From sequence record PZ445420.1: a stretch of 58,073 nt of DNA. One strand, given 5' to 3'. The translations under genes and the position numbers were made by a program. The stretch is from a phage. Every line of letters begins with the position of its first letter. Positions within the stretch are counted from its first letter, which is position 1. Of the stretch, positions 1 to 58,073 are shown in pieces. The notes under the pieces are model-generated. The model made no database searches, had not been told where the DNA came from, and saw nothing but the letters and a program-made list of their open reading frames with translations.

Positions 1-1599
1 ATGGACTCAATGATTCAGACACCGTCCACTAAGGTAGTATGGAAACCACATCCAGGATCTCAGGTACTGGCACTGAGTTGTCCAGCAGATGAGATTTTAT
101 ATCATGGTACTCGTGGCCCTGGAAAGACCGATGCTCAGTTGATGCGTTTTCGTCGTTATGTTGGTATGGGGTACGGTAAACACTGGCGCGGTATCATTTT
201 TGACCGAGAATACAAAAACTTAGATGACTTAGTTGCAAAGTCACAGCGTTGGTTTCCTGAATTTAATGATGGTTGTAAATTCTTATCTTCCAAGTCAGAT
301 TATAAATGGGTATGGCCTAGTGGCGAAGAACTAATGTTCCGTGTCGCTAAAAAACCTAAGGATTACTGGCTGTACCACGGTCAGGAATTTCCATTTATTG
401 GGTGGAACGAATTAACTAAATATCCTGATAGTGGGCTTTATGAAGCAATGAAGTCCTGTAACCGTACATCCTTTGTTGCAGAAGAAAACCCGATAATTAT
501 TGACGGTGATGTGTATCGGAGAACTGGACGTCTTGTGCTTGTTCAGCCAGACCATGAATACGCAATGCAGTTCATACTGCCACCTTTGCCGTTGCAGATC
601 TTTTCTACGACTAACCCATTTGGGGTTGGACATAACTGGGTCAAGAAATATTTTATTAACTCTTGCCCTCTTGGGTCCATGAAGAAGGAAGTGACAAACG
701 TCTTCAACCCGCGTACACAGAAACGGGAAGACGTAGTTCGAACTCGCTGCCATATATTTGGTTCGTATCGAGAGAACCGCAACTTAACACCTGAGTATGT
801 TGCACAGCTTGTGAACATTGACGATCCCAACCTCCGCATGGCGTGGCTCGGTGGTAGCTGGGATATTACGTCAGGTGGAATGTTCGACGACCTGTGGCGC
901 CAGAATATACATGTGGTCAAACCATTTCCAATACCTGACTCCTGGAGAATTGATAGATCATTTGACTGGGGCTCAAGTAAACCGTTTTCTGTTGGTTGGT
1001 GGGCAAGAAGTGATGGTAGCGATATCGTGTATCCAAATGGGCGTCGTGTACGAACAGTACGAGGTGACTTATTTAGGATCATGGAGTGGTATGGTACTAA
1101 CGGAAAACCGAACGAAGGTTTAAGATTATTGGATTCTGAAATTGCTCGTGGTATCATCGTCAGGGAAATTGAAGCTGGTTTATACGGTCGCGTAGTTCCA
1201 GGCCCTGCTGATAACAGCATTTGGGACGTTAAGGACGGTAACAGTACCGCAGCAACAATGTCTAAGCCAATAACTATCAATGGTCGGTCTTATCCTGGTG
1301 TACAGTGGATTCGAAGTGATAAATCCCCCGGATCTCGTAAAGCAGGTTGGAAACGAATGCGGGAATATTTAGCTGCTTCAATTCCGGATCCTAAGGTTGC
1401 CGCTTTACGTGAAAGACCTTCTATGTTTATTTTTGACAACTGTCATCATTTTATAGATCTTGTTCCAACTCTTGCTAGAGACGAAGATGATCTTGATGAT
1501 GTCGATACTGATTCTGAGGACCACATTGCGGACGAAGCTCGTTATCGCGTAGCCAACGAAGCACGTGGCGGTAGTATCGGTAAGACTGTTGGGACATAA
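1..1599 (+). CDS. terminase large subunit (ATPase-nuclease); ORF starts at window edge, may be 5'-incomplete
   Basis: 532-aa ORF with Walker A-like GTRGPGKT near N-terminus; acidic C-terminal region; directly upstream of portal-sized gene. Confidence 0.75.
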   Translation: MDSMIQTPSTKVVWKPHPGSQVLALSCPADEILYHGTRGPGKTDAQLMRFRRYVGMGYGKHWRGIIFDREYKNLDDLVAKSQRWFPEFNDGCKFLSSKSDYKWVWPSGEELMFRVAKKPKDYWLYHGQEFPFIGWNELTKYPDSGLYEAMKSCNRTSFVAEENPIIIDGDVYRRTGRLVLVQPDHEYAMQFILPPLPLQIFSTTNPFGVGHNWVKKYFINSCPLGSMKKEVTNVFNPRTQKREDVVRTRCHIFGSYRENRNLTPEYVAQLVNIDDPNLRMAWLGGSWDITSGGMFDDLWRQNIHVVKPFPIPDSWRIDRSFDWGSSKPFSVGWWARSDGSDIVYPNGRRVRTVRGDLFRIMEWYGTNGKPNEGLRLLDSEIARGIIVREIEAGLYGRVVPGPADNSIWDVKDGNSTAATMSKPITINGRSYPGVQWIRSDKSPGSRKAGWKRMREYLAASIPDPKVAALRERPSMFIFDNCHHFIDLVPTLARDEDDLDDVDTDSEDHIADEARYRVANEARGGSIGKTVGT

Positions 1600-1611
1600 G
1601 GAGTTTAACAG

Positions 1612-3138
1612 ATGGCCATTTCTTCGGTTCATCCTAAATATTTACAGTTTAGTGCATTATGGTTGAAGATGCGGGACTGTTTTCTTGGAGCTGACCACAT
1701 CAAAGCTCAAGGCACTTTGTATCTTCCACCGACACCTGCTATGCGTTATGACGGTATGAAACCAGGCGAAGATGGCTATATCCGTTACAACGATTATAAA
1801 GAACGTGCAGTGTTCCCGGAGTATGTCGCTGATGCGGTAGTTAATCACAGTGGTATGCTTCATAGTAAGTCAGCTATCATTCAGTTACCTGCTGCAATGG
1901 AACCCCTTCGTCAATCTGCTACCAGCAAGCGCGAAGGTTTAGATCAGCTACTACGCCGCATAAACGAGCTACAGCTACGCGATGGTCGTCTTGGCCTTCT
2001 GTTGGAGCTGCCAGCGGGAAGTACCCGTGATACGTTGCCGTACATCGCAGTATACGAGGCGTTAAGTATACGAAACTGGGACGACGGTGAAGATGATCTT
2101 GGTTCACTTAACCTTAATCTAGTTGTTCTGGATGAGTCCAAAGAAGTAATGGACAAGACTTCATTTGATTGGACTTATAAAGTTCAATATAGAGTTCTTG
2201 TTCTTGGAAGCGCCAATGTAGATGAACCATCAGATAGCGGTTACGTGTATGGGCAGTACATGACAGAAGTGCTTCCTGGTGAAGATGACGAACCAGAAGA
2301 GGTGAGCTCTGACGTTGTAGTCCCTCAGTATAAAGGTACTCCGCTTGAGCAGATACCTTTCGTATTTTGTAACGCTATGGACTTAGTCCCAGAACCAGAT
2401 AAACCACCACTACTTGCATTAGCAAACAGGTGCATTTCCATTTATCAGGGTGAAGCTGATTATCGACAGGCTTTGTTTATGCAGAGCCAGGATACGCTGG
2501 TTGTTCGCGGTGGTATTACGAACAGTGACGTAGTTGATGATAAAGCTCCTGTTCGTGTTGGTGCTGGTGCTCGTATTGATGTATCTCCGGACGGTGATGC
2601 CAAGTACATTGGTACTAATTCACAAGGTTTACCGGAGCAACGTAAAGCACTTGAAGCTGACCATAAAGACGCTCAGACTCGTTCCGGGCATTTAACCAGT
2701 GCAGAAAGTGCTGCTCAAGAGTCTGGTGACGCACTGGAAACACGTCTTATCACTAAAACTGCTTCATTAGTTGGTATTGCTAAGACTGGCGCTGCTGCGT
2801 TAGAAAAAATCCTTCGTATTTGTGCTATATGGATGGGATTAAATCCAGACGAAGTTAAAGTTACACCTAACCTTGACTTCAGCAAAGCTGATATTGAAGG
2901 CCAGGAATTGGTGCAGGTGCAGACTGCCAAGAATCTTGGTGCTCCGTTATGTGCTGAGTCTATGCACAATTGGTTGCAGGATAAGGGAATGACCTCTTTG
3001 ACGTTTGAAGAGGAGATGAAACGGCTTGAGGAGGAGCGCAAAGAATACCCGTTCCTTTTACCTCAAGTTAAAAACGATCAGAACCAAATCCAGCAAACAA
3101 CTGGAGAACAGACGGGGAATGCGAATGCCGCTAAGTAA
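1612..3138 (+). CDS. portal protein
   Basis: 508-aa ORF immediately after terminase, preceded by AAGGAG; size and position typical of portal. Confidence 0.6.
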   Translation: MAISSVHPKYLQFSALWLKMRDCFLGADHIKAQGTLYLPPTPAMRYDGMKPGEDGYIRYNDYKERAVFPEYVADAVVNHSGMLHSKSAIIQLPAAMEPLRQSATSKREGLDQLLRRINELQLRDGRLGLLLELPAGSTRDTLPYIAVYEALSIRNWDDGEDDLGSLNLNLVVLDESKEVMDKTSFDWTYKVQYRVLVLGSANVDEPSDSGYVYGQYMTEVLPGEDDEPEEVSSDVVVPQYKGTPLEQIPFVFCNAMDLVPEPDKPPLLALANRCISIYQGEADYRQALFMQSQDTLVVRGGITNSDVVDDKAPVRVGAGARIDVSPDGDAKYIGTNSQGLPEQRKALEADHKDAQTRSGHLTSAESAAQESGDALETRLITKTASLVGIAKTGAAALEKILRICAIWMGLNPDEVKVTPNLDFSKADIEGQELVQVQTAKNLGAPLCAESMHNWLQDKGMTSLTFEEEMKRLEEERKEYPFLLPQVKNDQNQIQQTTGEQTGNANAAK

Positions 3139-3213
3139 AGGCGTGCAGCGTAAAGCAAAAGCCAAGAGTAAAAAATAGTTGCTTCATTCTTAATGATGTA
3201 TTAGTTTTATAGC

Positions 3214-3240
3214 GCGGTAGAACGGTCTATCGCTCTTTTT
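3214..3240 (+). terminator. candidate rho-independent terminator after portal gene
   Basis: 7-bp stem GCGGTAG/CTATCGC (one G-U pair) with 6-nt loop followed by TCTTTTT. Confidence 0.35.
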
Positions 3241-3241
3241 A

Positions 3242-4147
3242 GTGGAACGGTCCACAATGGAGAATTTTATGAACAAATATCACATTCATCTAGCGGTAGC
3301 TTATTCCGCTGGCTTCTTCCAGTCCATGCCTCGTTTTGGTGCATTGGAACTTGAATATAATTCTGAAGACGAAATCCCGGAAAACGCGCGTGAATATTAT
3401 TCCCAAGAAGGCGATAAGTGGATCCTCACTGGCGTAAAAGGTGGCGGTAAGCAGAATATTGACAGGTTGCAATCCGCACTTGAAAAAGAACGTAACGATC
3501 ATAAAGCGGTCAAGAGTAAGCTAAGTAAGCTGAACGGACGTGATATTGACGAACTCTTGCAGCGCGACGCTGAATATGAAGAGCTTAAACTGCGTGCGGA
3601 TAAAGTTGATGATGAAAAGTTGGAGCAAATCATTAACGTACGAATCCGTAACAAGTTAACTCCGCTTGAGCGTGAACGTGACGAGCTGAAAAACAAACTT
3701 TCTACCTATGAGAAGCAAGTAGAAGAGCTGACCACAAAAGAGAAGAACCGCATCGTTAAGACCGCTCTTAGCAAGGCTGCAATGTCTGCTAAAGTGATCA
3801 CGGAAGCTATTGACGACGTGGAACTGATTGGTTCTCGTTTGTTTGAGCTCACCGAAGACGGTCAGGTTGTAACGCGCGACGGTGTGGGTGTAACTCCGGG
3901 CATTACTCCAGAAATGTGGTTACAGGACATTCAGGATAAGAAACCTCACTGGTTCCCTGGAAACGTCGGCGGTGGTGCTGGTGGCTCACGTACTCCTGGC
4001 GCTGCTGGTAAGAACCCGTGGAGTGCAGAAGGTTGGAACCTTACTGAGCAGGGTAAAATTCTTCGTGAAAATCCTGAAAAAGCAGGCCGTCTGGCAGCCA
4101 TGGTTGGCGTGGACTTGAAGCGTCCAGTACGTCCAGTTAAAAAATAA
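3242..4147 (+). CDS. head scaffolding protein (candidate); start may be 3257 or 3269 (GGAG 6 nt upstream of 3269)
   Basis: Highly charged, predicted helical/coiled-coil protein between portal and major capsid gene; Gly-rich C-terminus. Confidence 0.5.
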   Translation: MERSTMENFMNKYHIHLAVAYSAGFFQSMPRFGALELEYNSEDEIPENAREYYSQEGDKWILTGVKGGGKQNIDRLQSALEKERNDHKAVKSKLSKLNGRDIDELLQRDAEYEELKLRADKVDDEKLEQIINVRIRNKLTPLERERDELKNKLSTYEKQVEELTTKEKNRIVKTALSKAAMSAKVITEAIDDVELIGSRLFELTEDGQVVTRDGVGVTPGITPEMWLQDIQDKKPHWFPGNVGGGAGGSRTPGAAGKNPWSAEGWNLTEQGKILRENPEKAGRLAAMVGVDLKRPVRPVKK

Positions 4148-4156
4148 TAAAATTTG

Positions 4157-4199
4157 TTGACACTCCCTCCGGTTGGTGTTAGTTTTACATCAACCGGAG
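4157..4199 (+). promoter_or_regulatory. TTGACA hexamer plus perfect 9-bp inverted repeat upstream of capsid gene
   Basis: TTGACA at 4157-4162, TAGTTT 17 nt downstream; inverted repeat CTCCGGTTG (4167-4175) / CAACCGGAG (4191-4199). Confidence 0.3.
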
Positions 4200-4285
4200 C
4201 ACGGGCTCCGATCAATCAAGGATTATTGGAGCCTCCCACGGCGGTAGAGTTCCAAAGTAAATAGATTAACTTTGCGGAGACTACC

Positions 4286-5389
4286 ATGTCTAAAATTCTG
4301 TCAGCTCCGATGCTTAATTTGCGAGCTACCAATTCAATTCTTCTGTCTGCTGTTCGTCGTGGTGCGATCACTGAACTTGCAGATGTTATCGTTCCAGAGA
4401 TCTTCGTACCGTATGTGCAGAACCGCACGACTGAAAAGTCTCGACTGATCCAGTCTGGTGCTATTGAGATTTCTGAGCGTCTTAACGCTGCATTGATGGG
4501 TGAAGGTACTACCTTTAACCAGCGTTTCTTCAAAGACCTGGATCGTGACGAAGAAAACGTTTCAAGCGCAAGCGATGCAACCGATTCTACTCCTGGCGGT
4601 ATCAAATCCGGGCGTGAAATTCAGATCCGTCTGTCCCGTAACCATTCATGGGGTTCTGCGGACCTGCTGGACAGCTTGATCTCCCCGGACCCGCTGGATG
4701 CTATCATCAATCTGGTGGCAAGTTACCGTCAGAGCCGTCTGCAACGTGCATTCGTTGCAACTGTAGGCGGTGTGTTTGCTATGAACGCCGCTGCTCCGAC
4801 TGGTTCCGGTGATAAAAAGTCTACTCACGTTCAGAACGATATGACCCACGACATTTCTGGTTCATCCTTCGTTGATGGTGTGACTAACTTCAACCCGGCT
4901 GGTGTTATCCTGGCTGCTGGTACTATGGGTGACTCCCTGAACGAGCTGTCTATGATGATGGTACACAGTGTGGTTTACCAGCGTATGCAGCTTATGAACC
5001 TGATCGACTTCATCCCGGATGCTCGTGCTGAAGTAATGATCCCGACCTACATGGGCCGTGAAGTTATCGTTGATGATATGATGCCTCACGATGGCGGTAA
5101 GTACGAAACCTGGCTGGTTGGTCGTGGTGCATTCCAGTTAGGTGTTGGTTCACCGAAAGTTCCTGTTGAAACTGAACGTAAACCTGCGTCCTACAAAGGT
5201 GGCGGTTCTGAAATCCTGTTCCACCGCTGGGAAAACATCATTCACCCTGTCGGTCACGCATGGGTTGGTACTGCTGCTGAAGGTGGTCCAGATAACGCCG
5301 CTCTCAAGACTGCTACTAACTGGGCTCGTGTATTCCCTGAGCGTAAACAGATTAAGATTGCTCGCCTGATCACTCGCGAACACGCTTAA
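4286..5389 (+). CDS. major capsid protein
   Basis: 367-aa ORF following scaffold-like gene, followed by strong terminators; position and size typical of HK97-fold capsid protein. Confidence 0.7.
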   Translation: MSKILSAPMLNLRATNSILLSAVRRGAITELADVIVPEIFVPYVQNRTTEKSRLIQSGAIEISERLNAALMGEGTTFNQRFFKDLDRDEENVSSASDATDSTPGGIKSGREIQIRLSRNHSWGSADLLDSLISPDPLDAIINLVASYRQSRLQRAFVATVGGVFAMNAAAPTGSGDKKSTHVQNDMTHDISGSSFVDGVTNFNPAGVILAAGTMGDSLNELSMMMVHSVVYQRMQLMNLIDFIPDARAEVMIPTYMGREVIVDDMMPHDGGKYETWLVGRGAFQLGVGSPKVPVETERKPASYKGGGSEILFHRWENIIHPVGHAWVGTAAEGGPDNAALKTATNWARVFPERKQIKIARLITREHA

Positions 5390-5407
5390 TGCTTTAGCCA
5401 TGTAATT

Positions 5408-5436
5408 AAAGGGGCCTATATGGTCCCTTTTTTGTT
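5408..5436 (+). terminator. rho-independent terminator after major capsid gene
   Basis: AAAGGGGCC...GGTCCCTTT hairpin followed by TTTTTT. Confidence 0.55.
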
Positions 5437-5446
5437 AGGAGGAAAC

Positions 5447-5548
5447 ATGCGTTATCAACGTCATTCAAGACATCGTCGTTATGTACGTCATGAACGTCTC
5501 GGTTCAGATGCAACACCTAAAGAGAAGATTGAGACTGTTGAAGTATAA
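5447..5548 (+). CDS. small Arg/His-rich peptide (33 aa, MRYQRHSRHRRYVRHERLGSDATPKEKIETVEV)
   Basis: ATG 7 nt after AGGAGG; bracketed by two terminators; too short for the ORF track. Confidence 0.2.
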   Translation: MRYQRHSRHRRYVRHERLGSDATPKEKIETVEV

Positions 5549-5574
5549 ACGTTAAATTGCTAGATGTTTTAAAG

Positions 5575-5608
5575 GGTGTTACACTTCGCTTGTAACACCT
5601 TTTATTTT
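5575..5608 (+). terminator. rho-independent terminator
   Basis: Perfect 9-bp stem GGTGTTACA/TGTAACACC, 7-nt loop, followed by TTTTATTTT. Confidence 0.65.
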
Positions 5609-5617
5609 GAGGAATGA

Positions 5618-6289
5618 ATGATGAAAGACAAAATCATTGAAGGGCTTCGTAAACTCAACGTTGAGAATGACAATCATTGGACTGCCGATGGCCTGCCTAA
5701 AATTGAAGCATTGAAGTTTACAGTTGGCCCGTCCGTCACGCGAGAAGATGTCAATTCTGTTGCGCCTGGGTTCACTCGTTCAAATCCTGTAATTGAGGAC
5801 GTCGAACATGAAGAAAAGCATGACACTTCCTCATTGCAGGAAACCGAACAGACGGAAGTTGTTGCAGATACCGACAATGCACAATATGAGTCCTTATCTA
5901 AGGCTGAAGCAGATAAGGAAACTGTTAACGGTAAATCGATTGTCACTACGCGAATAGCTTTAGAAGTCAACGTGAGCGATGCAGTTAAAGCAATGCTCAA
6001 AGATATTCCAGATATTGATTTTGACACTGTTTCTGTGGAAGAGCTTAAAGAATATGAAAAAGTTCTTTCGGAACAAGTCAATGCAGACAACCAGATGTTA
6101 TCTGCAATGCACGAACTTGTTGAATCTCGTGCTAAACTGTACGCAAAAGTCAACACTGAAATTGAACGTCGTAAGCCTAAGACCGAGCTGGCTCACACGT
6201 TAGCATCTTTCCGCGATCAGATGGCACAAATCTCACATGTGGTCAATCAGCCACGTATGGTTGTTCGTAACGGTATTCGTACTCGTTAA
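5618..6289 (+). CDS. hypothetical protein (acidic; possible head decoration or accessory)
   Basis: 223-aa ORF in head module; no recognisable motif. Confidence 0.4.
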   Translation: MMKDKIIEGLRKLNVENDNHWTADGLPKIEALKFTVGPSVTREDVNSVAPGFTRSNPVIEDVEHEEKHDTSSLQETEQTEVVADTDNAQYESLSKAEADKETVNGKSIVTTRIALEVNVSDAVKAMLKDIPDIDFDTVSVEELKEYEKVLSEQVNADNQMLSAMHELVESRAKLYAKVNTEIERRKPKTELAHTLASFRDQMAQISHVVNQPRMVVRNGIRTR

Positions 6290-6297
6290 GGTGACAT

Positions 6298-6627
6298 ATG
6301 GTATTTCGAACAGACAAAAAGTTCCTGTTTCATATGATGCAACGTAACAGACGTCGTCGAGATGCCACGTTGAATCCTGTAAGCGGTGTCCTTGGGTGGG
6401 TAACACCGCCCCCGTCGACAGGTGTCATAGATACCGGTTACGCCATGACGTGGCAGAATGGCCAAACACCTTACGTTGTGCAGGTCTTTAAAGATAAAAA
6501 GTTGGTCTCACAGAATCAGTTTGATTTGCAGACCTTCACAATTAACAAATCGTCCGCTGCAAGATACGATATTAAAATTATAAGTGCAGACGGTCAGATT
6601 CTTAATGGCACAATAGATATTGCGTGA
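6298..6627 (+). CDS. hypothetical protein
   Basis: 109-aa ORF, co-oriented, overlaps next gene start. Confidence 0.4.
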   Translation: MVFRTDKKFLFHMMQRNRRRRDATLNPVSGVLGWVTPPPSTGVIDTGYAMTWQNGQTPYVVQVFKDKKLVSQNQFDLQTFTINKSSAARYDIKIISADGQILNGTIDIA

Positions 6628-7138
6628 GGCGCCTATGACTGTAACTATCATTGTCGAAGATGGGTCTTGTGTACCTAATGCAAATAGCTATATTGATGCC
6701 GAATATGCTACGCGGTATTTAGAAGACCGTGGGGTTACTGTCCCGGCGGAAGATAAGTTGAAACCAATGCTTATCAACGCGATGGATTTCATGGAGAGTC
6801 TTAACCGTTATAAGGGTAAGCGCACCAACCAGGATCAGGAGCTACAATTCCCGCGCAGCGGCTTATACAGCGACGGTGTAGAGATTCCAGGTAACACCAT
6901 ACCCGTAGCAATTAAGCGAGCACAGGCCCAACTGGTCGCGGATACGGTGCAGAGCGGTAAGCCGTTATTAAGTAACAGTACCAGTTATGCACTGAAAAAG
7001 CGTATTCTTGGACCGCTGACGCTTGAATATGCAGTTGGTCAGAGTGCTGTATTAGAAAGTGCAACACCACACCCGCGTTTCTGGGCTTTGATTAATGACT
7101 ACCTGCGAAGCTCCAGCTCACAAGGAGTAATGAGATGA
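6620..7138 (+). CDS. head-tail connector/adaptor (candidate)
   Basis: 172-aa ORF; N-terminal NANSYIDAEYATRYL segment resembles gp6-like head-tail adaptor N-termini; position after capsid genes. Confidence 0.4.
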   Translation: MREAPMTVTIIVEDGSCVPNANSYIDAEYATRYLEDRGVTVPAEDKLKPMLINAMDFMESLNRYKGKRTNQDQELQFPRSGLYSDGVEIPGNTIPVAIKRAQAQLVADTVQSGKPLLSNSTSYALKKRILGPLTLEYAVGQSAVLESATPHPRFWALINDYLRSSSSQGVMR

Positions 7139-7509
7139 CAATTGCTTCAGAATTTATTGCAATGGCACATGAGATGTTGAACGACCAAGAAATTGGTTTT
7201 GATGGAACACTCATTGTTAAAGTAAAAGAAGATGGAAGTGAATCAAAGCCTTGGGCTCCGACTTTTAAAGAACAAGAAGTACCACTGCGTTTGTTCTATG
7301 ACGAGCAGTCAAAGACTAATGTAAACGGTAGTATAGTTCTTAAAGGTGAAAAGGTCTTTATCACTTACGAACCAGACGGTATTAGTCTGGAAGATTGCAT
7401 TGGTTTTAAATTTATTGACCACAAAGGGCGCTCGTTCGTCGTTAATGCTGTTGAGCCTATCGGTGCGGGTGGAACTACAATCATTAGTTACGTTAAAGTT
7501 GGTTCCTAA
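7135..7509 (+). CDS. hypothetical head-tail joining protein
   Basis: 124-aa ORF with ATGA overlap to upstream gene, in head-tail joining block. Confidence 0.4.
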   Translation: MTIASEFIAMAHEMLNDQEIGFDGTLIVKVKEDGSESKPWAPTFKEQEVPLRLFYDEQSKTNVNGSIVLKGEKVFITYEPDGISLEDCIGFKFIDHKGRSFVVNAVEPIGAGGTTIISYVKVGS

Positions 7510-7928
7510 TGGCTAAGAAGAGCTTCCGTGATCAGTTTACCAGTGCTCAATTGAGAGCCATGCAAAAAGCCGCAGGTGAGGTAAAACAAAGACTTTATGG
7601 CTTCGTTAGTGCTGTTGTTGATGACACTCCTGTTAAGGACGGTGGATTACGCGGAAGTTGGCAGATACAGAAATCACCCGACCTTATTCAGGACAACCTG
7701 CCGGAAGACCCGTCCGGAGCTGCTACGAAACAAAGATTGTTTACTAAAATAAGATATCTCCCAATCCATCAAGATTGGGATATTTATTTTGGTAACGGTA
7801 AACCTTATGCTCAGAAGATTGAATATGAAGGTTACAGTAAGCAGGCGCCTAACGGGATGTTGCGTAAGAACATCGCAAGAGGTGGACAAGCATTCAGTGG
7901 ATTTAAACTTGGGAGCTTTGATAAATGA
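7509..7928 (+). CDS. hypothetical head-tail joining protein
   Basis: 139-aa ORF, translationally coupled (overlapping start/stop). Confidence 0.4.
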   Translation: MAKKSFRDQFTSAQLRAMQKAAGEVKQRLYGFVSAVVDDTPVKDGGLRGSWQIQKSPDLIQDNLPEDPSGAATKQRLFTKIRYLPIHQDWDIYFGNGKPYAQKIEYEGYSKQAPNGMLRKNIARGGQAFSGFKLGSFDK

Positions 7929-8392
7929 TCCCGTATCCGTTTCATTGGGTCGAAGATACCCTGAAATCACACTTAGTGAATAACTATGCTGAAATGTCAC
8001 ACGCTATGGCGTGGAAGAACTTGACATTTGATGCCAGCGGCTTTAAAGTGTGGTTAAAGATTATCAATACCCCATCCAGTGAAGACCCTGTAACGTTAGG
8101 CCCTTATGGCGATAATGAAATGCGTGGGTTTTTACAGATTGGTATATATTCACAGCTGAATATCGGTATTGAAGAATCTAACGCTGTTCTTGGACATGTG
8201 AGTAAAATCTTTAGTGTACCAAGACAGCTCCAGGCACCGGACGGCTGCATGTTAAGACTGACAAGAAAGACGTTTTCCCAGGGCGGGCAGACGTCAATTG
8301 CAGACTTCACTCGCGGTGGTGTTGAAGGTGTTTGGGATGCTCAATATGTAACAATCTACTGGCTCGCACGTGAGCCTAAACAGAGGATATAA
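7925..8392 (+). CDS. hypothetical tail completion/terminator protein
   Basis: 155-aa ORF immediately upstream of major tail gene. Confidence 0.4.
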   Translation: MIPYPFHWVEDTLKSHLVNNYAEMSHAMAWKNLTFDASGFKVWLKIINTPSSEDPVTLGPYGDNEMRGFLQIGIYSQLNIGIEESNAVLGHVSKIFSVPRQLQAPDGCMLRLTRKTFSQGGQTSIADFTRGGVEGVWDAQYVTIYWLAREPKQRI

Positions 8393-8394
8393 CG

Positions 8395-9573
8395 ATGGCT
8401 GAAGGTTCACGTTATAGTAGCTATTACATCAAAGAACAGACCTCCGGTGTCACTCCGTCTAGCGGAACTCTGAAGGTCTTTCGTGCTACTAAATCGGGTC
8501 TTGATATTAAAGTCGCTACTCTGCAATCTGAAGAAATTCGAGATGACGCGGAAGTGGCGGATTTCCGTCTTGGTGCTCGTCACGTAGAAGGTACAGCAAC
8601 GGGTGAACTGTCTTATGAGACATTTGATGACCTGTTGGGTGGTGCGTTACGTGGTACGTTTGCGGGTGAAGTGCTAACCGCAGGCATCGAGCGCCAATCC
8701 TTTACTTTTATCGACTATAACGCAGATATTACGGACTTCCCATATACCATCTATCGCGGTTGTGAAGTTAACAGTCTTGCAATTACTGTAAGTGCTGAAG
8801 CTATCACCGGCGTGGAATTCGGTATTGTTGGTCGCACAATGGAACAAGCTGCTACCCTGCCGTCTGGTCTAAGTAAAGGTACTCGTACGACTACACCACC
8901 TATGGATGGCTTCTCTGGTAAGCTGGCTATGGGCGATGTATCCGTTGATGTTATTACTGAGATGGCTATTAACCTTGAGAACGGCATCGAGCCTCGCTTT
9001 GTTGTTGGTTCCAAGTTCTCCATTAAGCCAAGCTCTAAACGCCGTCAGATTAGTGGTACACTGACCGCCTACTACGAAGATAACAAACTGCGTAGTAAGT
9101 TCCTGAACGAACAGGAAAGTGACCTGACTATTGACATCCTGGACGGAACTACTGGTGCCGGTTATCGCTTCAGTATGCCTCGTATCAAGATTACGGAAGC
9201 TCCGCGTCCGATCGATGGTGAAGGCGATATTATGCTGAACATGAGCTATACTGGTCTGTTGGATCAGGAAGAAGGTTACAGCATTCGCATTACTAAACTT
9301 CCTCCGATGTCTTTCACGACGGATCTTACCGCAAACAAGACTATCACTAAAGGGCAAACGCTGACCCTTTCTGTTGTGGTTAAAGGTGGTGCAGAACCTT
9401 ATACCTACGTGTGGAAGAAAGGTGGTGTCGTTATTGGAGGTGCTAATCAAGCGACATACACTAAATCTAACGCACAAGAGGTAGATGCTGGTCAGTATGT
9501 ATGTGAAGTAACAGATTCACATGGTCGTACTATACCGAGCACCGCCTGCTTGGTTGCTGTTAACGCTGAGTAA
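8395..9573 (+). CDS. major tail protein with C-terminal Ig-like domain
   Basis: 392-aa ORF upstream of chaperone/tape-measure genes; C-terminal segment (LTLSVVVKGGAEPYTYVWKKGG...GQYVCEVTD) looks like an Ig-like domain; followed by terminator. Confidence 0.6.
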   Translation: MAEGSRYSSYYIKEQTSGVTPSSGTLKVFRATKSGLDIKVATLQSEEIRDDAEVADFRLGARHVEGTATGELSYETFDDLLGGALRGTFAGEVLTAGIERQSFTFIDYNADITDFPYTIYRGCEVNSLAITVSAEAITGVEFGIVGRTMEQAATLPSGLSKGTRTTTPPMDGFSGKLAMGDVSVDVITEMAINLENGIEPRFVVGSKFSIKPSSKRRQISGTLTAYYEDNKLRSKFLNEQESDLTIDILDGTTGAGYRFSMPRIKITEAPRPIDGEGDIMLNMSYTGLLDQEEGYSIRITKLPPMSFTTDLTANKTITKGQTLTLSVVVKGGAEPYTYVWKKGGVVIGGANQATYTKSNAQEVDAGQYVCEVTDSHGRTIPSTACLVAVNAE

Positions 9574-9576
9574 TTA

Positions 9577-9600
9577 AAACGGGGTGTAAACCCCGTTTTA
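9577..9600 (+). terminator. rho-independent terminator after major tail gene
   Basis: AACGGGG/CCCCGTT stem, short loop, T-run. Confidence 0.55.
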
Positions 9601-9613
9601 TTAAGGAACGATT

Positions 9614-10042
9614 ATGTCTTCAGAAAACAAACAAGTATCCACTGAAGTTGCAAAGAAAGCTGTTAGTGCATCTTTCCGTGACTTTAACTTGAAAAAGAAA
9701 TTAGAGAATGCTCCGCTGCTGCATTACCCGCTTGTCTTTCCAGGACAGGGCGATACAGGTCATTGGTTGAAAATTCGCAACCGTCACAGTGAAGAATTTC
9801 GTGAAGCGGATTTAAAAGCGCAGCGTCAGATCAGTGCGCTTGTCGTTGCTAATGGATCTTTTGAAAAGATTGATAAGGACATGCTCGACGATATCAATAT
9901 GCGAGCGTTCTGTAAGTTAGTTGCTTCGTGGAGCTTCGAAGAAGAATGCAGTGAAGACAACCTCATTGAATTCTTTAATAATAACCCGTTTGCGTATGAC
10001 GACATCAATCGTCTGGCAGCGCAAGATTCCCTTTTTTTCTAA
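9614..10042 (+). CDS. tail assembly chaperone (lambda G-like)
   Basis: 142-aa ORF directly upstream of tape measure; ends at a T7 run slippery site. Confidence 0.55.
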   Translation: MSSENKQVSTEVAKKAVSASFRDFNLKKKLENAPLLHYPLVFPGQGDTGHWLKIRNRHSEEFREADLKAQRQISALVVANGSFEKIDKDMLDDINMRAFCKLVASWSFEEECSEDNLIEFFNNNPFAYDDINRLAAQDSLFF

Positions 10043-10425
10043 GATCCCGCGAAAAGCTAATTGATCACTTACTGCTCGAATGGCAATTGCACAGTTGCCC
10101 GCCGGGCAGTAAGACTCCAACGATTAAACATCTCCAGCACGTTAAAAAAGTCACTGGTAAGACTCCCTCCTTACTAGCAAAGTATGAATCCAGCTCCGTA
10201 CCGCACGAACTAAGATACATTTACAAGTTATTTCTTGACTTTTATAATGGTGATAAATTCAGTTACAGCGAATTTAATGCCTGGCAAGATTATATAGGTG
10301 TAGAACTTGATTTTAGAGAGCGTGAACTAATTCGGCAGATTTGTCTTGAACGGCAAGCATTTGATATTAGGCGTCAACGAGAACTTATGCAACACGCTCG
10401 GACCAATAATAAAGGAGGTAAATAA
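9614..10425 (+). CDS. tail assembly chaperone frameshift fusion (lambda GT-like), -1 shift at T_TTT_TTC 10033-10039
   Basis: Heptamer T TTT TTC just before stop of 9614..10042; the -1 frame is open from 10039 to stop at 10423-10425 and matches ORF 10087..10425. Confidence 0.5.
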
Positions 10426-13400
10426 TGGCTGATGCAGCTGACATCGTCATTAGAGTCCGTTCTGAAGGTATTCAGAATGCTGAAACAGCACTGCGACGCT
10501 TGCAAGCGGCAGGTGTAAGAGTTGAGACTGTCAGCTCGCGTATGGAGAATGGTTTTCAACGTGCAGCTACAAGTGCTGACGCATTCCATCAGGCCATTAG
10601 TGCAATCTATACGGTAATGACTGTAACCACACTGACATCCTACGTCGGTGGGCTTGCTAAGTTATCGGATGGGTGGCTGGACGTCACTAACAAACTGGCT
10701 AACGCCAACTCTGCAAACGAGCGGATGGTTGATATCCAAGAGCGTGTGTTTGGTATCGCTCAAAGAACTCGTACGAGCCTGGAAGCTACGTCAACTCTTT
10801 ATGCTCGTATGGAACGTTCACTGAACCAGTACGGTGTGACTGGTAAACAGGTCGCTCAGATCACTGAAACAATTAACAAGGCAATGATTGTTTCTGGTGC
10901 AACCACTGCGGAATCCACTGCTGCTATTATCCAGTTCTCACAGGGTCTGCAATCTGGTGTGCTACGTGGGGACGAATTCCGTTCTGTAATGGAACAGGCT
11001 CCTCGTCTTGGTAAAATGATTGCAGATGGTCTTGGTGTTGGTACTGCTGGTCTTCGCCAGATGGCTAACACTGGGCAGTTGACCGCTGACGTTGTTATTA
11101 ACTCAATTTCTAAAGCTGCATCAACTATTAACGATGAGTTTGCTCGTACGATACCAACGTTCTCGCAACGAATGGAGATCGCGAACAACAACTTAATCAA
11201 ATTCGCGGGAACGTCAACCTCAGTACAAACTGTGGTCAATTCCATGGGTTCTGTGATCGAAACTGCTACAGACCACCTCACCTTGCTGTCTAATACGGCA
11301 ATCGGTGTCGCTGCTATTGTTGGCGGTCGAATGATCACTGCCCTGGCCACACAAATTGCAGCATTCGTCCAGCTCAATGCAATACAGGCAAGTAGCTCGG
11401 CTATAAACATCAAGACTATTGATGGTATCACACGATCCGCAGTAGCTCGCTATAACGAAGCACAAGCAACGTTAGCACAAGTTGCAGCCGAGCGCACCAA
11501 GATTCAGGCAGCATTGCAAGCCAACCAAACATATTATAAAGGTATAGCGACACTCAACGCATACATGCAGAATACGCGGAAGGTACGCGAAGCTACGGAA
11601 GCGGTTGCTATTGCCCAGACTACCATGCAGGCGCGTATGGCTGCCGCGACTGTAGCGTCCCGTGTGCTTACTGTCACCATGACAGGCCTGCGGACGGTAA
11701 TGGGCTTGATGGGTGGACCTGTAGGTGTGGTCACATTGGCTGCTGCCGCATGGTTCATGTGGAGTCAAAACAGTAAACAAGCTGTCCAGGATGCACAGAA
11801 CCTTGCTTCCTCTCAAGAAGATTTAAAGAACAAGTTAAAAGAAACAACTCTTGAACAACAACGAGCTCTTAGTGTCCAGTTGCAACGTGCCGCTATTACG
11901 TTGGACGAACAGATTGCTGCTGAAAACAGAGAGCTGGATGAATTAAAGAACCGTCTTAGTACAGTAAAGCGCTATCAAGATGAAGCAACTGAAGGAACAA
12001 GCGAGTATAACCGACTCACTAAAGACCGTACGGAGTTAGAAGGTGACGTTGCTATTAAGATTGGTGAAATATCCACCCTTGAGCAAAAAGCACAACAGGT
12101 TAAATCTAATTTAACGACTGTACTGAACAATTTAACTGCTGCTGTAATGGGTCATACTGATGCACTCAAAGCGGAAAACGAGCAGTTGTCTATTAACATT
12201 AGTTCCGCTGCCGTTCGTTCACAGGAGGTAGTTAAGGCAATCCAAGCTCAGAATAATGAGTTAGATGTTGCTCAATTAAAGCTGTCTGGACACGCACGAC
12301 AAGCAGCTCAGTTGCAAGACGCTCAACAGAAGTTGGGTAAGGCTTACCAGGCAAACGAAAAATTCATTAAGGGCTATATCAACGGTACTTTAGGTATCGG
12401 TGAGGTATGGGATAATGAAAAACTGGGTCTCAAAGAGTTCCTGGATATGTCCGGTAAGGCCTACGACGCCCAGAAGGCGTTGCAGGACAAGATCAAGAAC
12501 GACCGTAATAGCATCCGTGAAGCTAAAGCCGCAGCCCGTTATGCTGAACAATGGGATAAAGCATATGAACGTGTGGAAGCGCGTGGTGCTACTGGTTTAC
12601 AGCGTCTTAACTTACAGCAACAAGCTGAAGTTCGTGCTATTCGTGATAAAGCTGAACGAGCTAAAGCATCTGAAGAAGAATTACAGAATGCGTTACTGGC
12701 TATCCAACGTAAGTACGATTTGAAACGTGCAGAACTGGCAGAGCAATACAAGCCCGGCGTTGCAATGGTGCGTGCGTACAAAGAAGCTCAACAAGAAATA
12801 AATCAGTTGCTTGAAGCTGGTTTATTGACAGAGCAACAGGCATATACAGCTAGATTAAATCTGCAAGCGGATTATTATACAAAACGTGCGCAGATGCAAT
12901 CCGAACTGAACCCGGCTGGACAAGCTGCCGATCAAGAAGCTGCTGAACTTGCAACACTTAAATCCCAGTATGAAACAGCGATTGAATTAGCTACTGGCAA
13001 AGAAGAGCAACTAACCGCTATCAAAGAGAACTATGAGCGCATACGACACGACATTCAGTTGAAGTACGCTCAGAAGCAGATGCTCGCACAGAACCAGACG
13101 GCAATGGCTTACATTGAAAGTCTGAGCTCTATGGCTGGGTCGATGACCACAATTATGGCGGCTGCTGGCGATGATGCTAGTGGTGCTTACAGGGTTATGT
13201 TTGCACTGTCTAAATCATTCAGTATTGCTCAGTCGATGTTAAGTATCACTACCGCACTGTCGCAGGTGTTAGCAGATCCGACAGCATTGACACCGATGCA
13301 AAAGATGGCCAACTACGCAACTATTGCAGCCGCTGGTGCTAACATTATTTCAACATTGTCCAGTGTCGCTCTTACTGGTATGGCTCACGATGGTATAGCT

Positions 13401-13685
13401 AACGTTCCAGAAGAGGGTACGTGGCTTCTGAATAAAGGTGAACGAGTTCTTAGCCCACAACAGAACGCAGACTTTACTAACTTTATGAAGGGTCAATCAA
13501 ATACTGGCAATAATTCGGGTGGTGGTGTTATCATTAACCAGAACTTTAATATCCAAGGTAACGGTGATGCAGCTTTGAAAAGTGCAGTTGAGCAGGCTGC
13601 AAGAGATGGCGCTCAACAAGGTTATAACATGGTACTCCAAGACTTTGCTAACCGTGGATCTATTAGAAGAATAGCTTTGGGGTAA
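10425..13685 (+). CDS. tail tape measure protein
   Basis: 1086-aa ORF, long helical/coiled-coil Ala/Gln-rich sequence with hydrophobic segments, downstream of chaperone pair. Confidence 0.85.
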   Translation: MADAADIVIRVRSEGIQNAETALRRLQAAGVRVETVSSRMENGFQRAATSADAFHQAISAIYTVMTVTTLTSYVGGLAKLSDGWLDVTNKLANANSANERMVDIQERVFGIAQRTRTSLEATSTLYARMERSLNQYGVTGKQVAQITETINKAMIVSGATTAESTAAIIQFSQGLQSGVLRGDEFRSVMEQAPRLGKMIADGLGVGTAGLRQMANTGQLTADVVINSISKAASTINDEFARTIPTFSQRMEIANNNLIKFAGTSTSVQTVVNSMGSVIETATDHLTLLSNTAIGVAAIVGGRMITALATQIAAFVQLNAIQASSSAINIKTIDGITRSAVARYNEAQATLAQVAAERTKIQAALQANQTYYKGIATLNAYMQNTRKVREATEAVAIAQTTMQARMAAATVASRVLTVTMTGLRTVMGLMGGPVGVVTLAAAAWFMWSQNSKQAVQDAQNLASSQEDLKNKLKETTLEQQRALSVQLQRAAITLDEQIAAENRELDELKNRLSTVKRYQDEATEGTSEYNRLTKDRTELEGDVAIKIGEISTLEQKAQQVKSNLTTVLNNLTAAVMGHTDALKAENEQLSINISSAAVRSQEVVKAIQAQNNELDVAQLKLSGHARQAAQLQDAQQKLGKAYQANEKFIKGYINGTLGIGEVWDNEKLGLKEFLDMSGKAYDAQKALQDKIKNDRNSIREAKAAARYAEQWDKAYERVEARGATGLQRLNLQQQAEVRAIRDKAERAKASEEELQNALLAIQRKYDLKRAELAEQYKPGVAMVRAYKEAQQEINQLLEAGLLTEQQAYTARLNLQADYYTKRAQMQSELNPAGQAADQEAAELATLKSQYETAIELATGKEEQLTAIKENYERIRHDIQLKYAQKQMLAQNQTAMAYIESLSSMAGSMTTIMAAAGDDASGAYRVMFALSKSFSIAQSMLSITTALSQVLADPTALTPMQKMANYATIAAAGANIISTLSSVALTGMAHDGIANVPEEGTWLLNKGERVLSPQQNADFTNFMKGQSNTGNNSGGGVIINQNFNIQGNGDAALKSAVEQAARDGAQQGYNMVLQDFANRGSIRRIALG

Positions 13686-13687
13686 AG

Positions 13688-14278
13688 ATGGCAATATTAA
13701 CCTGGCCCGATGAAATTAGACCTTCCGAGATGGAATGGCATCTAGTATCGAACTCTGTAGAATTTACAAGCCCCTTCAACGGGGCTTCTCAGACTGTGGC
13801 CTACCCAGGATCTAGGTGGGAGGCATCTTTAACTTTCAATAATCTGAATGACTGGGAATCAAGAAAACTGGAATCATTATTAGCTAAACTTGATGGTAAA
13901 TCCGGTCGTATTATGCTTCAAGATTTCGGACGTTGGGGAAGACCATCAATGGGAGCACCTGTGGTCAATGGTGCGAATAACAGTGGGACAACTTTATCTA
14001 CTAAAGGTTGGGATTATGATAAACTTGTTCTACGCGAAGGTGATTATATAACAGTCAATGATGAGTTGAAATTAATAACAGAGGACGCATGGAGCGATTC
14101 CTCTGGTAATGTGATTCTAAGTATTGCCCCAATGCTAAGAAGTATTCCTCCAAATGGCGCAAAGATTGAAACTCAAAATCCACAAGGGACTTTTCGGTTA
14201 TCTGAAAATACTAATGGTGTTAAACGTCAACCGGCTTTTAATAACTCATTTACTTTAAAATTCTCAGAGGCATTCTAA
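13688..14278 (+). CDS. minor tail protein (lambda M-like, candidate)
   Basis: 196-aa ORF right after tape measure; segment W.ASLTF...LESLL resembles lambda gpM as recalled. Confidence 0.45.
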   Translation: MAILTWPDEIRPSEMEWHLVSNSVEFTSPFNGASQTVAYPGSRWEASLTFNNLNDWESRKLESLLAKLDGKSGRIMLQDFGRWGRPSMGAPVVNGANNSGTTLSTKGWDYDKLVLREGDYITVNDELKLITEDAWSDSSGNVILSIAPMLRSIPPNGAKIETQNPQGTFRLSENTNGVKRQPAFNNSFTLKFSEAF

Positions 14279-14862
14279 TGTTATTCAGCCCATTTAGTGA
14301 CGATCTTCTTAGCGCAATGGAGCAGCCAAACGTTAGTTTAGTATTAGCTGCGGAAATACATTTTCCATCCGGCGTGACACGAGTTCATACAGGAACAGGT
14401 ATTGTTATTATCAATGGCCAGACGTTTCTTGGTGTTGGTACACTTGGGGATGTTGGATCTATTACAGAGGAAAACAGCACAAGTTCAAGTACGATGTCTA
14501 TGGCTCTTAGTGGGTTAGATATGAGTCTTGTAGGCGAGACTCTAAATGAAGAAGTTATCGGATCTAGTGTTATCTGTTACATTGCGGTAATGAATGAAGC
14601 CGGTACAATTTCCTCATCTAATGTCTTATTTGAAGGATTTATTACCGACACATCATTACAAGCAGGGCGACAGAACGCATTGAGTTATGTCGTTGCCAAC
14701 GTATTTGAACGTTGGCAACAAGGCTTACCAGATCGTTATACGGATGAAAGTCAACAAAGATTACATCCGGGGGATCGCTTCTTTAGATATGTTGCACAAA
14801 TGGCAGAGCGTTCAATCTATTGGGGAAGTAAAAAAGATGCGCCAGGATTCACATATGAGTAA
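14278..14862 (+). CDS. minor tail protein (lambda L-like, candidate)
   Basis: 194-aa ORF, ATG overlapping upstream stop; gene order M-L-K-J. Confidence 0.45.
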   Translation: MLFSPFSDDLLSAMEQPNVSLVLAAEIHFPSGVTRVHTGTGIVIINGQTFLGVGTLGDVGSITEENSTSSSTMSMALSGLDMSLVGETLNEEVIGSSVICYIAVMNEAGTISSSNVLFEGFITDTSLQAGRQNALSYVVANVFERWQQGLPDRYTDESQQRLHPGDRFFRYVAQMAERSIYWGSKKDAPGFTYE

Positions 14863-15271
14863 AACTCCGGGGTGGCAGACACGTTTATTGACCACGGTAA
14901 AGGAGCTGTCGTCTACTCCTTTTTCTTGGGGTAAAAATGATTGTTGCACGTTTGCCGCAAAGTGTGTCGATGCACAATACGGAACGAATATTTATAGTGA
15001 AATAGTTGGAAAATATAGCACGGAATTAGGAAGTAAGAAATTTACAATTCAGAAAGTTGGTACAACACACCTCCCAGCTTTATTAGATATCTACTTAGGT
15101 GAAAGAATAGAAAAGAATTTTGCACAAAGAGGAGATGTTGTTACATTTGAAGGTGAGCTAGGATTAACTGCCGGTATACTATGGACTGGATTCGTATGGG
15201 CTATGGGACCGAATGGTGTTGTGACATTCCCAATTAATAAGATTAAAATCACAGATGTTTGGAGGGTTTGA
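14855..15271 (+). CDS. tail assembly protein (lambda K-like, NlpC/P60-type Cys; candidate)
   Basis: Internal ATG at 14855 overlapping stop of upstream gene; WGKNDCCTFAAKC motif; ORF track extends it upstream to 14687, probably spurious. Confidence 0.4.
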   Translation: MSKTPGWQTRLLTTVKELSSTPFSWGKNDCCTFAAKCVDAQYGTNIYSEIVGKYSTELGSKKFTIQKVGTTHLPALLDIYLGERIEKNFAQRGDVVTFEGELGLTAGILWTGFVWAMGPNGVVTFPINKIKITDVWRV

Positions 15272-17910
15272 TGCCACCAGCAATAATTGGAGCAGCAATT
15301 ACAATTGGTGCATCTGCTGCGGCAGCGGCGGGATGGATTGCGACAGGTGTAGCTTTAGCTATCGGTATGACCGCAACCGTAGCCGGCGCACTATTAACTA
15401 AGACACCAAATACAAATTTCAATGCTTATAAAGGTCAACAGGAGCGTAAACAAGTATTACGTGCCGCGGCAGCAGCCAGAACTGTCGTATATGGTACAAC
15501 TGTAGCTTCTGGAGTCATGACTTTTGCAGAAGAACAGCCCGGTGACCAAGATGAAGATGAACTTCTCCATATGGCGTTAGTTGTTGCGTCACATCCATTG
15601 GAAGGAATTGGAGATATTTGGCTTGGGGATGACCTTATTCAAACTTTCGAACAATATGTCAGCTGGGAATTTCATAACGACCGTCAAACTGTAGACCCGT
15701 TTATGCGGGACAATTGTCCTTCCTGGAAGGATGATATGATTGGTAAAGGTATTGCTTGGCTTCGTATTAGTTTCAAATTTAACGCTGAAAAATTCCCTTC
15801 TGGTTTACCAAATATCAAACTTCTAAAACGAGGACGACGTGTATATGACCCTAGATCTGGCTATACTGTGTTCAGTGATAACGCGGCATTAGTTATACTG
15901 GATTATTTCCGAACATATTTGAAACGTAGCGACGAACATATTAACTGGGAGCAGTTCAAAGAAGCTGCGAATATATGTGACGAATATGTTTCTAACGCAG
16001 ATGGTTCCACGGAGCGACGCTATAGAATCAATGGAGAATTCGAAGTAGATGAAGCACCTGCTAAAATCCTTGATGCAATGTTGCAGGCTTGCGGCGGGGA
16101 ATTGACATATATAGCCGGTAAGCACGGATTATTGGTCGGTGCATACTATGGTCCAGCAACAATGACTTTGGACGAAAGTTGTATTTCCGGTGATATTAAA
16201 ATCATCCCGGAGACATCCTATAAGGAACGAACTAACACAATCACTGGTACATTCATAGATCCTAAACAGAACTATGTTGAAGCCGACTTCCCTCCTGTTG
16301 TGGTCAAAGAATGGGTGGAAAAAGATGGTACAGAAATAACCCAGGATATGGATTTCCGATTTGTAACAAGCGAATATCAAGCCCAACGTTTATCCAATAT
16401 TATTTTACGTCGCAAACGTGTTGGTCGCACAATTGAAATTCCTTGTAACATGAAAGGTTATAAGTTTCGACCAGGAATGTATGTAAAAGTTACTATTTCT
16501 CAGATTGGAATGAAAAATGTCGAGATGCGAGTAACTAAATGGTCTTTCAACCCTAAAGGTGGAGTAGACATTACTTTACGACAAGATTTCCTGGAAATGT
16601 GGGACGATGCTATCGGTAAACCGATGGACCGCCCAGATCTTGTAGATTTACCAAGTGGCGGTGTTGCTCAACCACAAAATCTACAGTACCAGATTTTGCA
16701 GATCAGCGATGTGGTACAGGGTGTGTTATCCTGGACTAATATGGGGCAAGTGGCGTACAACCGCGTAGCCGTGCGACAGGGCGGTGTAACTATTTGGACC
16801 GCACAAGTCCCAGGACAAAGTGTTAGAGTTACTGGTCTGTTACGTGGTGCGTATACAGCGCACGTCCAAGCTGTGTCACACGGTGGGGCAATATCCCCTG
16901 AGGCTTATCTTGAATTTAATATTCAAGCTCCACCACCACCTTCTTCTGTCGAAGTACAAAACGGTTATTTTTCTTTAACACTTATTCCAAAAATTTCTGA
17001 ACTTACTAGCGTCAGCACTCAGTTCGATTTCTGGACATCAGGTGAAACAAAATTATCATCCACCAATACGGATGTCGTTGAACGAGACGCTACTCGTGAA
17101 GGTATGGGCACTGTATGGCAAAAGAACAATTTGCTCAATGACCACGTTTATTACTGGTATGTTCGCACAATCAATGCCTTCGGATCGTCTTCGTTTGTTG
17201 AAGTGGAAGCCCTGGTATGGGCGGAAACTGGGCAAATCATTGAAATCATGGATAAGGAGTTCCAGGAGACTGAAACTTTCAAAAACCTCATGGAGACTGT
17301 ACAGAAAGTCGACGATGGTGTTACAGAATTGTCTAAAGTTGTAGAAGGTCAAGCCTCCAAGATAGATTCAGTGCAGACTAGCGTTGGCGACGTTGTAGTT
17401 ACAGTTCAACAACAATCGCAAGCATTAGCAGATCTTAATGGTAAACTTTCTGCTCAATGGGGGCAAAAAGTCCAGATTGATAGTAACGGCAACAAATATG
17501 TCGCCGGTATGCAGTTAGGTATAGAAGGTAGCGGAGGTCAATTCCAATCTTATTTCATGGTGAGTGCGGATAACTTTGCTGTTTACAACCCTGTAGCTGG
17601 AGCTGCTCAACTTGCGTTTGCTATTAAAAACGGTCAGGCGTTCTTGAGAGATGGTTTTATTGAAAATGGTTCAATTACAAATGCTAAGATAGGTAATGTG
17701 ATTCAGTCCAATAACTGGAATGGGAACGATCAAGGGTGGGCAATTACAAAAGACGGTTATTGCGTATTTAATAACGTTACCGTCAGAGGGACGGTCGTTG
17801 CTAACGCTGGTCAATTTGGTTTCAACGGAAATGGAGGTATTACAATTGATAGTAATGGTATCCGCGTTCCGTTATCCGGTGGGGGTGTTGTCATAGTAGG
17901 ACGCTGGTGA
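15259..17910 (+). CDS. tail tip / central tail fibre protein (lambda J-like)
   Basis: 883-aa ORF; middle region (YFSLTLIP...FDFWTSGE...YYWYVRTINAFGSSSFVE...KYVAGMQLG) parallels lambda gpJ; Gly/Ala-rich hydrophobic N-terminus. Confidence 0.65.
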   Translation: MEGLMPPAIIGAAITIGASAAAAAGWIATGVALAIGMTATVAGALLTKTPNTNFNAYKGQQERKQVLRAAAAARTVVYGTTVASGVMTFAEEQPGDQDEDELLHMALVVASHPLEGIGDIWLGDDLIQTFEQYVSWEFHNDRQTVDPFMRDNCPSWKDDMIGKGIAWLRISFKFNAEKFPSGLPNIKLLKRGRRVYDPRSGYTVFSDNAALVILDYFRTYLKRSDEHINWEQFKEAANICDEYVSNADGSTERRYRINGEFEVDEAPAKILDAMLQACGGELTYIAGKHGLLVGAYYGPATMTLDESCISGDIKIIPETSYKERTNTITGTFIDPKQNYVEADFPPVVVKEWVEKDGTEITQDMDFRFVTSEYQAQRLSNIILRRKRVGRTIEIPCNMKGYKFRPGMYVKVTISQIGMKNVEMRVTKWSFNPKGGVDITLRQDFLEMWDDAIGKPMDRPDLVDLPSGGVAQPQNLQYQILQISDVVQGVLSWTNMGQVAYNRVAVRQGGVTIWTAQVPGQSVRVTGLLRGAYTAHVQAVSHGGAISPEAYLEFNIQAPPPPSSVEVQNGYFSLTLIPKISELTSVSTQFDFWTSGETKLSSTNTDVVERDATREGMGTVWQKNNLLNDHVYYWYVRTINAFGSSSFVEVEALVWAETGQIIEIMDKEFQETETFKNLMETVQKVDDGVTELSKVVEGQASKIDSVQTSVGDVVVTVQQQSQALADLNGKLSAQWGQKVQIDSNGNKYVAGMQLGIEGSGGQFQSYFMVSADNFAVYNPVAGAAQLAFAIKNGQAFLRDGFIENGSITNAKIGNVIQSNNWNGNDQGWAITKDGYCVFNNVTVRGTVVANAGQFGFNGNGGITIDSNGIRVPLSGGGVVIVGRW

Positions 17911-17921
17911 TCAAATATTAA

Positions 17922-17946
17922 ACGGGGCCGTGATGGCCCCGTTTTT
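17922..17946. terminator. bidirectional rho-independent terminator between convergent genes
   Basis: 8-bp stem ACGGGGCC/GGCCCCGT, 5-nt loop, T-runs on both strands. Confidence 0.6.
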
Positions 17947-18917
17947 CAATACATATTGGGTATAGCTATGAGTGGTGTTGGTACTACAACGTTACGTCCT
18001 GGTATTATCACTTGTCGTCGTGAGTAATTTCCCACTACGCGGTTTCTCGCAGCTCCTACCACATTATCCGCCATTCGAATCCCGTTCATACGAACATGAT
18101 TGTAGCCTCCATTGTTCTCAATAAGCGTACCTGTGTATGCAAGCTGTATTAAGCTGTTACCAATATTTTGCCATCCCGCGCTAAGATCTACTGTTCCGTT
18201 GAATACAAAAGGCTTCTTGACCGTGGAGAATGTAACTTGCCCAGCTCTGTTCGTCATGGTAATACCATTACCGGGCTGTGGGGGAGTGTTGTTAAATATT
18301 ACTAATTCCATTCCAACAGAAGCCGCTACGTCATCGATTCCACCATATGCTGCGTTGCGAACGATAATATTCGAACCATCAAAACCTACTGACACGTTAG
18401 GATCGTTCCAGCGAGCAAACGGAACACCACCAACAGGTAATGGCATACTACCGTTAACCCATACGTACTGGGAATACTGACAAGTCATGAGAAAGGCTGC
18501 GTTGGATATTGCTGTGAAGTCCGTGGAGTTAGCCACAAATAAACCCTCGTTTCGCGTTCCTACAGGTAGCAGTTCCATAACCACACCTGACCATTGCGGC
18601 AATCCCCTATAAGCACCAAGTGCATCTGCTCCACGCAATGTAACTCCACTATCACCGTTTCTTGTCACGGAAGTTACATACATCGGATCAGGGAGTACTA
18701 GAGTCTGGTCAAATACTTCCAATACTTCAACAGGATTAGTCATAACGACAACAACTTGTGATCCTGGTGTCAGAGGTGTATTGATAGTTAAAGTTTTATC
18801 AGATTGACAGCGTTGATTGAAGTTAGCGCAAAAGGACGGGGCGCGTAGTCCTGCTGTTATTTGCATTGCAGGTCTGCCGTCATTGTAGTTTATATAAATA
18901 CCCTCTGGCATAATCAC
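17946..18917 (-). CDS. hypothetical protein encoded antisense within tail module (Gly/Asn/Val/Thr-rich; candidate fibre, receptor-binding or exclusion protein)
   Basis: 323-aa minus-strand ORF between J-like gene and tail fibre gene; composition typical of beta-rich fibre proteins. Confidence 0.5.
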   Translation of the reverse strand: MIMPEGIYINYNDGRPAMQITAGLRAPSFCANFNQRCQSDKTLTINTPLTPGSQVVVVMTNPVEVLEVFDQTLVLPDPMYVTSVTRNGDSGVTLRGADALGAYRGLPQWSGVVMELLPVGTRNEGLFVANSTDFTAISNAAFLMTCQYSQYVWVNGSMPLPVGGVPFARWNDPNVSVGFDGSNIIVRNAAYGGIDDVAASVGMELVIFNNTPPQPGNGITMTNRAGQVTFSTVKKPFVFNGTVDLSAGWQNIGNSLIQLAYTGTLIENNGGYNHVRMNGIRMADNVVGAARNRVVGNYSRRQVIIPGRNVVVPTPLIAIPNMY

Positions 18918-19027
18918 TCCAAATAATGTGGTTAAAGACGATAGATAATATTGTTTTATATTCTAATTTAATTTACCATATTTGTATGCCCTGAAATATC
19001 TATTAATTTTACAGATAAGAGGTAAAA

Positions 19028-20929
19028 ATGACAATTCGTCTATATGGTATCCTAACAGATGGTTTGAATAAACCTATTGTTAATGCAACCGTATCCTTGA
19101 TAGCAAGAAGTAATACACTCATAGTGTTAGGTAGTAGCGAAGCGATATTCCGTACAGATTCTCAAGGTGCATATAATATCACAGTGAACCCAGGGCACTA
19201 TGTAGTTATAGTGGGCCCTCAAGGAAGAGAACCATATAAGGCTGGAGAAATTGTCCTATATGTAGATAGTCCGGATGGGTCACTTAATGGTTATCTTGTT
19301 AATTGGGTGGAAGAAGAACTAACACCAGATGTTATCAAACAAGTTCAACAACTTGTGGCTGCTTCTGAAGAATACTCTTTGCAAGCTGGCCGCTCTGCTG
19401 CGGCAGCAAACGCAGATGCTACGGATGCTCGCAATAGTAAGGCTTCAGCTGCTCAATCCGCTTCGGATGCACTTGTGTATAAAAATGATGCTAAAGCTAG
19501 TGAAGACGCTGCTAGACAAGCACAGGCGGGCGCTTCCGGTTCTGCTAACACTGCATTACAAGCTGTGACCACAATTCAAGGTCTAAAATCTGACGTTGAG
19601 CAGTTAAAAGCAGACACACAGGGTATTAAGAATAGCGCAGTAAGCGAGACGCAAGCAATTAAAGACACTGCTGTGTCCGAAACTACCGCCATAAAAGACG
19701 CCGCTGTGTCCGAAACTACTGCGCTAAAAAATGCTGCTGCTGCTTCCGCTGCACAAGCAAGTAACAGCGCTACCGAAGCGGGACAACAAGCTAGCAATGC
19801 TGCTGGTAGCGCACAAAGCGCGTCTACCGACGCTGGGCGTGCAGAAGTGGCTGCTGGAAAAGCGGAGCAGGTTATTGGGAAAGCTCTATTAAAAGAAAAT
19901 AATTTATCAGATTTAGCAGATCGTGCAGCTGCATGGCTAAATGTTCGTCCTATTGGACCTACCCCTCTTGTGAGTGACCCCGTTAAAGATTATGATGCTG
20001 TAACTAAGCGTTGGGTGGAGAATAGGATTAACACTGATACATCAACACTAAAATCCGATGTGTCAACTCTAAAATCTGACGTTGGTAACTTGAAAACACG
20101 GCAGATTGTGAATACTGATTGGACAGCACAGCGACCGCAGAATCATCAGAACAATTCGACATTCAACTTCGGACTAGGCTATAAATTAATCTCTCAAGGT
20201 ATAGATATTGATGGAAAAACATATGCTGCGTCACTGGAAATGGTGCGGATTAGATCTCACGGAATCGTAAACGCGCGTATTAATGTTGTTAACGCTGCTG
20301 GTGACTCAATATTTTACGATTTTAATGATAAGGGCGAAATTGTAATTCCACCGAGTCAAAATATTAGCGCAAGACGTTTTCGTGTCGCTAACGAAGGAAC
20401 GTCAGCAAGTGATGGTAGATTAAATATGTGGGGGAATAATACTGATCGCTTGGATGTGTTCGAGTTTGGAGTGAGTAATGGTTATATCTTCTATGCTGAG
20501 CGTCGTGCTGATGACTCCCGCGAACTACACGTAAACGGCAACATTACAGGCAACAACATTTCAACAGGGTCTGACCGTGATCTGAAGGATAATATTGAAA
20601 TTATCCACGACGCAATGGGACGCTTGCGCAAGATGTATGGCTACACATATACCCTGAAGTCCGACGGTATGCCGTATGCTGGTGTTATTGCCCAAGAAGT
20701 TATGGAAGCAGTTCCCGAAGCGATTGGTGGAATGATGGTATATAAAGGTGATAGTCGGACAGAAGGCGAGCGATTCCTGACGGTTAACTACAATGCTGTC
20801 GTTGGTCTTCTTGTTCAGGTATGTCGTGAAGCTGACGATCGCATCACTAAACTTGAGACAGAAATTGAAGATCTTAAAAAACTAGTAGCAACGCTCATTA
20901 ACGAGCAACCGGAGCAACTTCTCCCATAA
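19028..20929 (+). CDS. tail fibre protein with C-terminal intramolecular-chaperone (peptidase S74-like) domain
   Basis: 633 aa; Ala/Ser-rich repeats; C-terminal GSDRDLKDNIEII...coiled coil resembles autoproteolytic chaperone domains of phage fibres. Confidence 0.65.
   Translation: MTIRLYGILTDGLNKPIVNATVSLIARSNTLIVLGSSEAIFRTDSQGAYNITVNPGHYVVIVGPQGREPYKAGEIVLYVDSPDGSLNGYLVNWVEEELTPDVIKQVQQLVAASEEYSLQAGRSAAAANADATDARNSKASAAQSASDALVYKNDAKASEDAARQAQAGASGSANTALQAVTTIQGLKSDVEQLKADTQGIKNSAVSETQAIKDTAVSETTAIKDAAVSETTALKNAAAASAAQASNSATEAGQQASNAAGSAQSASTDAGRAEVAAGKAEQVIGKALLKENNLSDLADRAAAWLNVRPIGPTPLVSDPVKDYDAVTKRWVENRINTDTSTLKSDVSTLKSDVGNLKTRQIVNTDWTAQRPQNHQNNSTFNFGLGYKLISQGIDIDGKTYAASLEMVRIRSHGIVNARINVVNAAGDSIFYDFNDKGEIVIPPSQNISARRFRVANEGTSASDGRLNMWGNNTDRLDVFEFGVSNGYIFYAERRADDSRELHVNGNITGNNISTGSDRDLKDNIEIIHDAMGRLRKMYGYTYTLKSDGMPYAGVIAQEVMEAVPEAIGGMMVYKGDSRTEGERFLTVNYNAVVGLLVQVCREADDRITKLETEIEDLKKLVATLINEQPEQLLP
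19637..19735 (+). repeat. 3 x 33-nt in-frame tandem repeat inside tail fibre gene
   Basis: AVSETQAIKDT / AVSETTAIKDA / AVSETTALKNA; units 2 and 3 share GCTGTGTCCGAAACTAC. Confidence 0.8.
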
Positions 20930-20946
20930 CCACATCTAACCTTCGC

Positions 20947-20970
20947 AGCGCGTCTTCGGGCGCGCTTTTT
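20947..20970 (+). terminator. rho-independent terminator after tail fibre gene
   Basis: AGCGCG/CGCGCT stem around TCTTCGGG loop followed by TTTTT. Confidence 0.55.
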
Positions 20971-21099
20971 ATTGGCTGTCAACCCTAATTTACAAAATCT
21001 TTACATATGGATCATTGTAAAGGCCATGTTAAGGGGTATGCTTTATTTCGTAACCAGTTGGTTACATCCGCTTAACAAATCCATATGGAGATTTTCCCT

Positions 21100-21219
21100 A
21101 TGTCTGACATGACTCTTATTCCGAGCGGTTTAGGTGGCGGTTTCGGTGGTGAAGCTGGTGCAGCGGACGTTGGCGGTGGTATCTGTGGCTTAATTGGATA
21201 TCCTGAAATCTGCTTTTAA
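21100..21219 (+). CDS. small Gly-rich Cys-containing peptide (39 aa)
   Basis: ATG with TGGAG upstream; MSDMTLIPSGLGGGFGGEAGAADVGGGICGLIGYPEICF. Confidence 0.25.
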   Translation: MSDMTLIPSGLGGGFGGEAGAADVGGGICGLIGYPEICF

Positions 21220-21379
21220 TGATTTTAAATCCATGGGCTCATTATCTTGTATCATGTCTGTAATGAGTTCAGGTAAACTAACTCAGCAACAAGTTGATAT
21301 TGCACAACGCATTGCTGTAAAGGTCTTAGCTGTGCTAGGCATCCAAGAATCAAATAAAAAACAAGAAAAAGAAGAATAA
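21194..21379 (+). CDS. small hypothetical protein (61 aa), overlaps the Gly-rich peptide ORF in another frame
   Basis: ORF track; hydrophobic centre and Lys/Glu-rich C-terminus; real start may be 21231. Confidence 0.25.
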   Translation: MDILKSAFNDFKSMGSLSCIMSVMSSGKLTQQQVDIAQRIAVKVLAVLGIQESNKKQEKEE

Positions 21380-21449
21380 GCAGAGGCAACGTACGGCATT
21401 TTGGGGCATTTTATTGTGGGCCAGTACAAATGTATTGGCCCACATTTTA

Positions 21450-23423
21450 TTAAGCGGCGTATGCGAGTTTTTCCAGCAATTTTTCCGCTTTAGCTATGTA
21501 CACTTCGTGGTTGAGATCTGGCGGTAACTGGTCAGTGAGTTCCATCATAGGTTTACCCCCTGCTGTCTTACCAACACGACCCCCACTCTTGACTATCAGT
21601 ATTTCAGGTACTTCTTCTTTTGTATAGTACCAGCGAACAACCTTACCTAATGGCTCACTATTCCATGCAGCGCCACCGTTAGCTGTCTTGATACAAACAA
21701 ACTTACGAATGTCCTGACACTCTATGATAGTTTTAGCAATTGGCGTACCGTCACGAAGCAGATTAACAACTGCATCCATAATGATCTCACCTTCTGCGTT
21801 TTTAGCAAGACCTGTCTCTGCGAACCAACCCTTACGTTTGGCTTTACCATCTGCTTTGATTGCGACGTAATTGTTAACGTTTGCAGAGTTAAGACGCAGG
21901 TACTGGTTCAGTTCCATTTCAAAGCCAGTTGTCTCTTCCCACCACTTGATGATATCAGTCATTAATTGCTTCTTAGCTTTGCAAGGTTTAATAACGATAC
22001 CATCCGTATTAGCACTAACGACCTGAATACCATTAAGCTCTAGTGTCTCAATGAGCATAAGTAGAGCTAACTGACCTGTGAGTGTAGTCTGAATAATAAG
22101 GTGCGGTGCATACAGAATAGAGAACGGTGAACCGAACTTACCATAGGAACCGTTGATAACGATCTTAAGAGTTTGTGCGGTCTTATCGTCATGAGCCATC
22201 TTAGCTGCAATACGTCGTTCTACGATCTTAACGAAGATATCTATAAATCGCGGGCCCAGGTGCTCAGGATACAGTTGCTGGTTAATGATACAGATCGGGT
22301 AGTATGACGTTACGTCAGCGTCCCACATCTCTTCATCTTCAGATGGTACAATCTCCATTAACTCTTCGCACGAGTGCAGACCACCGATACCCATGTTGTA
22401 GGTTGTCTGATTGATTGTAAACTTCAAAGAGTTCATTGTAGATGGTTGCTTAATTTTACCATCTTCTGCAACTCTGAAGTAACTGTCGAGCACCACCTGA
22501 AATACAGACTTCATTAGTGGCGTTTGGAAACCTAACCACACTGGAGGATTGTACCTAAAGGTTCTACCGACTTCCACCATCCCTTTCTGTGGTACGAAGC
22601 CCAGCATTTCCTTCATCTCATGACGGATTACAGCTTCTGCAATCTGTGCATCAGATTTAGAGCGAAGATCTACTTTATACTCTTCACTCATAATCTCACG
22701 TAGATGGATCTGTTCTTCCAGCGAGTTAAACAGTGCCATTGTTGTATCGAGGTCGTTAATACAGTAGAAACGCACAATAGCAATCTGTTCCATGGACAGC
22801 GCCCAATGCGGTGGGAACGGTAAGTCCTGGAGCTTCTTCATGTGCATACGGCCACCGTACAGCTTCAGTGAACCGAAGCCAGGAGCTACTTCCTGAACGT
22901 CAATGTGGTCAATCCAAAACTGTTTCACACCAAAACTGTTAAGAATGTCCCACGGAGCCCACTCTTCCTGGATCATCCTGTCACTTGCTTCTTTTAGCTT
23001 GTCGACAGTTAAACCAGCAATGGCAAGGAATGTCATCGTATTATCATAGTTTCTTGAGTTGAAACCAACGGTACGAAAGTTCTTCATTATCCATTCATAT
23101 TTTTCCGTGTCAAGTGTCTGACCGGCAGTCATTTCTAGATAATAAACCTTACCGAACTTAACCCCTTTAAACGCCACAAGAAAATAGTTCTTATAACATT
23201 CGATATCATATACGAATGTTTCTTGTGCAAAATACATCTCCACTAATTCACCGTCTGTCATACGCGGATCGTTAGCTGCAAAACGCATTGCTGCATCAAG
23301 ACCTGGAAGGTAGTCTGGGCGCTCCCATACCCTTTCAACTGGTTGACGTTTTACTTTCTGTTTCTTCTCTTTCTTAGCGGGAGGTAAATCCTCCCAAAAA
23401 AAACCAATAGCATCTTTTCTCAT
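21450..23423 (-). CDS. DNA polymerase, family-B-like with 3'-5' exonuclease motif
   Basis: 657 aa; Exo I-like YDIEC; motif A-like DADVTSYYP; motif B-like KIVINGSYGKFG; motif C variant SANTDG. Confidence 0.6.
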   Translation of the reverse strand: MRKDAIGFFWEDLPPAKKEKKQKVKRQPVERVWERPDYLPGLDAAMRFAANDPRMTDGELVEMYFAQETFVYDIECYKNYFLVAFKGVKFGKVYYLEMTAGQTLDTEKYEWIMKNFRTVGFNSRNYDNTMTFLAIAGLTVDKLKEASDRMIQEEWAPWDILNSFGVKQFWIDHIDVQEVAPGFGSLKLYGGRMHMKKLQDLPFPPHWALSMEQIAIVRFYCINDLDTTMALFNSLEEQIHLREIMSEEYKVDLRSKSDAQIAEAVIRHEMKEMLGFVPQKGMVEVGRTFRYNPPVWLGFQTPLMKSVFQVVLDSYFRVAEDGKIKQPSTMNSLKFTINQTTYNMGIGGLHSCEELMEIVPSEDEEMWDADVTSYYPICIINQQLYPEHLGPRFIDIFVKIVERRIAAKMAHDDKTAQTLKIVINGSYGKFGSPFSILYAPHLIIQTTLTGQLALLMLIETLELNGIQVVSANTDGIVIKPCKAKKQLMTDIIKWWEETTGFEMELNQYLRLNSANVNNYVAIKADGKAKRKGWFAETGLAKNAEGEIIMDAVVNLLRDGTPIAKTIIECQDIRKFVCIKTANGGAAWNSEPLGKVVRWYYTKEEVPEILIVKSGGRVGKTAGGKPMMELTDQLPPDLNHEVYIAKAEKLLEKLAYAA

Positions 23424-24412
23424 AGACGAAATCCTACAATTACCCCACGTAGATTTTCACCATAAAAAATAATAGGAGTTGAAAGACCCCTTTCGTCCTT
23501 TTCATTGAAACGAGAGGCATCCCAGTCCGTTGCAAGTCCTTTCAACTGCATAATAAGATCTATATTATACACGCCAATTGACTTGGATTCACGGAACATT
23601 GCACTAGCACCGTCCAGCTCGTTGTAATGGGTACGCACAACACCATTTTCCATATAAATACGCCCATCGCGTTCACAGAACGGTTTTATTTTCTCTAAGC
23701 AGTTAAAAAGCTCAGTATCAAGCGTATAGACGTTAGACCCCTTTTCTGTACGCTCAATTATCTTGTCAATGTTGGGCCACTTTAATTCCAGCAATTGGGT
23801 ACGCAACCAGCAACCGTCTTCGTAATGAAATGTCATACTGGTATCTGTACATTGAATTCTTACTGGTGGCTTTTTAATGCGCAATAGCTCCTTGATGGCC
23901 ATACGTGGCACAACACAATCTACAGGGAATACAGCGCCGAACCAATACTGTATAATACTAGCGTTGTTGGTCGCGTACATGCTGCCCTGTTTTACCAGCA
24001 CGCCGCAAGACCACGGGCGGGAAGCATCGTCGCTTATAAACGGCGTTACGCGGCTTAAACCGTTGAGAAAAAGCTGACCGTCTATTTCGTGAATTGTTCC
24101 TTCTGGCTCTACGTGTGCAGTTGGTTTCTGAAGAGTATCCACACTGACCTTAAAGCCACCAGACTTAATGCTCAACTTACCGTTCGCTAACATTGTCATC
24201 TGTACAGCTTCGTCACATGCTGCAATAGCCTTGAGCATCGGTTCAGCTTTCGGTGTACAGTCAATGTTCAGTGGTACTGGACTACATAATGAAATAGTTC
24301 CGTTGAACCCGCGCACAGTACCGTCGACAATACGGAAGTGAGTTAAACCTTCCTGGAGTTCTTTCTTAGCTACAGAACCCTGAACAAACTTTAAAGCATC
24401 AAGTAAATCCAT
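23420..24412 (-). CDS. hypothetical protein adjacent to DpdA-like gene
   Basis: 330-aa ORF translationally coupled to polymerase gene; contains SGGF segment; no confident assignment. Confidence 0.4.
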   Translation of the reverse strand: MDLLDALKFVQGSVAKKELQEGLTHFRIVDGTVRGFNGTISLCSPVPLNIDCTPKAEPMLKAIAACDEAVQMTMLANGKLSIKSGGFKVSVDTLQKPTAHVEPEGTIHEIDGQLFLNGLSRVTPFISDDASRPWSCGVLVKQGSMYATNNASIIQYWFGAVFPVDCVVPRMAIKELLRIKKPPVRIQCTDTSMTFHYEDGCWLRTQLLELKWPNIDKIIERTEKGSNVYTLDTELFNCLEKIKPFCERDGRIYMENGVVRTHYNELDGASAMFRESKSIGVYNIDLIMQLKGLATDWDASRFNEKDERGLSTPIIFYGENLRGVIVGFRL

Positions 24413-24420
24413 AAGTAACC

Positions 24421-25374
24421 TTACTCGTCAAATAAATCCTGGAGACGTTCGTTGAACTTCCCATTGTGGTTAGCAAGAATCATAGCGTTGACCACACCAT
24501 ACGCCCATAAATTGTATGCAGCGCGTGATTCGTATATCGTTGAAAGTCGCTCGTATGTGAAACCTGACTCCTCTAAGTAGCGTAGAACGTTATTCTGTTC
24601 TACTTCTGAAAGATTACAGATATGTTGCCCTTGATAGTGACGTGATGGAGACTTTTCGGACACCTGCATTGGACCCCACTTAGGCGTCTCAATAGCACCG
24701 AACGCCGCAGATTGAATCCAGGAGGATGAGTCACAGGAGTACCACGGGTAACGCTCCATAAGTGGGCGGGACGTAATACCAAAGCCATGGACTTTGATCT
24801 TAGCTCGACCACTACCGTCTACAAGGTGTTTATCCCATACCCTGTCTAGCCATACCTGAAGTTGTTGTGTACTCGCTCCAACAAGACCACCGAGAGTGAT
24901 ATATTCATAATTTCGTACATAATGGTCCAGGTATTCAAAAGGTTCACCCGCGTGGAAGCATGGTAAAGGTCTTACACCTCTGGCTTCCATCTCTTCCTGG
25001 TTACGCCATGTTTGAAGTGGATCACCGATACCATCGAGTACGGACGCCATAAGTGAACCATCCTCTACACGAATGATATCTATGTTTCGTTGGATGTAAT
25101 CACAGTATTCTTTAACTGATAACGTAACTCCCAAAGTGTAAGCTGAGAACGCTCCGGAGTCGAGGAATATCTTGGCCCCATCGGCACGCATGGCATCAAC
25201 ATATGATTGCTTTCCAACGTAATGGTAGGACTCAAGAATGTTTGGAATATTCTCGACAACACGTTTTTCTTGTTCGTTGAGTTTGACATAGCGGTTCATT
25301 CCTGGTTTATAGCTGTTCGTATATACGGCAGCCATATAAATCTGAAAGGTATAGTCGATATCTTGTCTGTGCAT
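24421..25374 (-). CDS. dpdA: DpdA-like 7-deazaguanine DNA transglycosylase (TGT-superfamily candidate)
   Basis: 317 aa; FLDSGAFS segment resembles TGT catalytic DSGGFQ region; immediately downstream of folE/queD/queC/queE genes. Confidence 0.45.
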   Translation of the reverse strand: MHRQDIDYTFQIYMAAVYTNSYKPGMNRYVKLNEQEKRVVENIPNILESYHYVGKQSYVDAMRADGAKIFLDSGAFSAYTLGVTLSVKEYCDYIQRNIDIIRVEDGSLMASVLDGIGDPLQTWRNQEEMEARGVRPLPCFHAGEPFEYLDHYVRNYEYITLGGLVGASTQQLQVWLDRVWDKHLVDGSGRAKIKVHGFGITSRPLMERYPWYSCDSSSWIQSAAFGAIETPKWGPMQVSEKSPSRHYQGQHICNLSEVEQNNVLRYLEESGFTYERLSTIYESRAAYNLWAYGVVNAMILANHNGKFNERLQDLFDE

Positions 25375-25443
25375 TGTTCACCTAACAAATAAGCGCCCGT
25401 AGGCGCTTATTATATTAAAGATAATGTATGATTCGCAAATCAG

Positions 25444-26079
25444 TTACTTTTTACACGCTTCAAGAAATTCCCGACGCCATGTGTCACCAGTTACATCAGG
25501 TAATACACAATCGCCCAATGCAGTACGCCCACGGAATGCTTTAGTAACGGTTGAGCTTCCACACACTTGTTTAACACCGCGCGACTCCATGCACATATGT
25601 TTTGCATCGATGTAAACACATACAGCTTTCGGGTCTAAGTGTTCTACGATAGCATCCGCAATCTGGTTAGTCAGACGCTCCTGAACTTGCAAACGACGGC
25701 TAAAAGCATCAACCACGCGAGACAGTTTACTAAGACCCACGATGCGACCGTTAGGAACATACCCCACGACAGCGTGACCGATAATAGGAGCCATATGATG
25801 CTCACAATGGCTATAAACTGGAATATCGCGAACGATAACCATTTCATCGCAGTTTTCCCCACCATCTTCAAATGTCTTGAACAGAGATGCAATATCAGTA
25901 TTGTAACCACCGAACCACGTCTCAAATGCTTTAGCAACACGTTCAGGTGTTTCTTCTAACCCTGGACGAAGAGGACCAAAATCATTTTCTTCAATCTGAC
26001 GAAGGATATTTTCAATGTGTTGCGCAATAACAAATTTATTCATGGTTTGCAGTTTCCTTGTGTGGTCAATTATTTGCAA
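25444..26079 (-). CDS. folE: GTP cyclohydrolase I
   Basis: 211 aa with VYSHCEHHMAP and GLSKLSRVVD motifs typical of FolE. Confidence 0.8.
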   Translation of the reverse strand: MQIIDHTRKLQTMNKFVIAQHIENILRQIEENDFGPLRPGLEETPERVAKAFETWFGGYNTDIASLFKTFEDGGENCDEMVIVRDIPVYSHCEHHMAPIIGHAVVGYVPNGRIVGLSKLSRVVDAFSRRLQVQERLTNQIADAIVEHLDPKAVCVYIDAKHMCMESRGVKQVCGSSTVTKAFRGRTALGDCVLPDVTGDTWRREFLEACKK

Positions 26080-26582
26080 TAGTTAACATGGCATTTGGAC
26101 GTTTCTTCAATGGTGCATTCTACAAGTTGAACACCATGTTCGTCAAGCAGTTGCGGACCAATTACGTTTACCATGTATGCAGCCAGGTTTTCCGCGGTTG
26201 GGTTGAATGGTAAAGCTACCAATGAGCCTAAGAAATGCTCATGGTCTTCATGTTCCAGAGGACAACTCGGGCGACTTGCTGCAATTTTCAAAGCGTCAAT
26301 CAAATTATCACGACTCCAATGCAGGAATTTATGATCCCAGTTATCTTCCAACCACTGGCAAAGCGTAGTTTTAACCACACTAAAGTCGATAACGCGACCT
26401 ACGTCGTCCAGTTGCTTAAGGGCCGCAAATTCAGCTTCGTCCATGACTTTATAAGGGACTTTTGGCGCAACCTTAAAGTGAAACTTATAGTTGTGCCCGT
26501 GCAGGTGGCGGCACTTACTCTCATGCCCAACTACACGGTGGCCAGCGCAAATTTCATGCGAACGGATTACTTCGTAGCTCAT
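26070..26582 (-). CDS. queD: 6-carboxy-5,6,7,8-tetrahydropterin synthase (QueD/PTPS family)
   Basis: 170 aa; CAGHRVVGHESKCRHLHGHNY zinc/catalytic motif typical of QueD. Confidence 0.75.
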   Translation of the reverse strand: MSYEVIRSHEICAGHRVVGHESKCRHLHGHNYKFHFKVAPKVPYKVMDEAEFAALKQLDDVGRVIDFSVVKTTLCQWLEDNWDHKFLHWSRDNLIDALKIAASRPSCPLEHEDHEHFLGSLVALPFNPTAENLAAYMVNVIGPQLLDEHGVQLVECTIEETSKCHVNYCK

Positions 26583-26827
26583 TCTGCCACCTCATAAGTC
26601 TGGGCAAAAATATCAGGTTTACACGGGTAATGCTCACCATTTACTCCTCGTATAATCCAGTCACCATTGGACGCTGTCATGACCCCTTCTAGAGTATTAA
26701 TTAATAAATTGTCGCCCATAACATGACAATCCCGCGACCCACTATTACAGAAATCGTATACTTCCTGCGTATTCAATCCAGTCCATTGAACAGCTTCAAT
26801 CACGACCGGCTTTTTACGGAATCTCAT
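26579..26827 (-). CDS. hypothetical protein
   Basis: 82-aa ORF coupled within deazaguanine cluster. Confidence 0.4.
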   Translation of the reverse strand: MRFRKKPVVIEAVQWTGLNTQEVYDFCNSGSRDCHVMGDNLLINTLEGVMTASNGDWIIRGVNGEHYPCKPDIFAQTYEVAE

Positions 26828-27228
26828 TGGGATTTCTCCACTTCAATAGCTGCTTTAATATCACGCAGTGCGCGAATTTCATGGTGCAGATAACCAGTAT
26901 CTTCTTCCACGTTTTCCGCAGCAACGCGCTCCAGGATAGTGATCAACGAATCAACGTGCGTTGACATCATATCCGCAAGGTTGGGATGACCTTTATAAAT
27001 GTCGTTCCCACTAATGCGATTATACAACGCAGCGGACGCTGATTGGTACTCCGGCCAGTCGTTAGCAATAAAAATCCCTTCGGTGACACCGCGCCCTTCA
27101 GCAACCCGCCCAAGGACAACGATGTCAGTCAGGTCTTCAATAGTCTCACGCTGGTCACGAGTGAGGTACTTTTTGACGTCATCGTTCTTAAGAACTAAGT
27201 AACGATGCTCGAAGCGTTTATCCTTCAT
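26824..27228 (-). CDS. hypothetical protein (134 aa from internal ATG of ORF 26824..27288)
   Basis: Start chosen to minimise overlap with upstream gene. Confidence 0.4.
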   Translation of the reverse strand: MKDKRFEHRYLVLKNDDVKKYLTRDQRETIEDLTDIVVLGRVAEGRGVTEGIFIANDWPEYQSASAALYNRISGNDIYKGHPNLADMMSTHVDSLITILERVAAENVEEDTGYLHHEIRALRDIKAAIEVEKSQ

Positions 27229-27487
27229 TTTCTTTCTCCATAAATTCACGGTATTTACGAACGCACTCGTCTTTACTACGGGACGCAAAACAGCGCCAAC
27301 CGTTGTCCAGCTTGTACGACCAGTAGAACGCGCCGAAACGTTTCTTCATCCGCTTAGTTACACAGACGCTCTGTTTCAGCATTGGGTTTTGAGACTTGAT
27401 AAAGGCAGCACGTTCAGCGGCAGGTAACATCTCATAGGCTTCCTTCTGCATACTGGCGTACACCGTTTCACGGAAATTCATCTTCAT
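27218..27487 (-). CDS. hypothetical protein
   Basis: 89-aa ORF inside deazaguanine cluster. Confidence 0.4.
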   Translation of the reverse strand: MKMNFRETVYASMQKEAYEMLPAAERAAFIKSQNPMLKQSVCVTKRMKKRFGAFYWSYKLDNGWRCFASRSKDECVRKYREFMEKENEG

Positions 27488-27521
27488 AAGAAGCTCCTGG
27501 ACGTCCTTGTCCGGTTGTTAG

Positions 27522-28937
27522 TTACTGTTCATCCAGATAGGTAATTACCTCTGGCGCACCATTAATACTAAATGCAGTCCGGCGCATCATGCAAGGGCCA
27601 CAAGTACCGCAATGCAAATCCCCGTTACGGTAACAGCTCCAGGTGTGCTCCAACGGGGCCCCTAAACGCAGACCTGTAGCGACAATTTCGTGCTTCATTA
27701 AGTTACCTACTGGCATAAGCACTTCAACGCGCTTACCGTCGCCTACAGCGAACGGTAACACTTGATTAAAGCGATTAATGAACTCAGGCTCATTGTCGGG
27801 GTAGGCTCCAGCTTCTTCTAGGTTGTTACCAAGAACAATATAGTCGAAACCGTTAGCTTCTGCGTATGCAGTAGCAACAGAAAGCATCACAAGGTTACGA
27901 GCTGGAACCCATTCATGCGCGAACTCAGCGCCTTCTTCACCGCCAGCAATTGTAGCATCTTGATCAAATAATGGGCTATCTTTCTTATCGTAGATCGGAA
28001 TTGGAAATTCAATTAATGGAACCCCCATCACCTCCGCAATCTTACGAATAGCGTACAGCTCATTAGTTTCTGCACGACAACCATATTGGAAGTTAATCAG
28101 AGTAACATCTAGACCATTGGACTTACATATCTGAGCTGCTACTGTGCTGTCCATACCACCACTGGCGACAACTAACGCACGTTGAGTCTGCTTATTTGGA
28201 ATAAGATCAACTTCATTGCATACATCAGTCGATGTGACCACATTACACGAATAAGGCTTCAGCATCTGCTTAATAGCACGGGTTGGTAGCATGTCTTCCT
28301 GGCTGGCGAAATACATACCAGTATCAGTCTTACCAATCCAGATTGGACGGTAATTACATGCTGCAAACACATACCCAGGAAGTGAATCGTGCGTTGCAAG
28401 GATTGCGTAACTTCCTTTCAACTTGCGAATAACTTCATGAAATACGTTATAAAGGTAATCTGAATCAGACAGACACGTTTCATCCGCTGAAAGTGTGCAT
28501 TCCGCTAACTGTTCAACAATCGCAGCACTATCAATTTTAGTCTGTAGTGCATAGGTACGAAGGTCTTTATCGTTCGCAATAGTACCGTTATGAACAATAG
28601 TCCAACCATCCATATGATACGGTTGCTGGTCCCACTCGTTCTTGTCAACGACCCACTCTGTAGTCGGTTCAGCACGAGCGTTACCAATCATTGTGAAGCT
28701 ACCAATAGCTCCAGCATGAGATACAATGCACCCAACTTTGACAGGACGTTCCAGTGATGTTTCCTTACCGACACTAACAATACGTTGCGGGTGCATACTG
28801 TGGTCACCATGCGTAAAGCGTACACCAAGACCATCACGACCACGCTTGATACTAGCTTTAATAAGATCACCAACATCGTTACGGATAATTTCACGTTCAG
28901 GTTGGCCATTAGTAATAACACCAAAGATGGAGCACAT
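27522..28937 (-). CDS. queC: glutamine amidotransferase (class II) fused to QueC-like 7-cyano-7-deazaguanine synthase (Gat-QueC)
   Basis: N-terminus MCSIFGV (Ntn class-II GATase, as in AsnB); C-terminal PP-loop SGGMDS and Cys cluster C...CGTCGPC typical of QueC. Confidence 0.75.
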   Translation of the reverse strand: MCSIFGVITNGQPEREIIRNDVGDLIKASIKRGRDGLGVRFTHGDHSMHPQRIVSVGKETSLERPVKVGCIVSHAGAIGSFTMIGNARAEPTTEWVVDKNEWDQQPYHMDGWTIVHNGTIANDKDLRTYALQTKIDSAAIVEQLAECTLSADETCLSDSDYLYNVFHEVIRKLKGSYAILATHDSLPGYVFAACNYRPIWIGKTDTGMYFASQEDMLPTRAIKQMLKPYSCNVVTSTDVCNEVDLIPNKQTQRALVVASGGMDSTVAAQICKSNGLDVTLINFQYGCRAETNELYAIRKIAEVMGVPLIEFPIPIYDKKDSPLFDQDATIAGGEEGAEFAHEWVPARNLVMLSVATAYAEANGFDYIVLGNNLEEAGAYPDNEPEFINRFNQVLPFAVGDGKRVEVLMPVGNLMKHEIVATGLRLGAPLEHTWSCYRNGDLHCGTCGPCMMRRTAFSINGAPEVITYLDEQ

Positions 28938-28938
28938 A

Positions 28939-29697
28939 TTATTTACCTTCTTTAACCATTTCAATTTCACGCTCAACGGATGCAATAATATCGTTGAGGT
29001 CTTCCAGTAAGTCTTTATGACCGCGCTCACCCGCACACAGCACTTTCTTCAGTGCATGTTGCATGGGCCCACTGGTTACATTGAATGCTTTAATTACGTC
29101 GTACACGTCAACCCACACATCAATTTCAATCGGGCTACCGTTAATGTCATGTGATTCAAAACTTTTGATTTTGCGCATATATTTATTCGGACGTGGAGCT
29201 TTAATATCCTGGATGCAATCCTTATTAACAAACGCTTCATTAACGAATAGTTCCGGCTCGCCTTCTTTGTCACGATCAACTTTAAAGACGCTCGCAAGTA
29301 CATCTTCCATGATACCAGCTAATTTTTCAGAAGAAGTTTTATGATTTTTAACCACCTCTTCCACTTCTTCCGCTTTCTGTGTCCCGCTAACAGAAGGACT
29401 AATGCGCCATTTGTAAAGCGCATTACGCGGAGGCGTTACATGCGTGTTGTAGACTGTCTTTAAGTTCATAAGATCATTTCCATCCATACCTTCAACAAAG
29501 ACAGTGAGTGCGGGACTGCTATCGTTCAGAACATCTACTAAATATCCTTCTCGAATTACAGATGCAAGAGCTGCATGGGACGCCGCTTGAGAAACTGTGG
29601 TCACATAATGTTTTACAAATCCGTCTTCATCAAACAGACACTGGTTTAACACATTTTCTGGAACAATTTGACCGAGTAATTGAATATGCTTATTCAT
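28939..29697 (-). CDS. hypothetical protein (252 aa) between queE and gat-queC
   Basis: ORF with stop adjacent to gat-queC start; no recognisable catalytic motif. Confidence 0.45.
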   Translation of the reverse strand: MNKHIQLLGQIVPENVLNQCLFDEDGFVKHYVTTVSQAASHAALASVIREGYLVDVLNDSSPALTVFVEGMDGNDLMNLKTVYNTHVTPPRNALYKWRISPSVSGTQKAEEVEEVVKNHKTSSEKLAGIMEDVLASVFKVDRDKEGEPELFVNEAFVNKDCIQDIKAPRPNKYMRKIKSFESHDINGSPIEIDVWVDVYDVIKAFNVTSGPMQHALKKVLCAGERGHKDLLEDLNDIIASVEREIEMVKEGK

Positions 29698-29814
29698 AAC
29701 GATTTACCTTATTAGTTGAACATACCGTGTCTTTTAGCGCGTTGACCGTCACCAGCATAATGATCATTAGCCGCAGCAATCATCCACGCGTTTTTGAATA
29801 TGTATAACTTCACT

Positions 29815-30069
29815 TTACACCTTAGTTAACGTCTGAGTCCAGTCTAGACCTTCAAGATCAACTTTTGCAATCTTCTCGTAATAACCAGCATCAATATCAG
29901 GAACCCAGCGACCATACTCCACATTACAACATATTGGATCGTCTTCGTAACCCATCACAGTTCCGTTTTTATCACAGGCAAGATAGGTGACCCAATTTGG
30001 AACTGTTAAGTTAATACCATGAAACTTAACAACTTTATTAGTTTTAAACAGAGCTTTTACACGCATCAC
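29815..30069 (-). CDS. hypothetical protein
   Basis: 84-aa ORF overlapping queE stop. Confidence 0.4.
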   Translation of the reverse strand: MMRVKALFKTNKVVKFHGINLTVPNWVTYLACDKNGTVMGYEDDPICCNVEYGRWVPDIDAGYYEKIAKVDLEGLDWTQTLTKV

Positions 30070-30854
30070 TCTACACCTAAATATTTGTGAATCTGCAACT
30101 GCACGATGTAATTATGCTTCATTGCGTATTTAACAACAGCTTGAGCGTTTGCTTTGTTAGCAACGTCATCTTGTTCATCCATAGGTTGAAGATAAATCTT
30201 ACCTTTAAAGTGTACAGGTGGACGTGCGATAAATGGTGTCGCACGGTGATCCAGTGCCTGCAACGGTAATCCATCTTCCTCGTTGACGTTTCCACTTTTC
30301 ATTACATATTTGAAAGCATTCGCTCGGGCGGAAACGCTAGGGTGAACCTTTGCTGCCTTAGGACTACATACTACCACACAGTTATAGTTGAGTTCACGCG
30401 GGATAGGCATAGTTCCGTTAGTTTCGACCTGTACGCGATAACCTTTCATATCAATAAGGTAATTGATAAAATTAGCAACTTCAGGTTGACGGAAAGGTTC
30501 GCCGCCAGTAATGACAACTAATTTAGTCTTAGCTTCACCAGTAACACGGACAATCTCTTGCCAAATATCCCTGTGGTTCATCCTCTTACGATTGGACGTG
30601 TAGTTTGTGTCACACCCTGGGCATTGCAGATTACAACCAGCTAATCGAACAAATACGGCAGGTTGACCACAAAATGGGCCTTCGCCTTGAATGGTATGAA
30701 AAATGGAATGCACGTCAAGAATACCACGTTCACGAACTAGCTTCTCAGGTTCCTGAGTATTAATAATTTTCATATGATTTCCAAATTTGACTTGAGCCCA
30801 GTGGTGGGCGATAATGGCTTGTGCAAACATTTGAACCTCGGGGTAAGATAACAA
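30066..30854 (-). CDS. queE: 7-carboxy-7-deazaguanine synthase (radical SAM)
   Basis: 262 aa; CNLQCPGC (CX3CX2C radical-SAM cluster motif); cluster context. Confidence 0.75.
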   Translation of the reverse strand: MLSYPEVQMFAQAIIAHHWAQVKFGNHMKIINTQEPEKLVRERGILDVHSIFHTIQGEGPFCGQPAVFVRLAGCNLQCPGCDTNYTSNRKRMNHRDIWQEIVRVTGEAKTKLVVITGGEPFRQPEVANFINYLIDMKGYRVQVETNGTMPIPRELNYNCVVVCSPKAAKVHPSVSARANAFKYVMKSGNVNEEDGLPLQALDHRATPFIARPPVHFKGKIYLQPMDEQDDVANKANAQAVVKYAMKHNYIVQLQIHKYLGVE

Positions 30855-30898
30855 AGGGGCAGTAAATGCCCCTTCTGAGTTTCCGAAGTATCTACAGA

Positions 30899-31723
30899 TT
30901 ACTCTGCAGTTTTCTGAGACGGAATTTCTACGTTAGCGGCCGCTTGTGCAATATTAGCAGGTACTGGAACGGATACGCGACCAGTAATGCCCATGTATTT
31001 TTTCCAGCGAGCATATTCCGCTTTAACGTTCGCTTCGTTCAGGCCTTTGTCCAGTGCAACAGGCAGAACGTAGCTGATCGGCGCAGTCTGACCCAGCTCC
31101 AGGGTGACAGCGTCAAAGATATCCCATGCAGCACGGCACAGAGTACCGACACCAGGCTTACGAATACCGTTCTGTTCAGGCTCTTTCTTAGCTTCGCGTT
31201 CTGCTGCTTTACGAGCGCGCTCTTCGTCCTGCAGACGTTTCTTCTCAGCGCGTTGTGCGTCACGTTGCGCTTTTTCAGCGGCCTTAGTGGCTTCGCGGGC
31301 AGCGGATACACGACCTTTAACATCTTTCAGAGTGGATTCAATGGAGGAAACCAGATCTTCAGATGCTGCAACGGCAGTTTTCAGCTGATCGTTGTCTTTA
31401 ACTTTACGTGCTGCCGCTTTAACAGCTTTCAGACCTTCTTTAGCGGTCTTCAGTTGAGCGGTAACTACGCCTTCAACTGCTTTAACTTCGTCCAGCAATG
31501 AACCTTCGTTCAGGGTCGCGAACTGTTCTTTAACAGCGGACACAGCACCTTCGATCACATTGTAACCGGCAGTGGCTTCGTTCAATGCGGCGTCAACTTT
31601 AGCCTGCAATTCACGTGCTGCTTTTTCTTCAGCTTCACGTTTTTTCTTTGCTTCAGCTTCTTTTGCTGCTTTCTTTGCAGCTTCTTCTGCTTCCAGTTGT
31701 TCTGGAGTTTTCTCTTTAGCCAT
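30899..31723 (-). CDS. hypothetical protein with Lys/Ala/Glu-rich low-complexity N-terminal two-thirds and globular C-terminal domain
   Basis: 274-aa ORF; strong compositional bias; opposite-strand ORFs here are artefacts of this bias. Confidence 0.5.
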   Translation of the reverse strand: MAKEKTPEQLEAEEAAKKAAKEAEAKKKREAEEKAARELQAKVDAALNEATAGYNVIEGAVSAVKEQFATLNEGSLLDEVKAVEGVVTAQLKTAKEGLKAVKAAARKVKDNDQLKTAVAASEDLVSSIESTLKDVKGRVSAAREATKAAEKAQRDAQRAEKKRLQDEERARKAAEREAKKEPEQNGIRKPGVGTLCRAAWDIFDAVTLELGQTAPISYVLPVALDKGLNEANVKAEYARWKKYMGITGRVSVPVPANIAQAAANVEIPSQKTAE

Positions 31724-31819
31724 GATTTAAATCCTCACAGTGTGGTTATTGGTTGTGAACTACGTTTTAAGTGGTTGCACTATAACCCCTCTAAAAGAAC
31801 TATGCAATATTTTAGTTAA

Positions 31820-32542
31820 TTAATTTAAGCCACGTTCCTTTACCCAGACCCCTAATGTATTACTTGATGTATTACGCTTCACACCTTGTGCCTCTAAACG
31901 ATCCATTATTTGTTTTCTGAGCTGTAGGATTTCCTTCTTGTCACGAGGTTCACCAGCTTCTTTCCACATTTCGTCAGCAACAGCGAAAATAATATCGCGA
32001 GTGCCGGCTGTACGCGACGTTGCGGCACGTTTTTCGCTTGCCAGTGTGCTAGTACCTTGCCGCTCTCTTGTCGGTGTCCATGCCCCTTGTATGCCCATAT
32101 TTGTTTGTACGGTTGGGCCGTCAATGATGGTGGATTCCAATGAACTATCATTCCGTACTTGAATATTAGGCTCCTCCCCCAAATCTGGAACAGAGCTACC
32201 TTCGCGGTACATGCACTCACCCTCTTTATTACTAGCAATTGCCCAGTCCGCTTGTTCAGCCACATCCGCATCTATTACTGTCTCCGGTATTTCATTTAAA
32301 AAGTAATGGATGATCTTACTGATCATTTTCTTTGGATATAAAGCACCTTGCTTATTACCCGTTAAGTTGATGTACAAAAGTTGCATTTGCACATCATCAA
32401 ACTCTTTATGCAGTTCTTCAACTTCTAACGGAAGAACTACAGAACTTTCGCTACAGCATAGAATTCCATACTCGTGAAGACGTTGGAAGTTTGGATGCTT
32501 AGCTAATATCTGCATCCGATCATAATCAATTAAGACGTACAT
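31820..32542 (-). CDS. hypothetical protein
   Basis: 240-aa ORF downstream of helicase gene. Confidence 0.45.
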   Translation of the reverse strand: MYVLIDYDRMQILAKHPNFQRLHEYGILCCSESSVVLPLEVEELHKEFDDVQMQLLYINLTGNKQGALYPKKMISKIIHYFLNEIPETVIDADVAEQADWAIASNKEGECMYREGSSVPDLGEEPNIQVRNDSSLESTIIDGPTVQTNMGIQGAWTPTRERQGTSTLASEKRAATSRTAGTRDIIFAVADEMWKEAGEPRDKKEILQLRKQIMDRLEAQGVKRNTSSNTLGVWVKERGLN

Positions 32543-32562
32543 GTTAGTCCTTCCAATTAAAA

Positions 32563-34566
32563 TTAAAACGGTATGTCGTCATCAAAATCTGGTGGTAGTT
32601 CTTTACCGTTACCAGTAAGAATAGGTTGATTAGACGTAGAATGCAATACCGTCGTACGGGAATCAGTCTGCTCATCTTCATCAAACTTATTCGTATAATT
32701 TCCACCAAACTGGGACAGACCATTCATTGCTGCAATTTGTACGACCGGACGTTCGTTTGTTGCTTCTTTCTTACCGAACTCACTACCGTCATAACAACTA
32801 TTCAACACTTCAGGAAACTTACCCTTCAAGTTGACATAAATGTGCGTCGGTACACGAAGCTGACTGACCACATTGAGGGCTTCGTCAATGTTAGCTGGGA
32901 TTGCCAGGCTACAATGTTCGCGCCACCAGTTACGCGCTTTCTTACCTGCAAAACCAGTGTGGAACAGGCAGATGTATTGTTGAATAGTTTGTGAGCCACA
33001 AAGATAATCAACACGAAGTGTTGGTGGTTTAGAACGGTCACCTCTGTTCTCGTGACGATAGTAACTCACCATATCAACTTTCAGCACTTCGGTAACTGGT
33101 AAATCATTCTTGATAATAGCTTTCGTACTTGCACTCGCCATTAGTTTCTTCTCAAAAGTAAACTCATGACCGCAATAACCAGCACGACACGCTTTATTAT
33201 TTGTGATGGTATAACCTAATCCTTGAAGATAGAGTATTTCTTCATGTGACATGCTGCTTGTGTCGAATGGTTTTAACCCACCACAGAAGCGAACTGACGC
33301 ATGGTTCCATGTTTTACATATTGGGCATTCCTTAACAGGTGCAGCGGATTTTCCTTTCTGCCCTGGACGCTTAGGAATGACAGGGTCATTAATAGGACCA
33401 AGACGTCTTGTGTTACCTGCATAATCCAATACAAGACAGTTCTGTTTATGCGAAGCAGAGATAGCTTGCAAACGACCCTCTGTTGTGGTCAAATCAAAAC
33501 CATCTGCATAATCAGGTCGTGTACCACGTCCAAGCATCTGAACCCACAAACGGGAAGATTGAGATGGTCGCATACCAATTATCAAGTCAAGGCCCGGATG
33601 GTCAAAACCTGTCGTCAATACGTTGTTGTTCGCTATTGCCTGCAAACGACCAGCTTTAAAGTCAATAAGATACTGGTCACGCAATGCTTTCGGTGTATCA
33701 CCAGTTACAACTTCGCAACTAATACCGCGATCATTAAGATAGTCTTTTACATCCTTTGCATGGTCCACACCAGCACAAAAGATAAGCCAACTCATCCTAT
33801 TCTCTTCTTCCGCAATACTAATCGCATCATCTAACAAATGACGTGTTACATCAGGGTCGTTTACAACTTTCTGAAGTTCACTTTCAATGAACTCACCGCC
33901 TCGAGTATGAACACCACTTACATCATACTCTTTCTTTGTTTTACGTGGTACTAACGGAACCAGATAACCTTCATCAATAAACCAGTTGAAGCACTCTACG
34001 GTACACGCGTTAAATACGATTTCATCAAATAAAGCGTTAGGCGCATAATCATCTTTGATAATAGAACCAAAACCAAGACGCCAACTTGTAGCAGTAAGAC
34101 CGATAATCTTTAGATATGGATTCTTTTCACGAATGTGCGCAAAGAATTTCTGATAACTTGTTTGTTGATTTGGACTAATAAGGTCACATTCGTCAACTAT
34201 AATAATATCAACGTCCTCAAAGTATTTAGCTTGTTTTGCAACAGACTGAATACCCGCGAACGTTATCATTGCGTTCTTATCTTTGCGGCCCATACCAGCA
34301 CTGTAAATACCAGTCGGTGCTTCAGGCCACAGCTTCTTAAATTTATCGTGGTTCTGGTCTATCAATTCTTTTACGTGAGTAATTACCATCATGCGGGTAC
34401 TACCCCAATTATCGTGAATTGTCTTTAATAGACCAGCAATTACAAGGGACTTACCAGTCCCCGTAGGCAACAAGATAACAGGATTTCCTGACTTTTCACC
34501 ATGCTTGATGAAATAGCGCAATGTACTATTTACAGCTTCTTGCTGATAATCACGTAGTTTGAACAT
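32563..34566 (-). CDS. SF2 DNA helicase (DEAD/DExD-box-like) with C-terminal DFDDDIPF tail
   Basis: 667 aa; Walker A LPTGTGKS, DECD box, LTAT motif III; Cys-rich segment CPICKTWNHASVRFC; last 8 residues DFDDDIPF. Confidence 0.8.
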   Translation of the reverse strand: MFKLRDYQQEAVNSTLRYFIKHGEKSGNPVILLPTGTGKSLVIAGLLKTIHDNWGSTRMMVITHVKELIDQNHDKFKKLWPEAPTGIYSAGMGRKDKNAMITFAGIQSVAKQAKYFEDVDIIIVDECDLISPNQQTSYQKFFAHIREKNPYLKIIGLTATSWRLGFGSIIKDDYAPNALFDEIVFNACTVECFNWFIDEGYLVPLVPRKTKKEYDVSGVHTRGGEFIESELQKVVNDPDVTRHLLDDAISIAEEENRMSWLIFCAGVDHAKDVKDYLNDRGISCEVVTGDTPKALRDQYLIDFKAGRLQAIANNNVLTTGFDHPGLDLIIGMRPSQSSRLWVQMLGRGTRPDYADGFDLTTTEGRLQAISASHKQNCLVLDYAGNTRRLGPINDPVIPKRPGQKGKSAAPVKECPICKTWNHASVRFCGGLKPFDTSSMSHEEILYLQGLGYTITNNKACRAGYCGHEFTFEKKLMASASTKAIIKNDLPVTEVLKVDMVSYYRHENRGDRSKPPTLRVDYLCGSQTIQQYICLFHTGFAGKKARNWWREHCSLAIPANIDEALNVVSQLRVPTHIYVNLKGKFPEVLNSCYDGSEFGKKEATNERPVVQIAAMNGLSQFGGNYTNKFDEDEQTDSRTTVLHSTSNQPILTGNGKELPPDFDDDIPF

Positions 34567-35517
34567 TTACTCACCGTAATAATCTGCTGCTTCGTATTGA
34601 CCACATGCTGCCATCTGGTCTTCCTTCGTTAATACACCTTCAGTTCCATCCGTGATGTATGCAGTAGCAGAAGCTACTTTGATTGCGCATCTCCAGGTTC
34701 CATCTTCAAGCGGATAAGAATGCTTACAGGTGCGGCAGTTAACTTCAGGCATTTTGTTGTTATGGCACACTGCTTTGTGGTCACACCATTTGCATTTATA
34801 GTAAGATTTACTTTCATTGATCTTAGGTGGTGGGCATTCTGCCAGTGCAATTACAAACCCACGGTCTTTGTAGCGTTCTGCGGTTTCTTTATCAAACGGT
34901 ACAAGCTCTGCCCAAATCTCGTCCGTGTTCTTATTAACTGCAATATAAAGAGCGGCTGGGAGTCCATAATACAACATGTATTCCTGCATCTGAACATAGT
35001 GCTCCCATTTGGATTCCATCACACCATTAACGACAAGTTTCTTGAACGAATCGTTATTGTGCGTTTTCATCTCCGTCAAGATTGGTGTAGAAGGTTGTGG
35101 CATGTCGGGGCAACCAATGACAATACCATCTATCGCGGAGCCAAAGTGCCCGTTGAGATAGCTAACTCGATACTGGCTGCCATTTTCGTCTTGTTGGATG
35201 ACTTGCATACCGGCAGTAAGTAATAAGGCCACGAAGCGACCTTCTTCAAGATGCCCGCGATTGAATAGACGTAAGGTTTTACCGTTAAAGTGTGGTTTTG
35301 TTGCCCATCGCCATCCGTAGAAGATTGCTCTGCTACACTCTTGCCCGATAAGACTAATCCCAAGATGCGAACGGAATCCGCCATCTCCCTCTCGGTATGC
35401 GTCTTCAATATGCGGTAATACTTTTCCGAGCCATACTCTGTAAGCGGATCCTTGATCTCGTTCAATACAGTCATTGAATAACTCCATTGTCTTAGTAGCA
35501 GGATAAAAATGTGGCAT
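34567..35517 (-). CDS. PD-(D/E)XK-type nuclease with C-terminal 4-Cys cluster (Cas4/DUF2800-like exonuclease, candidate)
   Basis: 316 aa; C-terminal CKWCDHKAVC...CRTCKHSYP...C cluster; sits in helicase-nuclease-SSB-Sak4 module. Confidence 0.45.
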   Translation of the reverse strand: MPHFYPATKTMELFNDCIERDQGSAYRVWLGKVLPHIEDAYREGDGGFRSHLGISLIGQECSRAIFYGWRWATKPHFNGKTLRLFNRGHLEEGRFVALLLTAGMQVIQQDENGSQYRVSYLNGHFGSAIDGIVIGCPDMPQPSTPILTEMKTHNNDSFKKLVVNGVMESKWEHYVQMQEYMLYYGLPAALYIAVNKNTDEIWAELVPFDKETAERYKDRGFVIALAECPPPKINESKSYYKCKWCDHKAVCHNNKMPEVNCRTCKHSYPLEDGTWRCAIKVASATAYITDGTEGVLTKEDQMAACGQYEAADYYGE

Positions 35518-35579
35518 ATCATAATCCTATATAGAAAAATAAAGCTCCCGGAGGAGCTTTATTATAACATGATTTTTAA

Positions 35580-36500
35580 TTACTGTGCAGCGTCATCGCC
35601 TTCAGTGGAACGTTTCCACGGTGGAGTCTTGGTCTGAGCTGCTTTAGCGATATCGTCCTGGACTTCAGGTTCTGCATGGTTAGCAGTACCAGTGTTCTGA
35701 GCTTGAGTTTGCGGTTGCTCTGCTCCAGGCTGTACCTGCTGAGTTGCCCAGTTAGGCTGCTGTGTGGTTTGTTGCTGCGGCTGCTGCGCACCAGTAGCCC
35801 ACGGTTGAGATTGCGCCGCACTGTTAAAATCAACTGTTCCAGACTGCTGCTGTTGCTGTACCGGCTGCTGCGGCTGTTGTTGCTGCTGCGGTTGCTGGAA
35901 CCCCTGAGTCTGAGGTTGTTGCTGCTGTTGCTGCGGCTGCTGCCCAAATGCGCCCGGGAAACCCTGCTGCTGCGGCTGCTGTTGTTGCTGAGCACCACCG
36001 AACGCACCGCCACCAAATGCCGGGGATTGTGCTGCCGCTGCCGGAGTTGATTTAGGCAGGTTAGCCATATCCGCCTTAGTTGCGTATACAACACCTTCCA
36101 TGTTATCAATTGCTTGATAAATCTGAGGTTCGTTGTTTGGCTCATAGCCAGGTTGCTGACGAACTTTCACTTTCAGGTTAAACGGAATACCGTGCAGTTG
36201 TTCAGTATCGTTCCAAACTGGAACTTTAACAGCACGGGACAGCTCTGCCAGTTCTTCCATTGCAATCTGTACAGCAACAGGGTTCGCGTTCTTGACGTTG
36301 TAACCGCCAAACATCACACGACCAGCAAAATCACCCTGCATAATCTTAAACTGAAGATTCAGACGCGCACCGCCTGGAGTTTTAGTCGGTTTGATTTCAG
36401 AGTTTACGATCTGAACAACATACCAACCAGCGGGCATCAAGCTGTTGTGTTGACGCTCTGCGTGCTGTCCAGCGTTAAATTGTATTCCTAAACCGGCCAT
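35580..36500 (-). CDS. SSB-like protein (DUF2815-type candidate) with Gln/Pro-rich low-complexity C-terminal region
   Basis: 306 aa, adjacent to Sak4-like ATPase gene; long QQQ/QQP tract. Confidence 0.4.
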   Translation of the reverse strand: MAGLGIQFNAGQHAERQHNSLMPAGWYVVQIVNSEIKPTKTPGGARLNLQFKIMQGDFAGRVMFGGYNVKNANPVAVQIAMEELAELSRAVKVPVWNDTEQLHGIPFNLKVKVRQQPGYEPNNEPQIYQAIDNMEGVVYATKADMANLPKSTPAAAAQSPAFGGGAFGGAQQQQQPQQQGFPGAFGQQPQQQQQQPQTQGFQQPQQQQQPQQPVQQQQQSGTVDFNSAAQSQPWATGAQQPQQQTTQQPNWATQQVQPGAEQPQTQAQNTGTANHAEPEVQDDIAKAAQTKTPPWKRSTEGDDAAQ

Positions 36501-37246
36501 TATTGTACCCCTTTGATTTTGTTAATGATTGCACCGAGATGTGGATATTCCATCTGTTCTAACGAACCAGAACGATCTTTACATACATTTGACAGATCTG
36601 GTCTTGTCAGCAGATAACGAAAATCTACTTGAGTATTTTGGTCTTTACCAACACTAATCTTGAACACTTCGTCAAAAAAGTATGGTAATTCTGGACCTAA
36701 TTTTGCACCAGGCATAGAAGGACCATAAGACGTAATACCTGTCAGCTCATCCTTGTTACGGGACATTTTAGCTGCCATATACACGTTAAGTCCAGGAATA
36801 TCTCGAAAAGCACGAACCAAAGTTTGCATCTTCTCAATGAGATCCCCATAAGCCTGACGCGGATCCTTCACAGTACGCTTCGCATTGTTAAGGCACTTTT
36901 CAGCAATCTCAGTAAGTGAATCCAGCGCAAGAGACTGAAAGCGCGGTAAACCATCTTCACATACAGGGTTGTTTGCAGGGTTAGTCGCCCAAACATAAGC
37001 CTGCTCCACATCCTGGATATTTTCAACCGTGATGGTTGGAATATCGTAACAGATATCTGGTCTGTTTTCACCAAACACACGAGCAATGTTATTCGGTGTT
37101 AAAGACAAAAGCCCAGACTCTGCAGAAATCAGCAACGGTCTTGGAAGAGTTGCTGTAAGCATGGTCTTACCCATACCGGATTCACCATACACAAGCATCT
37201 TGACACCAGTGTCCAAAACTGCCTGCGCGGTAGTTGTAAATTGCAT
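36500..37246 (-). CDS. Sak4-like RecA-core ATPase (recombination/annealing)
   Basis: 248 aa; Walker A GESGMGKT near N-terminus; size and neighbourhood typical of Sak4. Confidence 0.55.
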   Translation of the reverse strand: MQFTTTAQAVLDTGVKMLVYGESGMGKTMLTATLPRPLLISAESGLLSLTPNNIARVFGENRPDICYDIPTITVENIQDVEQAYVWATNPANNPVCEDGLPRFQSLALDSLTEIAEKCLNNAKRTVKDPRQAYGDLIEKMQTLVRAFRDIPGLNVYMAAKMSRNKDELTGITSYGPSMPGAKLGPELPYFFDEVFKISVGKDQNTQVDFRYLLTRPDLSNVCKDRSGSLEQMEYPHLGAIINKIKGVQ

Positions 37247-37310
37247 AAGTTGTTCCTTGTGTGGTTACGGTTGCAATACTAGGACCTAATTAACTTGAAT
37301 GCAAACGTGA

Positions 37311-38255
37311 TTATTCACTAATATCTGTTGGATCACGGAAACTTTGATGCGTAGGAATACGCAATTTGTCTTTCATACCGTGAGCAAAGAATTTCCATTT
37401 AGAAATCTTCCCAATGAATTCATCAGGATGCTCAAAATAATATTTACGTTCTTCGTGCGTAAGACGACCAGCACCTACACGCATCTCTTGCCCGACTTCA
37501 ATAAGATCTTCAAGACCTTCTGGTACTGTGAGCACACGTACATCAAATGAGCCGACCATACCATTTGGAACCATATTAGCTTGATGGCTTGAACGATAAG
37601 TCTGCCCTAACTCATTAATCTGGGCTTCATTCTCATTGGTGCAACCTTCGATAATACGAATGATCTCACCTTCACCATCAGTGAAACGTTTAATGCGGAG
37701 ATAACCGCCTTCACGCTGCGTACTACGGCCCCATTTATATTTCGCTTCAAGGTCACGAATAATAACACCTTCGTATCCCATATCGAGCCAAATATTTTCC
37801 CACTCCAGGAGTTCTTGTTCGTTGTTCACCACATACAACGGCACAAGTTTCACGTCCATCAACTCGCCGTTAGCGTGGCATTCGTCCACGTACTTCTTGA
37901 GCATATTATAACGCTCTTTGTACGGTAGATGTGCAACATTCGGTTCGCACAAATCGAACACATGCCACGTCCAAACGTATTCACCTTCGATTTTAGATGT
38001 TGCACTACTTGTCTTACGACATAAGTCAAAGTCCGTCTCATCCCCAACGGCAAGCTCACCGTCCATACCATCATAAATGGGAGATGCAAATACCTTTGCG
38101 ACCTGCTTATTTGCAAAAGATTTAAGACTTCGTCCAACAAGCTCCCCAAACGGTTTCATCCCACGAACGCCGTCAATTTTAGGCATAATACCTACGGGAT
38201 ATTTCTGTTTAGCTGAATCCCAATCTGTTGCTAGATAAGGTTTAAATCGAGCCAT
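37311..38255 (-). CDS. ATP-dependent DNA ligase
   Basis: 314 aa; adenylation motif I KIDGVRG (KxDGxR). Confidence 0.7.
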   Translation of the reverse strand: MARFKPYLATDWDSAKQKYPVGIMPKIDGVRGMKPFGELVGRSLKSFANKQVAKVFASPIYDGMDGELAVGDETDFDLCRKTSSATSKIEGEYVWTWHVFDLCEPNVAHLPYKERYNMLKKYVDECHANGELMDVKLVPLYVVNNEQELLEWENIWLDMGYEGVIIRDLEAKYKWGRSTQREGGYLRIKRFTDGEGEIIRIIEGCTNENEAQINELGQTYRSSHQANMVPNGMVGSFDVRVLTVPEGLEDLIEVGQEMRVGAGRLTHEERKYYFEHPDEFIGKISKWKFFAHGMKDKLRIPTHQSFRDPTDISE

Positions 38256-38832
38256 TGAAATTTACCTTTGTGTGTTCCCGAACAAGAAGTTTTAACTTCC
38301 TAACCCAAGATTGCTGTTTCTCAATGTTAGCTTTCTTCGGTTTAGGAATAATGGATTTTGCTGTAGCTACTTTTAATTTATCGTAGTCCATGCGACGTCT
38401 ACCTGTTCGCATGTGCATACCCGCAATTTCATCACACTTGTCTTGTGCAAGACTACGGGAATCCATCCTACCTGAATGACCTTTAACATGACGGAACTGG
38501 AAACTAAGTCTATTCTCAACGATAGTATCCATGAACCATTTATATACTTGCTGCTCTTCTCCTCTCGGTGGACGTTTACCTTCGAACATATGGATAGCTG
38601 CTTTGCAATCCGTCTGGAACAATATAACGTCGTTTGTGTAGATAAGTCCAGCCTCTATACCGTGATATAAACCGTTAGCTACTGCAATACATTCAACTAC
38701 GGTATTATCTGTGTGACCATGTGCAGGGCCACCAAAAGCCTTCTTACCCCGTTTGGAGGCTACCCAAATCCCATAGCCTCCACATTTAGTACGGTGACAA
38801 AACGACGCATCCGATATTATTGTGATGAGCAT
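38242..38832 (-). CDS. ribonuclease H-like protein
   Basis: 196 aa; IISDASF...VECIAVANGL...LFQTDCKAAI...KGHSGRMDSRSLAQDKCDEIA pattern resembles RNase HI D-E-D-H/D arrangement. Confidence 0.5.
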   Translation of the reverse strand: MLITIISDASFCHRTKCGGYGIWVASKRGKKAFGGPAHGHTDNTVVECIAVANGLYHGIEAGLIYTNDVILFQTDCKAAIHMFEGKRPPRGEEQQVYKWFMDTIVENRLSFQFRHVKGHSGRMDSRSLAQDKCDEIAGMHMRTGRRRMDYDKLKVATAKSIIPKPKKANIEKQQSWVRKLKLLVREHTKVNFNGSI

Positions 38833-39324
38833 TTAACCCTTCTTAACAGCGATCTTAACCTGTGGAGAACCTGGAGTTGTGGTCACACATTCGTCAAAGA
38901 TCGCCAACTGTTCAGCTGTGAGCTTACGATATGCAGCCACACGGAGTTCTACTTTAGTTTCAGTAACTTCGTTGACATCCACACCAGCTTCAACAAGGTC
39001 TGGCAGAATCTGACTAAAGATTGCCTTATCGACTTTACGCGTATAAGGTTGAGTAACAACAAGATCATCACCTGTATCAAGTTTAATCTTGTTAGTATTT
39101 TCGTTAAGACCATCAGGAAAGAAGACGCTGACCACACTTTGGCGCAGTGCGCGTTCTTGCGCTTGTACTTTGGCCAATTCTTCTTTCTTAGAATACCACT
39201 TGTAAAGGAGCTCGTACTTCTGCTCTTCAGTTAAGTTCATTTCTGGTAGCTGGACCATGTTATTGCCCTCGTTGTTTGCTAACAGTGGTATAATACTTAG
39301 AATTAAATTCCTTGTAAATACCAC
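38833..39324 (-). CDS. hypothetical protein
   Basis: 163-aa ORF; real start may be internal (MVQLPEMN). Confidence 0.4.
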   Translation of the reverse strand: MVFTRNLILSIIPLLANNEGNNMVQLPEMNLTEEQKYELLYKWYSKKEELAKVQAQERALRQSVVSVFFPDGLNENTNKIKLDTGDDLVVTQPYTRKVDKAIFSQILPDLVEAGVDVNEVTETKVELRVAAYRKLTAEQLAIFDECVTTTPGSPQVKIAVKKG

Positions 39325-39333
39325 TAAATATGA

Positions 39334-39852
39334 TTACAACTTACCAGTAGAACCAAAACCTCCGCGGCCTGTTTCTTCTACAATACCAGAAACAATGCGC
39401 GTACGAACCAACTCCACAAGACGTGCCTGTGCAATACGTTCGCCAACCTGGACTGTATAAGGTTCACAAGAGTCGTTATGTAAACGTATCTTCAACTCAT
39501 CACGGTAATCATGATCAATGATACCAGTACAGTTACCTAAACGAATCCCGTGTTTAAATCCGTGACCGCTACGTGAATAAACTTCCAGGCCGTAACCATG
39601 AGGGATCTGTAGCTTAATACCCGTGCTGAACGTATACGCACGACCTGCATAGATAGTTACTGGCTTTGGTTCATCCGCATAGATATCAAAGCACATAGAA
39701 CCTGGAGTGGCAAATCGCGGCATTTGAGCAGTGTCCGTAAGGAGCTCCACGATTAGCTGTTGCACAGCGCCATCTTGAACCGCAATAGTACCTTTGACAG
39801 TTACATCTTTGATAATATTAGACATATCGTCTTTGTTAGTCATGTTTTTCAC
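39334..39852 (-). CDS. dut: dUTP diphosphatase
   Basis: 172 aa; C-terminal motif GRGGFGSTG plus RSG motif typical of trimeric dUTPases. Confidence 0.8.
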   Translation of the reverse strand: MKNMTNKDDMSNIIKDVTVKGTIAVQDGAVQQLIVELLTDTAQMPRFATPGSMCFDIYADEPKPVTIYAGRAYTFSTGIKLQIPHGYGLEVYSRSGHGFKHGIRLGNCTGIIDHDYRDELKIRLHNDSCEPYTVQVGERIAQARLVELVRTRIVSGIVEETGRGGFGSTGKL

Positions 39853-39991
39853 TCTCTTTATCAGACAGACGTTGTTCCCACTGTTGCTTTAACTGATAAT
39901 AACGATAAGCGTCCTCACCAGTTTCAGCTTCCCGTTGCATACGTTCACACCATTGAACAGGACTTTCCTCACAGCTCACTTCTTACACCTC

Positions 39992-40468
39992 CTAAGCGTG
40001 GCCGTTTCTCTTGATATATTCATAAGCATGTGATTTAAAGATCATGCGAAAATCCTCCAGGGATATTTCACATCTTGGAGGATCTTCTTTGTGATGTTTC
40101 GCTTCATCAGCGAAAAGCATGATAGGGTTCATATACAGGACTACGCGCCAGGGCTTTTTATTCTGACGGTACATAAGAACTGGAAACTTGTCTGCTTCCA
40201 ATGCACTCTTAACACACTGTGTCCACCATGTGTTAATTGATAACTGTTCCTGTCGTTTGACTTCCACCGCATAGAAACAGGTATTTGTAATGTCACAACC
40301 ACCTACAGCACTCTGATTTTGGTTACGTTGTGCTATGGGCTTTTCTGGATAAGTCATTCCAAGAGCGGCGTAAACTTCTTCGTAGATATCATTAAAGAAT
40401 TTGCAGATCTCACGCTCACCTGTTTGACCTTTAGTACGAGGATTAGCTCCCATGTTATAAATCTCCAT
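39992..40468 (-). CDS. PD-(D/E)XK-like nuclease (possible Holliday junction resolvase)
   Basis: 158 aa; GGCDI ... YAVEVKR arrangement resembles D...E-x-K nuclease core. Confidence 0.35.
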   Translation of the reverse strand: MEIYNMGANPRTKGQTGEREICKFFNDIYEEVYAALGMTYPEKPIAQRNQNQSAVGGCDITNTCFYAVEVKRQEQLSINTWWTQCVKSALEADKFPVLMYRQNKKPWRVVLYMNPIMLFADEAKHHKEDPPRCEISLEDFRMIFKSHAYEYIKRNGHA

Positions 40469-40478
40469 TCAAAAAATA

Positions 40479-40498
40479 GGGGGTACACAAGTACCCCC
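40479..40498 (-). terminator. hairpin/terminator immediately upstream of gene 39992..40468
   Basis: 8-bp stem GGGGGTAC/GTACCCCC with ACAA loop; on minus strand followed by TATTTTTTG. Confidence 0.45.
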
Positions 40499-40639
40499 GA
40501 AAGCGAAGCATATAATAGATAATAACATGTCAGCGAGAGGCAGCCTTCGAAAAGGGGTAATCTACCAACCACTCTCGCAAATAATGTTAACCTGTTTACG
40601 TGTTTGATTACAATACACGAATTCGTCAGAATTCACAGG

Positions 40640-40915
40640 TCATACCGTACATTTTTGCCAATGGCCCATAGAAAATGACAGCGAAGTACAGACAACTTCC
40701 AGCCCGTTATCGTCACGTACCACTGGCAAAGCTAGGCCGCTGCGGGCGTTATGTACAGTGCGGTGTACTCTATACACAGAGTTATGCGTAAAGCGCCGCG
40801 TGTTCGCGTTTGTGCAGCGTAATAACGCTCCGATATGTACAAGTGGAGCAGGCATAGTGAAGCCTATCATTAAATCCTTCTCTTTCTTATTAGGCTGGCG
40901 TACAGTTACATTCAT
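40640..40915 (-). CDS. hypothetical protein
   Basis: 91-aa ORF; ATGA start/stop overlap with upstream HTH ORF. Confidence 0.35.
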   Translation of the reverse strand: MNVTVRQPNKKEKDLMIGFTMPAPLVHIGALLRCTNANTRRFTHNSVYRVHRTVHNARSGLALPVVRDDNGLEVVCTSLSFSMGHWQKCTV

Positions 40916-41091
40916 TGTGTCGTCCCCTCATTTAAAGATTCCAGGCGCTCACCTAACAAAATGAGCGATTTAATTTGATGCGGTTTCTTACCAAGATGTT
41001 CAGCAATGTGGTTATAAGTAAAACCTTTCTCCCGCATACGATAAGCAGTAATAGCGGCATTGCGATTGCGGATATCGGTTTTCTTAGACAT
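40912..41091 (-). CDS. small helix-turn-helix DNA-binding protein (59 aa, MSKKTDIRNRNAAITAYRMREKGFTYNHIAEHLGKKPHQIKSLILLGERLESLNEGTTQ)
   Basis: Hand-translated; below ORF-track length cut-off; HTH-like segment FTYNHIAEHLGKKPHQIKSL. Confidence 0.35.
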   Translation of the reverse strand: MSKKTDIRNRNAAITAYRMREKGFTYNHIAEHLGKKPHQIKSLILLGERLESLNEGTTQ

Positions 41092-41156
41092 AATTAATTC
41101 CCTTGTTTACCTGCAAATAATATAACATGTGAAAAGAGTTGAATACTATGACCACA

Positions 41157-41357
41157 TTATTTATCTTTTACCTCCAGCTCCAGCTCTATGACATTCAAGA
41201 TTACAAGACCAGTCCAACAGTTCTGTTCACGAATCAGTTGTTCAACTTCACGGATGGTCTCAATGCGTATATCTGGCATAGTAACTTCTACATTACCGAA
41301 TCCCTGCTGGGATTGGTCTTTCACGAAGTGGTAGCTGACCATAAATTTTCTAGCCAT
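41157..41357 (-). CDS. hypothetical protein, paralogous to C-terminal domain of 42851..43414
   Basis: 66 aa; shares RKFMVSY...GFGNV...MPD...EVE...ILNVIELE pattern. Confidence 0.4.
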   Translation of the reverse strand: MARKFMVSYHFVKDQSQQGFGNVEVTMPDIRIETIREVEQLIREQNCWTGLVILNVIELELEVKDK

Positions 41358-41686
41358 TATTTTATTGCCTTAGTGAAATCTAAATTATTCAACTTATGGG
41401 CGAGCTTGGAAATAGCTTCATCATAGCCATCGTAATTACATTTAAGGTTCGCCATTTCAATGATAAGCTGAGCCATTTCACCTGCACATGCAAACGCACG
41501 AACGTTAGCAGCAAGTTCGTTCTGTTTCCGCGCATACGCATCCGCGTTGAAGTCATTTACATGGTCTTCCATACTGAACACAACCTGAGCGATAGCGCCA
41601 TGTTGAGGGGCGCTGATGCTGACATGGTTGTCCGCCCAACCTTCTTCAACTGTCCATTCTCCTGTACTACCATGAAATCTAGCCAT
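41357..41686 (-). CDS. hypothetical protein
   Basis: 109-aa co-oriented ORF. Confidence 0.4.
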   Translation of the reverse strand: MARFHGSTGEWTVEEGWADNHVSISAPQHGAIAQVVFSMEDHVNDFNADAYARKQNELAANVRAFACAGEMAQLIIEMANLKCNYDGYDEAISKLAHKLNNLDFTKAIK

Positions 41687-41771
41687 TCTTAGTCTCCTTA
41701 AAGGCTTTTAATACTTGCAATAAATATAACAGGCCCTGGTTAGGATTGTAAACAACAGGGCCACTTTATAT

Positions 41772-42263
41772 TCATTCTAATCTTTGTAAACCTTTATAAT
41801 TAATTTTTAATTCACACCACCAATCTGGTGCTAAATACTGACCAAGTGTATTCTTTTCCCAACCTCGATCAATTAATAAATTTAAAACTTCAGGTTTTAA
41901 CTTAGACGCAATTCTTTTCGGTACAAGTACGGTATATACATAATAGCAACCTTTATCTGTTTCGTTCCATCTTAGCAAACCAAGACGACAAAGTCGTCCA
42001 AGAATTCCGTTTGAGGGCCTGTTAAACGCTACACACAAATCAGTCATCACTAATTCTGAAGAAATAAGGTTGATAAGCTGAAGATCTTCCTCTAATCTCC
42101 ACTTTAAACCGGCATTACAACCATTACAATTTTCAGGTAAGTTACCGGCGTGCTTTACATAACGTTTAGCTTGATGTTGCTGGAATTTATTCCAGTTCTT
42201 CTCTTCTTTATCCATTTGTAGCACCCCTATTGGCCGACTATCAAGATGTGATTTAAAGCTCAT
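41772..42263 (-). CDS. hypothetical protein (Cys-containing)
   Basis: 163-aa ORF. Confidence 0.4.
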   Translation of the reverse strand: MSFKSHLDSRPIGVLQMDKEEKNWNKFQQHQAKRYVKHAGNLPENCNGCNAGLKWRLEEDLQLINLISSELVMTDLCVAFNRPSNGILGRLCRLGLLRWNETDKGCYYVYTVLVPKRIASKLKPEVLNLLIDRGWEKNTLGQYLAPDWWCELKINYKGLQRLE

Positions 42264-42407
42264 TACAACCCTTAACGAAATCTTTCGTCTAATTGAGATT
42301 CAGGAACGATACGAACTTTGGGCATCGTATGCACTTCATTTCCTTGTCGTAGTTTGAGCGGAAAGTATAAGGCTTCCATCCTAACACCTTGTATATTTTG
42401 CTGGGCA

Positions 42408-42644
42408 TTAGTGTAGATTCTCTTTAGGTTGTTCTTCGCTCGTCATAAGGTGAGCTAATACGCTACATGTGTTTGATTTCTGCCAGGCTTTCTCAATTTC
42501 ATCTAACGAGGATTCTGGTTTACATATGCGGTAGGCTTCTATAAAGGAATTCTGGGCTGCTTCAATGATTGCCAGAGACGCTAACACTCTTTCGTCTAGC
42601 ATCATCATTTCTTCACGTTTATTACACATATTATTTCTCCTCAA
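42408..42644 (-). CDS. hypothetical protein
   Basis: 78-aa ORF coupled to next gene. Confidence 0.35.
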   Translation of the reverse strand: MRRNNMCNKREEMMMLDERVLASLAIIEAAQNSFIEAYRICKPESSLDEIEKAWQKSNTCSVLAHLMTSEEQPKENLH

Positions 42645-42850
42645 TGTTTATCAGAAATTATACCTAGTTTATCTTCAATTATTTCAATTCGTGTGAATAA
42701 TCTATCAATATACTCGGACTTAGTATCTTCATCTATACGATGTGATTGATTAGAACCGCAATTCGGACAGATGTACTGGTTAGTCAACACTTCCCTCTGA
42801 GAAGGTCGATCCATACCAGCTTCGCATTCATCGCAGTATATAAAGGCCAT
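42641..42850 (-). CDS. small zinc-ribbon protein (CxxC...CxxC)
   Basis: 69 aa; CDEC...CPNCG. Confidence 0.4.
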   Translation of the reverse strand: MAFIYCDECEAGMDRPSQREVLTNQYICPNCGSNQSHRIDEDTKSEYIDRLFTRIEIIEDKLGIISDKH

Positions 42851-43414
42851 TTATTTCTCCAATTCAATAATGTTTAGAATAATCACCTTATCAACTTCAA
42901 TCTGTCCCTTGATTATTTTTTCAACTTCTTGAATTGACTCCATACTAACATCTGGCATAATCATACTTACATTTCCAAAACCTGGAGTAAGTAAACCAGC
43001 TTTACTAAAGCTATAAGACACCATGAATTTTCTACGGTTTTCGGTGACTTGCTCAGTCTGTTCACACTGGTTACATTGATCTCCCATAAATACAGGATCC
43101 TTTTCTGTTTCGTTAATACATTGGATAAGTTGATGTATAGTTACATCAACATAAATGTCACTACCCTGAAGCTCTTCTACGAATTGATCTTCGCAACGAA
43201 TCGGATTGTGCATAGTGCCAATTTCATAAACTTGAACATGAGGGATAAGTGGTAATAAATATATTCTTACCAGTTTTATCAGAATTTGGTGTGGATCCCT
43301 TTCATCTAAACCGATATTGTTATCCTCGCAAAAATAATCAACAATATCACCATCACCGAAACCAAACTTACTTGCTAAACTTGCAGCAAGAAGCCTTATA
43401 ACATTACCCTTCAT
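42851..43414 (-). CDS. hypothetical protein with C-terminal domain paralogous to 41157..41357
   Basis: 187 aa. Confidence 0.4.
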   Translation of the reverse strand: MKGNVIRLLAASLASKFGFGDGDIVDYFCEDNNIGLDERDPHQILIKLVRIYLLPLIPHVQVYEIGTMHNPIRCEDQFVEELQGSDIYVDVTIHQLIQCINETEKDPVFMGDQCNQCEQTEQVTENRRKFMVSYSFSKAGLLTPGFGNVSMIMPDVSMESIQEVEKIIKGQIEVDKVIILNIIELEK

Positions 43415-43428
43415 TTAAGCACCCCGAG

Positions 43429-43626
43429 TCAAAAGAACGTACCAGTAAGCACATACAACACAGCGTCGCGCAGTGTTGGTAACAAAGGTGAGCAGTTAGG
43501 AACGCTGTAGAATTTACGTGATCCCACTTTAACACTCACTATTGTAATAGAACGTTTATTGCGCTCTACTGCGTAGAGACCACCACCGAGACGACGGACT
43601 TTATATAGAGATTGATGCTTTTGCAT
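43429..43626 (-). CDS. hypothetical protein
   Basis: 65-aa ORF. Confidence 0.3.
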   Translation of the reverse strand: MQKHQSLYKVRRLGGGLYAVERNKRSITIVSVKVGSRKFYSVPNCSPLLPTLRDAVLYVLTGTFF

Positions 43627-43643
43627 GTTTTAACTCCTTTCTT

Positions 43644-43922
43644 TCATTTGCTGACACGTATGGCTCTACCTGTTAAGAAGGTGTATCCACAGTGCCGCAT
43701 TAAGTCACGTTCTTCTATTACACTTCGTAACTGGCGTGACAGCGTTTCATAGTAAGGACGGGCCTCGTTCTTACTAATAGCTAAAGCATAGGCGAACAGT
43801 TGCTCCGAGTCAATACGATTAGACTTGATTCTTTTGATTGCCTGCTCAATTCCTGGGAACTCTTCATCCTGGTATAGAGCACCGTACACAATTTTGATAG
43901 CTGCTAGATTGTAACTGGACAT
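43644..43922 (-). CDS. hypothetical protein
   Basis: 92-aa ORF. Confidence 0.35.
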   Translation of the reverse strand: MSSYNLAAIKIVYGALYQDEEFPGIEQAIKRIKSNRIDSEQLFAYALAISKNEARPYYETLSRQLRSVIEERDLMRHCGYTFLTGRAIRVSK

Positions 43923-44020
43923 TTAACCCTCGGACGTAAAATAATTCTTGATACCTATTGCATTCCTAAGGAAATGCTCTATAGTATGTATTATACAGTT
44001 TGTAAGCGGAGGAACACAAA

Positions 44021-44251
44021 ATGACTCACCAAGATCTTATAAAAAGAAACATCAGAACTGCAATGAACAAATCAGAGGAATTCTCACACAACTGTACTGA
44101 TGGCACTCATAAAATTAAATATGAATATATGGGATCCTCAACTGTGGTTACATTTGAGAAAGATGAGTATCACGTTGGAGATTTTTCAACACCAGATTAT
44201 GACGAGATGTTTGAATATGTTGCATGTGGGTTCTTAAAGTTACACGAATAA
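44021..44251 (+). CDS. hypothetical protein, lone plus-strand gene inside minus-strand block
   Basis: 76-aa ORF with GGAGG RBS, followed by bidirectional terminator. Confidence 0.4.
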   Translation: MTHQDLIKRNIRTAMNKSEEFSHNCTDGTHKIKYEYMGSSTVVTFEKDEYHVGDFSTPDYDEMFEYVACGFLKLHE

Positions 44252-44254
44252 TAT

Positions 44255-44281
44255 AATGGGCGCATATAGCGCCCATTTTTA
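44255..44281. terminator. bidirectional rho-independent terminator
   Basis: Perfect 9-bp stem AATGGGCGC/GCGCCCATT with ATATA loop, T-run on + strand and A/T run upstream. Confidence 0.6.
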
Positions 44282-46828
44282 TAACTTAATGACTTCGTTC
44301 ATTCTCTCAATGTCTACCAAATAACATTTCATTCTTGGTGGTACAAAATCAGGACCGAATAAACTTGAGAAGTCCATGGGTCTCATTTCGGCAAGAACTT
44401 CCATAGACATCAGACCATAAATTGTATTGTCTATGACCTGCAATATGTTGTCGTTTCTTGTCTGCTTGAATGCTTTAAATTGCCTACAATAAGTGCATAA
44501 ATCACTCCGTGTGACTATAAATGAGTCCTTAAACATTGGGAACCGTTTATACACGTAAGCCTTTACCTCCCCATCCAAGAACTTCTTGATAGAGTTGAGC
44601 ATTATTTTCTCACGACTTGTACTGTCCGTAGAACCGATTTGCCCACTGTTACGCTTCTCTAAGAAACGCTCGTTACCCTGATCGATAAATGACTCAGCCC
44701 AACGATAATGTTCCATAGTAACAACTGGTCGTTCACTGTTATCCGCAACAGCAAGAAGAGAAGCTATACGCAATACCTTCAACGCTTTCCTTGTGTACAT
44801 CTGACGAATTACTTCGTCTTGCACCTGCTCACCATCATTGCCGCTGTTCAGGAACTTCGCAACAACATTATCAAGATTATCAAAAGCTTCGTGTACCTCT
44901 GCTTCCATTTCAACATAGCATGGAGCAGTCCCTGACATAATACGCACAGCTTGTTTATAGATAGCTCCAATAGTGCGTAGAATTGCTTCTGGATATTCCA
45001 GGAGCATACTTTTATTCATCAACGGTCTGTCAGCTGTACATTCCCATGCGATAATACGGGACATGAAGCCACTCGACATCATGCGGTCATCAACGTTCCC
45101 GTAAAATTCATCCGGTGTCGTTTCACCTGCAAAACTATACGCCTTGACCTTACCGCCAGCAGTCGTATTATCTTTACTAGAGTGCTTTGAACCACCAGAG
45201 AAAGCATAGAAATGCCCCTTGTCATAAAGGGAAAGCATTTCATCCATAATGTCTTTAGCTTTACCGACTTCCATCTTACCGTTACGGAAAAACGCACCGA
45301 CTTCAGTCTTATAGTTAATGGATGAGCCACAAGACATAATGGACGTATCCATTATAACGTCCTTGCGCAATGCAGCATCAGACGCATAGGTACTTGTATC
45401 CAGGACACGTTCAATACCAAATATCTGCTGTCCATCTTGACCGCCATAATTGGATACTTGAGAAAGAATAGTTTCAATGTTAGAGCGAAACGCTTCTTTA
45501 CCAATACCAGAACGTGCAATTAATACAAAGTAGTTATTCAGACCGCTTCGTGTGACTGTGTTCCACGCTTTACCGCACATACCACTAAATAAAGCAAGAG
45601 CAGACAAAATACTAATGTCTTTAATAGGCAACAGGCTCGCTTTATACATATTACGTGCAACCTCGCCCATAAAGCCCGGAGGCCAAGCGAGACCGTCCGC
45701 CTGCTCTTCAGTGTAATTACCATCTGTGGTCAACACTTCTTCAGGTGGGCGTTCTGGTGTAGTTGCTTGACGTAGTTTTTCAGTGCGCTCTATAGCTGCA
45801 TTAACGTTATTCTGAACTATCTGCATAAGTCCCATAGATTTAACATGGGCATCATAGCGATAGTTGCGAATCATTCTATCCAGGTGATACGGACGTTTAA
45901 TTTTTTCACCAGGCAGACGACGGGAATCATCGTAACGACTACTCATTGGTGAATACATGAACAGACGTCTTACCTGGAAATTGTACTTACTCTTAAAGCA
46001 AAGAAAGTCAATTAATGCAAACTCTGCTTCAGACTGAGAAGGGAAACAACGTTCGCCAATAGAAGTATCAACTTCTTCAGCTCTCCAACGACCTTCCCAT
46101 AGCTGCTTAAACAATGTTCCGTTTTCTTGTTCGCACAACTGAATGTAGACATCCTGGTCTTCCATTGCATATGGGTCGTTACTAAAATCTTCTTCAGTAA
46201 GTTCCAGCATTTGGAAGCCATCAGACTCATTAATCTCACTCATCTCAGACATAAGTTGATGAATGAGATTAGCAATATACCCTTCGCTTTCACTGCCTGG
46301 AGCACCAGACACAGTGCGCGGAGTAATATCCCAGTGATCACCTGTACAAATAATGAAGCGATATTGTGAATACACTTCCACACCATCACGGCGCTTACCA
46401 GCCTGAGGGATGGAATAAATCCATGTATGCAGCCCATCTCCACTTCTGGAAATTTCCGTATAACTATGGAACGATTCAACAATTTTCTTATATCGCTCAC
46501 CAGCGACTTTCTTTTCCATTTCAGACATGGTGTCTTTAATATCCATGTCTATACAACAGAACGGGTCACTTGGAAGTAAATAGAAACCTAAACGCAGGTT
46601 ATGACCGATTTCATTATAGTAACGAACACAACGTTCAGCATCTTCAAAAGACATTAATAAATGCAGGTTAGACGGTTTCTTATCATTACCATCTTTACGA
46701 AGTGGGACCATATCCCCTAAATCATCGTCCCATACATAAGGTTGTTTTTCTGATGATGTACCTGGATGGAAACCGCAGACAGCCCACTGTTCGTATTGTT
46801 TAATTTCTTGAGGAAAAAGTTCCAGCAT
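44279..46828 (-). CDS. DNA primase-polymerase (AEP/PrimPol-type N-terminal domain) with large C-terminal domain
   Basis: 849 aa; CCIDMDIKD (DxD) and SGDGLHTWIY (sGxGxH) motifs typical of PrimPol domains. Confidence 0.55.
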   Translation of the reverse strand: MLELFPQEIKQYEQWAVCGFHPGTSSEKQPYVWDDDLGDMVPLRKDGNDKKPSNLHLLMSFEDAERCVRYYNEIGHNLRLGFYLLPSDPFCCIDMDIKDTMSEMEKKVAGERYKKIVESFHSYTEISRSGDGLHTWIYSIPQAGKRRDGVEVYSQYRFIICTGDHWDITPRTVSGAPGSESEGYIANLIHQLMSEMSEINESDGFQMLELTEEDFSNDPYAMEDQDVYIQLCEQENGTLFKQLWEGRWRAEEVDTSIGERCFPSQSEAEFALIDFLCFKSKYNFQVRRLFMYSPMSSRYDDSRRLPGEKIKRPYHLDRMIRNYRYDAHVKSMGLMQIVQNNVNAAIERTEKLRQATTPERPPEEVLTTDGNYTEEQADGLAWPPGFMGEVARNMYKASLLPIKDISILSALALFSGMCGKAWNTVTRSGLNNYFVLIARSGIGKEAFRSNIETILSQVSNYGGQDGQQIFGIERVLDTSTYASDAALRKDVIMDTSIMSCGSSINYKTEVGAFFRNGKMEVGKAKDIMDEMLSLYDKGHFYAFSGGSKHSSKDNTTAGGKVKAYSFAGETTPDEFYGNVDDRMMSSGFMSRIIAWECTADRPLMNKSMLLEYPEAILRTIGAIYKQAVRIMSGTAPCYVEMEAEVHEAFDNLDNVVAKFLNSGNDGEQVQDEVIRQMYTRKALKVLRIASLLAVADNSERPVVTMEHYRWAESFIDQGNERFLEKRNSGQIGSTDSTSREKIMLNSIKKFLDGEVKAYVYKRFPMFKDSFIVTRSDLCTYCRQFKAFKQTRNDNILQVIDNTIYGLMSMEVLAEMRPMDFSSLFGPDFVPPRMKCYLVDIERMNEVIKL

Positions 46829-46837
46829 GTTATTACC

Positions 46838-47074
46838 TTAAAACGTAGCGGGATTAATTTCAAATAACGAACGTGATGGTACAACATCAAAGTTGACATC
46901 TACCAGCTTAAAAGAATTCGTGTAAACACACCATGTACCGACTTTTTCATTAAAGACGGGCTTGTCATTATTAAATGCGTACACGCAACCATCAGAATCT
47001 GTTGCAATATATCTTGTGTCTTTTGGTACTTCTACATCTGAACCATAATAGTGAACGGTAATTAAATCTGACAT
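46838..47074 (-). CDS. hypothetical protein
   Basis: 78-aa ORF with GGAG RBS. Confidence 0.35.
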   Translation of the reverse strand: MSDLITVHYYGSDVEVPKDTRYIATDSDGCVYAFNNDKPVFNEKVGTWCVYTNSFKLVDVNFDVVPSRSLFEINPATF

Positions 47075-47106
47075 GTTATTCTCCTACGATCCATTAGGAC
47101 ACACAT

Positions 47107-47144
47107 AGTATATACTGATGGATCGCAGGGGGCTAACCCCCTGC
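47107..47144. promoter_or_regulatory. intergenic 10-bp perfect palindrome AGTATATACT plus GC hairpin GCAGGGGG-CTAA-CCCCCTGC
   Basis: Direct reading; lies between two minus-strand genes. Confidence 0.35.
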
Positions 47145-47147
47145 AAA

Positions 47148-47546
47148 TTATGGTACTAAGACCCAACGACAGGTGATAGGTTTACACGTTACTTGTTCTT
47201 TAGAGATAGTAATTCTATCCTTGAACATTATTCTCGGATAAAAATACTTCATGTAATTATCCGAATCTGTTTTACATTGTGCATTCAATATGCGAGAGCT
47301 GACAACAAATTTTAAATCCGCCCAATCCTCCATAGAATCAGAAAAAGATAAAATACGCCCATTTCCACGGACTTTAGCCGTTGACTCAACTGGTAGCCTG
47401 TGGTTAATATCACACGGTAAGTCTAAACCAACTAATCGCCCTTTGATTAATTTATCTACATTAAAAGAACCAATTTCCAAAGTATGGATATTCTGACCTT
47501 TAATTGGTTCTTCAAATTTAACATCAACAACGAGTTTGACTAACAT
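47148..47546 (-). CDS. hypothetical protein
   Basis: 132-aa ORF. Confidence 0.35.
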   Translation of the reverse strand: MLVKLVVDVKFEEPIKGQNIHTLEIGSFNVDKLIKGRLVGLDLPCDINHRLPVESTAKVRGNGRILSFSDSMEDWADLKFVVSSRILNAQCKTDSDNYMKYFYPRIMFKDRITISKEQVTCKPITCRWVLVP

Positions 47547-47561
47547 ATATTACCTTCACAA

Positions 47562-47831
47562 TCACCAGAAAATTTCTACACTTTCAGTATCCATCTGACT
47601 CAATGGTTGCTTATATGAGATTGTATATCCAAATGATACCAGTTGTTCAGTCACCTTTCTCATTACAGGTCGTGCATTAGGGCTACCAATTTCACTATAT
47701 GGCTTTTCAAATAATTTAATATGATCCCTGCCATCTAGAGACGCTTTAGTAATCCATTTATCCAAATCATCAAGGTATGCACTGGTATCCAAGTTTTCAC
47801 TATTTGTACGAGCTTCTTGTGCTGTGATCAT
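47562..47831 (-). CDS. hypothetical protein
   Basis: 89-aa ORF. Confidence 0.35.
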   Translation of the reverse strand: MITAQEARTNSENLDTSAYLDDLDKWITKASLDGRDHIKLFEKPYSEIGSPNARPVMRKVTEQLVSFGYTISYKQPLSQMDTESVEIFW

Positions 47832-47833
47832 AA

Positions 47834-48049
47834 TTATTGCTCCATAGCTTGTTTGATCAATGCGTCATGGATAAGTTTCGCAGTAGACGCGTTCCACAGT
47901 TGTTCATCTGTCTGAACTTCCTGGTTCCATTGCTTATCAAATAATCCTTCTTCATACGCGTCTTTAATACGCTTGCATAAAGTAAGGATGTCGGTCTGAA
48001 GAATATCAATTTCTTCTTGAGTTAACGGAGTCTGGCGTTCTTTACTCAT
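47834..48049 (-). CDS. hypothetical protein (internal start of ORF 47834..48157)
   Basis: 72 aa from MSKERQ start avoids overlap with upstream gene. Confidence 0.3.
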   Translation of the reverse strand: MSKERQTPLTQEEIDILQTDILTLCKRIKDAYEEGLFDKQWNQEVQTDEQLWNASTAKLIHDALIKQAMEQ

Positions 48050-48428
48050 CCTTATCACCTTCTTTATTCTGTTGACCACATTGAGGCTTCCATTCTCCGA
48101 GGAATTCGCGCTTATAGTCGCCTTTGCGCATACGCTCGAACCATTCAGTGTGGTCATGAGGATTGTCGCTTACTTTATAGTCTATATTAACACACGTTTC
48201 TTTGAAGTCCATGCCTTCAAGATCTACGTTATAGCAGATGTCGATTTCAATACCTGGCTCGGTCAATACCCAAAAACCATCGCCGTCGATACATTCACAC
48301 CACTGAGGTTCATTCTCGAACGCAGTTAAAGTACCGCCCTCGTCGACCGCAAGGTACTTCGCCCACACTGGAACAAAGAACACTTCACCGAAGTATCGCA
48401 CAGCCTTCTGAGTAAGATTAATTTGCAT
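48042..48428 (-). CDS. hypothetical protein (internal start of ORF 48042..48461)
   Basis: 128 aa. Confidence 0.35.
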   Translation of the reverse strand: MQINLTQKAVRYFGEVFFVPVWAKYLAVDEGGTLTAFENEPQWCECIDGDGFWVLTEPGIEIDICYNVDLEGMDFKETCVNIDYKVSDNPHDHTEWFERMRKGDYKREFLGEWKPQCGQQNKEGDKDE

Positions 48429-48771
48429 CTTCACCTCCCGATACCAGTTCCAAAGTCTCACGAAGTAGACGCTCGAGCTTCGATTTATTTTTGATAAGCT
48501 GATATTGCCGATCCACTACAAGCGCCTTCTGACGGTTACGCATAAGGTATTCGAACGCACTTTGAATATCTTCGACTTTACCTTCGTAGCCTAAAGCCTT
48601 CGCAACGTGCGACATACGATGCAGCAAGAAGTTCGTCGAGTCCATAACGTCCATCGCATTGACAATAGCGTCAAGTAAATCCGGATTTGTATTCGGGTCC
48701 AGCTGTTTAGCCTGTTCAAGAAGACGCACCTTTGCTTTATATAAAGACGAATTGCTTATTGTTTGCATCAC
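48418..48771 (-). CDS. hypothetical protein
   Basis: 117-aa ORF. Confidence 0.35.
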   Translation of the reverse strand: MMQTISNSSLYKAKVRLLEQAKQLDPNTNPDLLDAIVNAMDVMDSTNFLLHRMSHVAKALGYEGKVEDIQSAFEYLMRNRQKALVVDRQYQLIKNKSKLERLLRETLELVSGGEDAN

Positions 48772-49037
48772 TTCCTCCAGATATCACGCGATTCTTTAAT
48801 ACGGATATTGTACCGTATAAGTTGTTGCGTAATTTTATGCAGGTCATCGAGATGCTTCCTTAAACGAAGCCGTTTCTTGATAGCCCACAAGTTCTTCATA
48901 TTCGTTTCTTTGAGCTCCTCCCTTAAATACAATGAAAAGTCAGTCTGGTGATCCAAGATAAATTGAATACGCATCAAAGTATCCGACTCACGATAATCTG
49001 GATACCACTTAGGAAGCAGATCTTGTTTGTCAATCAT
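48768..49037 (-). CDS. hypothetical protein (internal start of ORF 48768..49262)
   Basis: 89 aa from MIDKQ start. Confidence 0.3.
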   Translation of the reverse strand: MIDKQDLLPKWYPDYRESDTLMRIQFILDHQTDFSLYLREELKETNMKNLWAIKKRLRLRKHLDDLHKITQQLIRYNIRIKESRDIWRK

Positions 49038-49038
49038 C

Positions 49039-49659
49039 TCACGCTCCGAACTGATCAATGTATTCAATGAGTTCTTGCAATTCTTGCTGTAATTGCACAT
49101 TACCACTATTATTCGTCTGAAGTCTAACGAGGCGTTCCTTGATATGTGTAATGTGGTTAGCACCCACTCGACGCTTCTGTACATCACACCAGTGAACAAC
49201 ACCATCTTCAATATATGCACGACGCGCTTTACCACGCGGGTATCGCAACGGCCGAACTTCACACTTATCGTCCACCCACTTAAAGCCCAGGATCATAACA
49301 GCGTTACCTTCCGTATCAGGACACACGTCAAAACAACTGTTGAACCCTTTACTGCGCATGTACTTGTCGAGCGGAATCACACAATCCACCTCTAACAACC
49401 AGTACCCGAAGTAAATGTCAACAGTGAACATCATCCCCAGCATCGGAGCCGACCAGCACATATACATCCGCCCGTCATCCAACTTCTTGACCGCATTCGG
49501 CCGCAACACGAGGCCAGCCGCCTTCCACGCTTTGACCACATTACTTAGGCTGTCGTTATGCTGTTCTAATATGGCTACCGCTTTGGCGTACATTTCTTCG
49601 TCATAATCGAACATTTCCTGTACGTGTGCGTGCGTTATTTCAATATTACGATTCCGCAT
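49039..49659 (-). CDS. hypothetical protein, first gene of leftward block after non-coding region
   Basis: 206-aa ORF. Confidence 0.4.
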   Translation of the reverse strand: MRNRNIEITHAHVQEMFDYDEEMYAKAVAILEQHNDSLSNVVKAWKAAGLVLRPNAVKKLDDGRMYMCWSAPMLGMMFTVDIYFGYWLLEVDCVIPLDKYMRSKGFNSCFDVCPDTEGNAVMILGFKWVDDKCEVRPLRYPRGKARRAYIEDGVVHWCDVQKRRVGANHITHIKERLVRLQTNNSGNVQLQQELQELIEYIDQFGA

Positions 49660-49827
49660 AACCTCACCCTCGATAATAATAAATCGACTGATTTTGAAAT
49701 TCAGTTGCCAAGTTTTAATTTATGCGAAGTTTTTGCTATTTGCAATTGTGACATTTTGCGGTGTTTGTATGTGCAATGTTTTTGCTTTTGCAAAAATTAC
49801 AGCAGTCTGAAGGTGAGAAATTGTACA

Positions 49828-49966
49828 TTTATAAAGATCGGTGAAAAAATGCACAATTTATAAAGGCCCCGTAATACATAAAACGGCGAAGCGAAGTGTA
49901 TGAAAAATAAGGGAAAATTTTGAGGGTTTGGGGGAACGTGTGAATTTATAAATTTTATAAAGGGGT
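49828..49966. repeat. four copies of TTTATAAA(G) in AT-rich non-coding region
   Basis: TTTATAAAG at 49828, 49857 and 49955 plus TTTATAAA at 49945; adjacent GGGGTC x2 and CA-rich tract. Confidence 0.6.
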
Positions 49967-50611
49967 CTCGTAGGGGTCGTCAGTAGACAACTCAAAAACA
50001 AAAAATCTTTATACAATTTATATAAATACACACATACACACATTTTTTACCTTATTTTTCATGCACTTACCTCCTTTCATTTCGTATATTAAGCGTTAAT
50101 ACATGAGCAATATAACATATATTTGTTGCGCAACGACTGTGTGTTTTCTAACCAATCGAAAGATTGCTTTATATACGTCCGCGCGTCTAACACAAAAGAA
50201 AAGTAGATTGCAAGCGATTTTTGCTGAGGTAACTCTCGAAGTGAAAGCGATTTGCGAGTTTGAAATTTTGTAGCCCGAAAACGATTCTATTTTATGGTAT
50301 AAATGTCGGATTTTTCGGTGAAAGGTGGCTTTTCGGTGAGGTTGGGTGGCTGGGATCGGGGTAACGGGTAGCCCATAAAGCGAAAATAGCCGCGAAAACG
50401 GGGCACGCAGCGCGATTAAACGGTTGGATCGGTGCAAGGGTGGCGGTGAGGGGCGAAAATGCCGCAAAATCGCGTACAGGGAAGCAGGGAGCGGATCGCT
50501 GTAAGGGCGTATAAGGCGACTGAATTGGAGTCAATGGTAATGTACGGAAGAGGGATTCAGGTTCTTAGAGCGCGAATGGTGGAGTTACGGGTGAGGAATA
50601 TGTGGTCAGCA

Positions 50612-50635
50612 GGGTGGGGCGGGAGGTGGTGCGGG
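50612..50635 (+). other. G-quadruplex-capable motif (GGG-T-GGGG-C-GGG-N9-GGG) in purine-rich non-coding tract
   Basis: Direct reading; the + strand between about 50280 and 50640 is strongly G/A-rich. Confidence 0.3.
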
Positions 50636-50648
50636 TACAAAAACGAAA

Positions 50649-50675
50649 GCGCCCCGTTGGACTTCAACAGGGCGC
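50649..50675 (-). terminator. rho-independent terminator downstream of gene 50699..50956
   Basis: GCGCCC/GGGCGC stem with 15-nt loop; on minus strand followed by TTTCGTTTTTG. Confidence 0.45.
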
Positions 50676-50698
50676 GGATTGTAAAATGGTTTTAGAAG

Positions 50699-50956
50699 TT
50701 ATTTACAAGTTAATAATACCGCCCAGGTATTATCTGGAAGCGTACCAATTCCGCGGATTTTCAACTGGAGCGACTGGTGCTGCATGTTGTAGTTGTCTAG
50801 TAACTCCTGGGCCGCGGCAGCGGCGTTTGCTTCACTGTTGAGAGCGTAGTCGTTACTCGTTACCGCGCACATACCGAGGCCAACTGCTTTGAAGCGCAAA
50901 CCTTTGGATTGAGTCGGTGCGAGTGCTTTGACATGGATAGCTTGCATATTATTCAT
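50699..50956 (-). CDS. hypothetical protein
   Basis: 85-aa ORF. Confidence 0.35.
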   Translation of the reverse strand: MNNMQAIHVKALAPTQSKGLRFKAVGLGMCAVTSNDYALNSEANAAAAAQELLDNYNMQHQSLQLKIRGIGTLPDNTWAVLLTCK

Positions 50957-50976
50957 CTCCGTTACAATTTGAAAGG

Positions 50977-51234
50977 TTAGCAGTTTTTTAACAGGTTGAT
51001 GAAGCCCACCAGCGTGGACGCTGTTGCAACAAGGCGGCCCATAGTGTGTAGTTCCGCGTGAACTTTACCGTCGTCAAATACAGTTAAATAAACGTTAAGA
51101 CCATTGCAACGGACGCGATATTTGCGCGAGTTATTATTGAAAGTTTCTAATTCCGCAGTGATAGTCGCAAGGTTGGCTATACGTTTTCCAATAATGCGGC
51201 GAGTGATAGTGGACTGGTTTAATACTGTAGACAT
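50977..51234 (-). CDS. hypothetical protein, RIIGKR-motif family (paralog of 52137..52442)
   Basis: 85 aa; shares S-x-S-x-IT-[RK]-RIIGKR segment. Confidence 0.4.
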   Translation of the reverse strand: MSTVLNQSTITRRIIGKRIANLATITAELETFNNNSRKYRVRCNGLNVYLTVFDDGKVHAELHTMGRLVATASTLVGFINLLKNC

Positions 51235-51256
51235 AATAATTTCCTCAGTTAACTAT

Positions 51257-51295
51257 GCGGATTGCATATTATTGCCCACTGTTACTATGGGCAAT
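51257..51295. promoter_or_regulatory. conserved motif GCGGATTGC plus palindrome ATTGCCCA-N9-TGGGCAAT upstream of minus-strand gene
   Basis: Same architecture recurs at 52086-52120. Confidence 0.4.
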
Positions 51296-51316
51296 GTATA
51301 TGTCACTCAGCGATAA

Positions 51317-51535
51317 TTACTCCGGTAAAATTACAGTGACGTTAATATTTGCAATGCGAGCGCACTCGCGGAAACCTTTTACATAAGCATCCATTTCGTC
51401 ATAGGATGCGAATGTCACGTCCGGGACTGGTCCGTTGTTAATATTCACGCAATATTCGTGTTCATCCAGGTCAACCCAGCAATTCAGAACGATAGTTTCC
51501 ATATTATTTGCCCTCCGTATAATACAGACCCGCAA
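51317..51535 (-). CDS. hypothetical protein
   Basis: 72-aa ORF. Confidence 0.35.
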   Translation of the reverse strand: MRVCIIRRANNMETIVLNCWVDLDEHEYCVNINNGPVPDVTFASYDEMDAYVKGFRECARIANINVTVILPE

Positions 51536-51580
51536 CTATTGGAGCTCCGAACACCAAGAAAGCTAATAAATAGAACATAA

Positions 51581-52060
51581 TTAGTTACCACCTTTATTGT
51601 TGAGCCCGTTGAATTTACGCCATGCGTAGAATTCAATCGTTGCATTATTAATATTCCAACCATTAGCTTTCGCAAGGTCACGGACGTTACCAATAGTTGG
51701 CACACTATTAGGCAACATATTATCCAGGGCATTCCAAACGTCTGCGCATTTACCTTTAATTGGGCGGCGGACCCCGTTGCGCGTTTCGCTGCGCGTTTTA
51801 CCTTTGACGGGAGCGACCGGAGCTGGTTGTGTGGTCACTTCCACGACAGTCGCTTTATCAGCTTCAACCAGATCGTTAGCTGCCTTATTAACTGCGCTTT
51901 CGCTGAACCAGTAGCGGCCACCGTCTTCCAGCGGCTCCTGGTGAATAAAGCTATTTGCTGTCGCTGTGTCTACATCCAGAACCTTTTTCAAGGCACGGCG
52001 AGCGTTAGACATATTGGTGAAAAAGCGAGCATCTTTTGCTACGCGAGTGATAGTAACCAT
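51581..52060 (-). CDS. hypothetical protein (start at second ATG; GGAGA 7 nt upstream)
   Basis: about 159 aa; ORF track gives 51581..52075. Confidence 0.4.
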   Translation of the reverse strand: MVTITRVAKDARFFTNMSNARRALKKVLDVDTATANSFIHQEPLEDGGRYWFSESAVNKAANDLVEADKATVVEVTTQPAPVAPVKGKTRSETRNGVRRPIKGKCADVWNALDNMLPNSVPTIGNVRDLAKANGWNINNATIEFYAWRKFNGLNNKGGN

Positions 52061-52085
52061 TGTGAATATCTCCATGTTGTTCTAG

Positions 52086-52120
52086 CGGATTGCTAGTGGG
52101 AGCCCACTGTGACAATGGGC
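52086..52120. promoter_or_regulatory. second copy of GCGGATTGC plus GCCCA-N9-TGGGC palindrome
   Basis: GCGGATTGC 52086-52094; GCCCACTGTGACAATGGGC 52102-52120; overlapping AGTGGG/CCCACT hairpin. Confidence 0.4.
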
Positions 52121-52136
52121 AACCATTAGCACGCTA

Positions 52137-52442
52137 TTATTGTTGAATAGCTTTAGCTATCATTGTAATGAAGCAGAACACAGACCAAAGGCTATTCGCT
52201 TGGCATACTGGGCGACCATACATTACGCTATAAGAGCTGACATTGCCGTCCTCGTTAATGCGAATATATAACGCGGTGCTGGAATATTTTTCGTTGCCCG
52301 GGAGCATTACCAGATACTCGTCGAAATCCCAATCCCCGTCAACTTTTTCCGCAGTAAGGCCCAGTTGGTGCAGGCGCTTGCCAATAATGCGCTTAGTAAT
52401 TTGAGATTGGGACATGGAACGCGGTAAGTAGATAATGGACAT
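52137..52442 (-). CDS. hypothetical protein, RIIGKR-motif family (paralog of 50977..51234)
   Basis: 101 aa from internal ATG (MSIIYLP) with GGAGA RBS; ORF track extends to 52559. Confidence 0.4.
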   Translation of the reverse strand: MSIIYLPRSMSQSQITKRIIGKRLHQLGLTAEKVDGDWDFDEYLVMLPGNEKYSSTALYIRINEDGNVSSYSVMYGRPVCQANSLWSVFCFITMIAKAIQQ

Positions 52443-52630
52443 AATGCAATCTCCCTTCGGGTGAGGCGGGCGCGGAACCCGTGTCCCGCTTAAAAACCCC
52501 CTTAACCCTACGCAGTTATAGTATGACAACAGGGTATCAGATGCAACTATTATCTGCATTATTTTAGAACTTTTTTAGTTGTGTTTCATAATAATAACAT
52601 CCGGGACTATACGGTAGATGGTGTGCCGGA

Positions 52631-52696
52631 AATACCAGGTAGCGCGAGCGTGCTGAAAATACCAGGTAACAGCACGCGCCGAACATACCAGGTAGC
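52631..52696. repeat. three direct repeats ATACCAGGTA(A/G)C spaced 26-28 bp
   Basis: Copies at about 52631, 52659, 52685 in non-coding region. Confidence 0.6.
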
Positions 52697-52825
52697 ACAT
52701 ACATAGACAGCACATAGTGGGCAGGTGGATAGTAACAGATGCAATTATACTGGACAGTACAGTATAGTCATGTAATAGATAGCACACTAATCAAATAAAA
52801 AATAATAACGCGTGTAACAATAAAC

Positions 52826-52900
52826 AACGTTATAGTAGAGCGCGCAACAGTCACATGACGTAACAATCACCTCACTGACGATCACGGGACGTTATAGTAA
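52826..52900. repeat. two direct repeats ACGTTATAGTA about 61 bp apart
   Basis: Direct reading of non-coding region. Confidence 0.45.
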
Positions 52901-53047
52901 CGCCGCGGGGCGGCTCTTAGATCTCTGCCAAGGATTCATCGTTTGTAGATTATCTCGTCACTAGACACTTTATATCCTCACCTCACCTGTCCTATATTGT
53001 TCGTATAAAGTTAATTCCGTATGTAAATACTCGAGAGGAGATCTGTT

Positions 53048-53335
53048 ATGTTCGTTCTGGCTTTCAGTAGTGCAATATGGCTAGGTATCAACTGGATCCT
53101 TGCAATTATATTAGGTCTTGTGATCTGGTATGTACCGTTCATGCGTTACGCTGTTATCATTTCGCTTGTATATTTAGTTGTTAAACATTTCTTCGTATGG
53201 TGTGTATGCAATCCACAAGCTGCAAACATCAAACGTAACAAAGCAAACTTCTTTAGTGTACTTATTTTAGGTTCACTAATTGTGTACGCATGGCTGCTCG
53301 GTGCGGAGAACTTAGGCTGGTTCACGTTGCCTTAA
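53048..53335 (+). CDS. small integral membrane protein (three predicted TM segments)
   Basis: 95 aa, very hydrophobic; GAGGAG RBS; first gene of rightward block. Confidence 0.45.
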   Translation: MFVLAFSSAIWLGINWILAIILGLVIWYVPFMRYAVIISLVYLVVKHFFVWCVCNPQAANIKRNKANFFSVLILGSLIVYAWLLGAENLGWFTLP

Positions 53336-53420
53336 TGTGGTCACTATTTGTTGCGGCCGGCTATGTTAATCAACTTGCGTATCCTGTTATAGTTATTCCG
53401 TTAACGTTAAAGGGGTCTAT

Positions 53421-53786
53421 ATGAACGAGAATATAGTTAAAGCCTGGTCTATGCTGAGGCCACAGTTGAAAGACGATCGCATCGCTTTTACTTTGTGCCC
53501 GAATAATGATTATCGCCGACAGCTCGAAGAAGTGTTGCGCGAAGATCCTGAATTCGTTCGCTGTGTGCAACTGTCGCGCGAGTCATCTGTGGTGCAGTTT
53601 GATCGTTTCCATCTTCGTTTGGTTGCTCATCGCAGAGACTCGTATGAAGACACTGTTATTCGTACGAGCGGCTTTCATTGTGATATTGCCATTCTTGACT
53701 GCGAATTAAGTATTGAGCAGAAACAGGACTTATATAATCTCGCTCGTGAACGTCATGGTGAACTATTAATTGTGGAAGTGCAATAA
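53421..53786 (+). CDS. hypothetical protein
   Basis: 121-aa ORF. Confidence 0.4.
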   Translation: MNENIVKAWSMLRPQLKDDRIAFTLCPNNDYRRQLEEVLREDPEFVRCVQLSRESSVVQFDRFHLRLVAHRRDSYEDTVIRTSGFHCDIAILDCELSIEQKQDLYNLARERHGELLIVEVQ

Positions 53787-54124
53787 TGGCTAAAGATATC
53801 GTTATTCCGAAAATGTATTGCCAGCTTCGTGATACTTTATTACAAAGCGGTTGGATTATTAGTCATAGTGACGTGAATGACACATATCTTGTTCTTATAC
53901 CACCTGACGGGACGATATCCTGCATCCTGCATTATATGCCCGAAGCGACGACGGTTTATCCGAACGGGTCGTTCTTACTTCGTTTACGCTCCGATACATG
54001 GAAGATCCAGACGGATACCTGTGCAATTGACGAGAATACCAGTAAAGAATTTATTCGCAAGCTGACTCAGCTGAATAAAATCTATGAGCATGTTAAATTT
54101 GATTTGTTTAAGGAAGTCTTCTAA
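53786..54124 (+). CDS. hypothetical protein
   Basis: 112-aa ORF, ATG overlapping upstream stop. Confidence 0.4.
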   Translation: MAKDIVIPKMYCQLRDTLLQSGWIISHSDVNDTYLVLIPPDGTISCILHYMPEATTVYPNGSFLLRLRSDTWKIQTDTCAIDENTSKEFIRKLTQLNKIYEHVKFDLFKEVF

Positions 54125-54564
54125 TGCTTACTATGAAAGATCCAATTAACCACATCACTCAACCAAATATCATGGCTTGTATTCCGACATGTCTGGCTAT
54201 GTTGACAAGTAAAGATCCTGTTGACGTAGATAGAGAGTTTACTCCTCTTTACAATGAATGTTTACTGGATGTCGCCAGTTATCTATACCGTTACAATATC
54301 TTTGCTCAACCTCACCTGACTGCTGGTATTCATCAAATCCGACCTGGGCGCTTGTATCTTGCGACTGTACCCTCTTTGCAGTTACCTGGACTTTTCCATC
54401 AGATCATTATTGACGCTCGCTTCGGTGATGTTAAGGTATACGACCCATGTAAAGGTCTGCAAGGGAAACAATACTATTCCTATGACCACGTTGCAGAGGG
54501 TAACGATCTGGCGTATCCTCTGCGGTCTTTCCTGATTGATTACGAAATTATATTGCCGGGGTGA
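54124..54564 (+). CDS. hypothetical protein with conserved-looking Cys/His/Asp (possible cysteine peptidase-like)
   Basis: 146 aa; NIMACIPTCLAML ... FHQIIIDARF; assignment speculative. Confidence 0.3.
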   Translation: MLTMKDPINHITQPNIMACIPTCLAMLTSKDPVDVDREFTPLYNECLLDVASYLYRYNIFAQPHLTAGIHQIRPGRLYLATVPSLQLPGLFHQIIIDARFGDVKVYDPCKGLQGKQYYSYDHVAEGNDLAYPLRSFLIDYEIILPG

Positions 54565-54567
54565 TTT

Positions 54568-54921
54568 ATGGGCTTGCAACGTTTTGACAATGCAGAACTC
54601 GCGTGTGAATTTGCAAAGCGCAAGTTTGCTAAAACAGGTACGCCGCGATGCGTACACGCGGCTATTGGGCAAAATGGGGCAAAGTATTGGTACGTTGGTA
54701 CAGTAGCTCAGATCAAGCGAAGATTCGCGACTACGCCCGAAATGCGCCGGCTTGGGTCCCCTACACTTGTGCGAAACAGGCAATTGGATAAAGAGGAAAT
54801 TTATCAATTTCTTAGGAATTACACTGGTAAAGAGAATAGATTTCAGGTTGCAGCGAAAGAGTTTAATATCGGTCTTTCCACTGCTTATAAAATTTATCAC
54901 ATATATGGGCGTTTAATATGA
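54568..54921 (+). CDS. hypothetical protein
   Basis: 117-aa ORF; overlaps next gene. Confidence 0.4.
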   Translation: MGLQRFDNAELACEFAKRKFAKTGTPRCVHAAIGQNGAKYWYVGTVAQIKRRFATTPEMRRLGSPTLVRNRQLDKEEIYQFLRNYTGKENRFQVAAKEFNIGLSTAYKIYHIYGRLI

Positions 54922-55412
54922 CCGCAATTGCTTATCGTAATGGTATATTGGCAGTAGATCGTCAGGTTACATGGGGTAATATTGCAACAACTACGAATAA
55001 AGTTCATACTGTTGATATCCCAGGAATTGGACTGTGCCTTGTTGCAATGTCTGGTAAACTACGTCCTGTAGATGATATTGTAGAACATCTAAAAACTACC
55101 TCGCGAGGACGTAAAGAGCCTTTCTCTGATTTAATTCCGGATTCACGTTATGGTATTGCGGTGACGCAGGAACGTGTCGTGTATCCCATCTACGGCGATG
55201 GTAAATTGGGTCTACCAGACACTAATGAATTTATTGCGGAAGGTAGCGCGTTTGAGTTCTTGATGGGTACAATGGCGGCAGGTTGCGGAGCAGAAGAGGC
55301 TGTAAGATTGGCCTGTCATTACTGCGATAGCTGTGGTCAGGGTGTTGACTTCTATGACGTAGCTTATACTCTTAAGATGGCTCAGTGTACAGACGAGGAG
55401 GAACCATTTTGA
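54918..55412 (+). CDS. HslV-like / proteasome beta-type Ntn-hydrolase peptidase homolog
   Basis: 164 aa; N-terminus MTAIAYRNGILAVDRQVTWGN...NK parallels E. coli HslV [25 protein letters not shown]...KK (Thr after Met, D-x-Q-x-T-x-GN, Lys about 30); later IAEGSA parallels IAIGSG. Confidence 0.55.
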   Translation: MTAIAYRNGILAVDRQVTWGNIATTTNKVHTVDIPGIGLCLVAMSGKLRPVDDIVEHLKTTSRGRKEPFSDLIPDSRYGIAVTQERVVYPIYGDGKLGLPDTNEFIAEGSAFEFLMGTMAAGCGAEEAVRLACHYCDSCGQGVDFYDVAYTLKMAQCTDEEEPF

Positions 55413-55600
55413 AGAAGCCTAAGACTGGTCTGTTCCTTTGTATTGGTGGACCTTTTGACGGTAAGCGTATACGCTTAACAACATCGGATCTATATCCAAG
55501 TTCCTCCGTTTTCTCTGTTCCATCCTATAAAAATGGTGAGAAGGGGAAATACGTTTGGAATGATGAAATTCGAAATAGTGTAATCTGGAGAACATCATGA
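55409..55600 (+). CDS. hypothetical protein (TTG start 7 nt after GAGGAGG; ORF track gives 55385..55600)
   Basis: about 63 aa; start overlaps stop of HslV-like gene. Confidence 0.3.
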   Translation: MKKPKTGLFLCIGGPFDGKRIRLTTSDLYPSSSVFSVPSYKNGEKGKYVWNDEIRNSVIWRTS

Positions 55601-55824
55601 GTGATCCTTCTGACGCACAATTAGCGGCTGCAAGAGTGTATATGCGCGGAGCTGCCGCTGAGATTGAGGCCTTGCCACAATTCGAGAAGCACGTACAGCA
55701 ACTTGAAGATAAATTCAAGGCTCTTAAAGACTTAGGGGATAACAAGGACGCCATAGCATTTCTTTTTGCTCTTCAATACTTTGTCATGGGGTCTGATGAG
55801 AAACTATGTTCCTTAGAAGAATAA
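55597..55824 (+). CDS. hypothetical protein
   Basis: 75-aa ORF. Confidence 0.35.
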   Translation: MSDPSDAQLAAARVYMRGAAAEIEALPQFEKHVQQLEDKFKALKDLGDNKDAIAFLFALQYFVMGSDEKLCSLEE

Positions 55825-56306
55825 TTGGTATTGTTGCACCTTGGATACCACTTGTCATAATTGTTATTCTAGCCAACTGGGCTTATGACAATGCCATAGA
55901 ATCAGCTAGAAAGGAGGGTTTCGATGCCGGTGTGTCGTACCAAAAAGAAACTCAGAAAGCGGTTGATTTCGAGGAGGAGAAACGAAGAGCGTATGAGAAA
56001 GATACTATCGAACGTCAGTACAGATCTCGTATTGAATCTTTGGTTGCCGATCTTAATAATTATCGCGCTACTAATGACAGGTTGCACAACGAAATCGCAA
56101 CCGTCCGTAAGTACCTCGGTGACGCTACCGGCCCTCAGCCCGACAGCAAGACAACCGCCCAGATCGCCCGTGTGCTCACCGAGCTGTATTCAGAAAGCGT
56201 CACAGAATACAGACAAGTGGCAGAAGAGGCTGAAAAGTATCGTATTGCCGGCGAGCAGTGCGAACTACAATATGATGCAATGCGAAATCCGCGTAAAGCA
56301 AATTGA
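55806..56306 (+). CDS. i-spanin (Rz-like)
   Basis: 166 aa; N-terminal TM segment IIGIVAPWIPLVIIVILANWAY then charged coiled-coil; o-spanin-like ORF in +1 frame. Confidence 0.6.
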   Translation: MFLRRIIGIVAPWIPLVIIVILANWAYDNAIESARKEGFDAGVSYQKETQKAVDFEEEKRRAYEKDTIERQYRSRIESLVADLNNYRATNDRLHNEIATVRKYLGDATGPQPDSKTTAQIARVLTELYSESVTEYRQVAEEAEKYRIAGEQCELQYDAMRNPRKAN

Positions 56307-56337
56307 TAAACTGCAAAGTCCTTGTCGGGTTGCGTAA
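55993..56337 (+). CDS. o-spanin (Rz1-like lipoprotein) overlapping i-spanin gene
   Basis: Alternate frame; signal-like MRKIL...LPILIIIALLMTGC with lipobox Cys (codon 56083-56085) followed by Pro/Ser-rich segment. Confidence 0.55.
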   Translation: MRKILSNVSTDLVLNLWLPILIIIALLMTGCTTKSQPSVSTSVTLPALSPTARQPPRSPVCSPSCIQKASQNTDKWQKRLKSIVLPASSANYNMMQCEIRVKQIDKLQSPCRVA

Positions 56338-56428
56338 CTAAACGTTCAATCTTAATTGCACATAATTGATTGTGTACATCTGATAATTCAACTATGCTCT
56401 ATTCGGTTTAACTGAATGGAGCTTTTTT

Positions 56429-56863
56429 ATGACTGTGCAACCACGAGGCATTCGGAATAACAATCCAGGAAATATTCGTTGGGGTGATAATTGGAAAGGT
56501 CTTGTTCCTGAAGACAAACGGACTGATCGTTCTTTCTGTCAATTTATCGATGTAAAATACGGTATTCGCGCTATTGCGCGTATTCTACTAAACTACCGCA
56601 ACCGCGAAGGAATGAAAGGTGTCGGAAATAAAGGGATTGACACTGTACGGGAGATTATTTCGCGCTGGGCTCCGCCGAATGAAAATAACACTGAAGCCTA
56701 TATTCAATCTGTGTCTAAGGCTTGTGGTGTTGGTGCAGAACAGCCGATTTCATTGACCGATGATAAAATCATGCTTGCAATCGTGAAAGCGATTATCAAA
56801 CATGAGAACGGTGTGCAACCTTATTCTGATGAAGTTTTGCTCGCGGGTATTCACATGGCATAG
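56429..56863 (+). CDS. hypothetical protein in lysis cluster (possible endolysin; no catalytic motif recognised)
   Basis: 144 aa; N-terminal RNNNPGNIR motif; between spanins and holin-like gene. Confidence 0.3.
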   Translation: MTVQPRGIRNNNPGNIRWGDNWKGLVPEDKRTDRSFCQFIDVKYGIRAIARILLNYRNREGMKGVGNKGIDTVREIISRWAPPNENNTEAYIQSVSKACGVGAEQPISLTDDKIMLAIVKAIIKHENGVQPYSDEVLLAGIHMA

Positions 56864-56876
56864 TAAGAGGTTATAA

Positions 56877-57185
56877 GTGTCGCCGAACTGGGATTGGAAT
56901 ATAGTTTTTATTCTCACTGCCATTGCGATGGTAGGGGGTTCCCTTGGCTACGCTGCAAGAACCCATGATGCTAAAGAAAGGTTCAGACTGAGCTCCTTCA
57001 TTCAAGAGGGTGCTTTTTCTGCATTCTTTGGTTTCTTGATAGGTGTAATTAACGTGGAACATGGTGTCTCACTGGGGCTCAGTGGGGCGTTCATAGGCGT
57101 GTTATCTTGGTCAGGATCAAGAACAATGCTGAAGTTTCTACGGAGAAAAACGGAAGCATGTGACCGAGAAAAGGAAAGAGGCTGA
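56877..57185 (+). CDS. holin candidate (three TM segments, basic C-terminus)
   Basis: 102 aa; non-ATG start; hydrophobic segments then RRKTEACDREKERG tail. Confidence 0.4.
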   Translation: MSPNWDWNIVFILTAIAMVGGSLGYAARTHDAKERFRLSSFIQEGAFSAFFGFLIGVINVEHGVSLGLSGAFIGVLSWSGSRTMLKFLRRKTEACDREKERG

Positions 57186-57187
57186 TT

Positions 57188-57424
57188 ATGCGTCACTTCA
57201 TCAAAGATCTTCTTATATTGTGTAAGAAACCGCGATTGCTTTTCATCTATATGATGATTGGACTTGCACAAATTGGAGTCAGTGCTATCGCCATTGATCA
57301 GATGCACAAGAGACACAGGGTAAATGTGCAACCTTTGACGCCACCTGCTTATGTGGTCAACAAGGTCGAACAAATGAGACAAGACATCCAGGAGATAATG
57401 TACATTCCTAAAACAGAAATGTAG
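57188..57424 (+). CDS. small membrane protein (antiholin or lysis accessory candidate)
   Basis: 78 aa; one TM segment LLFIYMMIGLAQIGVSAIAI. Confidence 0.3.
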   Translation: MRHFIKDLLILCKKPRLLFIYMMIGLAQIGVSAIAIDQMHKRHRVNVQPLTPPAYVVNKVEQMRQDIQEIMYIPKTEM

Positions 57425-57439
57425 ATTGGTTTATAAGTA

Positions 57440-57478
57440 AAGCCCGCTCCTTGAATTTATATCGAGCGGGCTTTTTAT
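57440..57478 (+). terminator. rho-independent terminator after lysis cluster
   Basis: Perfect stem AAGCCCGCTC/GAGCGGGCTT with 14-nt loop followed by TTTTATT. Confidence 0.6.
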
Positions 57479-57506
57479 TGACATTTACTATAACCCTTGC
57501 AATTAA
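57478..57506 (+). promoter_or_regulatory. candidate sigma70-like promoter (TTGACA -35; weak -10)
   Basis: TTGACA at 57478-57483; AATTAA/ATTAAT 17-18 nt downstream; upstream of final ORF. Confidence 0.25.
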
Positions 57507-57553
57507 TTAATCCACCGCTTATATTCGTGTCAAGAATCGACAGGAGTAACGTT

Positions 57554-58073
57554 ATGGTAAAGCCTATCCTACCTTGGACACGTAGCATTGAATACGAAGC
57601 CGATCTCACTAAAGAAGAGATGGCTATACGTGACTCTGTCGTTGAAGAATATCTGTTCGATTATGATTGGGTTAATGCGTGTAAACGTGTAGGCATGAGC
57701 TCCGCAATGGCGTTTGATTATGCTAAACGTTTTCAGGATGATAGCTATTGCCAAAGACGAATTAAAGAACTTCAACAGCAGAAAGCAAGAAGTGCTGAAC
57801 GTGACCGTAAATACGAAATAGAACAAGAGCGCCAGCGCATCATTGAAGGTCTTAGATTTGAATCCACTTATCGTGGCCCTGGATCTTCTCAAGCTGCTCG
57901 TGTTGCTGCATATAAACAATTATGTAGTATCTTTGGATTTGAAGCTCCTAAGCAACAGAAGATGGATGTTGGTGTATCTACTGGTGTTATGCTGGTTCCT
58001 ATGGTTGGTTCTATGGACGATTGGGAAAAAGTTGCTGGGGAGTCTCAGACTAAGCTGCAAGAGGATACTTTAA
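57554..58073 (+). CDS. 3'-truncated ORF running off window end; candidate terminase small subunit by position
   Basis: ATG at 57554 with AGGAG RBS; open to last base (not in ORF track for lack of stop); assumes genome wraps to terL at position 1. Confidence 0.3.
   Translation, partial: MVKPILPWTRSIEYEADLTKEEMAIRDSVVEEYLFDYDWVNACKRVGMSSAMAFDYAKRFQDDSYCQRRIKELQQQKARSAERDRKYEIEQERQRIIEGLRFESTYRGPGSSQAARVAAYKQLCSIFGFEAPKQQKMDVGVSTGVMLVPMVGSMDDWEKVAGESQTKLQEDTL

Follow-up and report, generated by a model that had tools for sequence, protein, structure and literature searches.

A phage protein of 164 amino acids, encoded in the sequence record PZ445420.1 (the window analysed here is the whole stretch of 58,073 nucleotides), belongs to the proteasome-beta/HslV superfamily and is of the N-terminal-threonine type. 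It is probably a late-made and catalytically competent Ntn peptidase that acts independently of HslU. Among the known families its traits best fit PPH as described by Fuchs et al. (2021, PMC8665760). An original prediction from the sequence had called the protein an HslV-like peptidase without HslU. The Ntn type at superfamily level, the operon placed ahead of the lysis genes and the missing HslU gene of this description were upheld, while the strict meaning of HslV had to be given up.

The open reading frame of the peptidase begins at the earliest start codon that can be used 3' of an in-frame stop (Table 1). Since an upstream in-frame start is impossible, Thr2 lies right behind the initiator methionine. 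The reading frame is a real gene; it is under purifying selection with dN/dS values of 0.07–0.17. The source phage is a 9g-like Nonagvirus. Orthologues of the peptidase with 87–95% amino acid identity were found in 17 GenBank/RefSeq records representing 11 distinct phages, and those of Nonagvirus carry the RefSeq name "peptidase HslV family". Both the gene and its family are consequently already known, from this label and from the 2021 catalogue of phage-borne proteasome homologues without AAA+ partners (PMC8665760), and the novelty of the protein had been overrated. A cysteine cluster (Cys133-x2-Cys136-x2-Cys139) is specific to the Nonagvirus clade. The copy of phage 9g is split, which was considered as a sign of dispensability and discarded as weak; the split is caused by a one-base deletion in an A-run.

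Table 1. Positions of the peptidase gene, its predicted functional residues and neighbouring features in the window
Feature	Position	Strand	Basis
Peptidase gene, PPH-type proteasome-like Ntn peptidase, 164 aa	54918–55412 (stop codon included)	+	ORF, PHROG_1040, AF2, hhalign, dN/dS
Thr2 codon, predicted N-terminal nucleophile after Met1 removal (Thr1 of HslV/proteasome)	54921–54923	+	Conservation, ORF start
Asp14 codon (catalytic Asp17)	54957–54959	+	Alignment to E. coli HslV Asp17
Lys28 codon (catalytic Lys33)	54999–55001	+	Alignment to E. coli HslV Lys33
Gly46 codon, oxyanion-hole glycine (proteasome Gly47)	55053–55055	+	Conservation; role from PMC8665760
Predicted non-helical loop, residues 59–76, at the place of H2 in HslV/proteasome beta	55092–55145	+	DSSP of AF2 model
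Gly109-Ser110-Ala111 codons (HslV G-S-G, Gly123-Ser124-Gly125)	55242–55250	+	hhalign alignment
117-aa gene upstream, stop overlapping peptidase start (ATGA)	54568–54921	+	ORF; PHROG_17085
63-aa gene downstream, TTG start overlapping peptidase stop (TTGA)	55409–55600	+	Sequence; annotated there in JenK1; PHROG_12090
146-aa probable papain-fold (C39-like) cysteine peptidase, same operon	54124–54564	+	PHROG_4049
Intergenic stretch between minus-strand (early) genes and plus-strand peptidase operon	52560–53047	.	ORF map

Searches with single sequences remained empty. The peptidase alone gave zero matches in Pfam and NCBIfam, phmmer against the PDB returned nothing, and BLAST with E. coli HslV against the source genome produced no match at the peptidase locus. 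Therefore, PHROGs, a family profile or structure are needed to detect the homology. The peptidase matched PHROG_1040 ("peptidase HslV family") with an E value of 2.2e-35. A profile of close relatives (A1) was marginal against the PDB (E 0.02–0.2, the top match being a chance match to importin), and the PDB profile matches were settled by a 60-sequence family profile. With this profile HslV chains ranked first (T. maritima HslV at E 6.7e-9, HslV structures from 7e-9 to 1e-6); BPH was matched more weakly, with E 2.8e-5 and over positions 71–147 only. Alignment of the family profile to authentic E. coli HslV (NC_000913.3) using hhalign extended over the full length (probability 96.1%, E 3e-9). 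The likeness to HslV, which exceeds chance by far, holds for motifs and fold; the parallel "residue by residue" that had been claimed does not extend to the overall sequence, for which BLAST, phmmer, Pfam and NCBIfam were empty.

The family comprises 3,696 cluster representatives (E ≤ 1e-3) with a median length of 151 amino acids. Members were found in 32 phage records, and 161 matches were confirmed in IMG/VR, the best 80 of which were used for the analysis of loci. The 27 bacterial loci belong nearly all to Proteobacteria, Mesorhizobium among them, and at least nine lie within prophage head modules. Since the loci were gathered with a tighter subgroup alignment (A3), they are biased to members of the alphaproteobacterial type. 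The peptidase was unrelated to the known defence-system proteins covered by PADLOC; a PADLOC match of one neighbour gene to RmrT (E 0.0065) was taken as noise.

The AF2 model of the peptidase (pLDDT 91.8, pTM 0.87) exhibits a proteasome-beta fold, that is, the alpha-beta-beta-alpha Ntn sandwich with its beta-sheet core. A Foldseek search of the PDB with this model gave 111 matches at E ≤ 1e-3, and all 50 matches listed were proteasome-family chains, namely BPH, Anbu, HslV and 20S beta. The best E values were 2.9e-6 for BPH, 1e-5 for Anbu, 1.5e-5 for HslV and approximately 3e-5 for 20S beta, with TM values around 0.6. As judged from the model, the peptidase is about equally close to these four groups (E 3e-6 to 1e-4).

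One element of the fold is predicted to be absent. DSSP analysis of the model assigned a helix to residues 48–58 and a strand to residues 77–83 with no helix between them, and the pLDDT of this block is 89–95. In the profile and hhalign alignments gaps of the peptidase family face H2 of HslV. The segment from H1 to the next strand has 32 residues family-wide (5–95% range 27–37) versus 44 in E. coli HslV. The model and these alignments indicate that helix H2 is absent from the peptidase and H1 is kept. A further helix is predicted at the C-terminus (residues 148–160) and is poorly conserved. Outside the active site, conservation within the family is strongest in the helices H3 and H4 (motif G-A-M-A-A-G-A-S-A...E-A-V), which make the ring-ring contacts in proteasomes. 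The loss of H2 might block the formation of rings.

The active-site motifs named in the original prediction, a threonine after the methionine, D-x-Q-x-T-x-GN, a lysine near position 30 and GS(G/A), are each present and align with E. coli HslV. The peptidase reads M1-T2, D14-R-Q-V-T-W-G-N21, K28 and G109-S110-A111; the aligned motifs of E. coli HslV (NC_000913.3) are TT..., D-G-Q-A-T-L-G-N, K33 and G-S-G. Among 158 family members the position of Thr2 is occupied by Thr in 154 (97%) and by Ser in four, Asp14 is conserved in 153 (97%), Lys28 and Gly46 in 157 each (99%), Gly109 in all 158 (100%) and Ser110 in 115. A Met-Thr start was observed in 134 of 147 deep matches, which indicates that there is no propeptide. 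Removal of such a methionine by methionine aminopeptidase would be expected from the established specificity of this enzyme. The role of the glycine equivalent to Gly47 in the oxyanion hole has been described (PMC8665760). Apparently, the peptidase is an active, catalytically competent Ntn enzyme as far as its residues tell.

This conservation bears on the earlier proposal of an inactive protein or decoy. A catalytically dead decoy or inhibitor would co-assemble with host HslV/HslU or titrate them and so stabilise HslVU substrates, and the phage itself indeed carries no HslU gene. Yet the 97–99% conservation of the Thr1, Asp17, Lys33 and Gly47 equivalents in the 158 relatives makes an inactive decoy unlikely. 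Dispensable catalysis is not expected when catalytic positions remain 97–100% conserved in a family diverged to approximately 25–30% identity. Moreover, conservation is missing from the surfaces with which such a decoy would have to imitate HslV in its contact with HslU. With the near-invariant catalytic residues and the purifying selection on the gene, we regard a decoy as extremely improbable.

HslV contains the helices H1–H4, and the H1/H2 face forms its docking surface for HslU. In E. coli HslV the pocket for the HslU tail consists of F54, F57, A79, K80 and Q114, and the C-termini of HslU are highly conserved (PMC6429459). In an alignment of approximately 25% identity these positions of the peptidase are occupied by Asp52, Val55, Phe69/Ser70 and Thr102. 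Across the 158 relatives the residues facing F54, F57, A79, K80 and Q114 are E/Q/D, L/V/I, variable, mostly gap and variable, respectively. The statement that no HslU-like gene is visible in the phage was confirmed for the source genome (tblastn best E 0.93). The close relative JenK1 has no HslU annotation, and no HslU was found in approximately 1 Mb of sequence around 112 relatives (113 loci). No ATPase recurs as neighbour among the family loci. A search for an obligate partner gene revealed no neighbour cluster in more than approximately 9 of 85 loci, the largest "cluster" consisting of antisense shadow ORFs. A co-occurring AAA+ partner of the phage homologues was also absent according to Fuchs et al. 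(2021, PMC8665760).

The use of host HslU, which had been offered as another option, would make the peptidase a functional substitute for HslV in a hybrid phage-host HslVU, whose activity in the infected cell would be changed or raised. In agreement with this, hslVU is present in the host E. coli, the family is largely proteobacterial, HslU is usual in proteobacterial hosts, and HslV provided the top family-profile matches as well as the hhalign alignment. Nevertheless, the use of host HslU is disfavoured because H2, the source of the pocket residues Ala79 and Lys80, is lost, and the residues of the tail pocket are not conserved. Equivalents of Phe54, Phe57 and Gln114 are not maintained in the 158 relatives although the HslU C-termini that they would bind are highly conserved (PMC6429459). 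Furthermore, the predicted structure resembles BPH and Anbu, for which no partner is known, at least as closely as HslV, and the curated HslV models (TIGR03692, NF003964) did not reach the peptidase. Among 60 relatives these models gave weak matches for 3–4 and missed 53–56; the archaeal beta-subunit model matched 10 of the 60. A hybrid with host HslU consequently appears rather unlikely.

The comparison with known systems leads to the same separation from HslV. The peptidase shares with HslV (ClpQ) the fold, the catalytic residues, a threonine freed by removal of methionine and the motifs D-x-Q-x-T-x-G-N and G-S-G/A, and HslV is the best sequence match of its family among solved structures. 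In contrast, it has no H2, no conserved tail-pocket residues and no linked hslU, and similarity to HslV is undetectable by BLAST. Given its position outside the curated models and these three differences, the peptidase is, strictly speaking, no HslV. BPH (PDB 5OVU/5OVS) and Anbu are the top structural matches. They too are Ntn proteins of the proteasome-like kind for which an ATPase partner is not known, but they keep four helices and have approximately 185–240 residues. BPH itself, with approximately 185–200 residues, a long acidic pore loop and heptameric double rings, differs from the shorter peptidase without H2. Despite the best structural match, the peptidase is therefore not a member of BPH.

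Only the families PPH and RPC lack H2 (PMC8665760). The families AAH and CPH were ruled out as home family, since both retain H2. RPC was ruled out by its additional C-terminal domain, which is absent from the peptidase. Connectase has lost both helices (PMC8665760) and carries a helical S3/S4 insertion above the active site, whereas the peptidase retains H1 and has no such insertion; it was ruled out as well. The traits described for PPH correspond to those of the peptidase: the small size (164 residues here, a median of 151 in the family, approximately 140 published), the Met-Thr start, no propeptide, the Thr/Asp/Lys/Gly active site, the missing H2, no C-terminal domain, no AAA+ partner, and the occurrence in tailed phages and in prophages of proteobacterial hosts such as Mesorhizobium. 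The proteins of the Nonagvirus clade are longer by approximately 15–20 residues, and their short predicted C-terminal helix is a minor departure. The assignment to PPH, whose published representative is WP_042125023.1 (KEGG OC.1434257; PMC8665760), is based on the described traits. The canonical prohead proteases (HK97 gp4 S78, ClpP-like S14/S49 and T4 gp21 U9) were excluded by the Ntn sandwich and the Thr nucleophile, and the peptidase gave zero Pfam or PHROG matches to prohead-protease families. Such proteases have a herpesvirus-protease or ClpP fold and an active site of the Ser/His type.

In the source genome the stop and start codons of the peptidase gene overlap with both adjoining genes (Table 1), and this arrangement implies that it is translationally coupled to both. 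The upstream 117-aa gene product showed a weak helix-turn-helix signal (HTH_7/HTH_23, sub-threshold). The gene at the corresponding position of Klebsiella phage vB_Kpn2-P2 bears the name "late transcriptional activator", by annotation only. The gene for the probable C39-like peptidase shares the operon in every Queuovirinae locus examined; the co-occurrence was counted in eight loci (cluster 11). Gln13, Cys19, His92, Asp97 and Asp107 of this protein are invariant, and its AF2 model reached a pLDDT of 92.3. The best Foldseek matches were PCAT1 C39 domains, AvrPphB, staphopain and Josephin, with an E value of only 6e-3.

The operon had been placed just upstream of the lysis cluster, correctly, with genes for spanin, endolysin and holin downstream. 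The spanin gene follows the peptidase gene at approximately 400 bp and the terminase genes at approximately 2.5 kb. Divergent promoters have been predicted, not measured, in the matching region of phage 9g (Kulikov et al. 2014, PMC4276943). A scan for sigma-70-like promoters that included the intergenic stretch upstream of the operon gave no excess of matches over the shuffled expectation, and a terminator scan yielded one terminator-like hairpin of note (56396–56422). From the gene order and the promoters predicted in 9g, the peptidase gene would belong to the late region, where the genes for lysis and packaging follow it.

In the relatives the gene often lies between terminase and portal, scaffold and capsid, or capsid and adaptor genes. 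The 20 most recurrent annotated neighbour clusters included 18 of head, packaging, connector or tail genes, and at least 51 of 84 loci had such a gene within 4 kb (a raw count without random-gene baseline). Recurrent orders were TerL-PPH-portal, portal-scaffold-x-PPH-MCP and MCP-PPH-Ad1. This context would agree with a proteasome-fold protease of virion assembly, acting on scaffolding, capsid or portal protein by trimming or removal, or disposing of capsid protein that is misassembled. In other phages the assembly role is filled by prohead proteases of the HK97 or ClpP type. No canonical prohead-protease family was among the 25 commonest of 85 Pfam families in 149 pooled neighbours, and the Nonagvirus JenK1 has a scaffolding protein but lacks a prohead protease among its annotated genes; both findings are in favour of an assembly role. 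On the other hand, the place of the gene within head modules varies even among related modules, as is typical of accessory rather than core morphogenesis genes. Some lineages carry it beside replication or nucleotide-metabolism genes instead, and in the source phage the genes for lysis and terminase stand between it and the head genes. Phages with P22- or T7-type scaffolds need no protease. A protease of virion assembly is thus unlikely. It is also doubtful whether PPH as a whole constitutes an unrecognised class of ATPase-free virion-assembly or late quality-control proteases that are produced along with the packaging, head and lysis proteins and act on scaffold, capsid or misassembled late proteins, in Queuovirinae beside the C39-like peptidase encoded two genes upstream.

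Members of the superfamily with reduced helices can be sequence-specific enzymes that do not form rings, as described for the monomeric connectase (PMC8665760). The partial loss of the H1/H2 layer and the small size of the peptidase would agree with a monomeric or dimeric enzyme of this kind, i.e., a processing peptidase, transpeptidase or amidase instead of a bulk protease, for which the two coupled small genes could encode substrates or regulators. These genes show no conservation beyond Queuovirinae, however, and the active-site insertion from which connectase derives its specificity (PMC8665760) is absent. In addition, H3/H4 are strongly conserved and the best structural matches are the ring-forming BPH, Anbu and HslV. 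A specific enzyme of the connectase kind is thus quite improbable.

We therefore return to an HslU-independent Ntn peptidase made late in infection. Its Met1 would be cut off by the host methionine aminopeptidase, exposing the threonine as nucleophile. By analogy to the partner-less BPH and Anbu the enzyme would work without HslU, as a small self-assembled oligomer probably held together by the conserved H3/H4 helices. Its targets in the late phase, during virion assembly and the preparation of lysis, may be peptides, unfolded proteins or a single specific protein.

In the literature on PPH, phage HslV-like proteins and Queuovirinae expression or proteomics we found no experimental data. In databases, the name "HslV family" is best understood at superfamily level only. 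The source phage is virulent, its host is E. coli K-12 and it is approximately 93% identical to isolates of the BASEL collection, which puts it among the most tractable systems for learning the function of a viral proteasome homologue. This system could show if minimal subunits without H2 still form rings and if any host ATPase is involved.

The window belongs to a 9g-like Nonagvirus (Queuovirinae). Between the preceding in-frame stop and the ATG that opens the frame of its 164-aa peptidase there is no other start codon; thus, Thr2 directly follows the initiator methionine. The ATG overlaps the stop codon of the 117-aa gene upstream (ATGA) and the stop codon overlaps the TTG start of the 63-aa gene downstream (TTGA). 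Consequently, the gene forms part of a compact plus-strand operon. Nucleotide identity over the peptidase region was 91–93% to JenK1, FritzHoffmann, 9g, SE1 and others, and orthologues with 87–95% amino acid identity were found in 17 GenBank/RefSeq records from 11 distinct phages. A dN/dS of 0.07–0.17 among the Nonagvirus orthologues indicates a functional gene. In the record of the type phage 9g (NC_024146.1, 30245–30738) the orthologue is broken, one base being missing from an A-run (CATCT-AAAACT, alignment column 174), and only its last 83 codons are annotated. A sequencing error in this homopolymer is the likeliest cause, rather than true pseudogene formation; a genuine deletion would make the gene dispensable in the laboratory.

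The original prediction of an HslV-like peptidase was based on the motifs M-T, D14-R-Q-V-T-W-G-N, K28 and G109-S110-A111, all of which are present and align with their counterparts in authentic E. coli HslV (from NC_000913.3). As a single sequence the protein had no match in Pfam or NCBIfam and none in the PDB (phmmer), and E. coli HslV as a BLAST query likewise had no match in the window. A profile of 18 close relatives matched proteasome beta and HslV chains marginally (E 0.02–0.2). An exhaustive HMMER search revealed a large family, with 3,696 cluster representatives passing a threshold of E ≤ 1e-3 and 342 passing ≤ 1e-10, a median length of 151 aa and a Met-Thr start in 134 of the 147 members listed. 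The proposed profile search then succeeded at the family level: a 60-sequence profile matched T. maritima HslV in the PDB with an E-value of 6.7e-9, other HslVs and yeast beta5 at ~1e-7 to 1e-6 and BPH, another superfamily branch, at 2.8e-5. The family profile aligned with E. coli HslV over its full length (hhalign probability 96%, E 3e-9). The confident AlphaFold2 model (pLDDT 91.8, pTM 0.87) retrieved only proteasome-family proteins among the 50 PDB chains listed by Foldseek (BPH 2.9e-6, Anbu 1e-5, HslV 1.5e-5); BPH, Anbu, HslV and archaeal/yeast beta subunits showed a TM of ~0.6 at 12–20% identity. Among 60 relatives the Pfam Proteasome model matched 13, the archaeal beta-subunit model 10 and the HslV models only 3–4. 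Thus, fold and ancestry within the proteasome/HslV superfamily are certain, and the peptidase is roughly equidistant from several of its branches.

Fuchs, Alva and Lupas described 22 new proteasome homologues (Bioinformatics 2021, PMC8665760). One of them, the phage family PPH, comprises proteins of ~140 residues in group I, beside BPH and HslV, lacking both a propeptide and the C-terminal S12/H5 elements, with catalytic Thr1/Asp17/Lys33 and Gly47. PPH is carried by Caudovirales and by proteobacterial hosts, there almost always in prophages (exceptions: Pseudoalteromonas, Mesorhizobium), and the second helix H2 is missing only in PPH and RPC (PMC8665760). The window protein agrees with this published description in every feature tested and is assigned to PPH accordingly. 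Its model contains a single helix (48–58) followed by a confidently modelled loop (59–76) at the H2 position, and the profile alignments show gaps opposite HslV H2. The oxyanion glycine is separated from the next strand by 32 aa (5–95%: 27–37) in 158 relatives versus 44 in E. coli HslV. Hence the peptidase is HslV at the superfamily level only, and not HslV proper. RPC was ruled out as the home family, the extra C-terminal domain being absent. Relatives were present in 32 phage records, in 161 confirmed IMG/VR matches (the best 80 of which were taken as loci) and at 27 bacterial loci, almost all of them in Proteobacteria (Mesorhizobium included); for at least 9 of these bacterial loci a prophage head module could be recognised around the gene. 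The family was described in 2021 and the orthologue group already had RefSeq and PHROG labels, so the finding as such is not new.

RefSeq labels the orthologues 'peptidase HslV family', a name derived from PHROG_1040, which the peptidase matches with an E-value of 2.2e-35; one GenBank record reads 'proteasome subunit alpha type-2'. Just positions 14–171 of the 277-position PHROG_1040 profile are spanned by the window protein. Several phage relatives are ~100 aa longer than the window protein (BFVD hits A0A2I7R6C7, A0A5B9NBU4 and A0A6G5YGZ5, 275–279 aa). Therefore, PHROG_1040 probably mixes PPH with a C-terminally extended RPC-like form. Compared with the wider PPH family, the Nonagvirus clade adds a predicted C-terminal helix (148–160) and, where helix H4 ends, a cluster of its own, C133-x2-C136-x2-C139 (L-A-C-H-Y-C-D-S-C-G). 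Of the 18 close relatives, at least 90% retain Cys139 and Cys40. The cluster, which lacks conservation family-wide, could be a metal or disulfide site.

Conservation was analyzed in 158 relatives diverged to ~25–30% identity. Position 2 holds Thr in 154 of them and Ser in the other 4; Asp14 is kept in 153, Lys28 and Gly46 in 157 each, Gly109 in all and Ser110 in 115. In a protein that lacks a propeptide, only the loss of Met1 can expose the nucleophile. Thr at position 2 is a permitted methionine aminopeptidase substrate, and from this established knowledge we infer that the same enzyme acts here. The near-invariant catalytic residues together with purifying selection argue strongly for a catalytic protein; the alternative of an inactive decoy, offered in the original prediction, is hardly credible. 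Very probably the peptidase is an active Ntn peptidase of the PPH type.

The predicted lack of an hslU gene was borne out, as E. coli HslU, used as a tblastn query, matched nothing in the window above noise (E 0.93). Walker-A open reading frames of at least 150 aa in the window are limited to the large terminase, a 633-aa frame and a Sak4-like protein. The JenK1 annotation contains no AAA+ unfoldase, ~1 Mb around 112 family members no HslU relative, and the family loci no recurrent ATPase neighbour, in agreement with Fuchs et al., who found no co-occurring AAA+ interactors (PMC8665760). The peptidase might instead recruit host HslU, whose C-terminal tails enter pockets between HslV subunits formed by Phe54, Phe57, Ala79/Lys80 and Gln114 (PMC6429459). 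In the family, Phe54 and Phe57 are replaced by Glu/Gln/Asp and Leu/Val/Ile, respectively, the equivalents of Ala79 and Gln114 are variable, Lys80 mostly falls in a gap, and H2, carrier of positions 79 and 80, is absent. These comparisons lean against recruitment, which we regard as unlikely; function without HslU is reasonably probable. Outside the catalytic residues, conservation is highest in H3/H4 (G117-A-M-A-A-G122-A-S-A125..A128-V129..A132), the helices of ring-ring contacts in proteasomes (PMC8665760), which hints at self-assembly.

An intergenic gap at 52.56–53.05 kb precedes the plus-strand region, in which the peptidase gene lies ~2 kb from the start and, as originally stated, just upstream of the lysis genes. 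Divergent early/late promoters were predicted in the equivalent 9g region, with all genes downstream predicted to serve late morphogenesis and lysis (Kulikov et al., PMC4276943). A terminator-like hairpin between the spanin and endolysin genes could split the unit of unknown genes, peptidase and spanin from the endolysin-holin unit, or attenuate read-through. In JenK1 and vB_Kpn2-P2 the operon is followed by a small-terminase gene; by position alone, the last frame of the window would be its counterpart. The operon arrangement is kept at the seven other Queuovirinae loci.

Features of the peptidase operon and of the window ends, in gene order
Feature	Position	Strand	Remarks
532-aa ORF	1-1599		Walker-A; length of JenK1 large terminase
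95-aa ORF		+	
121-aa and 112-aa proteins		+	no named function
146-aa protein	54124-54564	+	PHROG_4049 'unknown function'
117-aa protein	54568-54921	+	weak helix-turn-helix signal
PPH-type peptidase, 164 aa	54918..55412	+	ORF
Cys133/136/139 cluster	55314-55334	+	within peptidase
63-aa and 75-aa proteins		+	no named function
Spanin gene	55806-56306	+	Rz-like i-spanin
Overlapping ORF	55924-56337	+	other frame; expected o-spanin (Rz1-type)
Terminator-like hairpin	56396-56422	+	12-bp stem, then TTTTTT
Endolysin, holin, 78-aa ORF	start 56429 (endolysin)	+	
ORF at 3' end	from 57843		positional small-terminase counterpart

Several neighbours showed features of their own. The 146-aa protein, two genes upstream of the peptidase, contains invariant Gln13-x5-Cys19, His92 and Asp97/Asp107. 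The structures closest to its confident AlphaFold2 model (pLDDT 92.3) were those of papain-fold cysteine peptidases (PCAT1 C39 domains, AvrPphB, staphopain, Josephin), at an E-value of only 6e-3 and a TM of ~0.55. The protein is probably a C39-like cysteine peptidase, and the Queuovirinae operon would therefore encode two unrelated predicted peptidases. Both occur together at all eight loci of one cluster (cluster 11), and not outside Queuovirinae. Sub-threshold HTH_7 and HTH_23 matches (residues ~70–113) were obtained for the 117-aa gene, to which the start of the peptidase is translationally coupled. In Klebsiella phage vB_Kpn2-P2 the gene at the equivalent position bears the annotation 'late transcriptional activator', and for 9g a putative regulator transcribed with the late genes is mentioned by Kulikov et al. 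(PMC4276943). The frame overlapping the i-spanin gene encodes a lipobox-like L-M-T-G-C after a hydrophobic stretch and is the expected embedded or overlapping o-spanin, as annotated in FritzHoffmann. The JenK1 record also contains a 92-aa early-region frame labelled 'protease' (46426–46704) and an annotated 7-deazaguanine (queuosine/archaeosine-type) DNA-modification cluster (29114–34290, minus strand). Such clusters are typical of Queuovirinae.

Distant relatives share no universal neighbour gene. Of their 20 most recurrent annotated neighbour clusters, 18 represent genes of the head, packaging, connector or tail; of the other two, one has no PHROG match and one consists of unannotatable minus-strand frames. 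Typical orders are TerL-PPH-portal-...-scaffold, portal-scaffold-x-PPH-major capsid and major capsid-PPH-Ad1-Hc1. A structural-type gene lies within 4 kb on the same strand at no fewer than 51 of 84 loci (34 of 63 lineages). In a pooled Pfam scan of 149 neighbours (one representative per lineage) some lineages had replication or nucleotide-metabolism neighbours (5'-3' exonuclease, DnaB, dGTP diphosphohydrolase, HNH). The 25 commonest Pfam families of these neighbours include no canonical prohead-protease family. Because of the replication-type neighbours, of the missing baseline for random phage genes and of a PPH position that shifts even among related head modules, the association calls for caution; a fair statement is that PPH accompanies late virion-assembly modules mostly, not exclusively, as an accessory late gene would. 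This context is not mentioned by Fuchs et al. (PMC8665760). In two viral lineages a same-strand neighbour weakly matched Cpn10, a GroES-like co-chaperonin (best E 1e-4), which, if real, would fit a protein-quality-control theme.

Overall, we consider it somewhat probable that this PPH-family member is an Ntn-threonine peptidase that is expressed late and works independently of HslU. It would be activated simply by removal of the methionine, would probably self-assemble through H3/H4 and, while virions are assembled and lysis proceeds, may act on peptides, on unfolded proteins or on a single specific target. A role as virion-assembly protease is unlikely and a connectase-like specific enzyme very unlikely; confidence in any particular substrate is low. 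Experiments on PPH members were absent from the searchable literature; an E. coli K-12 phage offers a convenient system for asking what PPH does.

Follow-up and report, generated by a model that had tools for sequence, protein, structure and literature searches.

A holin-endolysin-spanin lysis cluster in a Nonagvirus (9g-like) phage, with a stand-alone Enc34-type catalytic domain as its predicted endolysin

Which enzyme degrades the cell wall in a phage whose lysis genes can be located, while the endolysin among them seems to be missing? This question was raised by the first-pass annotation of sequence record PZ445420.1 (58,073 nt; this whole stretch of DNA is hereafter called the window), which placed a lysis cluster at 55806-57424 but found no recognisable endolysin in it. 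A related gap existed in the literature, as the lysis module of phage 9g was not identified by the authors of its 2014 description (PMC4276943). The ORF list of the window contained five co-oriented ORFs on the + strand between these positions, and their designation as a lysis cluster was borne out by family matches and synteny (Table 1). Because each gene has family-level matches and synteny in relatives, the five-gene arrangement far exceeds what chance would produce. The DNA of the cluster is 94-96% identical to that of 17 Nonagvirus records, including ESCO3, HdK1, JenP2, and FritzHoffmann, in which the same labels (i-spanin, o-spanin, endolysin, holin) are already annotated. The cluster and its four main parts are therefore already known, being annotated in near-identical phages, with each part resting on published work. 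We consider it highly probable that the genes at 55806-57424, from an E. coli siphophage of the Nonagvirus (9g-like) group, together make up a complete lysis system of holin, endolysin, and spanin.

Table 1. Positions of the genes and hairpins of the lysis region in the window
Feature	Position	Strand	Description and basis
i-spanin	55806..56306	+	PF10721/DUF2514, phrog_312, hydropathy; 9g orthologue curated as overlapped i-spanin
o-spanin	55993..56337	+	+1 frame of i-spanin gene; phrog_11621; lipobox; curated in 9g, annotated in FritzHoffmann
terminator-like hairpin	56396..56428	+	12-bp stem 56396-56422, then T6, directly before endolysin ATG
endolysin	56429..56863	+	stand-alone PHA02564 / Enc34-type catalytic domain, 144 aa
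holin	56877..57185	+	GTG start, 102 aa, LydA-type (PF16083, holin superfamily III), phrog_785
78-aa membrane protein	57188..57424	+	phrog_16688, type II, last gene of lysis unit
intrinsic terminator closing lysis unit	57439..57479	+	11-bp GC-rich stem, then U-tract

The 144-aa protein encoded between the spanin and holin genes occupies the position of an endolysin and carries an RNNNPGNIR motif, both of which had been pointed out before; it has no signal peptide, no TMD, and no hydropathy peak of 1.5 or above. The accompanying remark that it shows no classical catalytic signature was literally true for Pfam and NCBIfam, neither of which gave a match, and no precomputed Pfam domain was present among the 120 homologues listed. 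The protein matched PDB 7Q47 chain A (Enc34 ORF39) at E = 3e-31, with query residues 2-131 aligned to chain residues 4-137, and matched phrog_873, labelled 'endolysin', at 1.2e-63. Its AlphaFold model (pLDDT 82.7, pTM 0.79, five helices) retrieved 7Q47_B and 7Q47_A as ranks 1 and 2 in a Foldseek search of the PDB (E ~1e-10, TM 0.79, probability 1.00, 41-43% identity), the third rank lying at E = 0.6, and displayed an all-helical fold resembling the lysozyme alpha-lobe, as in 7Q47. Residues W80, Y91, and E126, which are invariant in 29 homologues, align with Trp79, Tyr95, and Glu131 of Enc34, where Glu131 is catalytic and Trp79 and Tyr95 are conserved (PMC8943055). By this alignment, Glu126 is the predicted catalytic residue, acting with Trp80 and Tyr91. 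The gene showed pN/pS values of 0.03-0.10 among close relatives. Rather than a new hydrolase type, the 144-aa protein is a homologue of the catalytic domain of Enc34 ORF39, and the view that the cluster contains no recognisable endolysin is not supported; close relatives of the phage already carry the label 'endolysin'.

The first-pass annotation had also suggested that the 144-aa protein might represent a new peptidoglycan hydrolase type, a reading consistent with the empty Pfam and NCBIfam searches and with the 120 listed homologues that carry no precomputed Pfam domain. We regard this as extremely unlikely: the protein resembles, over its full length and with high significance, an endolysin domain for which a structure and activity assays exist (7Q47; PMC8943055), the family is large (4601 homologues at E <= 1e-5), and the endolysin label is already in use in PHROGs, RefSeq, and BASEL annotations. 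Two members of the family have been assayed: peptidoglycan degradation was demonstrated for M4Lys without its TMD (2020, PMC7143992) and for Enc34 ORF39 without its C-terminus (2022, PMC8943055), and M4Lys, from Salmonella phage BSPM4, behaved as an N-acetylglucosaminidase (PMC7143992). The protein looked unrecognisable because neither Pfam nor NCBIfam contains a model of its family, and we reject novelty as a conclusion from such searches, since their emptiness reflects missing models rather than a new family. The activity, bond specificity, and holin dependence that we ascribe to the 144-aa endolysin are presumptive, being transferred from relatives at ~41-43% identity.

Possession of this domain is not in itself proof that the 144-aa protein acts as an endolysin, because copies are also found within virion components, namely tape measure, ejection, and head proteins (phrog_2276, phrog_7182, phrog_992), and Gp29 of PDB 9vvp (1295 aa) carries one N-terminally. 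Many homologues are moreover named 'structural' or 'virion protein' in databases, including 'structural protein P5'. Such occurrences would fit a virion-associated wall hydrolase serving DNA entry, with lysis brought about by another, unrecognised enzyme. However, the 'structural' and 'virion' names stem from the provisional CDD label PHA02564 and not from virion proteomics (PMC7143992), and the 144-aa gene encodes a stand-alone domain between spanin and holin genes, outside the structural module. Many unrelated phages also encode stand-alone copies of the domain beside holins and spanins. In loci L006-L018 the neighbouring genes were explicitly holins and spanins, and a lipobox ORF within 1.5 kb of the domain was present on the same strand in 51 of 80 viral loci versus 9 of 80 on the opposite strand; small TM proteins near the domain (76 of 80 loci on the same strand, 65 of 80 on the opposite strand) were not discriminating. 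The search for another candidate lysin, which also bears on the earlier suggestion that the endolysin lies elsewhere in the genome, came back empty: the window holds a single copy of the PHA02564 / Enc34-type domain, none of 20 other large ORFs contains a muralytic Pfam domain, and the annotations of FritzHoffmann and JenP2 list no other muralytic gene. These results speak against an endolysin encoded elsewhere, and they make the virion-hydrolase explanation very unlikely. We therefore retain the 144-aa protein as the endolysin of the cluster.

The holin gene starts 14 nt past the endolysin stop. Its product scored above the cut-off for the PF16083 LydA holin family (34.0 bits against 28.4, residues 12-83) and matched phrog_785, 'holin', at 6.3e-28, and by these family matches the 102-aa protein is assigned as a LydA-type holin. 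It had been described as a holin-like protein with three TM segments; the holin part of that description stands, and the hydrophobic peaks at residues 9-27, 40-58, and 50-68 correspond to two or three TM segments by hydropathy. The C-terminal tail is highly charged (KFLRRKTEACDREKERG), and the gene showed pN/pS values of 0.07-0.14 among close relatives.

The i-spanin is a type II inner-membrane protein of 166 aa, with a single N-terminal TMD (residues 6-24 by hydropathy), a periplasmic domain, and a single cysteine, Cys152. It matched PF10721/DUF2514 (43.8 bits, cut-off 26; 3.7e-11) and phrog_312, 'Rz-like spanin' (9.2e-42). The o-spanin frame is open from 55924, with ATG 55993 as the likely start, and the two genes overlap by 314 nt at a frame offset of 1, the o-spanin running 31 nt past the i-spanin stop. 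The o-spanin precursor comprises 114 aa, namely a 30-aa signal (MRK...LLMTG|CTT) ending in the lipobox LMTG|C and an 84-aa mature part that contains 10.7% Pro and four further Cys; the +2 residue is Thr and not Asp. Its assignment as a lipoprotein is the outcome of a pattern and hydropathy test, and the precursor matched phrog_11621, 'Rz-like spanin', at 1e-20. These features agree with the pair as originally proposed, an i-spanin gene carrying a +1-frame, Pro-rich lipoprotein with a signal and an LLMTG|C lipobox that extends beyond the i-spanin stop, and the signal-peptide and TM analysis suggested at that time returned the 30-aa lipoprotein signal and the i-spanin TMD by the same pattern and hydropathy approach. 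The lipoprotein frame is kept open in three relatives whose endolysins are 69-78% identical (L084, L085, and L086), with a conserved LPALSPTARQP..CSPTC motif, and the o-spanin in these loci is either embedded or overlapped. The o-spanin pN/pS of ~1 says little about selection, since the gene overlaps another reading frame. The curation in the supplement to Kongari et al. 2018 lists the phage 9g pair as 'ovl' and as a 'Singleton' family, and the curated o-spanin start codon and LMTG|C lipobox are those seen here. On the evidence of these sequence features, the two genes are assigned as an overlapped two-component spanin.

The second small membrane protein reported after the holin is indeed encoded by the last ORF of the cluster. 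Its 78 residues include one TM segment (residues 18-36 by hydropathy) preceded by Lys and Arg, and its family was found only in Nonagvirus-like phages. The protein's N-terminal sequence, KPRLLFIYMMIG, is similar to KPRLFIEYLMIG, the N-terminal TMD of the Seuratvirus-type i-spanin; in three loci (L006, L007, and L091) this i-spanin is encoded in the same slot after a LydA-type holin. The resemblance was detected by BLASTP (8/12 identities, E = 6e-4), by a shuffle test (p <= 0.002), and by hhalign (probability 81%, E = 1.2e-5, 52 columns), and the L086 orthologue of the 78-aa protein cross-matched phrog_5975 at 1.1e-3; TM segments readily yield false-positive matches with one another. A profile search with the family against 1.84 billion proteins returned six cluster representatives of 76-79 aa and no spanins, and the link to the i-spanin therefore stays tentative. 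The C-terminal part showed no similarity to Seuratvirus-type spanins in shuffle tests (o-spanin p = 0.16, i-spanin p = 0.92). A sub-threshold match to Pfam Rz1 (E = 0.0022, 18 bits, cut-off 27.9) had prompted the idea of a fusion between an i-spanin N-terminus and an o-spanin C-terminus, which we rejected because the C-terminal half was not significant in these shuffle tests.

The N-terminal resemblance, the shared post-holin slot, the phrog_5975 match of the L086 orthologue, and a C-terminal part unlike either spanin could all be expected if the 78-aa gene were what is left of an i-spanin gene that was displaced and is now decaying, without present function. This reading is improbable. Frame and length of the ORF (77-79 aa) are maintained in relatives that share only 33-41% identity, and even the one subgroup with a 100-aa version, at only 14-19% identity, retains it; pN/pS was 0.16-0.54 among close relatives, and a good ribosome-binding site lies 6 nt upstream of the gene. 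The maintained ORF, the pN/pS values, and the ribosome-binding site point to a protein under selection and not to a pseudogene. We therefore treat the product as a probably functional protein, a candidate derivative of an i-spanin N-terminus and, from its position and topology, a candidate modulator of the holin or the spanin.

Two hairpins accompany these genes. The one before the endolysin (-16.4 kcal/mol, z = -7.1) holds the GGAG Shine-Dalgarno of the endolysin gene in its 3' arm, and equivalent hairpins with different inner-stem sequences were found in seven Nonagvirus-like loci. These were compared by single-sequence folds; differing loop lengths misaligned the stems in MAFFT/RNAalifold. 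No sigma-70 promoter was detected by scanning between the o-spanin stop and the hairpin. Two promoter candidates picked by eye, TTGCAC...GATAAT (19-nt spacer) and TTGATT-18-AACTAT, were weak, and no claim is made for them. The terminator behind the 78-aa gene (-18.5 kcal/mol, z = -3.5) is followed by a promoter-like site at 57497-57525 for the small terminase gene, and a 'terminator' is annotated at the equivalent position in HdK1 and SP8. It is conceivable, though rather doubtful, that lysis timing in Nonagvirus-like phages is set by the hairpin, gating transcription and/or translation of endolysin and holin, together with the 78-aa protein as a new kind of holin or spanin modulator whose N-terminal TMD may derive from a Seuratvirus-type i-spanin.

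The cluster is consistent with a conventional order of events. Judging from its family, the LydA-type holin would build up late in infection in the inner membrane, where it would open holes at a set time. The endolysin would stay in the cytoplasm until these holes give it access to the cell wall, because it has no signal, anchor, or hydrophobic segment. As an Enc34-type glycosidase, it would then cut the glycan strands via Glu126, with Trp80 and Tyr91 positioning that residue. For the protein itself we established the homology, the modelled fold, and the conserved residues; the chemistry is a likely one by analogy with M4Lys and Enc34 ORF39. The i-spanin, with its TMD in the inner membrane, and the o-spanin, a lipoprotein probably sorted to the outer membrane in view of the Thr at +2, would bridge the periplasm. 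Once the wall is gone, the complex would fuse the inner and outer membranes and thereby remove the outer membrane, a mechanism that we infer from lambda Rz/Rz1, whereas the anatomy of the pair is directly visible here.

The cluster itself is of little weight, being real but ordinary. Its analysis closes the question left by the 2014 phage 9g description, and it draws attention to a widespread endolysin domain that Pfam and NCBIfam still do not model and that often bears the wrong label of 'structural' or 'virion protein'. Given these missing models and misleading names, readers relying on sequence alone and some annotation pipelines will keep flagging the domain as unknown. Lysis timing could be affected by the 78-aa protein and by the hairpin that covers the endolysin ribosome-binding site.

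The closest counterparts of the cluster are those of the Nonagvirus phages 9g, JenP1, JenP2, JenK1, FritzHoffmann/Bas20, ESCO3, HdK1, and SE1, which have an identical five-gene set in the same order. The FritzHoffmann annotation reads i-spanin, o-spanin, endolysin, holin, and hypothetical protein. In comparison with three relatives (L001, L004, and L005), only point substitutions (4-24 per gene) were observed, and the structure of the cluster was unchanged. As in lambda Rz/Rz1 and P2 LysB/LysC, a type II inner-membrane protein is paired with a small, Pro-rich lipoprotein of the outer membrane whose gene uses the +1 frame of the same DNA, and the overlapped architecture of the pair is that of P2 LysB/LysC (PMC6139136). 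Unlike in those two systems, the i-spanin is a member of the DUF2514/phrog_312 family, and the 30-aa signal peptide of the o-spanin is unusually long. The gene order also differs from that in the lambda and P2 comparison, running spanin, endolysin, holin instead of holin, endolysin, spanin.

Phage P1 offers a second comparison. In Pfam the holin passes the cut-off of the LydA family, whereas pairwise BLASTP similarity to P1 LydA is absent (E = 1.2), the relationship being visible at profile level only. Like P1 LydB, the 78-aa protein is small, has a hydrophobic segment in its N-terminal part, and is encoded immediately behind the holin gene; the likeness is confined to position and segment, and homology to LydB was rejected, as BLASTP gave no alignment at E <= 100. 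The P1 endolysin gene (lyz) is located elsewhere in its genome, whereas the endolysin gene here lies in the same cluster and its product has no hydrophobic segment.

With Enc34 ORF39 and M4Lys, the 144-aa endolysin shares a homologous catalytic domain, the N-terminal RGIRNNNPGNI motif, and the Trp/Tyr/Glu triad. Those two enzymes carry a C-terminal TMD and lyse cells independently of a holin on over-expression, whereas the present protein ends directly after the catalytic domain; it thus falls outside the two-domain subclass (catalytic domain plus C-terminal TMD) while remaining a member of the catalytic-domain family. As it has no TMD and ends after the domain, it should need the holin, like a classical soluble endolysin, and its route to the periplasm would differ from that of Enc34 ORF39 and M4Lys.

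The lysis cluster is a classical holin-endolysin-spanin system that is already known and annotated, and all of its reading frames were confirmed at the positions given by the first-pass annotation. Our megablast search of 55597-57500 against phage records returned 17 matches, each spanning almost the entire query with 93.5-96.2% identity and each from a Nonagvirus (Queuovirinae) siphophage infecting E. coli or Salmonella, including ESCO3, HdK1, JenP1, JenP2, JenK1, FritzHoffmann, SE1, and 9g. The five lysis genes are labeled i-spanin, o-spanin, endolysin, holin, and hypothetical protein in FritzHoffmann, and the labels "Rz-like spanin," "endolysin," and "holin" are present in RefSeq JenP2. With the large terminase gene at its start and its end falling within the small terminase gene, the window represents an essentially whole genome, permuted and nearly complete. 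In relatives, the opposite strand encodes a 7-deazaguanine (archaeosine) DNA-modification cluster. The slippery motif at the end of the tail assembly chaperone ORF is the one for which a programmed -2 frameshift has been reported in phage 9g (PMC4276943). The 164-aa protein encoded upstream of the spanins is kept in relatives and gives no match in Pfam.

Coordinates and assignments of features in the window
Feature	Coordinates	Assignment or remark
Large terminase gene	1-1599	
Tail assembly chaperone ORF	9614-10042	
Slippery motif CCCTTTTTTT	10029-10038	end of chaperone ORF
164-aa protein	54918-55412	phage "peptidase HslV family" phrog_1040, 2e-35; two genes upstream of i-spanin
75-aa gene	55597-55824	phrog_19774; upstream of i-spanin
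i-spanin	55806-56306	PF10721/DUF2514 above Pfam cut-off; phrog_312 "Rz-like spanin," 9e-42
o-spanin (+1 frame)	open from 55924, ATG 55993	phrog_11621, 1e-20
Hairpin	56396-56422	T6 to 56428
144-aa endolysin		phrog_873 "endolysin," 1.2e-63
Holin	56877-57185	GTG start; PF16083 LydA holin family, 34 bits (cut-off 28.4); phrog_785, 6e-28
78-aa protein	57188-57424	phrog_16688, without assigned function
Second, classical terminator	57439-57474	3' of 78-aa gene
Small terminase gene	57555-58073	incomplete

The first-pass annotation had found no classical catalytic signature in the 144-aa protein, which holds insofar as neither Pfam nor NCBIfam gives a match and a precomputed Pfam domain is recorded for 0 of the 120 homologues listed; these empty searches explain the impression of an unrecognizable endolysin. 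However, the protein clearly matches phrog_873 and also PDB 7Q47, the Enc34 endolysin catalytic domain (E = 3e-31); the latter alignment spans residues 2-131 and takes in the RGIRNNNPGNI motif. An AlphaFold model built with 29 homologues was helical (pLDDT 82.7, pTM 0.79), and Foldseek against the PDB returned only 7Q47 chains as significant matches (E ~1e-10, TM 0.79, 41-43% identity), the next match having E = 0.6. In the Enc34 enzyme, Glu131 has been named as the catalytic residue, and Trp79 and Tyr95 show the conservation seen in GH73 and GH23 enzymes (Cernooka et al. 2022, PMC8943055); the counterparts here, E126, W80, and Y91, are all invariant in the alignment. The Enc34 domain degrades the peptidoglycan of permeabilized E. 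coli, Pseudomonas, and Hafnia (PMC8943055), and the homologous domain of M4Lys, from phage BSPM4, clears purified peptidoglycan and behaves as an N-acetylglucosaminidase in mass spectrometry (PMC7143992). The pN/pS of the endolysin gene against close relatives (0.03-0.10) indicates strong purifying selection. The cluster thus contains a recognizable endolysin of the Enc34 type; the reading without one agrees with the 2014 description of 9g, whose authors did not manage to identify the lysis module (PMC4276943), and was rendered out of date by work of 2020 and 2022.

The suggestion that the endolysin lies elsewhere also found no support, since a family HMM detected a single copy of the domain when the window was translated in all six frames, and no muralytic Pfam domain was present in 20 other large ORFs, the tape measure and tail tip proteins included. 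Neither FritzHoffmann nor JenP2 carries any other muralytic annotation. Among the 120 homologues listed, stand-alone forms of ~135-150 aa are the commonest. The same domain was also observed at the N-terminus of the 1,295-aa Gp29 (PDB 9vvp chain L; E = 7e-23, residues 3-126), indicating its use in large proteins that are presumably virion parts. A virion-associated hydrolase could be read from the database names "virion" and "structural protein," which rest on a provisional CDD label, and from the occurrence of the domain inside larger virion proteins, but this does not fit a gene that is stand-alone and wedged between the spanin and holin genes. A role in lysis is supported by the surroundings of the domain in other genomes: 51 of 80 viral contigs that encode it have a lipobox ORF no more than 1.5 kb away on the same strand, as against 9 with one on the opposite strand. 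The gene order is endolysin, LydA-type holin, i-spanin, and o-spanin in two Seuratvirus-like loci (L006, L007), and holin-like protein, endolysin, and embedded spanins in two loci of other kinds (L013, L018).

The overlapping spanin pair proposed earlier was borne out by the computed frame, lipobox, and overlap geometry. The i-spanin has one N-terminal hydrophobic segment only (residues 6-24), while the +1-frame ORF encodes a 114-aa precursor (MRK...LLMTG-CTT) with a 30-aa signal and an 84-aa mature part containing 10.7% Pro and four more Cys. Under the +2 rule of Lol sorting, Thr directly after the lipobox Cys implies that the o-spanin is not retained in the inner membrane. Its ORF shares 314 nt with the i-spanin gene and extends 31 nt beyond the i-spanin stop, which defines an "overlapped" architecture. 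A lipoprotein frame bearing LPALSPTARQP..CSPTC persists in relatives at 69-78% endolysin identity, where it is either overlapped (L085) or embedded (L084, L086); together with the phrog_11621 match, this provides evidence for the predicted o-spanin being a real gene. Phage 9g is classed as "ovl" with the same 166-aa i-spanin and 114-aa o-spanin (signal 30 aa, lipobox LMTG, mature part 84 aa; Kongari et al. 2018). A seeming 71-75-aa counterpart of the phrog_19774 gene, alike by eye only in a C-terminal motif (AFLFA/AFMFA), lies between i-spanin and endolysin in the diverged Nonagvirus-like loci L084-L090 (~2711-2941), which would constitute a local gene-order swap.

Between the spanins and the endolysin, a 12-bp hairpin followed by T6 reaches the endolysin ATG (-16.4 kcal/mol, z = -7.1), and its 3' arm holds the GGAG ribosome-binding site. 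The hairpin recurs in 7/7 Nonagvirus-like sequences (the window and six diverged loci, L084-L090 ~2965-3000) at -12.8 to -17.4 kcal/mol (z = -4.7 to -7.3), with varying inner-stem sequences and a compensatory GCCCC/GGGGC pair in one. L010 has a different hairpin over the ribosome-binding site and start codon, and Seuratvirus-like loci have none. With the downstream terminator, the hairpin of the window brackets the endolysin, holin, and 78-aa genes between two terminator-like structures, leaving the spanin genes upstream of the first; no convincing promoter was found between the spanins and this hairpin. Its candidate roles are transcription termination, translation block, or both.

The holin-like protein and second small membrane protein were likewise upheld, the former by its Pfam and PHROG matches and two or three hydrophobic segments with a charged tail, the latter by an N-terminal hydrophobic segment. 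The 78-aa protein has 34 homologues, each at least 81% identical, in a word-indexed search, and six cluster representatives (76-79 aa) in an exhaustive profile search of 1.84 billion proteins. The slot is also filled in diverged Nonagvirus-like contigs: the product is 77-79 aa, 33-41% identical, and matches phrog_16688 in L085, L086, and L089; it is 100 aa and only 14-19% identical in L084, L087, and L090, where position and topology link it to the family, with no PHROG match in L084. The pN/pS is 0.16-0.54, and we conclude that the 77-79-aa form is a real gene under selection. Its N-terminus (KPRLLFIYMMIG) resembles that of the Seuratvirus-type i-spanin (KPRLFIEYLMIG; phrog_5975 and phrog_89), which occupies the same post-holin slot in L006 (3800-4276), L007, and L091 (3815-4345). 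The similarity comprises 8/12 identities (BLASTP E = 6e-4; shuffle test p ≤ 0.002), an hhalign probability that rose from 68% (close relatives only) to 81% on inclusion of diverged members, and a phrog_5975 cross-match from the L086 orthologue, while the C-terminal half matches neither Seuratvirus-type spanin in the shuffle test. This is suggestive of a shared origin, although short transmembrane matches are unreliable, and the 78-aa gene may be spanin-derived.

Compared with known systems, the 78-aa protein parallels P1 LydB, an antagonist encoded directly after lydA, in position and N-terminal hydrophobic segment only, with no sequence similarity. Enc34 ORF39 and M4Lys possess a C-terminal transmembrane domain and cause holin-free lysis when over-expressed (PMC8943055, PMC7143992), whereas the 144-aa protein stops after the catalytic domain without a hydrophobic segment, which points to probable release by the classical holin-dependent route.
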